Source: Podarcis vaucheri
Taxonomy: Eukaryota
NCBI GenBank assembly: GCA_965113315.1
Contig: OZ220363.1
Direction: 5' to 3' (one strand)
Length of the DNA: 64,000 nt
Made by a program: the position numbers and the translations under genes
Shown: positions 1 through 64,000 of the stretch, piece by piece
Position numbering within the stretch: position 1 is the stretch's first letter
How the letters are laid out: each line of letters opens with the position of its first letter
Notes under the pieces: generated by a model
The model's database searches: none
Seen by the model: only the letters and a program-made list of their open reading frames with translations
Told to the model about the DNA's origin: nothing

Positions 1-1136
1 TGGGCATGAAGAAACAGCAGCCGCATAATGAATTTAATTTTAACTAAACCTCGTTGGAAGGGCGAGATATTGAAAAGCTGGAGGCAAAATGTCAACGCTT
101 TCACAATGTGTGCAGATGCCTTTGATACAGATTAACTGAAGACTACATCCCTTTTAAAATATTACATAAACTGTGGTCTCTCTACAAATGAAGCAAGTAC
201 ATGCTTAGATTATGGGTTTTACATAATAGGAGGCTGTATATGAAGTAGCAGTAATTATTCTACTGTGCAAGAAAATATTTCAGTACTTCACACTCAAAAC
301 ATTGTACAACATATTGCCAAAACAACACAGCAAACAACTGCAAAGGGTGGAAATGCAGAAAACTGTGGAGAACCAAACTGTTTCTTTGGAAATGTACAAG
401 CAAAAAACTGCCTTTCAGCTATTGGATTAATGTTAATAATCCAGGGCTTTGTGTTTCCTAAAGAAAAGCCACAAAAATCAGGTATTGTATCTTTAGCAAT
501 TGTAAACAAATGATTCAGCTTCAGTCACTTGAAGCTGGTTGACAGTGGATCTGAATCTTACTTCAGCATTGGGATAGTGTCTCTGCTGAAGCTGAGGGCA
601 GCCTGCTAGTTTAGGAGGTGCAAGGCAGGTCAGGTCACATCACACACTTATCTAGAAGTCAGGTCTATTGAACTCAATAGGACTTACTTCTGAGTAGGCA
701 TGCACAGGACTGCAGTACTAACAACACAGACATCTAAACATAATTTGCACTGGTGCTCTGGTTATATTAAATATGAATTTTATTTCTGATATGAACTTAA
801 AGAAAAGCTGTCAAATCTAGCCAGTTCATTCAAGCAGGCTTTTGAAACAAACATTGCAGATCACACTGGGATGGGACTGTGTTTGGCTGCTACTGCTAAG
901 TAGCAACCAAGGGGAAATGAAGCCCATACCCATATTGGCGGGGCAGTGTCAGGTGGCAGCAGAGACAAGGAGAAGCTATGACAACAACAGACATGGACCA
1001 ATGGCATCAGTAGGGCCGGCACAGAGCACTACTGGGCAGTCAGCACAAGACTAACTCTGACTGAGTTTCCTTCATCAGCTTGCAATGCCCATGAGTAGGG
1101 GCATGAGGTACCCCTCAACCTCATCCTTTTTCAACA

Positions 1137-1608
1137 ATGGTAGGTAAGTAGTACCTGACTGCACTAACTGGCTATATCTGTAATTGATCATTTATAGTTA
1201 AGGATGGTAGGTAAGTAGTACCTGACTGCACTAACTGGCTATATCTGTAATTGATCATTTATAGTTAAGGATGGTAGGTAAGTAGTACCTGACTGCACTA
1301 ACTGGCTATATCTGTAATTGATCATTTATAGTTAAGGATGGTAGGTAAGTAGTACCTGACTGCACTAACTGGCTATATCTGTAATTGATCATTTATAGTT
1401 AAGGATGGTAGGTAAGTAGTACCTGACTGCACTAACTGGCTATATCTGTAATTGATCATTTATAGTTAAGGATGGTAGGTAAGTAGTACCTGACTGCACT
1501 AACTGGCTATATCTGTAATTGATCATTTATAGTTAAGGATGGTAGGTAAGTAGTACCTGACTGCACTAACTGGCTATACCTGTAATTGATCATTTATAGT
1601 TAAGGATG
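1137..1608. repeat. Minisatellite, 7 x 67 bp
   Basis: Unit ATGGTAGGTAAGTAGTACCTGACTGCACTAACTGGCTATATCTGTAATTGATCATTTATAGTTAAGG starts at 1137, 1204, 1271, 1338, 1405, 1472, 1539; one substitution seen, in copy 7. Confidence 0.98.
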
Positions 1609-2207
1609 ATGTTCTTAAGATAAACATAATTTGTGATTTAGAAATGGGCCGACAAAGAATTTACCTGCTGTCAGAAACGTATTTTGCAAAGTGGAGTTGC
1701 TTAAGTTAAAAACATCCATATATCCACAATTGTCTTGATGACTGCTCCATCAAGGCTTTAAATCACTTCCTCCAGAGTCCAACATACATCAGTCCAATTC
1801 TGGAATATGCTGCTGAGCTTTCCAAGCTTATGCATATAGATTGCAATTCTGTGCATAGTTACTGATGCATGTCCCATGGGAGAAAATAAAACTTACAGAC
1901 TCGTAATATAGGGTAGGGTGAGATTACATCTTTTACCATGTGTTCTTAAAGCTATTACTCCAGCATACTCCATGTTTAAATAGCATGGAGTGAAACTGCA
2001 GGTATCGGGAGTGGCACAAATCCTGAACTCATGCAAGGCATCTTTCTTTGCATCTAAGTCACTGCGTCGTAAGCAAACTTGCCCTGAATTTCATGCTCAT
2101 CAATAAATTTACATGAGTGTACAATTTATTGGGGGAAATACAGAATGGATTAGAATGTACTTTCCACAGCAAACCTTCTCAACATTCACACTCAACATTC
2201 TTTGTAC

Positions 2208-2257
2208 CTTGCGAATTGTGGGAAATTTTCCTTCATACCGATAAAACCACCCAAAAG
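2208..2257 (-). CDS. USH1C: Harmonin exon 16, first isoform-b exon (FGWFYRYEGKFPTIRK)
   Basis: 50 nt, TAG/GTAC, phase 1->0; almost identical to harmonin-b SFGWFYRYDGKFPTIRK. Confidence 0.95.
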
Positions 2258-3726
2258 CTATAAATAGTTAAAGGAGAAATATATAACAGAGAGCAATATA
2301 TTACAGATATACAGTACAAAAAGGTAGAGGTATGCAGCTGTTTAAAAGGGGGGAGGGAGGCACTCCAATGGTATCACACATTGTAGAGAATGCAGTATCT
2401 TAGCCACACTTTTATTTTAACTTTGAACTAGCTATTGATCACAAATAATAGCACTCCATTATTTTTCACCGTTCTACTTATTTATACAATATTTTGGCTC
2501 AAGTGCCTCAATCTAGTGAACACAATGCAAGGGTTCAGAAGTGCACATGACGCTACCCACTTTCAAAATTTCACTGCTCATCTCAATAGAGAACACAATT
2601 GTTTAGAGCTGTGTGAACAAGGAAACACAAACACACAGGAGCTTTGTGCCCATTGAGAGTTCTATTAAACATTATTCACACTCAGAGTAGGCACATTAAA
2701 ATTAATGGCTATAGCTAATTTGGGCCCATTAATTTCAATTGGTGTACTCTGAGTAGAATTTAGTTCAATATAAACCAAAGCCCTGAACCCAAGTATAAAT
2801 AAAAGCCCACAATGATTTGATGGTTGTTTCACGACATGAAACTTTCTGTAAATAGGAATAATTAAGCTACATTTTTTCAATAAAAATAGTGCGCAATAAT
2901 AATGCAAAGTGTGCAAATTGAAATAGTTATATGCCTACTGAAACAACACAATTCTGTTCATATAGTCACTATATATATTGCAGATTTCTCTAGCAATTAA
3001 CTGCAATTTATGTAATGAATTTTAGCAGCTAGCCAGTTTTACTTTCACTGGTTCTAGATCAGCTCAACACCAGCTACACTAATTTTTGTTGTGTTTAAAT
3101 ATTGTACGCACACACACACGATCACAGTGGCATCTGTTCCCCTTTCTTTTAGACATCCAGATAACCAACAGCCAAGGATGTTAGTTAAGAATGCAATTTC
3201 CCTTTTATTTTTCTTCTTTGCCCAGAAAAGCTTATAACATTCAAAAGCTGTTAGACAAATTTACTGAATCAGAATTAATTTAACTATTTCATTTTTATGA
3301 ATTCTGTTTTGCTGATTCTATAGGCTTTACATCCTGATGTACTGTGGTCAATGAACATTTAGCGAAAATGTAACAGGCTAGTTTCTTAGCTTACTCTGGT
3401 TTCTCACAGCATGAGTTGAGCCACCCCCAGAACACTGTTCTAGTTTCCTGTGTTAGAAAACAGGACCCATAAAAAATCCGTTGCTGGGCGAATCCAGTAT
3501 TATTTCCTGTCTTGCTCAAAGATCATGCACGACATTCCTTACTTGCTCCATATTTATATATACGTGTCTAGCATAGCAAGTTAATATAAGTAGTGTCCCT
3601 AAGAAGATAATTGTGGGATAAGGAAGACAAGTGTAGGCCAGTCCATCATTAAGACTGACTGTCAGGAGGAAGAGGAGTGCAGGAAGCATCAAAGTCAAGA
3701 TAGGAAGCCAAGGTGTTACAGCAAAC

Positions 3727-3803
3727 CTGTTGACTCTCTTTCGACTTCATTCCAGCCATATCACCTGCTGCAGAATTGTCAAGTGCAGTTTCATCTACAT
3801 CTA
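3727..3803 (-). CDS. USH1C: Harmonin exon 15, probable isoform-a exon (xDVDETALDNSAAGDMAGMKSKESQQ)
   Basis: Long pyrimidine tract with TAGTAG acceptor (77 or 74 nt), CAG|GTTTG donor, phase 1->0; acidic composition and position match the mammalian class-a exon, but sequence similarity is weak. Confidence 0.72.
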
Positions 3804-4577
3804 CTAGAGAAACAGAGGAAGAAAGAAACAGAGGGGGAAAAGAAATGATAATACTTTGGGTGTTCCACACCGCCAATGAATTGGAAAGAATTGACACAAA
3901 GGGAGAGTCCCTGAAGAAGTTAAGCATGTTTTCTTCTGATTTAATTTTTGAGGAAGCTGAAGAAGCTTTCAATAGCTAAAGAAGAGAAGGGACTTACTGA
4001 TAACTGACATCTCTGTATCATCCCATCTCATGTTTTAATTCATCAAGGCAGTGGAGGATTAAATTCAGTGCAAGTCACTTCCTTGTTCTCTCCATCCCTA
4101 GCCTTAGAGATACTACGCTAGTATTGGAAACTGTAATCAGTATAATGAAATTGTGAGAGAAGAGTGGTCTCTTTACAAGTGCTATTTTGGAACACATATA
4201 CCTAAATAGAGCTGAACAGAGACAGCTACACTGGTGTAATATGGAAGGAGAGCTGTGGCGGATTCATATAATGGAGCAAGCTGATTGATTCACTGGCTAT
4301 ATATTTGACAATCAGATGAACTCTATGGTTCAAGCAAGAACACTTATTTTTAAACACATATTCTATTCAAAAGGGACTGGGCATTATAGTGCTGTTTTGC
4401 AAACGAACCCCCTATTTCTGGACTCTGAAGGATTGGGCAGAAAGGATTCTGCAATGCTATTCTAGAATGAATTGAAATGCCATCCATCCATCCATCCATT
4501 ACAGCCAGAAGCCACAACACAGCAGTGAAAATGATTCTATAATGATTCTGACTGTCAAAACAGTCAGGCAACCAGAA

Positions 4578-4826
4578 CAGTCATACCTTGGAAGTAAAAC
4601 AGAATCCGTTCCAGAAGTCTGTTCGACTTCCGAAACGTTCAGAAACCAAAGCGCGGCTTCTGATTGGTTGCAGGAGCTTCCTGCAGCCAACGGAAGCCGC
4701 GGAAGCCCTGTTAGATGTTCGGCTTCCAAAAATAGCTCGCAAACTTGAACAGTCACTTCTGGGTTTGCAGCGTTCGGGAGCCAAAACGTTCGAGAACTAA
4801 GCTGTTCGAAAACCAAGGTACAACTG
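4578..4826. mobile_element. Non-autonomous Tc1/mariner-type MITE
   Basis: TIRs CAGTCATACCTTGG ... CCAAGGTACAACTG; TA on the right flank; CpG-rich interior. Confidence 0.75.
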
Positions 4827-5118
4827 TACTGATCTCTTGGAACTAATCCTTGTTTTGATGTGTTGTGTGGAACTGAATTCTACTTTTTCTTCCTCAGTTC
4901 ATTTTTATCTTCCTTCTTATTAAAAGCGCCCCTGAAACTGTAACACTTAATCAAGTTAATAGAAAGAGGAAAAGAATCAATGACTACACCAGGCACTCAT
5001 TTCCACAGCCCAAAGGCATTAGCTTCTCACCAAGCAGATGTTTTGTGAGAAATACAGAGTAGTAAGTTGTAGTTAATGATCTTCTAACATTGTCTTGGAT
5101 GAATATTTTTTTACTTAC

Positions 5119-5243
5119 TTCGATGTTTATGATGAGGAGGCCTATGCACTTCTGCAACTACAGTTTTGGAAGGCTTTGATTGCTCTTTAGGACCCCAGTC
5201 TTCTTCCCATTGCTTTTTAAATTTCTCCTCTTCTGCCTTTATC
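5119..5243 (-). CDS. USH1C: Harmonin exon 14 ([41 protein letters not shown])
   Basis: 125 nt, CAG/GTAAG, phase 2->1; [14 protein letters not shown] motif. Confidence 0.96.
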
Positions 5244-7484
5244 CTGAAAAGGAGTATAAAGTATTCAGTTGGATTTCTTTTTTTAAATGGAGGCTGACTG
5301 GCCCAGTTCACATGTACGACTAAGCATAGCTGAGCAAGAGTGTGGCACACATGGCAAAAAACATGGCCACTTCCCTTCTCCACTTAGTCCTACTACACTA
5401 CCTGAAGCGAAACCATAGTTTTATTTATCATTATGTGTGAACCCAGCTTAGTGTTTCATCTCCTCTAAACAAACCTCCAGTGGTAAGCAAAAAAACACTT
5501 TCAGTTCATGGTTTGTTTGAAGCAAGACAAACCATGAGCCTAGGTTTCCATGCAATAGTAGCCCAAACCATGGCTTAGTTATAAGCAGTGCACAGTAGGA
5601 CCACAGGAGGAGTGAAGCAACCATGATTTTTGCTCTGGGTACCAGCATGCTTTCTTGCTGACACTAAGCCATAGTTTGGCTTAGTTTTACATGGGAACAC
5701 TTGAGTTTGCTTATTTTATCTTTCATCACTTACACTTTAAAAATATCCAGACCTTTCAACTGCATATTAAAATGAAGTGTGAGTCAGCCAAAGTTAAGTA
5801 CTCTGAAATCCTATTTATTTCAGCTGAAGAAATGAGTTTTTTCCATTGAAATAAATGTAGCTAAAAAAATTATAACTTTGGCTAGATCTAGTGTTGCTAC
5901 TGAACAAAAAATAATCACCCTAGTCTTTTACTTTTGGGCCAGCTTCTGGAACCCAGTTACCTCATATTTTTACGTTGTATACCAGATATGAGAGACCCGT
6001 AGTCCTGTATATGTCTGTTGGGCTTTAGTTCCCATCAGTATCTGCCAGCATGGCCAAAGGTAAGGGATGAAATGAAATGTAATTCACAAAACATCTGGAG
6101 GATCACCGATTCCCCATTCCTGCTGTACATTTTAGGATCTCCTGGACCAACTCCAGTGACATGAGTCCAAGCCCTGGAACCACTTAAAAATAAAGCCCCA
6201 ACTGCTGCACAAGTGTTACATGCACACATAAAAACCAATTTTTCAGATCTCTTAAAATGCAAAAGCAACAGGAGGAGAAGAATGACACGGTGCAAACTAA
6301 TACACTCTTAACACTACAAAATGGTATAGGTAAGGCAATAATTACATAACTTTAGCAAGCCTGACCATGAGTTTCATCATGATTTTGAGATGGTTAATAT
6401 CTCAACCTGCTCATAATTTATGGGGGAAATGCACAAGAAAGAGCCATAGAGCCTCATGCTCTATGTTTTTGTTTGTTTGTTTACTTTAGGAACTGGAGTT
6501 AGAACAGGATCCAAATATTTAAGTATCTCAGCTTAGAATGAGCAATGTGAGTGAAGTGCACCAGCACATTTGCTTCCAGCAAAGCTTCCAGTTAATCTTT
6601 TGGCACCACCCCTAGTTCCCATGCCCTACTGTAACTTAGTCTGTAAGACCCAAGTCACATGCAGCTGAAACAGCTGCATATTCCTTCCCAGTTTACCCCA
6701 CCTCTACTATCTTCCACCTCCTCTGTTGTTTTCCTCTGTGCTAAATTTCAGACTGTAAACACCATGTGGCAGGTTAATTACCATGGAGCCCTGCCCTCTA
6801 TATAATCTGATATGTAAACAAGCAAACAATAAAGCTGGCACGTAAGTTAAACATGGATTAAATCCATGATCCAGTGATCTGAATGGAATTGTCTTGTCAG
6901 GTGGTACTAAGCCTCTACACTATCTTCCCAACAGGGAGTCAATGTTGCATACTGGGAGGGGGAGAAGAGAGGCAACAGGAAGACCCCAGCAATCCTGCTG
7001 GGGTATTTACATTGTACCAACCTCCCCACCACCTTCACTTCCCTACTGCTGAACCTCAGCATTTGGGACACGATCATTCCCATGGTACCCTAACTGGCAA
7101 TAGAGCCCATTATTCAGCCAGGTTTTTTCATAGCTCCTGAGATTAGTTAGGATTTCATGCACGATCTCGTTTTCAGGCGAGCTGATGCAGGCATTTGCCA
7201 CACAGAAGGGCAACAGTGTAGATCAGTTGGAAGGATTTGTAGTCAAGGATCTGTAGACTGCTGTACATGCTTCATGGAAAGCAATGTGTAAAGTGAACAT
7301 GTAGCAAGTGCAATGCGTTTTATCACCACAACAGTATATATGTGTTTTCCTCAGACAGATTTTGAGGTTCCATTGGCAAATGGGATTTATTTTGGATTTA
7401 AGCTATTTTATTGGACTTTCATATTTCTTTCCTAATGCCATTGCTAATTACTTTGGGCCTTAGGTGTGGGAAGGTGAGGCATTC

Positions 7485-7529
7485 AAACAAACAAACAAAC
7501 AAACAAACAAACAAACAAACAAACAAACA
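7485..7529. repeat. (AAAC)n microsatellite
   Basis: About 11 perfect units; another (AAAC)n at about 49135-49168. Confidence 0.95.
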
Positions 7530-7968
7530 GTTATGGACATATGGATGCCTCAATAATTTGAGACTGAAAGAAATTTAAAACTGAGAGTCAAGCTGCAAAT
7601 TCAGAAATAGCACCTGGTACTGGCTTTCTTGTGCTGCACCACTTTGGATTGCAGGCAGAAGGAGTGCATGGCAATACAGCCCTTGCCAGTGTCAAGGGGA
7701 AGCATTCTAGGGAAGACTTCTCCCTCACATACTGGTTTTCTGTGTGCAGGGAGCTTTTATACAGGGGAGGACACGTGATTTATCCTTCTGCAATCTGAAG
7801 TGGTGCAGGGTAGGGGGCTTTGACAGGGGGGTGGAATGACAATGCATCTATCCTGCTTCACCCTTTCCCCAAACCATAGAATCCTTTTTAAAAAGGAATC
7901 ATAGAGGGAAAATAACCAAATGCAGGTGTGTGCGTGTGGGAAAGAAATGAACTAAGAGATAACTTAAC

Positions 7969-8034
7969 TGTTCAATTTCTTTACGGTATCTTTCCTCCTC
8001 CTCTGCAGCTTTTTGTGCAATCTCCATTTTTCGC
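7969..8034 (-). CDS. USH1C: Harmonin exon 13, coiled coil (RKMEIAQKAAEEEERYRKEIE)
   Basis: 66 nt, TAG acceptor, GTTAAG donor, phase 2->2. Confidence 0.94.
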
Positions 8035-8129
8035 CTACAGAAAAAGGGGAAACAATTTGGAGTTTTTAACCTAACTACAGTATATGGAAAAATAATTTTG
8101 ATGAAGAAAATGCTTTTGATCAGCTAAAC

Positions 8130-8266
8130 CAGGCACAGGCAAACTCGGCCCTCCAGATGTTTTGGGACTACAATTCCCATCATCCCTGACCCACTGGTCC
8201 TGTTAGCTAGAGATGATGGGAGTTGTAGACCCAAAACATCTGGAGGGCTGAGTTTGACTATGCCTA
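8130..8266. mobile_element. hAT-type palindromic MITE (same family as 41175)
   Basis: CCCTCCAGATGTTTTGGGACTACAA ... CATCTGGAGGG; degenerate 8-bp TSD AGCTAAAC/AACTAGAC. Confidence 0.85.
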
Positions 8267-9286
8267 AACTAGACCTATCTAGCTCATCAGACATAAATGG
8301 TGGCCCACCAGCATTTTACTAAGCTTCTTGCTTTGGTTGCCTGCCTGAAACTGCAAGAACAGGGGAACCAACATGCATAGACCAGACTGTGTACAGTCTG
8401 ATGAGTCACAAATTCAGCAGCCTTCTTTGGTACCCTCTGACACTGCTTTCCACCACAAATATTTAATAAGCATGGGAAGCTCCAAGCACGTACTCAAATA
8501 TGAGATGCGTACATGGGAACTGCGAGATTTCCTGATTTCCCCCCGGCATCTCTCAACAATGTTGCCACCCTAATGTTAGGCTCATATCCTGTCTTGCAAA
8601 AGTAGTTAGGGCTGCCTGTAGTATGACTGATCAAGACTGCAGTCTGGGCTTTATTCATCAAAATGTTGAATTTCACATGAAAAAATCTTGTGAAAGTTGT
8701 TGAAGATACATTGGAAACAAGGTGGGGAGGGAGGAATAAGGAACAAGGGTGGGAGGACACCTGCAGCGCCTCCTATTTGCCAAGAGGGGTAGCGGCTGCA
8801 GAGGAGGTGACAGATCCTTCATCCAAGGTGTACACTGCACCTGTTGTTGCCATCATGATGGCAGCAGCAGGCGATGCCTTCCTTGGAAGCTGGATCTGCT
8901 GTCCCTGTGGATCCTGCCACCTGAGACGGCAGCCTCACCTTGCCTCATGGGTTGGCTGGCCCTGTGTATTGCTTTGTAAATCAGGACACATACTGGTAAT
9001 TGAAGTTGTTGGGTCCCCCCCCCCACAAAGGCTATGTTATGCTTTTTTTGCATTTAACGCCACACTGTTCAACATCAAATTTCCTATCTACCAGCTGCCA
9101 AGAAATCTAATGTACTACCCAGAAGCCACAACAATCTCAATTGAGAATGATAGTCACGGCAGTGCCCTGAGGCCTCCAGAAGAAGGCAAAGTTAGTTAAG
9201 AAGCTTCCTACACATGATAAGCCTCAGCACTAGCACATTTACGCCACAGTTAATTTAGTAAACCTGATGCATCCCCAATATCTTAC

Positions 9287-9429
9287 AATTTCTCCTTTTC
9301 TTGCTGTTCTTTCAGGATCTTATTGGTCTCCAGTGCAAGCCTCTTCTGGCGCATCAGTTCTTGCCGCTCCAACTCACGGCTAGTCTCTTCCCTCTGCTTC
9401 TCATCTTCAGTCATAAACAGCTCCTTTCC
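9287..9429 (-). CDS. USH1C: Harmonin exon 12, coiled coil ([47 protein letters not shown])
   Basis: 143 nt, TAG/GTAAG, phase 0->2. Confidence 0.96.
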
Positions 9430-10751
9430 CTAAATATTATTTCAAATCCCTGTTAATTAAGTTTTGTTAGCAAATTTGTATAGAATTCTCCCTTTTAAGA
9501 TCTGCCAGGTAATACACATTGACAATACCTTTTCCCCTAGGCAATGAAAATTGTTGCTTTTATCTAGAAGATGTATAAAAAAGAGCTATTGTAGTTATTG
9601 ATTGGTAATAAATTTTACAAATTAGATTTGTAAATCTTATAAATAAGATCTCTCTCTCATCTATCTCTATCATCTATCTATCTAGCCATCAGTAGGAATG
9701 TAAAACCTCTTTTAAGTGAATACAAAATGTTGCAAAATTTTCAATTTTCTGAGTTCTTTTTTTTGGAGGGGTTTTCATTACAAGAAATATGAAATTCACA
9801 TTATTAGTGTGAAACTCAGATTTATATATGTCTGATTATAAGTCTATTTTAGATACATGAAATGCCATGCTTTTTCACTTTAGCTTTGTGCTTGACACTG
9901 TCATGTGTATACAGTATTTCAGAAGTGGTAGCCTCACCTCTATCTTCTTGTAACTGCATATTTTCACACTGAATGGTGTGTCTATAGCATCAAGAGGTGT
10001 TATGCCTAGCTGGTTATACAAGCATTCTGACTGTGTTGTGAGGGGAATGGGAAGGTATTTTAGGAACTAGGTTAGTCACACTGCTATCTTATTTTCCCCC
10101 TTTATTCATTTGAAAGAATGGGTCAAAAATTGTCACTGAAAATCAGTCTAAGCACAGTGTCATGATTGATGGGATACTACCTTGAAAGATGATTAATGTT
10201 AGTGAAATTGATTAAGTCACTTGGAGAGCTGTGTACCCTTGTGGGCTGTGGTGCAGATGCACTGCATTCATACCTGATCATTGTAACAAACAGGCAATGT
10301 CTTGTTTGGCTATATATAGAAGACAATTTTTCATGGCTGCTTTCCCTGTGGTTCCATGTGCAGGAGTAAATGAGAACTATGGGGTAAATATGTTGCCCCC
10401 TGGAAGGATTTCTAACTCTCCCTTGAACATTCAAGGCTTATTTGAGGTTCTAAAATATTTTCACATGCCACAAAATGAACAAAACAATATGCACAACAAA
10501 ATACAACCAGTTCAGAGGAACTGATCAGTGAACTGCTGATGTCTCTAAAAGATGACATTCAGATGTTCAGAAATTACTTAAACTACTTAAGCCCCAAACA
10601 ATCAATTTGAATCTAGATTATCCTGGATTTGAGTATATGTCTCCCATCCCCGGTTTCTGGCTAGCATATGTACTTTGAGAACCAGTGTGAATACAGTGGT
10701 TTTCTAGATTTTCACAGGGTCTTTGCTGATTACGATGACATTCATACTTAC

Positions 10752-10808
10752 GGCTCCAGTTACAACCGTGATAGTCAGGGTTTGGCTGCTTTTCAACACC
10801 TTCACAGC
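10752..10808 (-). CDS. USH1C: Harmonin exon 11, PDZ2 end (AVKVLKSSQTLTITVVTGA)
   Basis: 57 nt, TTTTTCAG/GTAAGT, phase 0->0. Confidence 0.95.
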
Positions 10809-11144
10809 CTGAAAAAATGGTGGGGTGGGGGAGAGGAAAGGATAATATATTTATATGCATGTCTTTGTCCAGCTGCAAAGGTGTACACAGCACAACTACA
10901 GTGGCACCCTCTCCATCTGGTAATGATGCTGACTGAATCTCATTCTAAGAGCAGGACAGTTAAAACAATGCAGATGACTTTGTAGTGACAGCAGTGTCTG
11001 GATTCAAACATTTTAAACTATACTCCAATATTTGTTGGCTGAATCCTAAAAATCTGAGAGTTGTGAAACAGATTGATTTAAAAGTTAGTGTAAGGTGTCC
11101 ATTTTCAGTTTATGAGAATAGGACAACTTGGCCCTTTTCATTAC

Positions 11145-11204
11145 CTCTTTGTGATCCACATTAGAAAAGTCCATTCCATTTACTTCAACGATCTGATCAC
11201 CAAC
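11145..11204 (-). CDS. USH1C: Harmonin exon 10, PDZ2 (VGDQIVEVNGMDFSNVDHKE)
   Basis: 60 nt, CAG/GTAAT, phase 0->0. Confidence 0.96.
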
Positions 11205-11744
11205 CTGAAAGCAAGGAAACAAACCAAATACTTGAAACTTCAGCAGAGTTCTCACACAGACTTCAGTTCTCAAACCAGTTGTTTCAGAAAAGTGAATAAG
11301 ATGAGGCCACTTCAAAACAACTAATTTGAAGATTAAGGTAAACATTGGGATATTTTTAAGCTTTCAATCTTATTGAATTTATTCACTTTGCTTTGGTGTC
11401 TGGAAGACACCACTGATTTTGTTTCCTTTAACATGGCCATTTCAACATAAGACCTGTCATGGACAATAACCAGTGCTGTCCCCTCTGTTGATGGGAGGCA
11501 TCCATCCATAGTACAGGGAGGATGGCAATTCTTGGTTGTTCTCGTTTTGTTGCAGACTTCTGTATGTCCCAAATTCTGCCCTGGAGGACTGAAACACACT
11601 CTGGAGTAGATTGAAGATGTGAGGACAATAGAGAACTCTCAAAATTTCTTCCCTCCCCTTTCATCCAATAGATGCCTTCTGTTGGCAGAGGGGACAGCAT
11701 GGGGCTATCATAGAACCAGATGGTTTCATCAACATTACACTTAC

Positions 11745-11829
11745 CTCTAACCCTACTTCTGCAGACAGAGAATGTGGTTTAACATTACTTATGAAAATGC
11801 CTGGTTTTTGTGTTGGACCACTGGAAATG
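11745..11829 (-). CDS. USH1C: Harmonin exon 9, PDZ2 ([28 protein letters not shown])
   Basis: 85 nt, CAG/GTAAG, phase 2->0. Confidence 0.96.
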
Positions 11830-12446
11830 CTGGAATAAACAATGAAAACAAAACGACATTACGCAATGGAATAATGCAAGTAAACAATCATGGTCAAATA
11901 ACCAAGTACTGTAAATAACTTGGTTACTTTCAGATTGATGAGAACACATTGGATCAGAGGTACAGCAATTGTACCTCGTTTAAGCTCTATTGGTGCCATA
12001 GGATCTGTAACAACCCACTAACACTAATATTCTATCACAGTCAACACTGTTGCACAATTAGACATGGCACAACTTTTCTCAGCATGCCAAAGAAGTACTG
12101 TATAAAAGAAATCGAGTCATATCTTAGTCCATATGAGAAGAGGATAGAATCAATTGATTTTGCAACCTCATTAATTATTGGTAATGAGCAATTCTTTGCA
12201 CAGTAATTCAGTAAAGAGACGCCGATCGTCAGTACACATTACCCAAAGATGAAAAGAGTTGCAGCTTTGACCAATAATGGACAAGTGATGTGTGCAGCAG
12301 CTTATATCTGGTTCTGAACACTATCATTTGCATAAATATATTTAACTTAAGATCCAGTCACAGTTAAACCCTTCTTAATTTTGGCTAGATCACATCCATT
12401 ATATTTTCCAGATGAAATGAGTGATGAGAAATAAATGGCAGCTCAC

Positions 12447-12550
12447 CTGCATCCCATGCCCTTTGTACCAATCAAGCTAATGAAAACTTTCTTTTCTTTG
12501 TGGTTTTTTCCTCCAGATGATGCAAGACCTGCAACACTGCTTTTACCTTC
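12447..12550 (-). CDS. USH1C: Harmonin exon 8, PDZ2 start (EGKSSVAGLASSGGKNHKEKKVFISLIGTKGMGC)
   Basis: 104 nt, TAG/GTGAG, phase 0->2; KEKKVFISL motif. Confidence 0.95.
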
Positions 12551-12939
12551 CTAAAACGCAAAAATTAGGGCAACAGAGTTTCTGACATTGAAGTCCACTA
12601 GCTAAAAAGGCATGCTGATTTTTTGCCCACCATCAAAGTCTAGATAAAGTTTTGCAAAGCATCGGGGGATACGGAAGGAAATACATAAGTTATTGTTGAT
12701 AGGTTTACACATACTCAGCATTATCATATAATGAACTCAATTGTCCACGTGCCTATATCCAAAAGTGTTTTGGAAATATATAATTCATACAGTCATCCCA
12801 TTCCAAATGTACTCAGTGTAAACCAAACAATTTTGTACAGTGCCCAAAACACTATATTATAAAAATAGGTCCAATGCAAAATTTTATTATGAGCACAGAG
12901 TTTAAAATTTGCAGCAAAAGTTATTTTCTTAATGCTTAC

Positions 12940-12997
12940 CCCAGGATCTGATACAAATTGGTCTACAAACTGCCACTTGAGAGGCTCATCAGTAGAA
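12940..12997 (-). CDS. USH1C: Harmonin exon 7 (STDEPLKWQFVDQFVSDPG)
   Basis: 58 nt, TAG/GTAAG, phase 2->0. Confidence 0.96.
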
Positions 12998-14083
12998 CTA
13001 GAAAATATATAAGTGGTTAGATATGAACAAAGAAAAGATGCTGAAATAAGTAATGCACTGTGGATGCTTTCATACCACACCTCCTGATGTTGGGTTGCAA
13101 CCTAAATTCCCCTTGCTGTGGACCAGTCGGGATGTTTAAACAGTTTTCTGTCAGCTGGCTGTTGGTGATTTTAAAAGGCTTTGGAGAGCTAATACTTGTT
13201 TGGCTGCAAGCCATATGATCCCCAATATACAGAATCAAATGCTAGCTGTTAATTTACAGGTCCAGTAAGATTGTGTTGGTTGAACTTTGGTCACAAATAA
13301 TTTTAATAAAAGCACTTTAGGAGCATAATGGCTTTTTAAAAGGAAAAACCTTAGGTAAAGTGAATGGCTCCCATGCTAAATCCCATTGAAATAAAACTGT
13401 GTAGTACCTCTGTGCAGGACACAGCGTGCTACTTCTGGGGTAGTTTGCTCACCTTTGGTCCCCACCCTGCACTCAGCTCTCACCTGTGGCTCCTAGAAGC
13501 TGTCATCATGCAACAGCGGCCACACCCCAGGAAACAGCTTTGACTGACAGCTAAACCAGGTGAAGGTAGCCAATGGGTCTCAAACCCACAGTGAGTTAAG
13601 GACTTCCACTGCATGCAAAGATAGGTTTTGGCAGATTGAGCAGATGAGACCAATAGTGGGTCCAACAGTCAAGAAGGTAGTTTTTGTATGTGTTGTAGAG
13701 GGAGAAGAAAAGGCTAAGCAGTAAACCCTATACAAGTCCAGAGTGGAGTTCCCAGTATGGTTGGATGGCAACTTGTACACCTCCTTCCGACAATTCCTGC
13801 AGCCAAGCTAGTGCCAAATGTATTGCTCTGCTTTCCTTTGGACCACATCAGTGGGGCCCAGAGGCCTTGTTACCTTGGCAGCCCAAGACCTCCATATACA
13901 CTGCCCAAGCTTGTGCCCTAGGGAGGTCACTTGAGTGCTGCTAATGCAGCTGTTTGACTCCCCCACTGGAGGTGTACTACATTGTATCCCGAGAAAGATG
14001 GAAGGCAACAACATAAAACTGTGTAGTTTTCAGTTTTCAAAATGTGATGCTACTAAGCAGAGGAAATTGACAGAAGCAGTGTA

Positions 14084-14324
14084 CAGTGGTACCTCTAGTT
14101 ACAAACTTAATTCATTCTGGAGATCCATTCTTAACCTGAAACTGTTCTTAACCAGAGGCGCACTTTTGCTAATGGGACATCTTGCTGTCGCTGCGCCACC
14201 GGCACATGATTTCCGTTCTCATCCTGGGGCAAAGTTCTCATCTCCAGGTAACTCTTCCAGGTTAGTGGAGTTTGTAACCTGAAGCTTTTGTAACCTGAGG
14301 CGTTTGTAACTCAAGGTACCACTG
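14084..14324 (+). mobile_element. Tc1/mariner-type MITE, family A
   Basis: TA|CAGTGGTACCT ... AGGTACCACTG|TA; homologous to 22434 and 33797. Confidence 0.88.
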
Positions 14325-14385
14325 TAAATTATTAGATACATTCCATATTGTATGTAAAATATGCATTTAGCCAAAAGACAATTAC

Positions 14386-14410
14386 CTTTTCACAGGTATC
14401 ATGCCAACGT
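14386..14410 (-). CDS. USH1C: Harmonin exon 6, 25-nt exon (HVGMIPVK)
   Basis: TTGCAG/GTAAT; 25 nt, phase 1->2; matches HIGLIPVKS; preceded by a 93-nt intron. Confidence 0.93.
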
Positions 14411-14498
14411 CTGCAATGAAATAAAGTTTACTGTCAGTTGCCACAATAGCACTAAAGTATGGGAATTTTGGCAGGCAAAATATCAAAACAATGTTCTA

Positions 14499-14618
<120 letters not shown>

Positions 14619-14646
14619 TTAAAAAAGAAAGAGAGAGAGAGATAGA

Positions 14647-14773
14647 AGCTGAGATAACTCAGTTGGGGTTGTGGGTTCGAGCCCCATGTTGGACAAAAGA
14701 TTGCTATACTGCAGAGAGCTGGACTAGATGACCTTTGTGATCACTCTCAACTCTACAGTTCTAAGATTCTGTG
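14647..14773 (+). mobile_element. Short tRNA-head SINE with CR1-like tail
   Basis: GGTTCGAGCCCC box B; TGGACTAGATGACC...CAACTCTACAGTTCTAAGATTCTGTG CR1-type 3' end; about 35 nt from the USH1C exon 5 acceptor. Confidence 0.65.
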
Positions 14774-17700
14774 AAAATAGTATTTTATATAGTGTGTTTC
14801 AGTAGGAACAAACAATTTCAAATGGACAATGCATTTGAAAGAAGGCTTTTTTTGTGTAGAAATGAGACATATCCTGCTGTGAAATTAATGGAACACATCT
14901 TTGGGAATGGGCAAATGACAACTTTCAAGTTTTATGCAGTTGCTTGATCACATCTGAGCAGCCTATATATGCTCCCTTGCTGAGAAGTACATTATTGTTT
15001 TGTCCAGCAATCCTTTATTTCTTTCAGCTATTTTATGTGTATCAGCTCAGATCCGAACTCTGATTGAATGGAATAGGATGCTCACTAATTCTCCTTTCCA
15101 CCTGTGACCTCCAAAAATCTTCTCTACAGGGTTGGAGGACCACCTGAAGCACCATGAGAGGTGACCCTGAGGGGAAAGGAGGAATTGGTGAAAATAGTCT
15201 CCCTTCCACTATCTGCCAGCAGGATCAGAGTGAATTTCATTAAGAGAAAAAGTTCTATGAATAGAAGAGCAACTTAGGATGCAAGCCATTGAAGGTACAG
15301 TTTTGGGATCACACATCAAAGCTGTTTCTGGGATGGACTGTATCCTTTGTATACTTTGATGGAGTATATTATTTGGTAATTGACTTGCATTTCCTGCTGT
15401 TAAGCCCTAGGGAACAGTTCAGTATAATCAGAATCTATGCAATTTCATTGCATTGCATTCTGCCATTTATAACCTGGTGATGGACCTAAATTAATGGTTA
15501 CTTACTCTAGACATCCAGCTAAAGTCTAGAGTACATTACTTCATTTAATTCAATGTTCAGGACAATAGATATATATTGCATACCAACAACGTAGCCACTA
15601 ACATGAGTAAGTGCTTTTAGACCGTCTCCACATGGAGGCAGTAAAATTTTGCAGTCTCTTAACAGCAACAACTAAAGACTGAGCATAGCAAATGATGCAA
15701 AGACTAAATTACATAGTAAAATTCTAGTGAAGACCACAATGTTGCATGGCACCTTCAAATACATAAACTATGTAAGTTCATTAGATGTATGTAGTGTTCA
15801 CCTAAATAAGTAGGTAAATATATATCCCGAGTACATAGAGAATATTTTTATTTTTGGTGCAAAGTGAAGCCGAAATGTCAATAGCAATGAAATAAGTGTG
15901 CCATAATGCTGTGCTTAGTGCTGATGAATACAGAGACTCCAATCCAGTGAGTTCAAGATCCACTCTTGATAAGTGTCTGCTGGTGATGAATAGGCATAGC
16001 AAGACCAAAATAAAGAAACAGGCACAGAGAGAATTATTTTCTGTAGTGAGCTAGCTGTTTCCAGGATTTATTGAGACCAAAGTATTAAGTCAGTCTTGAA
16101 GACTTCATCCTGTTTTTGCTGTAACAAATCCACACAGCAGCCCCTCTAGACCCAACAGTGGATGGCGTGGTGGACCTGTGCCTCTCACCTGACCTCCCTA
16201 AATCTGAGTCTCTGCTGCGTATTGGGATGGGGAAGGAGAGGGGCAAGGTGGCAGCAAGGAGCAAATGCTGCAGCAGAGGTAATCCAGTGCGCTTGCTGGC
16301 TTGTTTGCACCATGCTGCCTTTGATTCTGCCTTGCCCCTCTCCCTCCCTATATGCAGTAGCAAGTCAGCCGGAAGTAGCTCAGGTGAGTAGGGCAGCCCT
16401 GCCTCACTGTCCACTACTGCCTAAATTATGCAAAGGGTTTGTTTTTAGTTTTGTTGCATAAGCGCTAACCACTGACTACATGCCATTTTATTCAATCAAA
16501 TCCTAAATTCAATTAATTCCCTTTGTAGTCTACTAAAAGCTCGTTTTAACGATATTGCTTCCATCTGATGGGCTAGGAAAGCTAGTATGGGCACGCTAAG
16601 GTGAACTGCAAGAACAATGCATTCTTTCAGTGGGCTGCTGCTGAGCTTTGGTTTACGGCACTTGCTTATCAGTTATCATTGCATGGTACTTGTTTTACTC
16701 ACATAATGAGTCAAGTTTAATTTAATTCAATCCTGAAATAACTGATTTCAGGCCATATTTTCCAGCCAAGGAAATCACATGCTAAACAGATGTTAGTTGA
16801 TACACTTAATCACTGCGGCAAACACAGAGAACCTGATCTGTGGTGTGTATAAGTCTTTTTAAAATTTCATTTGCCATGGCTTATTTAATCAGGTACCACC
16901 ACCTTGCCCCAACAATCTGGCATGAAAGCTCTGCCCCAGGATTGTTCTGGGGCCCAAAAACCCTTCCTCAAACCTTGCTATTTACAGCAGTGTTAACTTC
17001 TGTTTGAAATTATGTGCCGCTCATCTATTGGAATGGTGTAGCAAAGCAGATGCAGTTGCTTTTTCCCTTTACTGTATTCATATTTGCTAGGACTGAGTTG
17101 AATTTTCACAAGTTGGATCCAGATCCAATCAACGGAGTTCCCTTCTGCCACTGCATAAGAGATCTAATTTGGCCTATTGCAGGCCTTGCCTGAAGCTGCT
17201 TTTGCAACTTTGATGTGTGCCTCTTTGTGCTTGAATATCTATTTAAAATGCCGTCCATATTGCAAAGGACTAATTCATTTTTTAAAAAACCCTTTCAATT
17301 TAACATGTTGCATAAAGAGGGAGCTACCAAGGTTCCAACCCAACACTTAGTCTACTTTAACTTTTCCTTTTCCCCACTGCTGAATCAGTGGGGTTGAGGG
17401 AAGGGCAGGCTAGAAAAATTTGCTTTGGAGGCCTGTATCAGCCCCCCACGATGTGGGGCAGGATAGCTACCCTGGATGTAGATGAAATATGTACAAAGGT
17501 GTAACAAGACAAAAGTGAGAAAGAGCAAACATCACAGGGGCATTGCAACATAGCTGAGCGTCAATGTCTGTTTGTTTTGTTTCCAGATAAGGATCCTGTG
17601 CCATTAATGGCTACATAACTGATACAAATTTAGCAGATCTTTCCCCTTGTTGTTGCTTATTATTTCGTTCACACCATGCACTTGCTAAATGCACAAAAGC

Positions 17701-20529
17701 CCTTCCTAGAAGATTAGCCAACAATTCTACAGGGAAGAAAAGGTTTTAGTTAAGATTCAAAGTACTACTTGCACTGCATGCAGAGAGTGGAATAAAATAA
17801 TTGTCTTCACTGATATTAGGAATGATGTGCTTGCTCCACCTACTGGGGAATTTTTTAAACTGTAAAATCCCTTATTGATAGAGAGGAGGTTGTGTTCTCT
17901 CTTTGGTCCTTTCACCCCCAGCATAAATGAAAATTTTCTGCATGAAGAGGTTAGCTTCAGGAGGCAAATATGTCCATAATGCTTCTCTTGCTTATCTTTC
18001 CTGCTTATTGTTCACTGTCTGCGTACAGATGTCACGTAGTGTATCAGATTTGAATACACAATTGAATACACCATTATGTAACAAAGGTAAATCAGAGAGA
18101 TTCCTGTTCTCACTTTCTCCCAAAGACTGCTTCTTGCCATCCAGCAAGTAGCCAGACTTCTTTCTTTCCTTTTCCAAATGCAAACTGTATCCATGCAGAA
18201 TGCTTTCTTTTGCTCCACCCTCAGCAGTCTCCATGGTCTCCTGCGGCCCCCTCTTGCTCCCTCTACTGACTTGAAGTGGGAGATTGATCTTCTTCTGGCT
18301 GGGCTTTGGGGCTGGTTCTGCACATATATTTATTTTTACTCCTTTCTTTAACAAGACTTATCTACTATTTAATAGGAAAAATAGTTGAAGCAGTTTACAG
18401 AAAAGAATATAAAATATTCATTGGAAAATACTGGTAAAACCAAACTCTGCAACAAGTACTAAAATTGACCAACTCCAGATAAAATCAACAGTTTGAAATT
18501 ATCTAGACTTAACAAAACCTAAACAAAAAGCAAAAAGTATTTATCAGGTATCGAAGACAGTATTGCCAAGGCTTTGTATCTGCAAGGAGTTCCATAAATT
18601 AGGCTGCCACAGTAAGTGGTTGACTCCTTGTGAGTGTGGACCAACACTATTTGGCACTTATACAACTACCAGTATAAATATCAGTCAGTGTGTAAGAACA
18701 AATCCTATCTTCTTATATTGTCTAAAACATACATGAGTTAATGGCTTTTGGTCACACTACAGGAAGACAAAATTGGACAAATTTCCACCCCACCAAAAGA
18801 ATCTGGGTGAATTGCATTCTCTCTCTCTCTGTGTGTGTGTGTGTGTTTGTGTAATGCTCCAATAATAGCCATTAAAGACATTACTGGCAAGCTACACTCT
18901 TCATGAAATAAATGTTTGCTAGCTTTTCTATAATGTAGACTTGGCAAAAACCTTTCTGTTTCCTGTTGTCAATGTATTAAGCACCAGTATGTTATTACAG
19001 AAGAATTGACTAAGGGACTGAAAGCAAGGGGGCAGGGAACTAAAATAGAAAATTGTTTCATGCATTCCTTTGTTTTTACAGTCTGAAAAGGGGGCCTTTT
19101 TTATACTAACAAGTATACGGAGCAGAATCATGATGGTTTCAGATTTACTTTTTTAGTGTTTCCTTTACTTCTATTATTCATAATAATCTCCAGGCCTTTT
19201 TAGTTAACATAATCCCCAAAGATATGAGTACAGTATCTGTGAGAGCAACAAAATAGACAGATGAAATGCATGAAAAGGCTAAACTGTATCCATTTAGGAA
19301 AAAGAAGAAGGAGAAATCAGAAGAAAATAGGTCAATGCCACAAACGTTTCAGTTACGTATCTTGATTATACAGACACACATACACACTTTAAGTGGTAGA
19401 AAAACTACCTCATTTTCTCATAGTCAAGAGGATGGATCAAAATGGTATAGGAAAAAAAGGAGCCAGAAACATAATATTATGATAGAAGTTCATTATGCCT
19501 TTTCCCAGACTACATTTTTTTTCTAGCTTGGAAAATGTGTGGAGATTTAGTGAAATAATGCAGATGGGTGAAATTTCAGAAGCATTTGGCTTTATCATGA
19601 GACAGCAATTTAGAACAATGAGCAGCCTGTCAACTCCCCTTGTTCACTTGGTCTTAAAAAGTTTTAGAAAGTGTCTTGTACAGACTATTATGAAGGCACC
19701 TTAAGCTGATTCTTAACATCACATATCAACAAACCAAGGAAGGCAGAGCTACATTTTCTGCAAACGAGATTACTGGTTTGGTATAAATAGATATACTTTA
19801 ATGAAGTCAAAATATGAAAGTGTGGGATTTATTTGTTCATTTGTTTATTTGTCTAGGAATGGATTCACATTTTCCCCTCTCATGAAGTTCCCTTCTTATT
19901 CATCTGTTGGGAGATTTCTGAGTATGGGCTGGCTCACGATCTAAGCTTTTTTCAAACCATTCATGAAACAGGAATGCATGTGAATATCCATTATGAAGCA
20001 ACAAACTTAGTTCACTGGTTTCAAAATGTGTCATGTCAGTTACAGAGGGCACACGGGTGTATAAATGCTAGTTTTCACCTTTAAAATATGTGCAAGACTA
20101 ACCCTTTTCTATATTAAAGCCACATTTTTATTGTGTGTGTAGGTTTGTAATGAGCCCTATGCATGTTTTCTTGTTCGTCAGTGTATTAGTGCTCATAACA
20201 TAGCTTCCTCCTACAGGCTACAATCTCACATCCTGGCAAAAAGAGCTTATAGTGATAAACAGTATTCTTACATTTGATTACTAGTGGACGGTATGGTGGG
20301 GTGCTCATGTCATTGCTGCTTACTGGGAGGTAGAGGCAGCAATGAGGCTGGCACAGCACAAACACACCAGTAGCACCAAGGTGCTCATGGTAGTGTGTTG
20401 CACTGCACCAGTCTTGCTGCCACCTCTCCCCTCCTCTTCTCAGGAAGCAGCAGCAACTCCACCAGCTTGAATAATAGAATATATACATAAGATATTTTCT
20501 AGCTATATGAGACAGAATGTCCTTCTCAC

Positions 20530-20668
20530 CTGAAGTCCAACATTGTCTGCTTGTCCACCTTTCATTAGCTGAGAAATAAAAAGGCCACAGGCAAATTCGA
20601 CACCTCCTCTCACACTTATCCCAAGTCCTTCAGGATGCAAACGATCTAACCTCACCTCCTTCAGTTTT
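20530..20668 (-). CDS. USH1C: Harmonin exon 4, PDZ1 start ([46 protein letters not shown])
   Basis: 139 nt, CAG/GTGAG; GLGI carboxylate-binding loop; lies inside track ORF 20503..20760. Confidence 0.97.
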
Positions 20669-21497
20669 CTGCAAAAGTTGGAATAGGATAAACAGAATTT
20701 ACAGTTGCTACTTAAATAGTCCCATATACCCATCTGCCATTCACTGGTGTTGATTTTCAAGGCTTCTGAAGAAGGTGGAGTGTGTTGTCCTATACTTTAC
20801 TTTGTCAAATTACTTGTATTTGCATTGCATGCAACTAAGTCTTAGGGAGGGGAAAGCCACTTATATAGAGCAGTAGGAAGCAACTTCCAACTTTCATTAG
20901 CTCTCCTCCCTTACCCTGGCTGGGTACTCCAGACTCTTATAAGGATGCCACTCTCTCTTTTTTTGACTCTTACTCTTAATAACATGTCTCAACAGATAGA
21001 AACTGGTATTGCTTTTAAAAATGATTTGCATTTCCATGTTAGAAAAGGCATCTGTTCAACTTCTGTCTGCTGTGCAGCTGTTAAAGACACAAGAGCCCCA
21101 CTTAAAATACAAAAAATAACAATTCTAGTCTTGGTCTCCACAACCAAAGACTGACAGCTCTTTAATCAGCAGGGCTCCTGGGCTCAAAGGGTAAGGACTT
21201 AGGGAGCACCTCTCCCTCCTGTTTATTATCAGGATGAGGGAGGAAGAAAAGGGGAAGAATTTCAGGAGGAGACCTGCTATGATTGATTAACTGATATTAA
21301 CTTTCTGCTGCAGAAACAGAGGCATCCTGAAAAGAATTTTTTTGGGAGGGGAGCCACCTAAGGTTAGGCGAGGGCTGGGGCAAATAACTGATCAATATGC
21401 CTATGTATACTTGCTGAGTTCTTGAGTAAGAATTCATCAATTAGCAAAATAGAAAAAAATGTGCTCATATACAGAGAGGTACACTGATCAAACCTAC

Positions 21498-21641
21498 CTG
21501 GATCGTTTAGGTGTTAACTGATCATACTCCACTTGATGTTTTAATGGGATGAGAGGGCGTATGGCCTCAAATAAGGGCAGCCGGCTTGGTTCATTGATTA
21601 CATACTTCAGATCTCCCACCAACACTGGAAGATTCATGGAT
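21498..21641 (-). CDS. USH1C: Harmonin exon 3 ([47 protein letters not shown])
   Basis: AG/GT boundaries, 144 nt, phase 2->2; near-identical to mammalian harmonin. Confidence 0.97.
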
Positions 21642-22149
21642 CTACAAAATGAAGTTGAAGAGGGTTATAAGGAGAATGCAGTATTAACTACTGTACTGAC
21701 AATGTACTTAACATATTGTGCTCTCTGGCTTTCATAAGGCTACCTTAAAACCCCTGCCCCCAAGAGTCATTCTTCTTCTGATTCTAATGTTAAATCCACT
21801 GATTTGATACATATAACACCTCCATTTAAATGGAGTTCATGGAGTTAAAGTAAAATATGCTGCAGGGCCTATATTTGAAAGCTACAATGAGTGTAGTTAA
21901 AAGATCAGTATAGGCTGTTAGTCCAAATTTATGTGGATTACACAACCCCAATGCTATGTGATTCTGCATTTGTCCAACATGCACAATACAAAACCGCACA
22001 CTGTAGTTGTCTGTGCAGAGGACAAATGTTCACCATCTATAAGAAAATGCTTGGAAATGAAATGGCCAGCATTCAGGAAAAAAAATGCCATTCCTTGAAC
22101 ATTATGAAAAGGCTATATAACTTTAATCACAGTTTTATCTGAAGAGATG

Positions 22150-22327
22150 GGGGAAGGGCTCAGCGGTAATTATTTGCTTTGCATACAGAAGGTCCTACGT
22201 TCAACCCCTGACATCTTCAGAATGATCTGGGAGAGAACCCTGCATGAAATCCTAGAGAGCCACTGCCAGTCAGTGCAGGCTATACTGAGCTAGATGGGCC
22301 AATGGTCTTGCTTCTTACATTCCTATG
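22150..22327 (+). mobile_element. tRNA-derived squamate SINE
   Basis: GCTCAGCGGTA...CAGAAGGTCC..GTTCAACCCCTG head; GAGAGCCACTGCCAGTCAGTG...ACTGAGCTAGATGG body. Confidence 0.7.
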
Positions 22328-22433
22328 CTTCCAATGGCTAGTGGTGCTGAAGATGGTGCTCACTATCTGTGGCCTGAACCTCTGCATGATTACCTAGTGT
22401 TCTGGAGAAGCCTGTGCATGTACAAGTTGTATA

Positions 22434-22662
22434 CAGTGGTACCTCGGGTTACAGAGGTACTTCAGAGTTACAGACTCCGCTAACCCAGAAATAGTACCTC
22501 GGGTTAAGAACTTTGCTTCAGGATGAGAACAGAAATCGTGTGGTGGCGGCGCAGTGGCAGCAGGAGGCCCCATTAGCTAAAGTGGTGTCTCAGGTTATGA
22601 ACAGTTTCAGCTTAAGAACGGACCTCCAGAACGAATTAAGTTCTTAACCTGAGGCACCACTG
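22434..22662 (-). mobile_element. Tc1/mariner-type MITE, family A (inverted copy)
   Basis: TA|CAGTGGTACCTC ... GAGGCACCACTG|TA; interior is the reverse complement of the 14084 and 33797 copies. Confidence 0.88.
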
Positions 22663-24463
22663 TACACACAGGCATGTACAGTAGGTTTAGGAATATTTCA
22701 GACCTCTGGCTGTTGTCAAGGCACAGCATGGGGGTCCCTAATGTGATTCCCCTTCCCCTCTCCCCACAAAGCAAATGCATCCACAGAACGCCTGAAAGGC
22801 ATCTGAACATATGGCATACACATTTTTTGTTATAACTGCCCCATTCCTATGGTACTGTGTACAAGTTCTTAAGTTCTATCACAAGCTTGCTTATTCAAGA
22901 GTAAGCCCAATTGTATTTCATACGGCTAATCTTCAAGTGTTTAAGATTACATGCATACTGACATTTTAATGGGATTCCAGGATAATAACTTTATGAAAAT
23001 AACAGAATTAATCTGTAGCCAGTCTGTTGACTTCAGCCAAGTTACTCTAGCCTAAAGAATGGCAGAACTCCATACCATCTGTTTGTGTTCTTTACATCAG
23101 TCATCACAAGATACTGGACACCCTAGTATGTCACTTGATGTACAAGTAACACATTATTAATGGCAATTAAATACACACCAGGGTAGGAAATACATCACCA
23201 AATATTAAAGGAAATGCCAAACTGAATGTGTTGTGATCTTTAAAAATATAAACAAATGTCTTTTTATTTTTCTAAGTTTGACAAATATTGTGTTCTCAGT
23301 GTTGGCCTTGGATTATATGGTTTTTATATTATGCCCCCCCAAATGTTAAATGCATATTTAAAACACCAATTTTTTATAGATATCCATGGCAAGCAGTTGT
23401 ATGTTTAAATAAAAGCATTTGTCTGCTTTATGGCATAAGGTTTTCTGGATTAGAGTCCAGAACAACAGATATATGAAGTGGTCACACACACACGTCTCTC
23501 TCATAAGAACAGAAACACATAGCGGAAAACTGGCAATAGTACTGTGTCATAAAAGTTTCTACACTTAATACATATTAATGCAGAAACCATTTAGCATGGA
23601 TGTGATCCATTCCTGACACAAATAATAAAACTATATATTTTTACAGAATAACATAAACAAAAGCCCCAATGAGCTTATACTGTAAATTTTTACAGAAGCA
23701 GAAAGACGACAGAGGCAAGGGTAACAGGGGAATAATATACACAAACACACTTACAGGTGCTCAGTGTTAGTTTCTGGAGGGGCACATGTGGAAATGAAAT
23801 ATTCATCTAGCAAAATGGATTTAGGGTATTTCTTTGAAATCTAAGGACCATAAAAAGTCATATACCTTTGTAACAATATTGTACATTTTATTTAAGTGTA
23901 AGCAACATTTCCCAGCTTTGGGGGTGATGGGGCGTGAAATATAAATGCTCGAGGTATCTGTTAGGTTTACAACTCCAGTGAAGTTTTAAATAATTAACTA
24001 CGCTGAATTCTTCCTGATGTCACGAGCTGCAGGCAATGCTTTATGAATGGTGAAGCAATTAGACAGCCCGAACTGAAACCAAACCGGGTTTGTAGCCAAG
24101 GCTACACAAAACTCTGCTTTAACACAAAGAGCACATGGAAACTTGAAAAGTCTACATTTCATTCCATTATGATGCTATTAATTAAGTTATGCCCAGAAAC
24201 GATAATGGCCAGAATCATTCACCTATGAAGAATGGAAAAATACTCTCATCTCCTCCAACAACAACAATATGGACCAGGTGTACAGTGTACAGATGAGACG
24301 CTGGGTGAAAATAGTATACAGTGGAAATGGAATTATATCAGAAACTATATTTGTATCTTGTTTGTACAGTATTGTTTTACAGTATTGTATTTAGAAAAAC
24401 ACAAGCGTATAGGACCAAAATGTTAGAAATTGCTGGTGATCTCTGTGTTAAAATAACAAAGGA

Positions 24464-24547
24464 TGCAATCCTATACACGTTTACCTGGGAGCAAGTCCCA
24501 TTGAATATAATGGGGATTACTTCTGAGTAGACACAAATAGGGTTGCA
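24464..24547. repeat. Short (about 90 bp) palindromic interspersed element
   Basis: TGCAATCCTAT...AAGTCCCATTGAA..AATGGG..TTACTT...ATAGGGTTGCA; related copies near 640-715, 31315-31383, 47350-47432 and 63600-63685. Confidence 0.7.
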
Positions 24548-24933
24548 CTGTAGTTGTTCAAATGTGACTAGAATACCAAAGGCTAAAATGCCAGAATCAA
24601 GCAAAGTTAAGAACTGGATCATATTACTAGCATTTTCAAATGTGCAGATGGCCTTTAGTTTCCTAATGACAATTGTTTCAGAAATAGATTTTATCAAACG
24701 TTCCTTTATTTCAACAGTTTGGAATAAGACTTTGGGAATAATTCAGGAACATTATAAAAAGTCTTGCTTATTCCTGTTAAATGCAGAAGCTAAAAGGAAG
24801 TCTTAAATAGTTCCTCTGCCTATTTTTTTTTTACAGGTTAAAGATGAGCAAACATTTTTCTACTGATATAACTTTCCTCCTACTAAATGCCAAACTGCCA
24901 GAAGTGTGAAATCAATATGAAGGAATAACTTAC

Positions 24934-25001
24934 TCATGGTACATCCGCAACACATCATAGAGATAATCTTTCTCTGCTTCACTATCAATCAGCAGGTCAA
25001 C
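24934..25001 (-). CDS. USH1C: Harmonin exon 2 ([22 protein letters not shown])
   Basis: TTTTTACAG acceptor, GTAAG donor, 68 nt, phase 0->2; harmonin N-domain. Confidence 0.96.
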
Positions 25002-26312
25002 CTGTAAAAATGATAATTTTATTGTAATACTCTGACCACAAACTGTGACAGCTGAATACACCCCAACTCATTAACCAAAATATAATAATTAAATATATTT
25101 ATTTCTGCTTACAGGAGGCTTCTTGCAAAGGCAGCAATATTTTTTAAGAATGTGAAATAAAAACTACACCGGTGGAATTTATTAACATGCCAAAATCTAG
25201 TCATTTCATACCACAAAGTAGCATATTGATTCTCTTACCTGATAATGACTAAATTGCTGAATAAATATCTTCAGAAACCTTTTAGGCCATTCACTAATGT
25301 AGCACATGACTGAGCAACCAGAAACAATTCTACCAAAACCATCTAGATACCGAGTTCAATGGTTTTAAACTAGAAATGTCAGCATCCTTCTCATGACGCT
25401 GTGCAGCAAACTAGATTGCTCCTTGCAGCTCTGATATCTTGACAGAGGAGAGCTCGCTGCTAGAGTTATTCTTTCTTCACTGTCTGTCACAACATGTTCA
25501 CTTAAACTGGTGTCAGGTTTCAAGACTTTAATTTTGCTAACTGTTCAAAAATAAATAAAGGCACAGCGCCCACGTATACCATGGGAGAAGAAGTTACTTT
25601 TGGTAATCAGAAAGGACCACCACTGCCTGTGGCTTTCACATCGGTGAAAGTCAATCACGTCTGTGCTCATTTTCCTAAGAGCTATGGAGTTGCTACAAAG
25701 GCAGTTCTCAGAAGAACATAGGAACTTATGGTCCGACTCAGTATATCAGTCCATTTTTGCGAGTGTCATCTATTCTGATGGTGCAGAGGATTTCCCAGGT
25801 CTCAAGTAGGAAATGGAAAGGGCAACACCCCAAGGGGACTAGAAGCCAACAAACAAAACAAAACAAGAGACAAAGCCTGCTTGAAATGGAGAAACATATT
25901 AGAAGTTGCAATACATCCAATGCTCTTCAGAAGTAAAGACCAATAATTCCATTTATTGGGTTAATTTATTCAAAGCATATTGTCTCAAATTAGATACCTT
26001 GAGCATACTTTCAACTCCAAAGGCACATGCCTCCCTTGTCTCCTGAGACAGACGGATGCCAACTGTATTTTCTAGTGTGTTCTTTAACTTTGAGGATTTG
26101 TTTCCAAAGTGCCAGGCTCTCCCAACCCTGCTCTTTATAACTCTTCTAATTGGAGATGTTGGGGAATGAAGCTGGAAACTATGGCATACAGTCCATATCC
26201 TGTACTATTGGTTCATTCCTTAGAGCTAAAGAGAATGAAGATTGCTTAGCCTACTTAAGCAACATGCAAAGTAACATTTGCAAAAAATAATGGGGCATGA
26301 TTCAGCCATGTA

Positions 26313-26950
26313 ATGCAATCCCCAGCATATTTACTGAAGGAATTTCAATCCAGGTTTAGTTCTGGGTTTGGCATAGAGGAAGCCTCGGTTGCCGTAATAG
26401 ATGACATTTGCCAGGAGAGAGACAAGTGGAATGTGATACTGTTGATTCTCCTTGATCTCTCTGTGACTTTTGGTGATACTGACCATGGGATCCTGCTGGA
26501 GCAACTCTGTCAGATGGGAAGTGGCAGCACAGTGACATGGTGGCTCCTCTTTTACCTTCAGAGTCAATTTCAGAAAGCTGCATTGGGAGATTTCTGGTTG
26601 GCTCCATGACCCTTGTGCTCTAGAGTCCCACAAAGTTCTATATTGTCCCTCATCTTTTTTAACATCTATACGAAGCTGTAGAGTGAGGTCATCAGAGGAT
26701 TTTGAGTGAAGTGTCATCAGTATGTTAATGCCAGTTCTATTTTTCTCTGTCATCTGAGGCTATGTGTGTGCTGGATTGATGCCTGGATACAGTAAAGAGC
26801 TGGGTGAAGACCAATACACTGAAGCTGAATCCTGACAAGATGGAGGCAGTGTACAGAGTTGTACACTGTACATCTGCGAATTAGGTGTGCTACCCAGGTG
26901 GGGTTGCACTTCAATTGAAGGAATAGGTGCAGCACTGAAGCACAGGTGCT
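26313..26950 (+). mobile_element. Degraded L2/CR1-group LINE reverse-transcriptase fragment
   Basis: Translation FQSxF.SGFG.E...V.DD...LILLDLS..F...DHGILL, later GVPQ-like and LKLNPDK motifs, with frameshifts and stops. Confidence 0.82.
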
Positions 26951-29900
26951 GGGCTGAAACAGGTGTTCATGGAAATTATATCCCTTGCATCCTTTGAACT
27001 GTATTAAGTTGTAGTCATGGAGTCAATGGGTTTCAGCCTCTAGCTGGATCCTGACCCCAAGCACTGCTGTGCAGGGGCATTGAAACATGGGATAGGACTT
27101 ACTGTTGACAGCTGTTTATAGTGACCACAGCTGTCTTTTAGACTGAAAACACAAAATATAATGGTGAAGCTCCATGGCTGGAACTCCCTGTGTAAATGTG
27201 TTTTTCTTAAAGTTGCTGCCTATGACAATGAGTTTTTGATAGGGCTATGGCACAAGGAGGAGGGTCCTGTGGGTGCAGCCACCCTCCTAACACACCTGCA
27301 TTGATTGAATATAATCAAATGCTTGCAGCTGCCCTGTGCCCTAGATGCTCCTAATAAGGTCTAAGGAAGAACCATGTAAGCCCCATACAAAACTGCTGCA
27401 GCAATGCAAATGAACATCTGACAATACAAAAGGAAAATAATCTACAGTGCAGACACACCCTCCATGAACACTGTCAAACCATTTTCTTCGTCATTGCTTG
27501 TTTTTCCTGCCCCCTCCCCCCACCCAAATCTCTAATGAACAAGCAGTTAGGATTCATGTGATCACTGAACTATGTATTCTAAATAGAATGATGTACAAAT
27601 GGGAAAGCCAAAACACCCATAAATATATGAGCAGAATATGTATAAGTTATTTAGTGACTTTTAATATGCAACAGTAAATTGAGCATTACTTGCAGAAGGG
27701 ACATAAATTGTGCAACAATGTTCAATATGGCATCACTTGGCCTTTCCAGCAGCAGAGCACATAAAATAAGAACATAAATAATGATGACTAGATTTTGAAG
27801 TCTATGGCTTGGGTTGTAAGTTTCTCCTCTATTCACGTGGGTGTGGGCATTTCTACTCCCCCCAAAAAATCTTTAACATCCCGTACTATATCCCACATCA
27901 TTCCTAAGTATCTCCCGGATGCAGAGGGAAGGAGGAAGTAAGAAATTATCCTTCCATAAAATGTGAACTCTGTTCTGTTCATAAAATGAAAGTTAGGATC
28001 CAAGCATATGTGTCCAGACACAATAAAGGATGCTTACCCAGAATCAGGGCTGGGTTACAGTTGCAGTCCAGCAGAGCTCCCTGGGGTAGGGTGGAAAGAG
28101 CCCTGGCCATTGGTTTTGGCCAAGGTCGACTGCGGGGAATGATGGGAGTGCCCACCAACTATTCAATTCAAATTGGCCATGGAGGGGGGTGGGGTGGAGC
28201 CTTGGCAGTGGACCAGACTGAGCAAGTCTTCACTCAGGTCCGCTGCACCCGCTTCCAAGGATTGGCAACCCATTTGGGCTTTTCTTCAGGCTATCCCTGA
28301 CAGAAGAACCACTGGAAACAATTTCCTTCCTTGCTGGGTGCAGAAGGAGCCTCCATAGCAATGGAGCTCCTCTGCCAGGGAAGAGTCCCATCTTCTTTAC
28401 CCTAATTCCTTCCAGCGGCACAGAATATGAGTTAGGATCGCACTGTTGTTCAGTTGCATTAAATGGGCCATTAGTATCTGGCTGAAATTAATATGCTCCA
28501 CTTTGTATGTCTCGGAGGCTGGGATGGCTTATAGTACAGAGGTATTGGAACTGTGGTGAGAGTCTCTGATTGGTCTCAGGATGATTTATGAATATTATCA
28601 TCATAAAAGGCCACAAGTACAAGGTACAAGACCATAAATATTATGTTAGGTACACAGGAGAGCAATATGTCTGCTGCAACCCAGTCCAACCCTTATAGTT
28701 AACAGATATGAATAACAATCATAGTTACAGAAGCAGAGATCCTTTATTAAAAGCTGCCAAAAATATTTTAACCTCACCTCACCATTCAATTTCATGATGG
28801 TGCTTCCCTATTTATAATAGTGGGAAGCAAATTAAGCCTAACATTTTGTTAGATAACTTACCGGTAGTTCTTAGCCATGAAAGACAAAAGAGGAGAGAGG
28901 TTTTCTTTCTGCTAATGTAAAAAGCAGTCTTGAATATGCTTATTTAGAAATAACGCTACTGAAGTAAATGGTAACTGGCAGTGAAATCTCATATGTGTCT
29001 ACTCATAAGTAATTCCCATTGGTTTATTCCCAGGTAATTATTACAGGCTTGTTTCTAGAGAAATGTGTTTATGAGCTGGTTGCAAAAAAAGGCAAAGGCA
29101 GAGCCCAATAAGACACATAACTCGAAGTTAAGCTGTACAAATGCAATTTTAAAATGAAACTGGATGGAACTTAAAAATGAGACTAAATCATCCTAGATGG
29201 CGAGTTTGGTACAGGCAGAAAAGGGGGGAAGATCAATGTTAGTGGGGATAGCTGGGTGCTCTTCATGATTATTTGTTTACTAGAAATATGCACAGGTATA
29301 AAATATGGTTGGTATTGATTGTGGGTCCAAGAGTTGAGGAGGCAGCCTGTTGAGGATGGAGCTGCATTGCCTCTGAAGGCTCCTAGAGCCATTACTGTCA
29401 CCTGAGGCTCAGGTAGCTTCAGTGGAGAAGAGAGTTGATTAATAACATCTGGCCCTTCCTGGACTGCTGCATTGTCTGTTATTGGTTTTATTTCATTGTA
29501 ATGGCTTTTATGTTGATATGCTGTATTTTAATACAATGTTGTGTACTGCCCACAGGACCTCTTGGCTGAAGAGCAGGTTGCAAATATAAAAACAATAATT
29601 ACAATTATTTGGTGTATTTGTTTTATGGAAAATCCCTAAGAAGAGTGCATACAAACATAAATTGCATAGACGTTAAGGGCATTCTGAACAAAACTGGAGT
29701 TTCATTTTCTCCCCCCACCAATGGTTTGTATTCAGCTAACTTTTACTTACAATAGACTCGTTAAAATTAATGACCATGACTAATTTTGATTCATTCATTT
29801 CAACGGGTCCAACAAAGTTAGTTATACACAGCCCAATATATTTCCAGTATGATGCTTAAAAACGCTCTTACAGTGTGAATGAATTACAGCCTCCCACTTC

Positions 29901-30164
29901 ACCGAAACTGCCAAAGACCATTTTCATATCATTTTGCCTGCCAAATCGCACATGAATCTTTTTTTGTTTCTTTGTTTTCTCAATGTGGTCAAATTCTGTT
30001 TCAAGAACAAGTGTTCGCCTACTTTTAGGTCAAGAATTTTTTCATTGCTGTCTGGCAGCTACTTGCTTTCATATTTTTTTAAAGGGTAAGAACAAAAGAG
30101 CTATTATGCAATACACCTAGCCTTGCCAAGTCTCTTGGTCATTGACAAAGAAACACCAAAGAGA

Positions 30165-30195
30165 GAGGAGGAGGAGGAGGAGGAGGAGGAGGAGG
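30165..30195. repeat. (GAG)n microsatellite in USH1C intron 1
   Basis: About 10 perfect units. Confidence 0.95.
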
Positions 30196-30339
30196 CAAAA
30201 ACTGTTTTTGGAGGGTATTTCTTTCCTGAGAAATTGCTCTGTGAGACTTTCTAAAATGATGATGCACCCATATATGTATATATCTCTATATATGTAGTGA
30301 TGTTGATTATTGTTGTAAAGACTGCCCAGAAAGTTAAGA

Positions 30340-31080
30340 AACGGCAAGGTCAGCTCCTTGAACTTTCCATTGCCTTCCGCTCGCCTGCTTTGAGAGGCGC
30401 AGGGAAAGGCAGGTCTGGGTCGGTAGAAGAAAGATGGATGGCGAGAGAAGCAGGTTTGCTGGGCGCGCACATTGCGAGCAGCCCATGGCGAGGGTGGGCT
30501 CTGCTGCTTCCTGCCCAGAGGAATCTTACCCTAATCCGCCACACACCTCGGGTCCACTGGGGAAAAAGAAACTTTCTTCTGCTGAAGGAAGCATGCCAGC
30601 CTCCCTTCCCCTCCCCCTGCTCCCCCTTCCGCCAGGTCCGAGTTAATTGACACCGAGAGTCCATAGTCCCAGCGCAATGCCCACACTCCCTTCGCTGGCA
30701 GCGCCAGCAGCTTCTCTCGCTTACGAGGCGGAAAGTGAGGTTAGCGAGGAAGCCCGAGGACGCCGCAGGGATCGTAGGGCAGGCGGTGGGCCGAGCGCCC
30801 CTCTCTTACCTTGTGCCTGAATTCCCTGGCCACCTTCCGCTCCATGGCAATGGGGAGAGCGACCTTCGCTTGGGGAACCTTCGTCGGTGCGCGCACCCAG
30901 CCGATGCCGTTTCCTCCTGGTCCTGGGCGCAGGTTAGGACGCAGGACTCCGGCCGAGCGCTAGAGGGCGCAGCGCAGCCCTGCGGGAAGGGCCGGCCTGC
31001 GCAAGCAGACGGGTTGTCCGAGGAAGAATGTTATTGGCAAGGAAGGCGCTTACCAGGTCGCCTCGCGCTGCCTCGACATT
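30340..31080 (-). promoter_or_regulatory. CpG island over USH1C exon 1 and promoter
   Basis: GC-rich, CpG-dense stretch in an otherwise AT-rich, CpG-depleted background, spanning the USH1C start codon; TSS not definable from sequence. Confidence 0.85.
30810..30845 (-). CDS. USH1C: Harmonin coding exon 1 (MERKVAREFRHK)
   Basis: GCCATGG Kozak start inside a CpG island; 36 nt then GTAAG donor; matches harmonin N-terminus MDRKVAREFRHK. Confidence 0.96.
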
Positions 31081-33109
31081 TTCTTGATGATCTCCTGCAG
31101 CCTCCCATGAATTTCAGTGAAAGGGGGACAACTCAGATCAGCTTCCATTGCATATTATTTCTCGCAAATCTTATCTTTCTGCTATATATTACACTAGGGT
31201 TCGTCCAGGTGAAATTACGCACAATGAAACACTTTTTACAGTCCCATTGATTTCGATGGAAGAGAGTTGCGCAACTGCTAATTAATTCTCCCAGTGAAAT
31301 GAGACTTCAAGGCGGTAAGCCTATTTTCTGGCAGTAAGTTCCAATGATATCAATAGGACTTTCTTTTGGATAGGATTGCACTATTGCTTAACTTTCACAC
31401 ACAGTGTCTCATGACTTTGGGCACTTGGAAGTCTCCCTTATAAGCGTTCTGTGCTGCAACTTAGGGTAGGATCCCAAAGATCCACATCAGGAACTGCAGC
31501 TGGAAGGGGAATTCTTACCCCAAAGCACACAAGTGGACTCTTTGGGTCCAAGATGGTCAAAATTTCACTTCGTTATAGACCCTCTGAATGCAGGCAGATG
31601 TAATACATTTTGTAGAGGATTATGGTTTGAACACAATCTTGCCATTCTCAACTTTGCAACTTTGTCAGTAGCAGAATGATCTTGCATAGAAACAGTTTTT
31701 CAAGTTATTTCACCTGAAAATGAATCAGCCACAGTTTTGAACACCCCCCTCACTCCCAAAGGTTCCCATCAAGCTACAGAACCTTCCTTTTCCTTCTCCT
31801 CTTCCAGCCCATCCAGGAAAAGTCTATGTAGCAGGTGCATTCCATAACTCCACCTTCTCCTACACTTTCCATTCTTCATTCTTTCCGTCTAGGTCATAGG
31901 CACAGTCTGTAGCATTCACTAGCTTCATTCCATGCACAGAAACTGTGACAATGGTACTGCTGTACTTTCAAACCAAGAAAGTGCTGCCATTAGAAATTAT
32001 TCTAAATCCTTCCAGGTTGCGATGCCAATTCTGTTTCCTTATTCAGACTGAGGTGATGCCCTCGGAGCCTTGTCAAGTGAAATGAAACCACCTCATGGTG
32101 AAAGCTATGAGAAAAGCAAATACAAATAAGACAAAAACCTGCAAAGAACTCAAAATATTTAGTCCAATTATCCTTGATTTGTTTTTATTTTTAAGTACAA
32201 TCTAAATTAAAATATCCTTGCAAGGTTTTTTATACTTGTCATCTGTAGAAGGTGATATGAGCCAAAGCAAAAACAAAAAGTACTTTGTGATGTCTTGGAA
32301 ATCCAGACATTTTTTAAAATCCTGCAGAGAGGTACCTAATAAACGCAAAAGTAATGTTTCTGGACAATTCAGCTAAACACCTGTGTGAGCAGAAGCCAGC
32401 ATAGCCAGTCCCACTAGTGCAATGGGCTTTTCCCTCTCTCACCTGGTGCCCCTGTGCCCTCCAAATCATATTGGGGGAATTAGGAGAACCCCCAGAACAG
32501 TACATGGAGGGGGGAGAGGGGAAATAATACCATCTGGAAAGCAGATTGTAGTATCACAATGTTGACTTTCCCTCTCTAAGTATAATGCCAAGGTTGGAAG
32601 GGGAGAAAATGAAGAAGAAGACCAGTTACTTGTTGGAAGTGTTGGGAATGGGACGCAACTCACCTTGTGTTGAAGGCTGGTAGGTTTGCAGGAAGAGGAA
32701 GTAGGCATAGGAAGTAGGGCAGATCCCAGTGCTTGAACTAAGTTTTGCAAATTGCAGGAAGGCTGTCTGAGGAACTGAGGTGGATAGTGGTCATGAGATA
32801 TGAAGTTCTAAACCTAACAGACAAAACAGAAAGTGACAAATCACTGGTTTTGGGTGGCATCCACCACAGTGGCTCAAAAGTGCAATTGCTGATTTTCTAA
32901 CAAAAATATGTAACTTGTCCCTCAGATCAGCTTCCATACTCGAGGACTGGAAAATAGCAAGTGTAACAAAATTTGTTTTTTAAGGATTTAGGGGAAACCG
33001 TGGACATTTCAAGCCTGTTAGCTTAATATCTATTCTGAAAAAAACTGGTAGACAGTATTGTTAAAAGATAAAATAAACCAGCATATAGAAGAGTAAGCCT
33101 TGCTACTAC

Positions 33110-33338
33110 AGATCCAGCATGGCTTTGGCAAGGGCAAGTCCTATGAACAAGCAAATAGATAAAAGTGATCTGGTTGCCATAGTGTACTTGAACTTTAAAA
33201 AACGCTTTTGACAAAGTACCTCACCCAAGACTGCTGAGTAAGCTTAACAGTAATGGAATAAGAAAAGAGGCCTGTTTGTGTACCAGGAATTGGTTAAGAA
33301 GGAGGAATCAGATAGAAGGAATAAATGGACAGTTCTCT
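33110..33338 (+). mobile_element. CR1 LINE RT fragment
   Basis: QHGFGKGKS...IVYL.F.KAFDKVPH.RLLSKL...GI...NWL...GINGQFS across frameshifts. Confidence 0.82.
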
Positions 33339-33796
33339 GAATTTATACTTAGAAATGTGGTGCAATCAGTGTATACCCAAATAGATAACATACTTCCAGG
33401 CCATTCAGAAAGTTAACTTTGCTATATATAATCTCTGAGACACACTGATAACTAGAAAAGCCAGAAAATTGGGTACATTTGAAAACAGAGGCCATCAAAG
33501 CAAGTTTACATGGAACTGAATGTTTATTTGTGGAAGTTCTGTTGTCACTTGAAGCTTATATTTGTGGGTGTTTTCTAGTCTAGGTTTCCCCTGTCTAAGT
33601 TAGGAGAAGCAAGCTTTATATTTTAGTTTTATTCATTACTTGCATGAGTGATTCCTGCAAAATATTAAGTTTGGAAATATTCCCTTTAAGGAAAAGTCAT
33701 ATATTGTATTTTGATGTGTGTGTGTATGTGTGTAAATTAGCAGCTTATTAATTGTACCAAGTAGTCCTATATGGGGTGCTATTAAAGTACAATATA

Positions 33797-34005
33797 CAAT
33801 GGTACCTCGGGTTAAGTACTTAATTCGTTCCAGAGGTCTGTTCTTAACCTGAAGCACCACTTTAGCTGATGGGGCCTCCTGCTGCTGCTGCACCACTGGA
33901 GCACAATTTCTGTTCTCATTCTGAAGCAAAGTTCTTAACCCGAGGTACTATTTTTGGGTTAGTGGAGTCTGTAACCTGAAGCATATGTAACCCGAGGTAC
34001 CACTG
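33797..34005 (+). mobile_element. Tc1/mariner-type MITE, family A
   Basis: TA|CAATGGTACCTCGGG ... CCCGAGGTACCACTG|TA. Confidence 0.88.
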
Positions 34006-35789
34006 TAATAGCAGAAGAATGGTACTGGCATTTAAATCTCAGTGTACATAATATTGAAGACAGACTTGGAGTAATTGTCATAGTCTGCCACGGTAATATA
34101 TTTCCCTGTACTTCAGGAACACAAATAACCTTGCCCAGCAAGAGACAATTTGTGCACAAAAGCAGATCTCAGTGTGCAGATTTGATTTATTTGTATAGAT
34201 CTTGCCTATTCTCCCCCTCCCCTGATGTTTTCATTATTGTGCAAGGAAGTGAAATAATCTGTGTTCTTGTCTCAGACAAGCAGCATCTCCATATGTAATT
34301 TCTCAGCCAGAAGATCAGTTGAAGGAAAATGCAAGTCTCTACTCTCCAGACAGAAACCTGGTTGCAGGAAAATAGATTTTTCCTAGTTGTCAATCCATGA
34401 CATATTGTTGCTGGGAAAGTGCAATCCACACAGTGCCTGCTAGCTGCTCTAAATGTATTGGCATTTGTCTTCCCTCTGCATTCACTCTGAGAGGTTAGAT
34501 GCTAACTCAATAGGCATGTAAATGTCAACTGTTGGTGAGAATTTGGTCACCCAGGTTTGAAAATCATGAGTTCTGCTGTGTATCTGCTATGTTTCTGTTA
34601 TGGTGCAAATGCAGCATAAGAAGCTAAATGTTTCAGGGTGCTGAAATAAACAGAGGGGGGAAATTAGAAGGCACCCTTTTTCATTTTGTGCTTACAGAAG
34701 GACTGAGTTTTGGTGAAGACGTCATTGTGGTTTCATCATTCCTACTGAAATGAATCACTTGTTACAGCTGGAAATACAATACTTGGGGACTAATTACAAA
34801 GACGGGAATGAGATCTTTTTAATTACTTGCTGTTAACAGACTTCCTAAAGCAGTCAGAAAAGGGACTCTTTTCATCTGAGACAATTTCTCACCTGGCAAT
34901 GGAAGCTTTTAAAGCTTCTGTTATGAGATAGCTGAAGGATGAAGGAAGGGAGACAAGGGTGAGAGAAAGTATGGCAGATGGCAGAGGGAGGAGGCAGGGA
35001 GGAAGGGAAGAAGATAATACTACAAAGGAATGAAAGAGGAGAAAGTGCACACACAGAATGGCAAAAAGCTAGAAATAAAAGGAGTACCTTCATTTAAATA
35101 ATGTGAGGAAGTAAAAAACACAGAAATATTTAATGATTATACTTTGTAATAAAAATGAGCTGTATCAGGGGCTATCCAAACTGACATTTACAAAGTCTGG
35201 AGATTAAGAGGCTTACATATTTCATTTTGAAAATATGGGAAGGAAATCTGTTATCGTGGCACACCTTAAACAGGACTATGCCTTCTTGGCTCATGCTCAG
35301 GCTGGTGCTTGGAATTCTCAATTTGCCACCAAACACTTTTTAGTTAAAATGCATCTAGCTATGAGAGATATGTTTCATGCACACTGTGCATGTCATTACA
35401 ACCTAATTAAACCAACAAATTTACATGTATCCAGTTTGCCAATGTGTGTTGCATATGGAGAAATGGTCATTGGCCTTTGTGGCTATATATATTTTAGGTT
35501 ATAACCATTTTAAGTTGCCTATTTTATGTATGGAATAGATTTGTATCACATTTACAGGCTCCCATGACTCCTTTGTTCCCATTCTGCAATACCACTGCCC
35601 TCTGCATTTACATGTGGCACATGTGAATTGCCCCGAGACCTCTGGGTATAGGGTGGTATATAAATTCAATAAAAAATAAAATAAATAACACAAGAGAGGC
35701 TCTGAGGTCCACTCAGCAGCTTGATCATACTCAGATGTAAGATGCATCAACATAAATACACTTTTTAATGTTTTTTTTTATACATAAAG

Positions 35790-36200
35790 GTAATTTATGT
35801 ATACACTACTGTGGCCTGTTTTTTGCTAGCCCAAAATGGAAAACAAGCAAGGTCCCAACTCAAGAAGAATGGCAACTGATGGAATATGTGTAGCTTGTGG
35901 ACCTAAAAATAGAATAAGAGAACAAGAAGAACATATGTTTTTGTAAATAATTTTTAGAAGAACGTATGTTAAAAGAAGATTGGAAAATGTTTATTGAATA
36001 TATGGGGGGAACTGTGTACACTTGAAAACGTTGGCAGCAGTGTAAATAAGTTTTGAGGGATGTAATAATGGAATACGGACTGGTTTAGTTCATGTAAAAT
36101 ATGCAGGGATTTATGTTATGCAAAATGAATCATGGAAAGAGAAGGAAAGTTGTTGGTATTTAAGGTTGTTTAAATGAATATCCTAAATTGTAAAACTATA
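35790..36200 (+). mobile_element. L1/Tx1-like LINE 3' fragment
   Basis: Degraded WK...PT.EEW..MEY...EDWKMFIEY coding remnant followed by an A/T-rich tail; family call from recollection. Confidence 0.55.
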
Positions 36201-36776
36201 TATATGTGAAGCAAGATCCATCAACAAAGCATCTTTATAGGCTGTCATCCAATGCATATTTCCTTTGAGTAGGTCTCAGAATAAAGAGTCTGCAGGATTA
36301 GCCCAAAAGGTGCGTGCCTGTATCCCCTCCCTAGATTCACACGCGCCCAACGGGGTGTTGTGTGGCCTCCTCTTTCTGAGCGCGCCAGCCACGGGCGAAT
36401 CAACCCGAGCGAGGGCATTTCCGAGTCCCCAGCCGAGCCTCCCACCGCGGGTCGTCGCCTCGCTCCCATTTCTTCCTGGAGGCCTGAGCTGCGCTCCCTA
36501 TGGAAGGGGCAGGGGAACGGCGCCTCCTCCTGAGGGGCCGACATTATGCTAATCAGTGAGGGGAGGCGTCCCCCCAGCGCCGAGCGGCGGCGTTTGGAAC
36601 GAGAACAAGGCGAAGCGAGCCGGCCGGTGCGGGTCCACCCCTTGCCGTCCACACTTGCCCAGCGGCGGGGCGCGGAGATGCTGGCCACCAGGCGCGGCGG
36701 GTAAGGGGAGCGCTCGCCTTCCCTCAGCCTCGCCTCCCGCGGCCACCTCAGAGAGCTCGTCGCTCGCTGCGTTCCG

Positions 36777-36834
36777 ATGGAGCCGCGCTTCAGGCGCGCG
36801 AAAGGGATGCTGGTGTACGTCTGGGTGCCTCAGG
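36777..36834 (+). CDS. OTOG: Otogelin coding exon 1 (MEPRFRRAKGMLVYVWVPQ)
   Basis: ATG in CpG island, CAGG|GTGAGT donor; LVYVWVP resembles mammalian LLCVWLP; phase 1 fits exon 2. A second in-frame Met (codon 11) is an alternative start. Confidence 0.75.
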
Positions 36835-37062
36835 GTGAGTGTCGGAAAGCGCGCGGTTTCTGTGAGGCGGGAGGTGTCGTCGTCGTCGGTTCCTTTCAAA
36901 CGTGTGGGTGGGGGAGGGGATTATTATCAGTATTATTATTATTACTATTACCCAGGCGCCGAGAAGGGGCTCCAGGCGCCGCGTTGGTTTGTGGGCGCCA
37001 AGGGCACTCTGGGCAGCCTCGCGCCTTCCCAGCCTCCTCTCAGCTCGCCTCCTCTTTTGCAG

Positions 37063-37126
37063 CGCTGTTCGCGTGGAGCGTGGCTGCGCAGCTGTCTCCG
37101 AGGAGCGCGGCCCCCGGCCAGGCGAG
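37063..37126 (+). CDS. OTOG: Otogelin exon 2 (ALFAWSVAAQLSPRSAAPGQAR)
   Basis: CTTTTGCAG acceptor, GAG|GTAAGT donor, 64 nt, phase 1->2; completes a plausible signal peptide (VAA|Q). Confidence 0.75.
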
Positions 37127-38591
37127 GTAAGTAAGGGGCGTGAGGGGCGCGCGGCGTGCTCCACTTGCCCTTCTCCCTGCGCGCGGCCCGGAGCGAGCTT
37201 GGGAAAGCGGGCTCGCCGTTCCGTACCTTCCCAGCTCCAAAGCAGGCAGAAAAGCGGGGCGCTCGTCAGGGAAGCTTACCTTAACTGGCATCTCAACTTC
37301 AGACTCGGGACGGTTCCTGTCTCTTTAATAGAACGAGAGGAAAATTCCACCAGTGCTTTGCTCACCTCAGGGTGATGGGGAAAGCTGCACCTGGGGGGGG
37401 GGGGAATCTGCCCCTCCTGGGCTTTGATTTGACTCTTAAAGGGCCAGGGGCTCTTTCGGAGCCGACTCTGGGCGACCATTACCAGACCTGGAGGTGTTTG
37501 GGCTGAGAAATGAATGGTGGTTTAAACTGGGAAAGCTTTGCTGAAATGTGCTGTGCGTTCTGACAAGGTGTGAGAGTGAGCGGTGGGAGAATCAAAATCT
37601 GCCTCCAGAGGCAGATCTTTGTTAGTTCCCTGCAGCAAAAGTAACAAAGAGTGATGTTGTTACCTTTAGAAACTAACAGATTTATTGCGGTCTAAGATTT
37701 CATGGGCTAAAGCCGCTCAATCATTTAATGAAGCGGTCCCTAGTTAACAGAACATGCTATGCTACAAAAAATAAAATAAAAACGTATTTAAGGTGACACA
37801 AGACTCATAATTGTAATCAGAATCTGGTAATATATGAAATTTAATTGTGCTTCTGGCACAGAGCTTGGTTGCCTCTTCAGTTAATCACCTGGGGGAGCAG
37901 ATTTTCTTATATTCCTGTGTCAAATATCTTAGGCAGGTTATGGAATTCTTTCCTCTATTTCCCCTTGCCTGCAGAAGAATTATGGAGATATAATTAAATG
38001 GGCATAAACATAAATAAATGGAAGCATTTCTGCATGAAAGGCTTCTGGATTACACTGTTTATTTCCCTTACTGAGTAAGAAATGAGTTTAGTTGCTGGAA
38101 GTACATATGAGGCCACAGAGAATGGGGAATAACTCTTCATGGCTATATTCACACCAGCATTTTTATTGATACAATTTAAAATGTACTAAGTGCTCGCAAT
38201 TTGCAACCTGTTCATTCTTAATGTTTTACAGACTCACGAGAGATGGATTAATTTATCTGAGGAGAAATTAAGGATTTGTGGCTTTCATTTCAAGGTGGAG
38301 GGGAGTAATTAGGGAAAGGAGACTTGCATATAAGAGAGGAGCTGGTGTGTTTTTGTTGTTCAGGAGCTAATCAAAGCAACCAGAGACAGAGTAGAAACAC
38401 ACCCTTTCGGAAAAACCAAGAGTCAAACCCCTTAAGCCCACTTTGCCTGATATTCGCTCCAAAGGAAACTCGCAGTTCAACCTGGGGCCCTCAGTCTGAG
38501 AAGAGGTGCAGCTTCCCTGAGTTCTGCATGAGTAAGAAAGGTGCAGATTACCTCTGCTAAACAAACCCGGCCTTGTTCTTTTTCCGCCTAG

Positions 38592-38646
38592 GAACGGCAG
38601 CAGTGCAGTACTTCGGAAAGGAGATCCTAGTGCCCTGGGAGAGCTG
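38592..38646 (+). CDS. OTOG: Otogelin exon 3 (NGSSAVLRKGDPSALGEL)
   Basis: Pyrimidine tract + TAG, CTG|GTAAG donor, 55 nt; supplies exactly the needed phase 2->0; weak similarity to mammalian ATLAMGDKATVVG. Confidence 0.72.
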
Positions 38647-41174
38647 GTAAGGAAAGGGCACCCACTCACCTGATGGGAGCTGGTTTTTTTCTGTGTTCGA
38701 AAGGTTGGAGTGCTGGGAGGAGACGTTCACAGGGTGGCTCAACCATGCATCCAACAAATTATAGTGTGTGGGGTAGGGGATGGGGATGGGTGTTCCAGTT
38801 ACTGTGAATGTTTTCTTTCAGCCATTTGGCACTGTGTTGTCCAGCTGCTGAACGGAATACATTTCCTTATTTCCTTCCATTTTCTAGCAGTATTGAGAAA
38901 ATGACTTGGTTTGCAAACAGCTTTAATGAAAGGGTTTGCTTTCAGCAATAGCTGTGTTTGCTCTGAGAGTGTTTTGCCTTGGTTCTTTCACTGAAATAAC
39001 ATGCAAGAATAGTCAGACAATTATACTCTTGGCTTTAAGTAGAATGTTCCCTCGCTATACATATTATAATTGAAGAAGGGTATTGAAACGGTTTGATGAG
39101 CTTTTGATATTAATGACTCCGGCTGATGGATTCTTGACTATGGTTGTAATATGAGTCAGTAAAGCTGAGATTTGCTACATTGGTCACTGAAAGTGACCTG
39201 TTAGTACGTAAAAACATATATAGAAACTTGCCCATTTTTATTTAGTAGAGGAACTTCAGCTATCCAACTCTAGAAGTAGAGGGGAAACCCCACTCAAATT
39301 TCCAAATGCATTCTAATAGTTGTTTTTCTTTGAATTCTATCTTGGCAGAAATTGGAATGAATAAATGATATGCTTGGATTTGTAAAGAAAAATGCTTATT
39401 TTATAACATTACCTTTATAACAACAATTTTGTCAGGCTTTATATGATTATTTTATAACAATGTGCAATGTTACATTTATAACAATGTAACAATGAATCAA
39501 AATAGGTATATAATTTTGTTTATAAGCATATTGATCTGGATACCTTTCAGTAAGCTTTAAGTCATTCTAACTGTTGTACCTGGATTATGAAAGTTAGTAT
39601 AATAGACAGGGATAATATCATTTTATTTCTGTAGGTAAAATAAGCTGAAACAAAACCAAAATAAATCACGGGGCTAAATTATCAGAAACAATTATTACAT
39701 TAACACATTATGTTGCTGATAAGATGTATTGTAATTTAAATTAAATACTTTCATTTAAATTAATGTTTATTTTTGTTGACAAAAACAAGCTTATTCAACA
39801 TTTAAGCCTGATTCCTATTAATAATTCTTAGGGATCTGAAACTGTTAAATGCAAGTTGTTCTTAGTTCTGTCAAAGTCGAGTGCTTATGAACTGCTTACT
39901 TTTTGTAATGTTCAGTCTTCTGTCTGAGTGCTATAAAATCAATACTTTTGTTCTTCATTTTTTCAAAAAAGATTTTTAAGTTTAATAATGACAAATGTTA
40001 TAGAAAAAATAAATGAAAGAAAAAATATTTTAAAAAGCAATAAAGTTGTTACAATTGCTAAGGAATAGGGTGCAGTTCTACAATTTACTGAGTCAATAAT
40101 AAAACACACCAAGTAGAAAAGGATGCATGTCTATAATTAGGTTTTATTTGGTACAGTACAAAGTTACTTTTTATCTTCTTTTTTTAAGTAAAATTTTATA
40201 ATGATTTTGCTTTGGGCTGTCAAACCATTTGTAATTATTTCATTTGTAATTTAATTTCTTTATAATTAAATTATACACCAGAACTATATCAACTGCCATG
40301 TCTTTTAAAGTATATTTTCCCTTCATTCTTCTTTCTGGTTCTTATTTTCTGAATGAGGAAAGAAGTTAGTCACTTTGTACAGCTTAATTAGGCTCCTCAA
40401 TATGAGTCTGTTTCTTGATCTTGTTTTTCTCCACTTTTTGTTTCTGGAGAGGTTTTGCAGAGAGAAAAATATTCTGCACAATCACAATCACAATAATTAA
40501 ATCAACTGCTGATAAGGCCAAAAATTTGCTTTTATGAAAAGCATCCAAGGAATGATAACAACCATTCAGTTGCCGCTTTTCAAGCTGTTGATCCTTAATC
40601 CCTCACTCCAAACAATTCTAACTTGAACATAAATATTTGGCAGATGTAACTGAAATGGGAACATCATCAGTTTGGGTAATTTAAGACCATATTAATGGAA
40701 CTGAAGTAGTTAAACTCAGGAGAGGAGGGTAGACCAAGAGTGGATAATCTCAAAACTATGGGGAAATGGCAGACAGTTCATCAGCACCCATTGAAAAACT
40801 GCTGATGCTCACCAGTTGAGTTGAGCCAGTGACAACACCCACATGTGACTCAGACACAGAATGTGTCAGTGAAGTCAGATCATTGGGGACACACCCCAGT
40901 CTACTTCTCTGCATCAAACACACTCCGCAGTGCTAAAGTGCCCTCACTCCATCAGCTCTAGTGCCTCAGCCAGCAATGATCCTCCATTGCAAGTCTTCAG
41001 ATATCCCTTCAGGCAGGTGCTATTGTTTTGGCGTGCAACACACAGACTGAAAAAGGAAGGGCACACAACATAGTACCCACAGAGAGCACATGCATCCTTT
41101 TTGGGACAAGAATTCAAGACATATCCCAGGACAGAAAGATTCTTGCCAAGCAGCCAAGGGGAGAGGCCATAGAG

Positions 41175-41310
41175 CAGGCATCCCCAACCTTCAGCCCTCC
41201 AGATGTTTTGGACTACAACTCCCATCATCCCTGACCACTGGTCCTGTTAGCTAGGGATCATGGGAGTTGTAAGCCAAAACATCTGGAGGGCTGCAGGTTG
41301 GGGGTGCCTG
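41175..41310. mobile_element. hAT-type palindromic MITE with 8-bp TSD
   Basis: CCATAGAG on both sides (41167-41174 and 41311-41318); CAGGCA...TGCCTG termini; the element is one long hairpin. Confidence 0.9.
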
Positions 41311-43248
41311 CCATAGAGGCACACCGACAGCAGCAACCTCCCGTGGTTCACTGCATATGGCATGGGAATAGAAAGCAAGAAACAGGAGTTCAAGACTCAT
41401 CAGGGAAAAGGGATGAGGAATGACCCCATTCAGCTTTTGTTTATGAGCACATACGCAATCATGGAAGGGGGGAAATAAAGGGAACTCATTGCATTCAATC
41501 CATAGTACAACATCACTGAGCAGTTCTTAACTAATTAGACCAAAGCAACGGATAGGAATTGGACACAACATGGGTCATTGGGTCTTTCCCCATCCCCATG
41601 TGGTTAAGTTACATTGATGGTTGTTACTTTGTCCCCCCACCTTGCTGTTTTAATGTTTTCTGACTGGTTTATTGCAATTAATTTTGCTGTTGGTTAAATT
41701 GTTGTGTTGATGTTTTGACTTAGTTTATTGGGTTTCACTGAGGAGAGATGGATATAAATATTTTAAATAAACAAGTAAATATTCACAGCACTTGTTGCAA
41801 TACTATTTGCTCCCTTCCCCTGGTGGCTCCAGCATTTCAAGTCGGGTTTTGCCAACTGGGTCCTAGATTGTAGTTCATTTGCTTTGTGTCAGATCCATCT
41901 CCTTGGAAGTAGGGAGAGGGGATTAAAGGTAAAGTTGAGGCAAGGCATTTGGTTATTAGTCTTTGTGCAAACAACTGCATGGAATATTTATTTATACATT
42001 TATTTGTAAAACTTATACCCTGGTCTTCCAATGCATTTACTACTTGCCTTGTGCAGTTTAGTTTAAAACCGTTGCAAAATAAACATTTACATAAAAGAAA
42101 TAGCAGCATAAAATCAGAACGGGTTTAGCAGATAAAAACATTCTAAAAGGGTGTAGATGGGCTAATATTTTTTAAAGTCCATGTTATTTCAGATTGTTGG
42201 CCTCATCACTTGAAGGTTGTGAGCTGATGATACTGAAAATGTGTGTACTGTTGAATATTGCTGGTGTCATTAGAGCCACATTATGGACCTCAAGTCCAGT
42301 GCCCTGTGCAGTCAGAGCCCTAGCAGCAACATGTAGGTGTGCTAGGAAGCAGAACAACGTGGTGTCTGGCTTAATCTCTGAAATTTTCACCCTAGATAAA
42401 GAGTGAGTGCAAGCTCACCCTATCAGCCACCACTCAGGGGTGGTGAGGGCAGTACGGCAGTGAGAAGGTGGGCCAGGGGACTTGGTCCAACCTCTTATTG
42501 CTTCAGGGCCTTATTGGCTGTGAGCCCCCAAAGCTAGAACTAATTGGCTGAACTTGCTGCTGCTCTTGTCCTGTTGTGGAAATGATTTAAACTAAAATGG
42601 TGGGTAGCTGGAGGCTTGGTACACGTTTTGGTACTCAGCTATAGTGGCCTTCTCAGCCATCTGGGGAAGAAGGAAGAAGAGTACTGTTGCTGTTTCTGCC
42701 CAGCTGGGCTGATGGTAGGGTTGCCATATTGCCCAGTTGGTTGGGTTTTATCCAGATGGCTTTGCCACCCAATGCCTATTTGCATGATTAGTTCCTCCTC
42801 CTGAAAGTTATTTAGCATAGACCTTACAGATTCCCTCATTTGAGAGAAAATGTGCAGGCACTATTTTATCCAAACATTTTGTGAGAAATGCATCTCGTTT
42901 CTCTTTCGATGCTCTTAGCCGATGAGTGAAGTTACAGCTATGATTGACACTTGGGAGATAACTGCAAACCATAGAGATAACAGACTATAGAGTCACAACC
43001 TTGTGTCTGCAAAAGGAATATCTACATGATAAAAAGATTCCTTTTGGTAACTACATGGCCTTAGCCTCAAATGCATTATGGGTTATCTTATGCTTAAAAC
43101 TTGAATCCTTTTTTGAAATTTGATTTAAAGCTTGATGGCAAACATGAGCATGTGTTACAACATCTTTTAAAACTATGTTTCTAAAGAGTTATAAGCCCTT
43201 CACAGTGCCATGCTTTTTTAGATTAATTTTTTTATCCTTTCTGTACAG

Positions 43249-43336
43249 GAATTTGGAACATCAGTTTATAACTCTTCATCTACTACAGTATCTTCCAGGC
43301 AAAGAAAATTTCACAACACAATTTGTGAATCATCCA
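43249..43336 (+). CDS. OTOG: Otogelin exon 4 (EFGTSVYNSSSTTVSSRQRKFHNTICESS)
   Basis: 88 nt, CAG/GTAAG, phase 0->1; aligns with SSWERRLHRAKCAPS. Confidence 0.85.
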
Positions 43337-43365
43337 GTAAGCTCCCTCTTTGTTCTGTTTTAAAT

Positions 43366-43450
43366 CTGTTGGGAGCCGTCCAGAGTGGCTGGGGAAACCC
43401 AGATGGATGGGCGGGGTATATAATAATGATGATGATGATGATGATGATGT
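43366..43450 (+). mobile_element. 5'-truncated LINE tail with microsatellite
   Basis: CCAGAGTGGCTGGGGAAACCCAG..GATGGGCGGGGTATA + (AAT/GAT)n; further copies at about 61178-61260 (+) and 57110-57187 (-). Confidence 0.75.
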
Positions 43451-45616
43451 GATTATGGTTATTTTTAAAAATCACTGACCACAGTAACATGTGTCCCCAC
43501 TTCACACTTCTCATTATTGACTATGTACATGCAAACAAGATGCCTGCTTGCTAAGTATTAAAATGTTTGCAGTTTTAGAGTTTATATAGTCTGGATGAAG
43601 TATCTAAACAAAGTTTGATAAAGTAGCATGAAAGGGGAAGTAAGGGAGAGGTGATAGCTGTGTCTAGAATACATTAGGAAATACAACAAAATCTGTGAGT
43701 GGTATTCACACCTCCTTCACTCAGAGTTGACCCATTGAAAGCAATATATCTCACATAGTCATGTTCATTAATTTCATTGGCTTTACTCTGAGTAACTCCT
43801 AGTTGAATACCACCCCATATGTTGTAAAAGAATTTATGACAAACTTCCCTTAGACATGAAATTGACTAGGTTGGAATTTTTCACTATGCCAAGTGATTTG
43901 TATGGGACGTGTGGAAGCTCCTCCAAGGAGGAAAAGGAATGAAAATACATTTGCTTTATGGGGAGGTTCACCTTCATTTATATTCACACACTTAATAACC
44001 TACTGATGTAGGATAATGGTTAGTTCCAAAATAGTGGAAGGGAAGAATTTAGTTCTTCTGTTCCATAGAAATAATAAACTTTGTATAGCCAGAGGCAAAG
44101 GGCAAGACAAAGTAAAAGACAAGAATCCAGAAGAGTAAATGGAGCCAGAGAGTGGAACATGTCATGTGTGAAAGCCCCATATATAAGAGGGAAATTTATA
44201 AGGTCTTCTAGCAGGAGGAATTCTATGGATCACTAGCTCCATTAATAGCATTTCTATTAAAATTCTCCAGTGCTGGCATCACAAACTGGGCAAATGTAGA
44301 AGCAGGCACTGGGGCAAAATTGGTAATGAAAATATTAATAAAATGAACCTAGAACAGGACATCAGATGGAAAATTGCCTTTGAAATTTAATTGGCTTTTG
44401 AATTGCCATTTTCAAAGTCTGTCTGCAGCTCTCTTGCCAGCTGGTTAATGGTGGATTACAGGATGAATACAATGAATATTATTATTTCTGGCTTATCTGG
44501 CAACGTCAAAAGCTATTTACCTGGTATTTAAGCATTGGCTTACAGTATTTTTCAGGATCCTAAATTAATGGGAGCTGATCCTTCTCAACAACACAGAATA
44601 TGAGCCTAGAGCTTATTAAATTTAACTCTTATTACACTGAGTCTACATCTTCATATTCCTTATGAAACTGGGTCACTTGAAAGTATTACTGGTGATTTTG
44701 TTAAAAAATAGTTTTCTAATTGATTGTTATTTGTCACACATTATTTATGTGGTATGTAGAAATATGATTCAGAAGTTTTCCAGTGATATTAGATCACTTG
44801 TAAATGTCAATTTGTATGCTTAAATAGTTAATTTATTTTATAAACTAAATATTGGGAGGGGAGAAAAAGATGATTTTTGCAAACTATTACAGATACTGGG
44901 CTGGATCAACAGGTTCCTTCTGTGAATGAAAGGGGTGCTTCTGTGAATATTAGACTCCTTCCATGAGTGGAAGGGAATCTTTGGATCCTGTTACTTCTGC
45001 TATTTAATACTGCGCTGTGCATTTTATAGAAGATGGAATGTTTCTTTGCCTAGAGGATGGGAATCATTACATGCTGCAGAAGGAGCAGGTATATGTGTCT
45101 ATGGTGTTCCTTTAACACGTGAGAATGATACCCATCTATTTTTGAGGTGTCATTGCCCTTGGATTAGGAGCCTTTTATCTGGAAGGGAAACTTTGGATGC
45201 AGCCCATCCCATGCAAAAAACTGCAACAAGTAGTAATAGCTCTGAGTCCAAACAAAGTCTATGGTTTGGCTCCCATATGTTAGGGGAAATTGCAGGTCTA
45301 CATGGTACCCACTAATTGCAGGGAGGTACCCACTAACATCTGTAATGTATGATGTACCTATAAGTAGGACGATTTATAAATGCTTAGCAGTAGCCAACAC
45401 TCTATCACATGTTGGTAACAAAAACATTTTTCTCAGTTAAGAGATGCGTGATTTTCAGTCCACAAATGAGATGCAAACAATTGTTTTCTGAGAAAACCCT
45501 TGCAGTCCATTATCTGAAACATGTGTTGCTATTATCTACTTTCATGTGTCCATATAATTACCCCTTAACATGTATATGACTTGCAAATAAAGGATTATGC
45601 ATTCTGTCTTAATTAG

Positions 45617-45709
45617 ATTCATTCACATGCTTTAATGGAGGTGAGTGCGTGCATTGGCAACTGTGTGACTGTAGTCGATATAATGCAACTGGATCAAGAT
45701 GTCAGAAAA
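45617..45709 (+). CDS. OTOG: Otogelin exon 5, EGF-like ([30 protein letters not shown])
   Basis: 93 nt, TAG/GTGAG, phase 1->1; CFNGGEC EGF motif. Confidence 0.95.
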
Positions 45710-45976
45710 GTGAGTAGAAAGTAGTTTGCATGTTACATATTGTGTCTAGCATGACATAAGACCCACACTTATAGCTTTACTGGCAAACCTCTTTTCAGAA
45801 GAAGGCTCAATTGTATTCTTGGGCCTTTTTGAAGAGGTGATGGATATAGTAATTGATGGGTATAGTAAATAAACTACATGTTTTGTTTATTGATTTTAAT
45901 TGATAATTTGTGTCCCACCTTTCCTCCAAATGATGATCAAAGCAGTTAATCACAATGATACGAATGCAATAAGATA

Positions 45977-46237
45977 CAGTGGATGCTTGGGTGGCGAACG
46001 TGATCTGTGCAGGAAGCATGTTCGCAACCTGCAGCGTCCACAACCTGCAGCGCCACATCTGTGCACGAGCGGGTCACGATTTGGCACTTCTGCGCATGCA
46101 CAAAGCACGATTTAGTGCTTCTGCAGATGTGCAATTGCCAAAACCCGGAAGTAACCTGTTCCGGTACTTCCGGGTTCGGTGTGGTGCGCAACCCAAAATC
46201 GTGCAACACGAAGCATCTGTAACCCGAGGTATGACTG
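45977..46237 (+). mobile_element. Tc1/mariner-type MITE, family B
   Basis: TA|CAGTGGA ... GAGGTATGACTG|TA; reverse-complement homologue at 58875. Confidence 0.85.
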
Positions 46238-46474
46238 TATTACAAAATAACCCTGCTTATGTATATTATTATGTGTATTAACACACCTGTGTATTATCAA
46301 TAATTGTTTTATGTACACTCCTTTTTAAAATTAAGTATATGTTTTGCTAAATAAATAAATATTTAAACATTCCTCCTTTTTGGGAGCTCACCCCAAGAAG
46401 AGGAGTAGGCATTAGTGAGAGATCCTGTTTCAAAAATTGATTTCCCCGCATCTCTTTTCATTTTTCTGCCATAG

Positions 46475-46629
46475 TATACAACACAGGTGCAGAACGAGAC
46501 CACATTTGCCGAACATGGGGACAATACCATTATGAAACCTTTGATGGGCTCTACTACTTTTTCTCTGGAAAATCTACATACACTCTCTTAAGGCAGAATG
46601 AATTGGACGAACAGAGCTTCTCTATACAA
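46475..46629 (+). CDS. OTOG: Otogelin exon 6, VWD1 start ([27 protein letters not shown]...QSFSIQ)
   Basis: 155 nt, TAG/GTGAG, phase 1->0; WG..H.ETFDG VWD motif. Confidence 0.96.
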
Positions 46630-47059
46630 GTGAGAAATGACAGTGTAAAGTTCATTCCAAATCATTTAAAATAAATCTGATTTGCAATAAATATGAGCAT
46701 TTCATGCATTATTATCATTATTATTATTAGTAGTAGTAGTATTAAAAAAAAAAAAAACCCACTGTGAGAATTGTTTGATTCTGTTCCTTCCTGCTAGTTC
46801 TTGAACTGATAGTTCCAGTGGGTTGGGCTGCTTGTACGGTTTGACTTGCAAGCAATCCTTCAGCATGCATGGTGCTGTGGAGCATATGGGTATCATTTCC
46901 CAGAGCTGATCAAGATTGTGAGTGACAACTATACCTACTGCTGCCTAGCCTAGCTCATTGGAAACTGAAAGGAGTTGAGTGAGGAGAGCCTGGAGGGCTC
47001 GGAAGAAGTTGTTATGGTCAGTGCCAAGACTCAGGCTATCCTGGAGGCCTTCCTCCAAT

Positions 47060-47295
47060 AGAGAGCCAGTATGGTGTACTGGTCAAAGTATCAGACTAGG
47101 ATCTTGGAGGCCAGTGTTCAAATCTCCACTTGGCCATGAAATTGAATGGGTGATCTTGGGCCAGTCACTGCCTCTCAACCTAACCTACATCATAGGGTTG
47201 TTGAGGGGATTAAATGAGGAGGGGGAAAGCCATGTGCGCCACCTTGTGCTCCTTGAAGAAAAAGGTGGATATAAATGCAATAAAAATGAATGAAT
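47060..47295 (+). mobile_element. tRNA-derived CORE/MIR-like SINE
   Basis: Box A-like TGGTGTACTGG, box B-like GTTCAAATC, TGATCTTGGGCCAGTCAC core, AAT/GAAT tail. Confidence 0.75.
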
Positions 47296-47984
47296 GTGGC
47301 TCAAGTAATATAGGAGGGAGGGAGGGAGGGAACTACAACTTACCATGGCTGTAATCATACACACAAATGGGAGCAAGGCCCATTGAATTCAACAGGACTT
47401 GCTGCTGAGTAGACATGCATAGTGTACGCTGCTTTCCCCTAAAATCACAAGTAAAGTGCTTCTGTGTACATGAGGGGTGAAGAATGCTGATCTTTCTTAT
47501 TGGTAGTAGTCTATGTCTCATGAAATGTCATGGTGGGTTTCCCAAAGCTATTGGAGTGGTTTGGGAGGGCCTGCAGTAGGGGAATAACTAAAAAGCACGT
47601 GCACTCTTTGGTTGTTGTAAGATCCATGTGTTATCCATAGTCTGAGGCTATAAAGAATGTGGATGAATAATCTCACTATGCCAAGATATTCCAAGTTTCC
47701 AGTTTTCCAAATGCTTTCTGCTTTTGTTTGTGCCATCAAATTATACTCTTTGATGGTGCACAAAAATCTGGGTCAGTTTCTGTTTTATTTGATTGAGAAG
47801 AGCTCTGTTGGATGAGACCACAGTCCTTTCTAGATGAGCATTTTGTTCTGGCAGTGGCCAAGCAGATGCCTTTAGGATGCTGACAGCCAGGATATGAGCA
47901 CAATAGCACTATCCTGCTTGTGTTCCCCAGTAATTGGTATTCAGAGGCATGGAAATGCTGGTATTCAAAAGGAGTACTCCTTCA

Positions 47985-48290
47985 CACATGCAGTCAAGTC
48001 CCACAAGATGTAGTGATGGTCACTAACTAGGATAGCTTTAAAAGGGGGTTGATTAGCCAAATGAAAATGGGATAAAACTGTCAATGGCTACTAGGCATGA
48101 CGGCTATGTACTACTTCCAGTGTCAGAGGCAGTATCTGAGAACCTGATGCTGGGGAGCACAAGTGAGAAGAGGATTGTTGCACTCCTATTCTGGTTGCTG
48201 GCTTCCCATCGGTATCTGGTTGTCCACTGTGTGAAAAGGATACTGGACTGGGGACTTTTATTTGTATCATGGCTCCTCTTGTACTGACTC
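47985..48290 (+). mobile_element. CR1-type LINE 3' end
   Basis: CCACAAGATGTAGTGATGG..ACT..GGATAGCTTTAAAAGGGG followed by a 3'UTR-like segment also seen at about 59200-59398 (+) and 47800-47960 (-). Confidence 0.65.
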
Positions 48291-48560
48291 TGACACTGGA
48301 GGTAATATAGCCTTTGACTGAATGGATTTATATTCTACCTTTCCTCCAGTGGTGACCAGGAGGCTGAATATGGTTCTCCAGTTTATCTTGAAGTGAATAA
48401 ATATGAGATATGGAATGCTACTGTATTTAAAGGAATATATAAGAGATGCTCACAGAGGCTGCAATTTCAAAGTCATTTTGGGGCCACATTCCTAAAGCAG
48501 TATGTGAAATGCCAAAAATATAGTTGTTGCTAAAATACTTATTTCTCCCATTTTTGGCAG

Positions 48561-48679
48561 GTCCATAATGATCCAGATTGCAAGTCTTCTCCATATTCCT
48601 GTAAACGATCAATTAGCCTATACTTTTCTGGAGACGGGGAAATCAGATTAAGTAGTGAGGTCACCTACAAAGGGATTGG
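48561..48679 (+). CDS. OTOG: Otogelin exon 7 (VHNDPDCKSSPYSCKRSISLYFSGDGEIRLSSEVTYKGI)
   Basis: 119 nt, CAG/GTAAA, phase 0->2. Confidence 0.95.
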
Positions 48680-49278
48680 GTAAATTCAATGTATACTCTC
48701 ATGATCTGTGGTGTTTTTATTTGCCATGTTCTTTTGATATGCAGAGATGTAGGCCCCTTAATTGATTCGTAACTATATGCTATCTTCATGCCTACAAATT
48801 AGTCATGTTTGTGGGTGAAACGAACTCAGTAATGTTCATATTAATAATACAGTAATTCAGTTGGCAAGTCATTTTAAGTTTATAATTTGTAACCCTAAGT
48901 CAGAAAAAAATAGTGTGTGTACATTTCTTCAGAAATGAGGGCATAATCTAAGAGTGATATAAGTGATTGGAAACAAAAATAGCATCATTGATTGATAGCG
49001 GAATGCAGTAATTACTATAATTGGAAAGAGATTATTTATTTATTTCCCCATGAGGCGTCCAAAAAAATTTGCAATATAATTAAAATATTAAACGGTTAAA
49101 AAAACTGCATAAATGCAAACAATTACACACACACAAAACAAACAAACAAACAAACAAACAAACAAACAAGCATTTTAAAACAGCACATACATAAAATCAA
49201 TTCTGACCCAATATCAATGCCAACTGGGTATTCAAGAGGTCTGTTGAAAGAGGAACATCTTTAGCAGGCACTGATAGG

Positions 49279-49627
49279 AAAGGTAAAGGTGAAGGTAAAG
49301 GTAAAAGACCCTGGATGGATAAGCCCAGTCAAATGTGACTATGGGGTGCGGCACTCATCTTACTTCATGTGGTCAGTGTGACTAAACCGCTTCCAGCACT
49401 ACTGAACACCCTGACAGAAGCCAGAGTGCATGGAAATATTGTTTACCTTCGTGCCACAGCAGTACCTATTTATCTACTTGCACTGGTGTGCTTTCGAACT
49501 GCTAGGTTGGCAGAAGCAGGGACAGAGCAACTGGAGCTCACCCCATTGCGGGGATTTGAACCGCTGACCTTCCAATAGGCAACCCCACGAGGCTCAGTGG
49601 TTTAGACCACAGTGCCACCCGCGTTCC
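49279..49627 (-). mobile_element. Sauria SINE
   Basis: On the minus strand: tRNA-like head (GCGGGTGGCACTGTGGTCTAAACC...GGTTCAAATCC), CTGCCAACCTAGCAGTTCGAAAGCA core and (ACCTTT)n tail. Confidence 0.85.
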
Positions 49628-49703
49628 TGCCTGTTTGATATATAATGGGTATAAAGGATGACAATGTATGTTTGTTTATCATGGTATTTGTTTGGCTTCC
49701 CAG

Positions 49704-49909
49704 GATACAATTACCATATACCATAGGGAACTTGTACATCCAAGCATTAGCTGGTTATGTCATTGTTAGACACCAGTATGCATTCTCTCTGGCTTGGGAT
49801 GGTACCTCTGCTGTTTATATTAAGATGGCTCCTGACTACTTGGGCAGAACTCATGGACTGTGTGGTAACAACAATGCCATTCTGCAAGATGAACTTGCCA
49901 CTAGTTATG
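49704..49909 (+). CDS. OTOG: Otogelin exon 8 ([68 protein letters not shown])
   Basis: 206 nt, CAG/GTGAG, phase 2->1; GLCGN VWD motif. Confidence 0.97.
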
Positions 49910-50556
49910 GTGAGTATTTCATCTAATTTATTAAGATGTTATTGTGTTCCTCAGCAGTTACAGGCCTTACTTAGAAAGAGCAAGACTGCTATAGCCCTCT
50001 TTTTGTCTTGTTTGACTTCCCTAAATGCCATAATTGCTATGACTTCATCCACTGGCTTAAAACACTGAAAGATGAGAGCAGGTTAGTTCTCACAAGAAAA
50101 ATGGGCAAAATAGTGACTGCACATTTTGCTTCATAACTCAGATTCTACATGGCTTGCTTTTTAAAATGAAAGCTGGGAATCTGGTACATTATGGCCAGTG
50201 GGATGGTGGAGGCACTGCCTATTAAATAGCTTCTGTCCATGAGCAGAAAGGGACCAGAATTTCTTCTTGTGTTGTTTTGAAATGGATTCTTTGTGATTTC
50301 TACATATACTTTTCTCTTCAATATTGATGGGCTTCATGTGCATTTTGTGTGCCAATGTCTTTATACCATTTCCCCCCGAGGACAAAATGTAATATAAGAA
50401 GTGGCCTTGGATGAGCTGTTGATTAGAATTTAGCATTAACAGGAGCAGTCACACTTCTATCTATCTGACAGAGATACTTTGTATTTCTTTCATAGCTTCC
50501 ATCTAAATCCGATCAATAAAAATGTTAATTTCCTGCATTTGTGCACTTTCCCCTAG

Positions 50557-50690
50557 GAAAACTTACTGAAGACATTGAAGAGTTTGTAGAAAGCTGGAGA
50601 GAAAATCCTCCACAGGAGAACATCTTCTCCTGGGATACCTCATTTAACTATGAGCCACCCTGTCTGACTCAAAGTCAAACATTTTTACAG
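50557..50690 (+). CDS. OTOG: Otogelin exon 9 (KLTEDIEEFVESWRENPPQENIFSWDTSFNYEPPCLTQSQTFLQ)
   Basis: 134 nt, TAG/GTAGG, phase 1->0. Confidence 0.95.
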
Positions 50691-51974
50691 GTAGGCACGA
50701 TAATTAATGTAAGGCAGGCACACTGGCTTGTTCCTGCGATTGAGGGGGCCGGTGCTCCACGACATGCTCACACTTTGTGCACATGCTGTGCAATATGCTG
50801 ATGTGTCGCATGCACATTATGTGGCATACATGAGTGATGTGAGTGTGGCATGAGCACATGGCATGAGCACATCACTGCAAAATATTGATGAGGCCCAGCC
50901 CCCTCCTTGAAAATTGCAGAGGCCCTCGGCCCCTTCTAGGTGACACCCCTGATGTAAGACATAAACTTGTATGAGAATGAATTCTGAAACTTCTTATTTA
51001 AAAAAAAATGACATAAATGACATCCTAATTGCAAAAAGAAACCGCTGCCCATCGTTATGGGATTGAGCCTCCTAGTTAAATAGCTGTGATGCATTGCTTA
51101 CATAATAAACATAGTTTTTGGATGGCTCACATGGCTTTATACTGGCTGAAATTGACATGACAGCAATTGAGCTAGCTGGGGTATAAATGGAAGATGATTT
51201 CAGATTCTATCTGCCTCCTGCTTTCAAGTTCATTTCTGATTTTACTCTCTACCTCAAAATATGTGGAAAATGTTATTTCCTAGAGGAGTGCTTAAGGTTC
51301 ATAGATTAAGTAGATTTCTTATCATGCTTGAGTTATTTTTAATTCCTCCTTTTATTTCATTCTTTGATATTATTATTCAGAGTTTCCTATTTTAGCATTC
51401 AAAGCCTGTAGCCAGCCAGTGGATTCCTGTGTTATCTAGTGCCAGAATTTAATCAGATAATTCTTCCTCACTTGTATTAAAATCTGTGAAAGAGCTTTTG
51501 TCTCCATAGACAGCTGTCCATAATGACAAAGAAAAAGTTCATCATAATTTTGGCTACCATATTTCAGTTTCATCAGAAAACGTATCCCATACCAAGTCTG
51601 CTTTAGATTTCCTGCATAGGGATGAGGAACAAAAATACCACCAGTTTGCTACTGGCCCTGGAGGGGGAAAAATTATTAGTGTTTATTCAAATAAAATCTG
51701 TCAACATACATATAGTATAGTGCATGTATTATGGAAATGTAATATGAGTATGTTTAATTACAAATTATACATCTGTGTTGAATCTGATAGACCTCATTTG
51801 AAACCTAAAATATAAACAATTCACATGCTAGATGAAATATGAATTCACAATGCTGCCTCTTCAACTAAAACCTGTAGATGGAATGGTACTCCATTCATGG
51901 ATCGTGGCATTCCTGCCTTCTCTATATAACACCCTGCACCTCCCTGGAAATCCACTCTTAAGGACTGGCTAGGC

Positions 51975-52110
51975 CAGGCACCCCCAAACTCTGCCCTCCA
52001 GATGTTTTGGGCCTACAACTCCCATGGTCCCTAGCTAGCAGGACCAGTGGTCAGGGATGATGGGAATTGTAGTCCCAAAGCATCTGGAGGGCCAAGTTTG
52101 GGGGTGCCTG
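51975..52110. mobile_element. hAT-type palindromic MITE (same family)
   Basis: CAGGCACCCCCAAACT ... AGTTTGGGGGTGCCTG perfect 16-bp TIR; more degraded relatives near 57420-57520 and 59968-60098. Confidence 0.87.
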
Positions 52111-52383
52111 GTAGGCTCTCTGGTACAGAGTGAGATGTGACATAGGAACCTGCAGCATGACATGGAAATAATAAAAAACCCAATCCCCCTTGTGCAAGCC
52201 TCCTACCCAGCTACATCTTTGCAGCCTTGCCAATCTTTCTAGGACCATTGCTGTCAGACTTTGGATTCAAAATCAAAGGCTGGATATTTATCAGATGATC
52301 TAGTTTCTAGACTATTTTTGTTTTTTTAAAAGCATTTTCTTAAAAAGCTTCTTTCTTCACACTAATTCTTTGTGTGTTTTCAG

Positions 52384-52490
52384 AGGACGTATGCATTCTG
52401 CAGCATTCTGCTCTGGAGCCCTTTCAAAGAGTGCCATGAATTTGTGAGCCCATTTCCTTTCATGGCCAGCTGCACAAATGATCTATGCAT
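52384..52490 (+). CDS. OTOG: Otogelin exon 10, C8 domain (RTYAFCSILLWSPFKECHEFVSPFPFMASCTNDLC)
   Basis: 107 nt, CAG/GTAAG, phase 0->2. Confidence 0.95.
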
Positions 52491-53123
52491 GTAAGTGACT
52501 TGGTTTGCGAAGTCCCGAATTAGCAGTCAGTGGTTGGGATTCAGAGAGGTCCACTTAAAACACTTCTTGGTATGGCTGGGACTGTGCTGATTTTCAGCTT
52601 CTAGTTGCAGCACTTCATACTGATGAATGCCATTCCAAGCAGTATCTTTAGGAGTAGCTTTTTAATGTGCATAAGGTACCATGGTAGCAGTGGAAATGGG
52701 GTTCTTTGGATTCTGGCCATTAAGTTTCTGCAAATATTAAATACATCTCTTTTTTGGGGCCTGCTTCTCTTCTCACTGTTTTTGACTGTCTTTGTGGTAC
52801 CACTTCTAGTTATAATAGAATGAGTGGCAGTAGAGTTAAAGCCAAATATTTATTGATTTAAACATTATATGTATTTTGAATGTTCATCATTGGTATAATT
52901 TAGCAGTAAACCATGGCTTAGCGCTATGGAAACGAGACTCAGCATGACTTGTACTCAAATGCAGTCACTGTCTCTACTCTTTGTTTAGCTGCAAGGAAGG
53001 GATTGGCAGCTTCCATTTCTGTTTTAGCTTAACAGCAGTTTTATGTGTTGTCCCGGTTCTAAACTGTGGTTAATTAGAACAGTGAAAATAAGGCTGTGTC
53101 AATTTAATTTTTTTTGTGTTAAG

Positions 53124-53233
53124 GTCAGGAGCTGATAATGCAACTTTGTGTCGAGCATTAACTGAGTATGCAAGGACTTGTGCTCAAGCAGGAAAACCTC
53201 TCCACAACTGGCGGGCCCAATTTAAGGAATGTG
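53124..53233 (+). CDS. OTOG: Otogelin exon 11, C8 domain ([36 protein letters not shown])
   Basis: 110 nt, AAG/GTATG, phase 2->1; its last 74 nt are duplicated at 53848-53921. Confidence 0.94.
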
Positions 53234-54016
53234 GTATGCAATGACAAGGTTTTAGAATGCTGTCTTCTGGCAAAATATTCTGCATATCGTTTATTCCCCT
53301 TTCTGCAGGTTTTCTCATTTTTAAATATAGGTTCATCTGGCCTTGCTATGGACTTCGTTGGTTGCCTGTTTTGTAATGGGGGCCTGGTAGGAATTTTTCC
53401 ATCTGGCAAATTGGCAGGGCCATTTGGTTTTCAGCTACCACCATAGCAATCGTCACAACTTTGTAAGGTTTGGCTGTTAGGCATTGGATCAGCAATCATG
53501 GGGAGGGGAGGTGGAGCCATCACCTGCCCCTCCAAGCTCAAGGGTATTCCATTAAAGAAATCTAGGGATTTGCCTGGGTCTTGTCCGAAACCCCTGCAGA
53601 GGGGGCTAGGGCCATACCAGGGCCCCACAGGGACACCGGGGATGAGCGCCAGTCAGGACCTGCTGGCGGTGCTCCCTCTGGTGTTGTTCATCCTTTAAGG
53701 GATTCTCCGTGATGATGTCAATGCCTAAGCCAATACCATTCACATTCTGTATTCAATAAAGTTGTGGCCTAAATTTTGCCCAATTACTTAAACTAAAATC
53801 CCGTGTCACTGTTTCATTTTTTGGGGAACTGGGGGGTCTCGAATCGCAACTGAGTATGCAAGGACTTGTGCTCAAGCAGGAAAACCTCTCCACAACTGGC
53901 GGGCACAATTTAAGGAATGTGGTATGCAGTGACAAGGTTTTAGAATGCTATTTTCTGGCAAAATATTCTGCATATCGTTTATTCCCCTTTCTGCAGGTTT
54001 TCTCATTTTTAAATAT
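53160..54016 (+). repeat. 169-bp direct duplication (53160-53328 = 53848-54016) flanking a 519-bp insert
   Basis: Gap-free alignment at offset 688 with 4 mismatches. Confidence 0.96.
53329..53847 (+). mobile_element. Inserted sequence, probably the 3' end of a retroelement (family unassigned)
   Basis: Bounded exactly by the 169-bp duplication; more GC-rich than the flanks; AATAAA at 53755; no long ORF. Confidence 0.6.
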
Positions 54017-54192
54017 TGAACCTTAATTGGTTATTGTATGCAAATTCAGACTTTAAGACTAACCAGTATATGCTTTTGCATGGAGACCACTTCACTAGAT
54101 GCTTAAATTAAAATTAAAGTAGCATCAATTTTCCACCCCAGGAAGGAGAAGCATAAATCATTTAACATTTCTTCATTTCTTCTGTTTTTCAG

Positions 54193-54318
54193 TCATTAAA
54201 TGTGAGGAGCATCTTGTCTACAATGAATGCATTGACTGCTGCCCAGTTTCATGTCAGCAAAAAACTCACTGTGTTGACAGTGAACTGCCCTGTGTTGATG
54301 GATGCTATTGTCCAGATG
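54193..54318 (+). CDS. OTOG: Otogelin exon 12, TIL domain ([41 protein letters not shown])
   Basis: 126 nt, CAG/GTAAT, phase 1->1. Confidence 0.96.
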
Positions 54319-54624
54319 GTAATGCAGTTTTTGGTGTGGAATTTTGTTAGAAGTTGTGGCCTTTCAGGAGCTTATGGTCTTTCTGCAATCTACTAGACAC
54401 AGTAATTAAGTCACACTCCAGATATTTGTCAACAAAACCAGATGGGTTCATTCTAGAGGCAATGGGTGGTATTCAACTAACATTTCCTGTCAATACAAGG
54501 ATTTCCTCTTGTGCAATAGAGCTTTCCTCTCTTCTCTTGTTCCTATGCACATTCTCTGCCTTTTCTAAGTCTGCTACGGAGAGTTGGAGGAGCCCCCAGA
54601 GCAGATTCTATGAACGAGCTAGAC

Positions 54625-54905
54625 TATAAGGGTTCAGGCGATCCCTGAGGTATCCTGGACCCAAGTTGTTCAGGGCTTTGTAAATCAATGCAAGAATTTT
54701 GAACCTGGCTCAGTAGCAGATGGGCAGACAGTGCAGCTGTTTTAACAATGGTGTCACATGTTCTTGACCAGAAGCTCCCCTCAGCAATCTGGCTGCAGCA
54801 TTCTGCACCAGCTGGAGTTTCCAAACCAGACCCAAGTGCAGCCCCACATAGAGCTCATTATAGTAATCCAGCCTTGCTCCAAAACTCCTTATGACAGCAC
54901 CCAAT
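54625..54905 (-). mobile_element. L2-type LINE ORF2 C-terminal fragment
   Basis: RLDYYNELYVGL...KLQLVQNAAARLL...HVTPLLKQLH.LPI (track ORF 54710..54904). Confidence 0.85.
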
Positions 54906-55365
54906 GGCTATGTATAGATATTAAATAGCATTGGGAACAGACTTACTGGGAGTAAGCCTTACAAAACTTGTTCTGACATTTTAGAAAACAGGCTTAGGCT
55001 GAGAGGCTAAGTGATAGCATGCCCTATATTGACTTGATAGTATGTTAGGAAATCAAATGGACTTCTGTGAAAATATTTTTGGTATTGGGCTGCAACTATT
55101 TATAACTCAAGTTGTTTTTTCTTTATGACAAAAGCAGCTTTTAACTGTTTCATAATACATCTTAACCTTCTGTTTTGCTTTTGTTTTTTATTATACCGTT
55201 AAACTTTGCAGTATAAGATGCAATGAGGAAACATACACAAGGATTTTAATTTTATAATTTATCACATCTTCATTTTCTAGCTAGAAGTACTAGGCAGTTT
55301 TTTTAATGATCCTTTTCAAAGCATATGGCTCTAATTTTGTTCTTATTGTCAAATGTTCATTTTAG

Positions 55366-55474
55366 GACTTATTTATGAAAACAAATTATGTGTAAGGCCA
55401 TCAGAATGCCCTTGTGATTATCACGGATCTGTCTACAGAACTGGTGCTGTGGTTCATGAAGAATGCAACAACTG
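55366..55474 (+). CDS. OTOG: Otogelin exon 13 (LIYENKLCVRPSECPCDYHGSVYRTGAVVHEECNN)
   Basis: 109 nt, TAG/GTTAG, phase 1->2. Confidence 0.95.
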
Positions 55475-56265
55475 GTTAGTAACATTCCATATATTTATTC
55501 CCTTTAATATAGCACGAATTCCCTAAACAATGTCCAATATATAAGCCTTAGCATATATACCAGTCCTTACTTTTATAAAGCATACACCTTCATAGAAAGG
55601 TGCTTTCTCTTTCCTTTCGCCATTTGTAGCTTTGTGGAATAATCTTAATTTTAATGGTTTTGCGTAATAAATATGGTGACCAGTTCTTTTGCATGCCTTT
55701 GGTGCGTGAAGGTTTCAAGCTGCAAATTCCCAGACTCTTCTCCTTATCATACAATCTATGCTTGAGTTTTTAAATAAGTGCTGACAGGACGCTGAGGAAG
55801 ATGCTGTACTTGCAGTCAGCTGGTTGTGATAGGCTTGCTGAACCTCACAACATAGGGAGGAAGTTTGCATCAATTCTTTGAGAGATTTACCGGTACTTAG
55901 CTTTTTAGTTTGTGGCTGAGCATTCTGTGATGTAGTCTATTCAAAACTTTAACCTAAACACACTTTATGGGTCTGCAATTATGCAACCTTTAAGACCTGT
56001 GTCAAACCTCCATTAACATCGAAATGCCCATTCATTTTCCTTAGTGTTCCCCAGGTGTATCTTGCATTCTGAGACTTGTGGCATAATTTCAATCAGAGTG
56101 CTGGGCTCTGCCCCTACTTCTGCCTTCACACGGTTTCATGACTTGGTATCAGTTGAAGCATTCACTATAAGGTTTCCTTTGCATTCCTACAACTGTTACT
56201 TCCAATTGCCACATAAGGGCTATGCCAACAGCCTTAAAACATCAAATAATTCTTTCTGTTTTCAG

Positions 56266-56312
56266 TACATGTGCTGGAGGAAAATGGATTTGCACAAACC
56301 TTACCTGTCCAG
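56266..56312 (+). CDS. OTOG: Otogelin exon 14 (TCAGGKWICTNLTCP)
   Basis: 47 nt, CAG/GTATG, phase 2->1. Confidence 0.94.
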
Positions 56313-56597
56313 GTATGTCTGTTCTCAGATATTTCATTCAAATATTTTATACTGGGTATATTGCATGTGATCCAAGTGTTAATATTGATGTCTGATTATT
56401 TTTCCAATCTTTCCTACTTATTTACACCTGGAAAGCAGCATATAAATGCTTAAAAGGATCATCAGCTCCCAGAATGCAAACTGTAATCACTAATTCCTTC
56501 AGGCTTTTTGTTCACTATTGCGACTATCATACATTACTAGCAGCACAGAATATTTTGGTAACATATTGAAACACTTTATCCCCCCCCTTTTTTTTAG

Positions 56598-56743
56598 CTG
56601 AATGTTCAGTCTCAGGAGATATTCACTTCATGACATTTGATGGGCGCAAGTATACTTTTCAAGCCACTTGCCAATATATTCTGGCAAAAAGCCTCACCTC
56701 CGGAAAATTTGCTGTGACTCTGCAAAATGCTCGTTGTGGACAG
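56598..56743 (+). CDS. OTOG: Otogelin exon 15, VWD2 start ([48 protein letters not shown])
   Basis: 146 nt, TAG/GTAAG, phase 1->0. Confidence 0.96.
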
Positions 56744-58874
56744 GTAAGACTGTAAGAGCAAATGTTTGGGCTGCATGAAGTGTAGGTACTTAACTGGCAT
56801 TATCAAAAAGATTAAACTTTCAATTTATAAATCTCCCTTTGGTGAATGGAAGGAACTTTTCATTCACTGAAAGATTCCTCCCATTCATGGAAGGTTACCT
56901 TTGGATCCAGTTCTAATTTCCTTGGGGAAGGACCATAGCTCAGTGGATGTAGAAGGTCCTAGGTTAGGTCCCTTCAGTTTATGTGTATCTGTGTGGTGAG
57001 AAATTACTGTGCAGATATTTCTCAAGAACTTAAAAAGCTAATTGTCTCTGAATATCCAGTGCCAAAAGGTGGATAGCAAATAGCACATGTGCTTTCTTAT
57101 GACTTTATTTTAATAATAATAATAATTTAATTAAATAATTTATACCCGGCCCATCTGACTGGGTTTCCCCAGCCACTCTGGGCAGCTAATGGTGCCTGTG
57201 GTGTTGTAACAGGAGGTTATGTAAAGAAATAGTCAACAGTACAGTGTTGAAACCTTTTGCCAAGGGAGGTGTAGAATATTTCACCTGATATATATGTAAA
57301 AAAGAAATATTTGCTCTTTTTATCTCTATTTATAGGTTCTGAAAATACTGACTTTTTATCTAGTTCCTCTAAGGTTTATAGTTTTCTACTTAAGTCATGG
57401 ATAGCTGCTGTAGTGCTCTCCACATGTTGGAGGACTACAATTCCCATCAGTCACACCTAGCATGGTCAAGGATGATGAGAGTTGGGTTCCACCTGGAGGG
57501 CACTGTATTAGCTACTCCTGACTTCAGTAAAATGTTTTAATAATATGGTAAAATAATAATATGCTTTCTACGTTCAGCTCGTCTTGCAGATGGCAAGTCC
57601 AACAAAGGATACACTGTTCATTGTTAAGATCTAGAGTGCCTTAGAAAGGCAGTTTTAGAATGGCATATAATCTCCTAAACGCCTGCACAGAGTCCATAGC
57701 TGTACACATACCACTTTAATAACCTGTTAGTGTCTCTGTGAGGATATACAATAAAGCACTTTTTCTTCCAACAAAGCCACTTTGCAAGCATTTTCTTGTC
57801 TAGGTTGTTGATGAAATACAGTCTAACAAAAACTTGAAGCGACAAAATCTCAAGGCACAAGGCGTTGACTCACAAGGATTGATTCAGTTAAACTGTGCTT
57901 TTAACAACAACCATGATGCATTGATTTGTGAATAATCTAATAAACTGTAATATTGAATGCTTGGTTTCTAGTTGTCATCTTTGAAAATGGTTGCTTAAAA
58001 TGTCTTATGTAGAAACACCAAATTATGAGATAAGGAAATGTTGCATTTTTTTATATTAGACATTAGCATAAATTACTCTATTTCAGTGTCTTGATTTTTT
58101 TCCTGAGCCTTGAATTTCTGTAGAGTTACTGAGAAATTTTCATTAAAATGCTAGAGCTCTATCGCAATAAAGCAGATTACTATATTGAAAAAGAAAAACA
58201 CCTCCAGCAACAGCCAGATAACACCTGAACAGGTTTTCGACTCATTGAATCACAAAGAGTACAGTCACTTAGAGCCTCAGGTTTGGTGACAAAAGCAATC
58301 ATCATGCAGCAAGTGAGTTTGGAATGATGTAAAATTTAGCTTTAAACACTTTTTGAAAGAGGATCAGTCAAGTGATCAGCATAGCTTAGCCTTATCTGAG
58401 TCTCAAATGACAGTATCACTAGGTTTTGTGGTTAGTTATGATGAGAAGGATATTTTAATATAGGAATTTCTATTAAGTGTTTGGTGATGAGTGAGGTACA
58501 GTTCATGAGAAGGCAGCTGCTGATAGTTAGCGGAGTCAATGTTATGAAAGAAACAATTCATTGGATCAGAGAATTATTGCCAGGATTTTAGAGCCTATTT
58601 GAGACAATATGCATATGCACACACAAATATATGTAGCCAATATATACTCCCACATTCATCTACTGGTCTTAACATTTAAGGGCTTGCTTTTATATTTGAT
58701 TGGACATCTTGAAAATGGCATAGGAAGCTGCCGTATGAGGCCAGACAATTGGTCCACCTAGTTCCAGTACTGTCTGACCAGTACAGGGTCTCAGACAGAA
58801 GTCTTTCTCTCACTTGCTACCTGGCCATTTTTTAGCAGTAGCTGCCAAGAATTAACCATGGGATCTTTAGTGTA

Positions 58875-59112
58875 CAGTCATACCTCAGGTTGCAATCACT
58901 GCGGGTTGCGCGTTTTCGGGTTATGGACGCGCCAAACCCAGAAGTACTGGAACGGGTTACTTCCGGGTTTTGGCACTCACGCATGTGCACTAAATTGTGC
59001 TTTGCGGATGTGCAGAAGCGCCAAATTGCATTGTGTGCTTGCGCAGACGCGGCGCTGCGGGTTGCGAACGCTGCGGGTTCATGGATCACACTTGCAACCT
59101 GAGGTTCCACTG
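58875..59112 (-). mobile_element. Tc1/mariner-type MITE, family B (inverted copy)
   Basis: TA|CAGTCATACCTC ... GAGGTTCCACTG|TA. Confidence 0.85.
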
Positions 59113-59611
59113 TACAAGGCATGTGCTTTACCTTTCAGATATTGGCATTTCTACCTTATCTACGGTATATATCTCAGCTCATGTCTATCCGAGTCTTGAA
59201 ACTTGCTTTGCCACTATAGAAGTTGGAAGCAGTATGCCTCTGAATACCAGTTACTGGAAACCACAGGAGGGGAGAGTGTTCTGGTGCTCATGAGCTGCCT
59301 GCGGGTCTCCCATGGGATCTGGGCGGCCACTGTGAGAACAGGATGCTGGACTAGATGGCCATTGGCCTGATCCAGCAGCCTCTTCTTATCTTCTTACATT
59401 ATAAATTTCATCTTACTGGGTGTTCTCATTTTCATAGCACTGCATTTTGTGGTATGTAAAATCTCCAAGCAAATTATTACACTGGTTTTTGTGTACCAGT
59501 GACTTTCCCAGGAGATACTTTCCTGCTCTACACCTGTCAAATTCTACCAAAAGGCAAATAGGTCTTAATCCCAAGCTTATTTTACAATGCTACTCTTCAA
59601 TTTATTTCCAG

Positions 59612-59744
59612 AATCAAGATGGAGCATGTATCCAGTCAGTCAGTCTTATTCTCAATCAAGATTCCAAGAGGCAAGTGACTCTGACCCATTCAGGAGATGT
59701 TTTGGTATATGATCAGTACAAAGTAAATCTGCCTTATATTGATG
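59612..59744 (+). CDS. OTOG: Otogelin exon 16 ([44 protein letters not shown])
   Basis: 133 nt, CAG/GTAAG, phase 0->1. Confidence 0.96.
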
Positions 59745-60638
59745 GTAAGTAAAATAAATAACACTTAGCCACAGTGAAAATGCTATGATTTAAATTATGT
59801 CTACATATCATGCTCTAATTCCGTCATGTCAATCATTCTGGTTTTATTTCTTCTCCTATAGCTTCACTTAACCCTCTGTTTCCTTCCTCTAATATCTACA
59901 TCATCTCATGGTACCCCTGGAACCAGATGTTAGTTGTATATTCACTCCCTTTCATCTCACCATGTAGATCAGATGTGGTCCTCCAGATGCTGCTGAACTA
60001 AAACTCCTATCATCCATGGCCATTGGCCATGCTTGCTGGGCCTGATGGGGGTTACAGTCCATCCACATCTGGAAGGCCAAAGGTTTCCCACACTTGATAT
60101 AGATAGGTGAACTAATCGATATACACAAAGGAAGCCTTTTTACTGATGGACAAGCTATCTTCAGCCTGAATCAGCTTGAGCAACAAATTATTTTTAGGAG
60201 GCTTCAATGAACAACAAATTATCCAAAGCAATTAGTTTAGCTTGATTCTTTCCAGATCTTATCTTGCTGTCAGTTCCATCATTGAGAGTTTAACAGTCAA
60301 CCCTTCATCAGCACCCCCACTGCTGCTACCCACAAGGATACATTGTGGTGTTGAAAAGTGCTCATAGTATCTGGACTTCCTTGAGAACCTCCTGTCACCA
60401 CTTGTCACCTGGGTAGGCTTGCAAAAGGTGGTGATGATGAGGGCTCATGGTATGCGTAAAATAGAGTATATTTTGATCTCCGCAAAACAATTTTATTTGG
60501 GCTAAATTCAAGTAGAGATTAGGAGGTTAATTTGCAACTAACATTAAACACATTGTGAAGAATAAAAGCAACTCCTGATCGCTTGATAATATTGTAGATT
60601 ACTATTAATACATTTTTTCTGCAATGTTTATCTACTAG

Positions 60639-60816
60639 ACGCTTTTGAAATACGGAAACTTTCCTCTGTATTTTTGCAAATAAAGTCATATATTGGATTA
60701 CAAATACTGTATGACTGGAAGGGTTTGAGGCTCTATCTCAAAGCTGATGCTCAATGGAAAGATGATACCATAGGACTTTGTGGGACCTTCAACGGAAATA
60801 TGCAAGATGATTTTTT
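60639..60816 (+). CDS. OTOG: Otogelin exon 17 ([58 protein letters not shown])
   Basis: 178 nt, TAG/GTATG, phase 1->2. Confidence 0.96.
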
Positions 60817-61388
60817 GTATGTATCCTTAACCTTTTAAAAAAATACATCTGTCTTCATGAGTATTGATTTCCACCCCCAAACAGTATAGAAAAACATAGT
60901 AGCTTTTTATTAGAAGAATAAAATATAAAATTTGATTATCAAACCTAGTATTAATTAAATAATAATAATGTTGAAGAAATTCAACCCAGAATAATAATAT
61001 ATCTTGTAATAATATATCTTGTTACTTTCAAGGGTCTGATTCTTGGGAGCAAGAACGCTCCACTTAAATGTCCTTTCAAATGATTTTAATCCACAAATCT
61101 TTAATTTAATAAGTATTTTCCTATAGAGTACAAAATATAGAACGCATAAGAGGAAGACTTACCCTAGTGTGTTTTAATTTGTTGGAAGCAGCCCAGAGTG
61201 GCTGGGATAACCCGGTCAGATGGGCAGGATATAAATAAAATAAATAAAATAAAATAAACCACAATGAATCCAGTACATAGTCTCTTGAAATTAATGAGAC
61301 CACACCATGATTTTGAATTACTGTTGTTTGTACTTGATATTTGAAGTATATCATTTTTGTGACATTTATTTTTTTAAATGGGGGAAAG

Positions 61389-61513
61389 ATCTCCAGTAGG
61401 AGTGCCAGAAAGTACGCCACAGCTTTTTGGAAATTCCTGGAAAACTTCATCTGCCTGTGGTCTTGAGCATGATTATTCACCAGTGGATCCATGTGATATT
61501 CATCTACAATCAG
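61389..61513 (+). CDS. OTOG: Otogelin exon 18 ([41 protein letters not shown])
   Basis: 125 nt, AAG acceptor, GTAAG donor, phase 2->1; [18 protein letters not shown] identical to the mammalian protein as recalled. Confidence 0.95.
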
Positions 61514-62384
61514 GTAAGTGTGACGATATTATAGACAGATATTGATGATGGGGTTGGAAGCATTATAAGAAGCTGTTGCAGGAGAGGAATTGTGAGCAAC
61601 ATCACGGGAGGAATGTTTCTAGTACCAAAATGAAACTTTCAAGCTCCCTTGTAGTTTCTGCTATTGCCAGCAGCAAAATGTTGTTGCTTTTATAGGGTCA
61701 TATTCAATTAACTTTTACTCAGTGGTGATCCATTAAATTTCTGATCCTGAATAACCCACAGTATTGAAATTTTTTTGGTGTGTATGTTGGTACATTAGCT
61801 ACCATGATGTTGTTTTATTACTCTGGTTATGAAATTGATTTTGATATTGTTGACTTTGAGAGGTATTGCTGTTCTCTTTCTTGTAAGCCACTTTGAGCAT
61901 GATGTTGTGTGTGTGTCGAAGGGAGTGTGGAAAGGCATTCTTATTCCTAATTAAGCATATCTGTGTTTTAAGTCATTTTAGCCAGCTGGTTATATTTCGT
62001 TTGAGTTTTCATCGATCAGTTGTGCAGCTGACAAAAAATGCATTTCATGATTTATTATTGTCAAGGATTGTGTAGAAAAAGTAATATAAAACAACGATAA
62101 TATATGTAATCAATATCATGACCCTGACTGAGCCTTATTTACTGAAAACATAGTAATAAAATTTATATCTGATGGACTGAAGAGAAATATTAATAGTGAT
62201 TGCTATTTGGAAAATTCCCATAAAAATGACTGTAGTCAGTTGTAGAGTTGTGCAGTTGGCTGTGGCTTATCTATGGCTGAATCAGATAAGCTGTAAAAAG
62301 TAATGTTTGTTCCACAGAAGAAAGCCTTTGCTATTAAATTTGGAGACTCTAACATGGTTATTTTATTATCATTTACTTTAACAG

Positions 62385-62597
62385 CCACTTATGCAACAGA
62401 AGCTTGCGGCATCATTACAAAAGAACTCTTTGCCCCATGCTTCTCCTACCTGAGTCCTCTCCCCTATTTTGAACAGTGCAGAAGAGATACCTGTAAATGT
62501 GGGCAGATCTGCATGTGCTCCGCTCTGTCCCATTATGCCCATCTGTGCCACAGATATGGAGTGGTGATAGACTTTCGGAGTTATGTCCCAGAATGTG
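62385..62597 (+). CDS. OTOG: Otogelin exon 19, second C8 (TYATEACGIITKELFAPCFSYLSPLPYFEQCRRDTCKCGQICMCSALSHYAHLCHRYGVVIDFRSYVPEC)
   Basis: 213 nt, CAG/GTAAG, phase 1->1. Confidence 0.96.
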
Positions 62598-63782
62598 GTA
62601 AGTTATTGTTCAGTATGTAATTAATTTAATGGTTGTCTGACATCTTGTGTACATTTCAAGACTAATCTAAATTGGATAAATCATTTGCTGGATATCCAAA
62701 TTGAATGCACATGGTTAGATTGAAATAACCGTGCGCTACAGTAGATCAAAGTGGTACATGACTAGATGAGAAACATGGTAATGAAGAAAGCCCAAACTGT
62801 GAAGCTGGGTTGGGAACCAAGCACTGCATTCTCCTGTGAACAATATTCTGGGGCACACATGCAGGTCCACAGGCAAAAATGGGTAGAGCAATGAATATGA
62901 CTCTTACTGTTTTACAGTATGCTACTTTCCAGCCATGCAAAAACCAGTTTTTTCTACACCCTCCTCAACAACTTGTCTCATCCAGGCAAGAAAGGAGCAT
63001 GATCACAGCTAAGTGACATATTCAAGCTAGGTAAAAACACATAGATATGGTGCATAGCAGAACCAGGGATAGGGTCATACAGTCTAGTATATAAATTATA
63101 GTATGCTATAAAAATATCTCAGAAAAGATGCTGTACAAGTCTTGCACAAATGGAAGAACTTCTCTATATTTGGGGTGATTTTGTCATGCTAGGGTGGAAA
63201 CAGCCCTTCCATTTGTGGATGATTTGTTCCACTAATAGTGGAAGAGTACCTTTGGTCCAAGCCATTCCTATTTAAATATATTAAGGAAAATTTCTGTTTG
63301 GTTCCCTCCTCCAAACTAAGCTCACTTTCCCCCGTTTATTTTTTTATTTTTCTTGTTTAAATGACACAGTTATAGTTAGTCATGTAAGTGGGATCCAGTG
63401 TGATTTGCAAGTCTAGTTTACAGTACTTGGTGGCTGTGTAAAGTAACCTAAGGGGGTCTTAGTGGGGGGGAAAATCAGGCCTACACTAAATGTTGTATAA
63501 TAAATAAATAAATAATTTTATTTGTGTAGTAAAAGTGTAAACATATTCACAGCCAGCAATACACGGGGATATGATTTGGGGCTAACTAAACTTGGGTTTA
63601 GGTTGTAGTTCTGTGCACATTTTCCAGAGAGTGAGTCCCCTGAACATAATGAGACTTATTTCCAAGTAAGCATGCAAGAAGCCATCCCAGTGTGTGGGAT
63701 GAAATGTGTTACAGGCCTTTGAGAGTGGATTGCCTTTTATGCGTTTGGCTTGTAATATGAGAAGTCTGTTTCATTTGCTTAG

Positions 63783-63948
63783 CTCTTTCATGTGAAGATA
63801 CAAAGGAGTACAGTACCTGTGTATCTACTTGTGGCAGATCCTGCCAAGCTTTCTCTGTGCCAGAGACGTGCAGTGATGATTGTGTTGAAGGCTGCACCTG
63901 TCCTCTTGGAATGTATCTGAACATCAAAACTGACAGATGTGTGCAACA
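63783..63948 (+). CDS. OTOG: Otogelin exon 20, second TIL (LSCEDTKEYSTCVSTCGRSCQAFSVPETCSDDCVEGCTCPLGMYLNIKTDRCVQ)
   Basis: 166 nt, TAG/GTAGG, phase 1->2; gene continues beyond the window. Confidence 0.94.
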
Positions 63949-64000
63949 GTAGGTATAATTTGTAGTGCTGACACCAACCACTTTGTAAAAGTATATTTTC

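Follow-up and report, generated by a model that had tools for sequence, protein, structure and literature searches.

A 3' fragment of a Ngaro tyrosine-recombinase (YR) retrotransposon lies within a gene of Podarcis vaucheri, between two copies of a 169-bp stretch of host DNA. The duplication starts exactly at the AA core of the element's normal right end; the left end of the element is truncated. Nine loci in this genome bear the same signature: eight in this orientation, and one in mirror image. We favor an origin in one-ended integration (probability about 0.6), in which the recombinase would have joined one end of the element, and host repair would have copied the empty target before joining the broken end.

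The duplication and its junctions

The window is the whole 64,000-nt stretch of DNA that was analysed, and all positions refer to it (Table 1). Its self-comparison aligns the two copies without gaps over 169 bp, with four mismatches and with 519 bp separating the copies. The mismatched positions (copy 1/copy 2) are 53217/53905 (C>A), 53241/53929, 53262/53950, and 53264/53952. The flanking duplication had been proposed in the original prediction, with the same length, mismatch count, and spacing, and it is confirmed both by this comparison and by contigs of related organisms. The boundary proposed for the insert is refined here: AA at 53848-53849 provides the first two bases of copy 2 and also the last two bases of the element. 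Copy 1 begins on the target AA (53160-53161). Copy 2 contains, as had been noted, the last 74 nt of the exon and an identical GTATGC donor at 53922, and lacks an acceptor.

Table 1. Features of the duplicated region, in window coordinates
Feature	Position	Strand	Remarks
Intact coding exon	53124..53233	+	AG at 53122-53123; C8 domain of VWF/mucin-family gene
Copy 1 of duplication	53160..53328	+	last 74 nt of exon, donor at 53234, 95 nt of intron
Left junction	53328..53330	+	target joined to element interior with 1 nt shared; ~25 nt past A-repeat end
Ngaro 3' piece, 521 bp (spacer and B repeat)	53329..53849	+	lacks first ~250 bp of solo A-spacer-B end; AATAAA near 53756
Right junction	53848..53849	+	canonical Ngaro 3' end; AA core common to element and target; assembly only
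Copy 2 of duplication	53848..54016	+	orphan 74-nt half exon, donor at 53922, 95 nt of intron
Next exon	54193..54319	+	normal GT..AG splicing, RNA contig X17

Twenty sequencing runs from seven studies contain all or part of the stretch; 7 of the 24 runs listed were examined. Contigs from three related organisms (B, C, and E) cross the left junction, that from C without a difference, and a contig from organism D ends exactly at 53328. Organisms B and E each display both continuations past the repeat: into the insert, and into the downstream intron. One organism E contig links copy-1 letters (53950 G) to 39 nt of the insert, and in a second the copy-2 letter (53950 A) runs on into the downstream intron. 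Run X1 contains 221 bp of the window's insert at 100% identity. The right junction is known from the assembly alone, because no contig in the five DNA-type runs covers it; the gaps there (53837-53872 and 53790-53847) in themselves prove nothing. An empty, single-copy allele was not seen in the seven runs examined. The flanks of these organisms differ from the window by ~1.4-2.6%, and the event therefore predates their split.

The exon remains intact

The exon at 53124-53233 matches the Pfam C8 domain (E 2e-8) as well as VWF, mucin, and FCGBP chains. The original prediction called it exon 11 of OTOG, a plausible name; homolog search with the next exon and an atlas search returned no gene name. 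RNA contig X17 (organism E; 12,238 nt; from a run guessed to be RNA) contains the whole exon, with the copy-1 letter, spliced GT..AG to the next exon. The splice joint aligns at 53920/53921 and 54192/54193. X17 is a contig, and contigs drop rare forms; none of the listed runs containing the stretch is recorded as RNA.

The original prediction placed one junction inside the coding exon, with the upstream copy keeping that exon whole. This arrangement is borne out, and the relative's RNA contig is spliced normally. The further suggestion that the orphan half exon might be exonised finds no such support. Five pyrimidine-rich candidate acceptors (AG) lie upstream of the donor at 53922, and the exons they define, including both frame-keeping ones, contain two to nine stops each. 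Exonisation is unsupported because every candidate cryptic exon has stops and the sole RNA contig has normal splicing. The event looks silent for the gene.

The duplicated intron piece (53295-53309 and 53983-53997) also contains a strong acceptor-like site, and the left junction generates a further AG at 53329-53330. Exons beginning at either site would contain stops.

The insert is a Ngaro end

The insert is the 3' end of a Ngaro YR retrotransposon, and not a LINE product. When the insert was compared with its own genome, 40 of the 5303 candidates that were scored yielded 44 matches. Most copies reach ~250 bp further in the 5' direction, and so make up a ~785-bp unit with fixed ends. A family search for the tyrosine recombinase gave 65 matches in the genome, and in 28 of the 30 YR loci fetched the insert matches sequence downstream of the YR ORF: B and then spacer, where both were seen. 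Identity to the spacer and B of these 28 loci is 72-87% across blocks of 50-230 nt. Among the loci examined, the insert's own subfamily has no full-length element.

Eight of ten longer regions contain split direct repeats in the arrangement A1-ORFs-B1-A2-spacer-B2, with A of ~214 bp and B of ~430 bp. Of the remaining two, one has the B pair only and the other a single B. The ORFs are ordered between the repeats as follows: A1, gag-like, RT, YR, hydrolase-like ORF, B1, A2, spacer, B2. In one such element (L061), matches were found to RVT_1 (E 5e-14) and Phage_integrase (E 6e-7), and the R, H-x-x-R, and terminal Y motifs are visible. ORF4 matched GDSL lipase in three of four cases scanned, all more weakly than the curated cut-off (E 0.005-0.011), and no methyltransferase domain was matched in the three RT ORFs scanned. 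Split direct repeats constitute the Ngaro plan, as laid out in PMC9210276 and PMC8547959. Because the longer regions follow this A/B plan, the 785-bp unit is a solo A-spacer-B end, of which the window keeps the last 521 bp.

The B|A junction of young elements reads CACGC-AAA-GCGTG, and these elements end in CGC-AA. The 5' core is AAA in 46 of 59 instances, and 3' ends finish in AA, with the third 3' letter biased by the search pattern. In all three young elements evaluated (L061:7015-7095, L062, and L063), the sequence across the B1|A2 junction forms a hairpin that spans the core and is mismatched there (+ strand z -3.2 to -4.9). The hairpin is stronger on the + strand.

Other identities were considered and rejected. 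A solo LTR of an ERV is rejected on the lack of TG...CA ends and of a 4-6-bp target-site duplication (TSD). A LINE or Penelope identity is rejected on locus matches, repeats, and ends, all of which place the insert within Ngaro YR elements.

The genome contains 4,589 exact matches to a B-repeat motif along with many intact YR ORFs, and some elements are 99.7% identical to each other. This near-identity and the intact ORFs indicate that Ngaro was recently active here. In six of the 21 long young elements examined (L431, L433, L434, L435, L436, and L070), a single B is accompanied by one A start 5.9-6.8 kb upstream; this A-ORFs-B arrangement complements the solo A-spacer-B form. A young composite Ngaro family (L077, L079, L083, L084, L146, L157, and L161), also abundant, has rearranged pieces upstream of B and the same 3' end.

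Ordinary copies, and recurrence of the signature

Ordinary Ngaro copies lack a TSD. Both ends were located for 19 old copies, and in all 19 the best end-to-end match is 2-6 nt, which is the chance level; no TSD was detected in the young solos and long elements examined. A long TSD as the family norm is accordingly rejected, and 169 bp is not the TSD of the Ngaro family.

Distinct terminal 3' ends (302 in all) were then screened for upstream recurrence of the sequence that starts at AA. Nine have such a recurrence and 293 do not. One of the nine was dropped: L388, a full solo within a 54-bp repeat, occupies the centre of a tandem repeat (three copies of 51 bp) that lies in an inverted Ngaro copy, an arrangement that mimics a 54-bp TSD. 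At the other eight, window included, the target from AA recurs upstream, flush against a 5'-truncated element. The duplication lengths are 169 bp (window), 63 (L203), 37 (L228), 120 (L352), 93 (L424), 104 (L286), 21 (L288), and 82 (L289). Excluding the window, the frequency is 7/301 (2.3%, interval 0.9-4.7%), with lengths of 21-120 bp; an unbiased run of 97 contig-1 loci gave 1/97 (0.03-5.6%). Control offsets yielded 5 matches in 2037, in three loci, all of them other repeats. Six duplications begin at the first A, and in two the match extends 1-2 nt further; that of L289 is ragged in its first 6 nt. Long duplications are therefore present at other copies, as had been considered, but only at a minority of ends, so that they represent a recurring side route and not the normal way in which Ngaro elements insert.

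The signature is unevenly distributed: 5/30 ends in one subfamily, 1/27 in the window's subfamily, 1/55 and 1/95 in others, and 0/95 in the young family, in which 21 long elements re-examined also were without it. The 5/30 contrast has P 0.0006, which rises to 0.011 when the two cases behind the subfamily search are left out. It was noticed after the fact, and is inflated because two of its five cases led to the search for that subfamily.

Among 14 copies classed as 5'-truncated, only two (the window and L228) have a duplication. Automatic classification labelled 31 of the 97 contig-1 loci as truncated; this figure is unreliable, as many of these are short solos of unsampled subfamilies. L286 and L289 retain the end of the hydrolase ORF together with B, and therefore end at an internal B1|A2 junction.

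The reverse arrangement was sought from 143 5' starts, 29 of which have no normal 3' end nearby, and one true mirror case was identified. This element, L019, has a normal 5' core and is truncated at its 3' side after ~190 nt; 102 bp of upstream target are repeated up to the core. The other two of three mirror matches (L064 and L103) are B1/B2 repeats and were set aside, as was L439, a simple repeat. The ratio of eight forward cases to one mirror case is no measure of polarity, because the samples were picked by 3' motifs.

At the truncated junction, homology with relatives is 0-1 nt in five aligned cases, with a short T filler in one, and ~3 nt in L288. The independent truncations at window position 53329 and at L424:998 coincide at one homologous base, which lies immediately 3' of a C-rich tract. 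Three further copies (L003, L249, and L278) start within ~10 nt of this base and have no duplication. This shared base near the C-rich tract is possibly a site of breakage or pausing.

Origin of the duplication

One-ended integration draws on the identity of the element, its canonical right junction in the assembly, the core-anchored start of the duplication, the 0-3 nt of homology at truncated junctions, the recurrence, and the mirror case. The hairpin over the B1|A2 junction and the matching anatomy of one-ended retroviral integration (PMC5041404) also favor it. The recombinase would act at the AA core, exchanging strands with an element DNA that was broken or incomplete (perhaps single-stranded and folded), and one chromatid would keep a break. 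The other host end would then be trimmed, would invade the empty sister or homologue, and would be extended past the core: in the window by 169 nt, taking in the remainder of the exon and the splice donor, and across cases by 21-169 nt. Once released, the extended end would be ligated by end joining to the truncated side of the element. For a duplication to begin at the core, an empty template is required. A clean insertion at AA would break the exon, so presumably only a self-repairing outcome could be fixed. The original prediction had offered two mechanisms, templated break repair and widely staggered nicks in target-primed reverse transcription (TPRT). Templated repair fits; staggered nicks do not, given the Ngaro YR identity, the lack of poly(A), the end at the recombinase core, and the mirror case.

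Divergence bears on whether this happened in a single step. The insert differs from its nearest sampled relatives by 6-10% (non-CpG), and the duplicated copies differ from one another by 2.4%: four differences, against ~8-14 expected (P 0.09 to 0.002). The element may be older than the duplication, its close kin may be unsampled, or the copies may have been homogenised. L203 and L228 have the same divergence gap as the window, and L352 and L424 have no such gap. The order of the junctions, moreover, is not timed by the sequence, and later exchange with an empty allele would give the same one. Two further counts weigh against a single step: the young family, in which recent products ought to be most readily visible, has no case, and only two of the 14 copies classed as 5'-truncated have a duplication.

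The most probable alternative is a two-step history. First, the YR would have inserted an element at AA in the normal way and so broken the exon. Then, with filled and empty alleles still segregating, a break within the element would have been joined illegitimately to the empty allele at a point 169 bp downstream of the core, removing the 5' part of the element and restoring the exon. This sequence of events predicts the same structure, both polarities, and short homology, and the 0/95 of the young family fits if time is needed. It demands, however, a null allele of a conserved gene as its intermediate, and by itself leaves unexplained why five of 30 ends in one subfamily have the signature, against 1/27, 1/55, and 1/95 in mostly older groups (the contrast being inflated, as noted above). 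We consider two steps unlikely, yet well worth keeping in mind.

The remaining explanations fare worse. A tandem duplication might have come first, with the element entering its second copy and the remainder later deleted. L388, with its full solo in a pre-existing tandem repeat, illustrates how a long TSD can be mimicked in this way; nevertheless, three events per locus would be required at nine loci, each leaving the repeat flush with both element ends, and organisms B, C, and E, all with the same left junction, display no longer precursor. This order of events is highly improbable. So is TPRT in trans, to which we give even less credence: a LINE or Penelope enzyme would have copied Ngaro RNA at nicks 169 bp apart. 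An intact 3' end with 5' truncation is the usual polarity of TPRT and occurs in eight of the nine cases, and PMC9977147 reports LINE TSDs that reach 126 bp and more. The polarity count, however, is biased by 3'-motif sampling, and the mirror case, albeit single, has the opposite polarity, so that truncation is not confined to 5' ends. Moreover, there is no poly(A) or repeat tail; the element ends in CGC-AA like normal Ngaro ends; and all eight ends stop at the YR core, ~75-95 nt past AATAAA. Finally, a false haplotype duplication in the assembly, raised originally as a possible objection, would accord with the lack of the right junction among contigs of the five DNA-type runs. It is contradicted by organism E, in which one contig carries copy 1 with the insert and a different one carries copy 2 with the downstream intron; the left-junction contigs of B and C and the 221 bp of insert in run X1 also speak against it. 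Such an artefact is barely conceivable.

One-ended integration can be extended, tentatively and at odds somewhat below even, to a broader proposal. Ngaro half-insertions might form a recurring class, each with one recombinase junction and a core-anchored duplication of 20-170 bp on either side. They might be fossils of an integration route that proceeds by single-strand exchange from folded single-stranded cDNA and is resolved by replication, with failure rates specific to subfamilies. Perhaps tens of copies exist in this genome, and an insertion of this class into an exon would rescue its own gene.

Comparison with known systems

The parent elements resemble known members of the Ngaro superfamily (order DIRS), notably the SGNH-bearing type such as Xenopus DIRS-53_XT (PMC9210276) and those with solo AB repeats (PMC8547959), in their split direct repeats and solo ends. 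They also share the gag-like, RT, and YR ORFs and, putatively, the hydrolase-like ORF, and ordinary copies lack a TSD in both (PMC9210276, PMC8547959). By contrast, the window's piece is truncated and lies between 169-bp copies of host DNA whose duplication begins at the recombination core, an arrangement not described in the available text of these two papers.

The closest parallels in outcome come from elements with other enzymes. One-ended integration of HIV-1 and ASLV (PMC5041404) likewise yields one normal enzyme junction, another end that is often truncated and joined by the host, and an oversize host duplication. Those events involve a DDE integrase and linear double-stranded DNA, and are provoked in culture by drugs or mutations (PMC5041404), whereas here a tyrosine recombinase is concerned and the products are germ-line and fixed. 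TSDs of 111 and 250 bp at HERV-K(HML-2) elements (PMC5488345) are, similarly, rare germ-line long duplications where short is the norm; these are LTR elements with an integrase, however, and their baseline TSD is a few bases rather than none (PMC5488345). Duplications above 100 bp also accompany rotifer R9 (126 bp) and Chlamydomonas Dualen-4b (median 900 bp), where they arise through staggered TPRT nicks as a regular or majority outcome (PMC9977147). By contrast, they occur here at ~2% of ends and without TPRT marks.

DIRS-1 uses a trinucleotide core at its circle junction, on which its YR acts (PMC7192593). It differs in having inverted repeats and an ICR, and the available text of PMC7192593 does not mention truncated insertions with long duplications. 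Integration of YR retrotransposons is still a model: a double-stranded circle is proposed, yet DIRS-1 cDNA in cells is mostly linear and single-stranded (PMC7192593). By analogy, such linear single-stranded cDNA would supply broken substrates for one-ended integration.

Ngaro elements, solo ends, long TSDs, and one-ended integration are all already known. Within the literature searched, what is new is a core-anchored duplication at a YR retrotransposon: the available text of that literature, including PMC9210276, PMC8547959, and PMC6681497, holds no description of long or core-anchored duplications at such elements. Failed insertions record integration steps, and a start at the core base fixes the position of the host-strand cut. 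Any good assembly allows the forward-to-mirror ratio, the lengths, and the junctions to be tallied, which opens the integration question to computational tests. Moreover, an element class defined by the lack of a TSD can make long local duplications, including pieces of exons and splice donors, and such repair can turn a gene-breaking insertion harmless.

Elsewhere in the window, the upstream intron contains a small hairpin-type repeat, a pair of 59-nt inverted repeats at 51974-52111.
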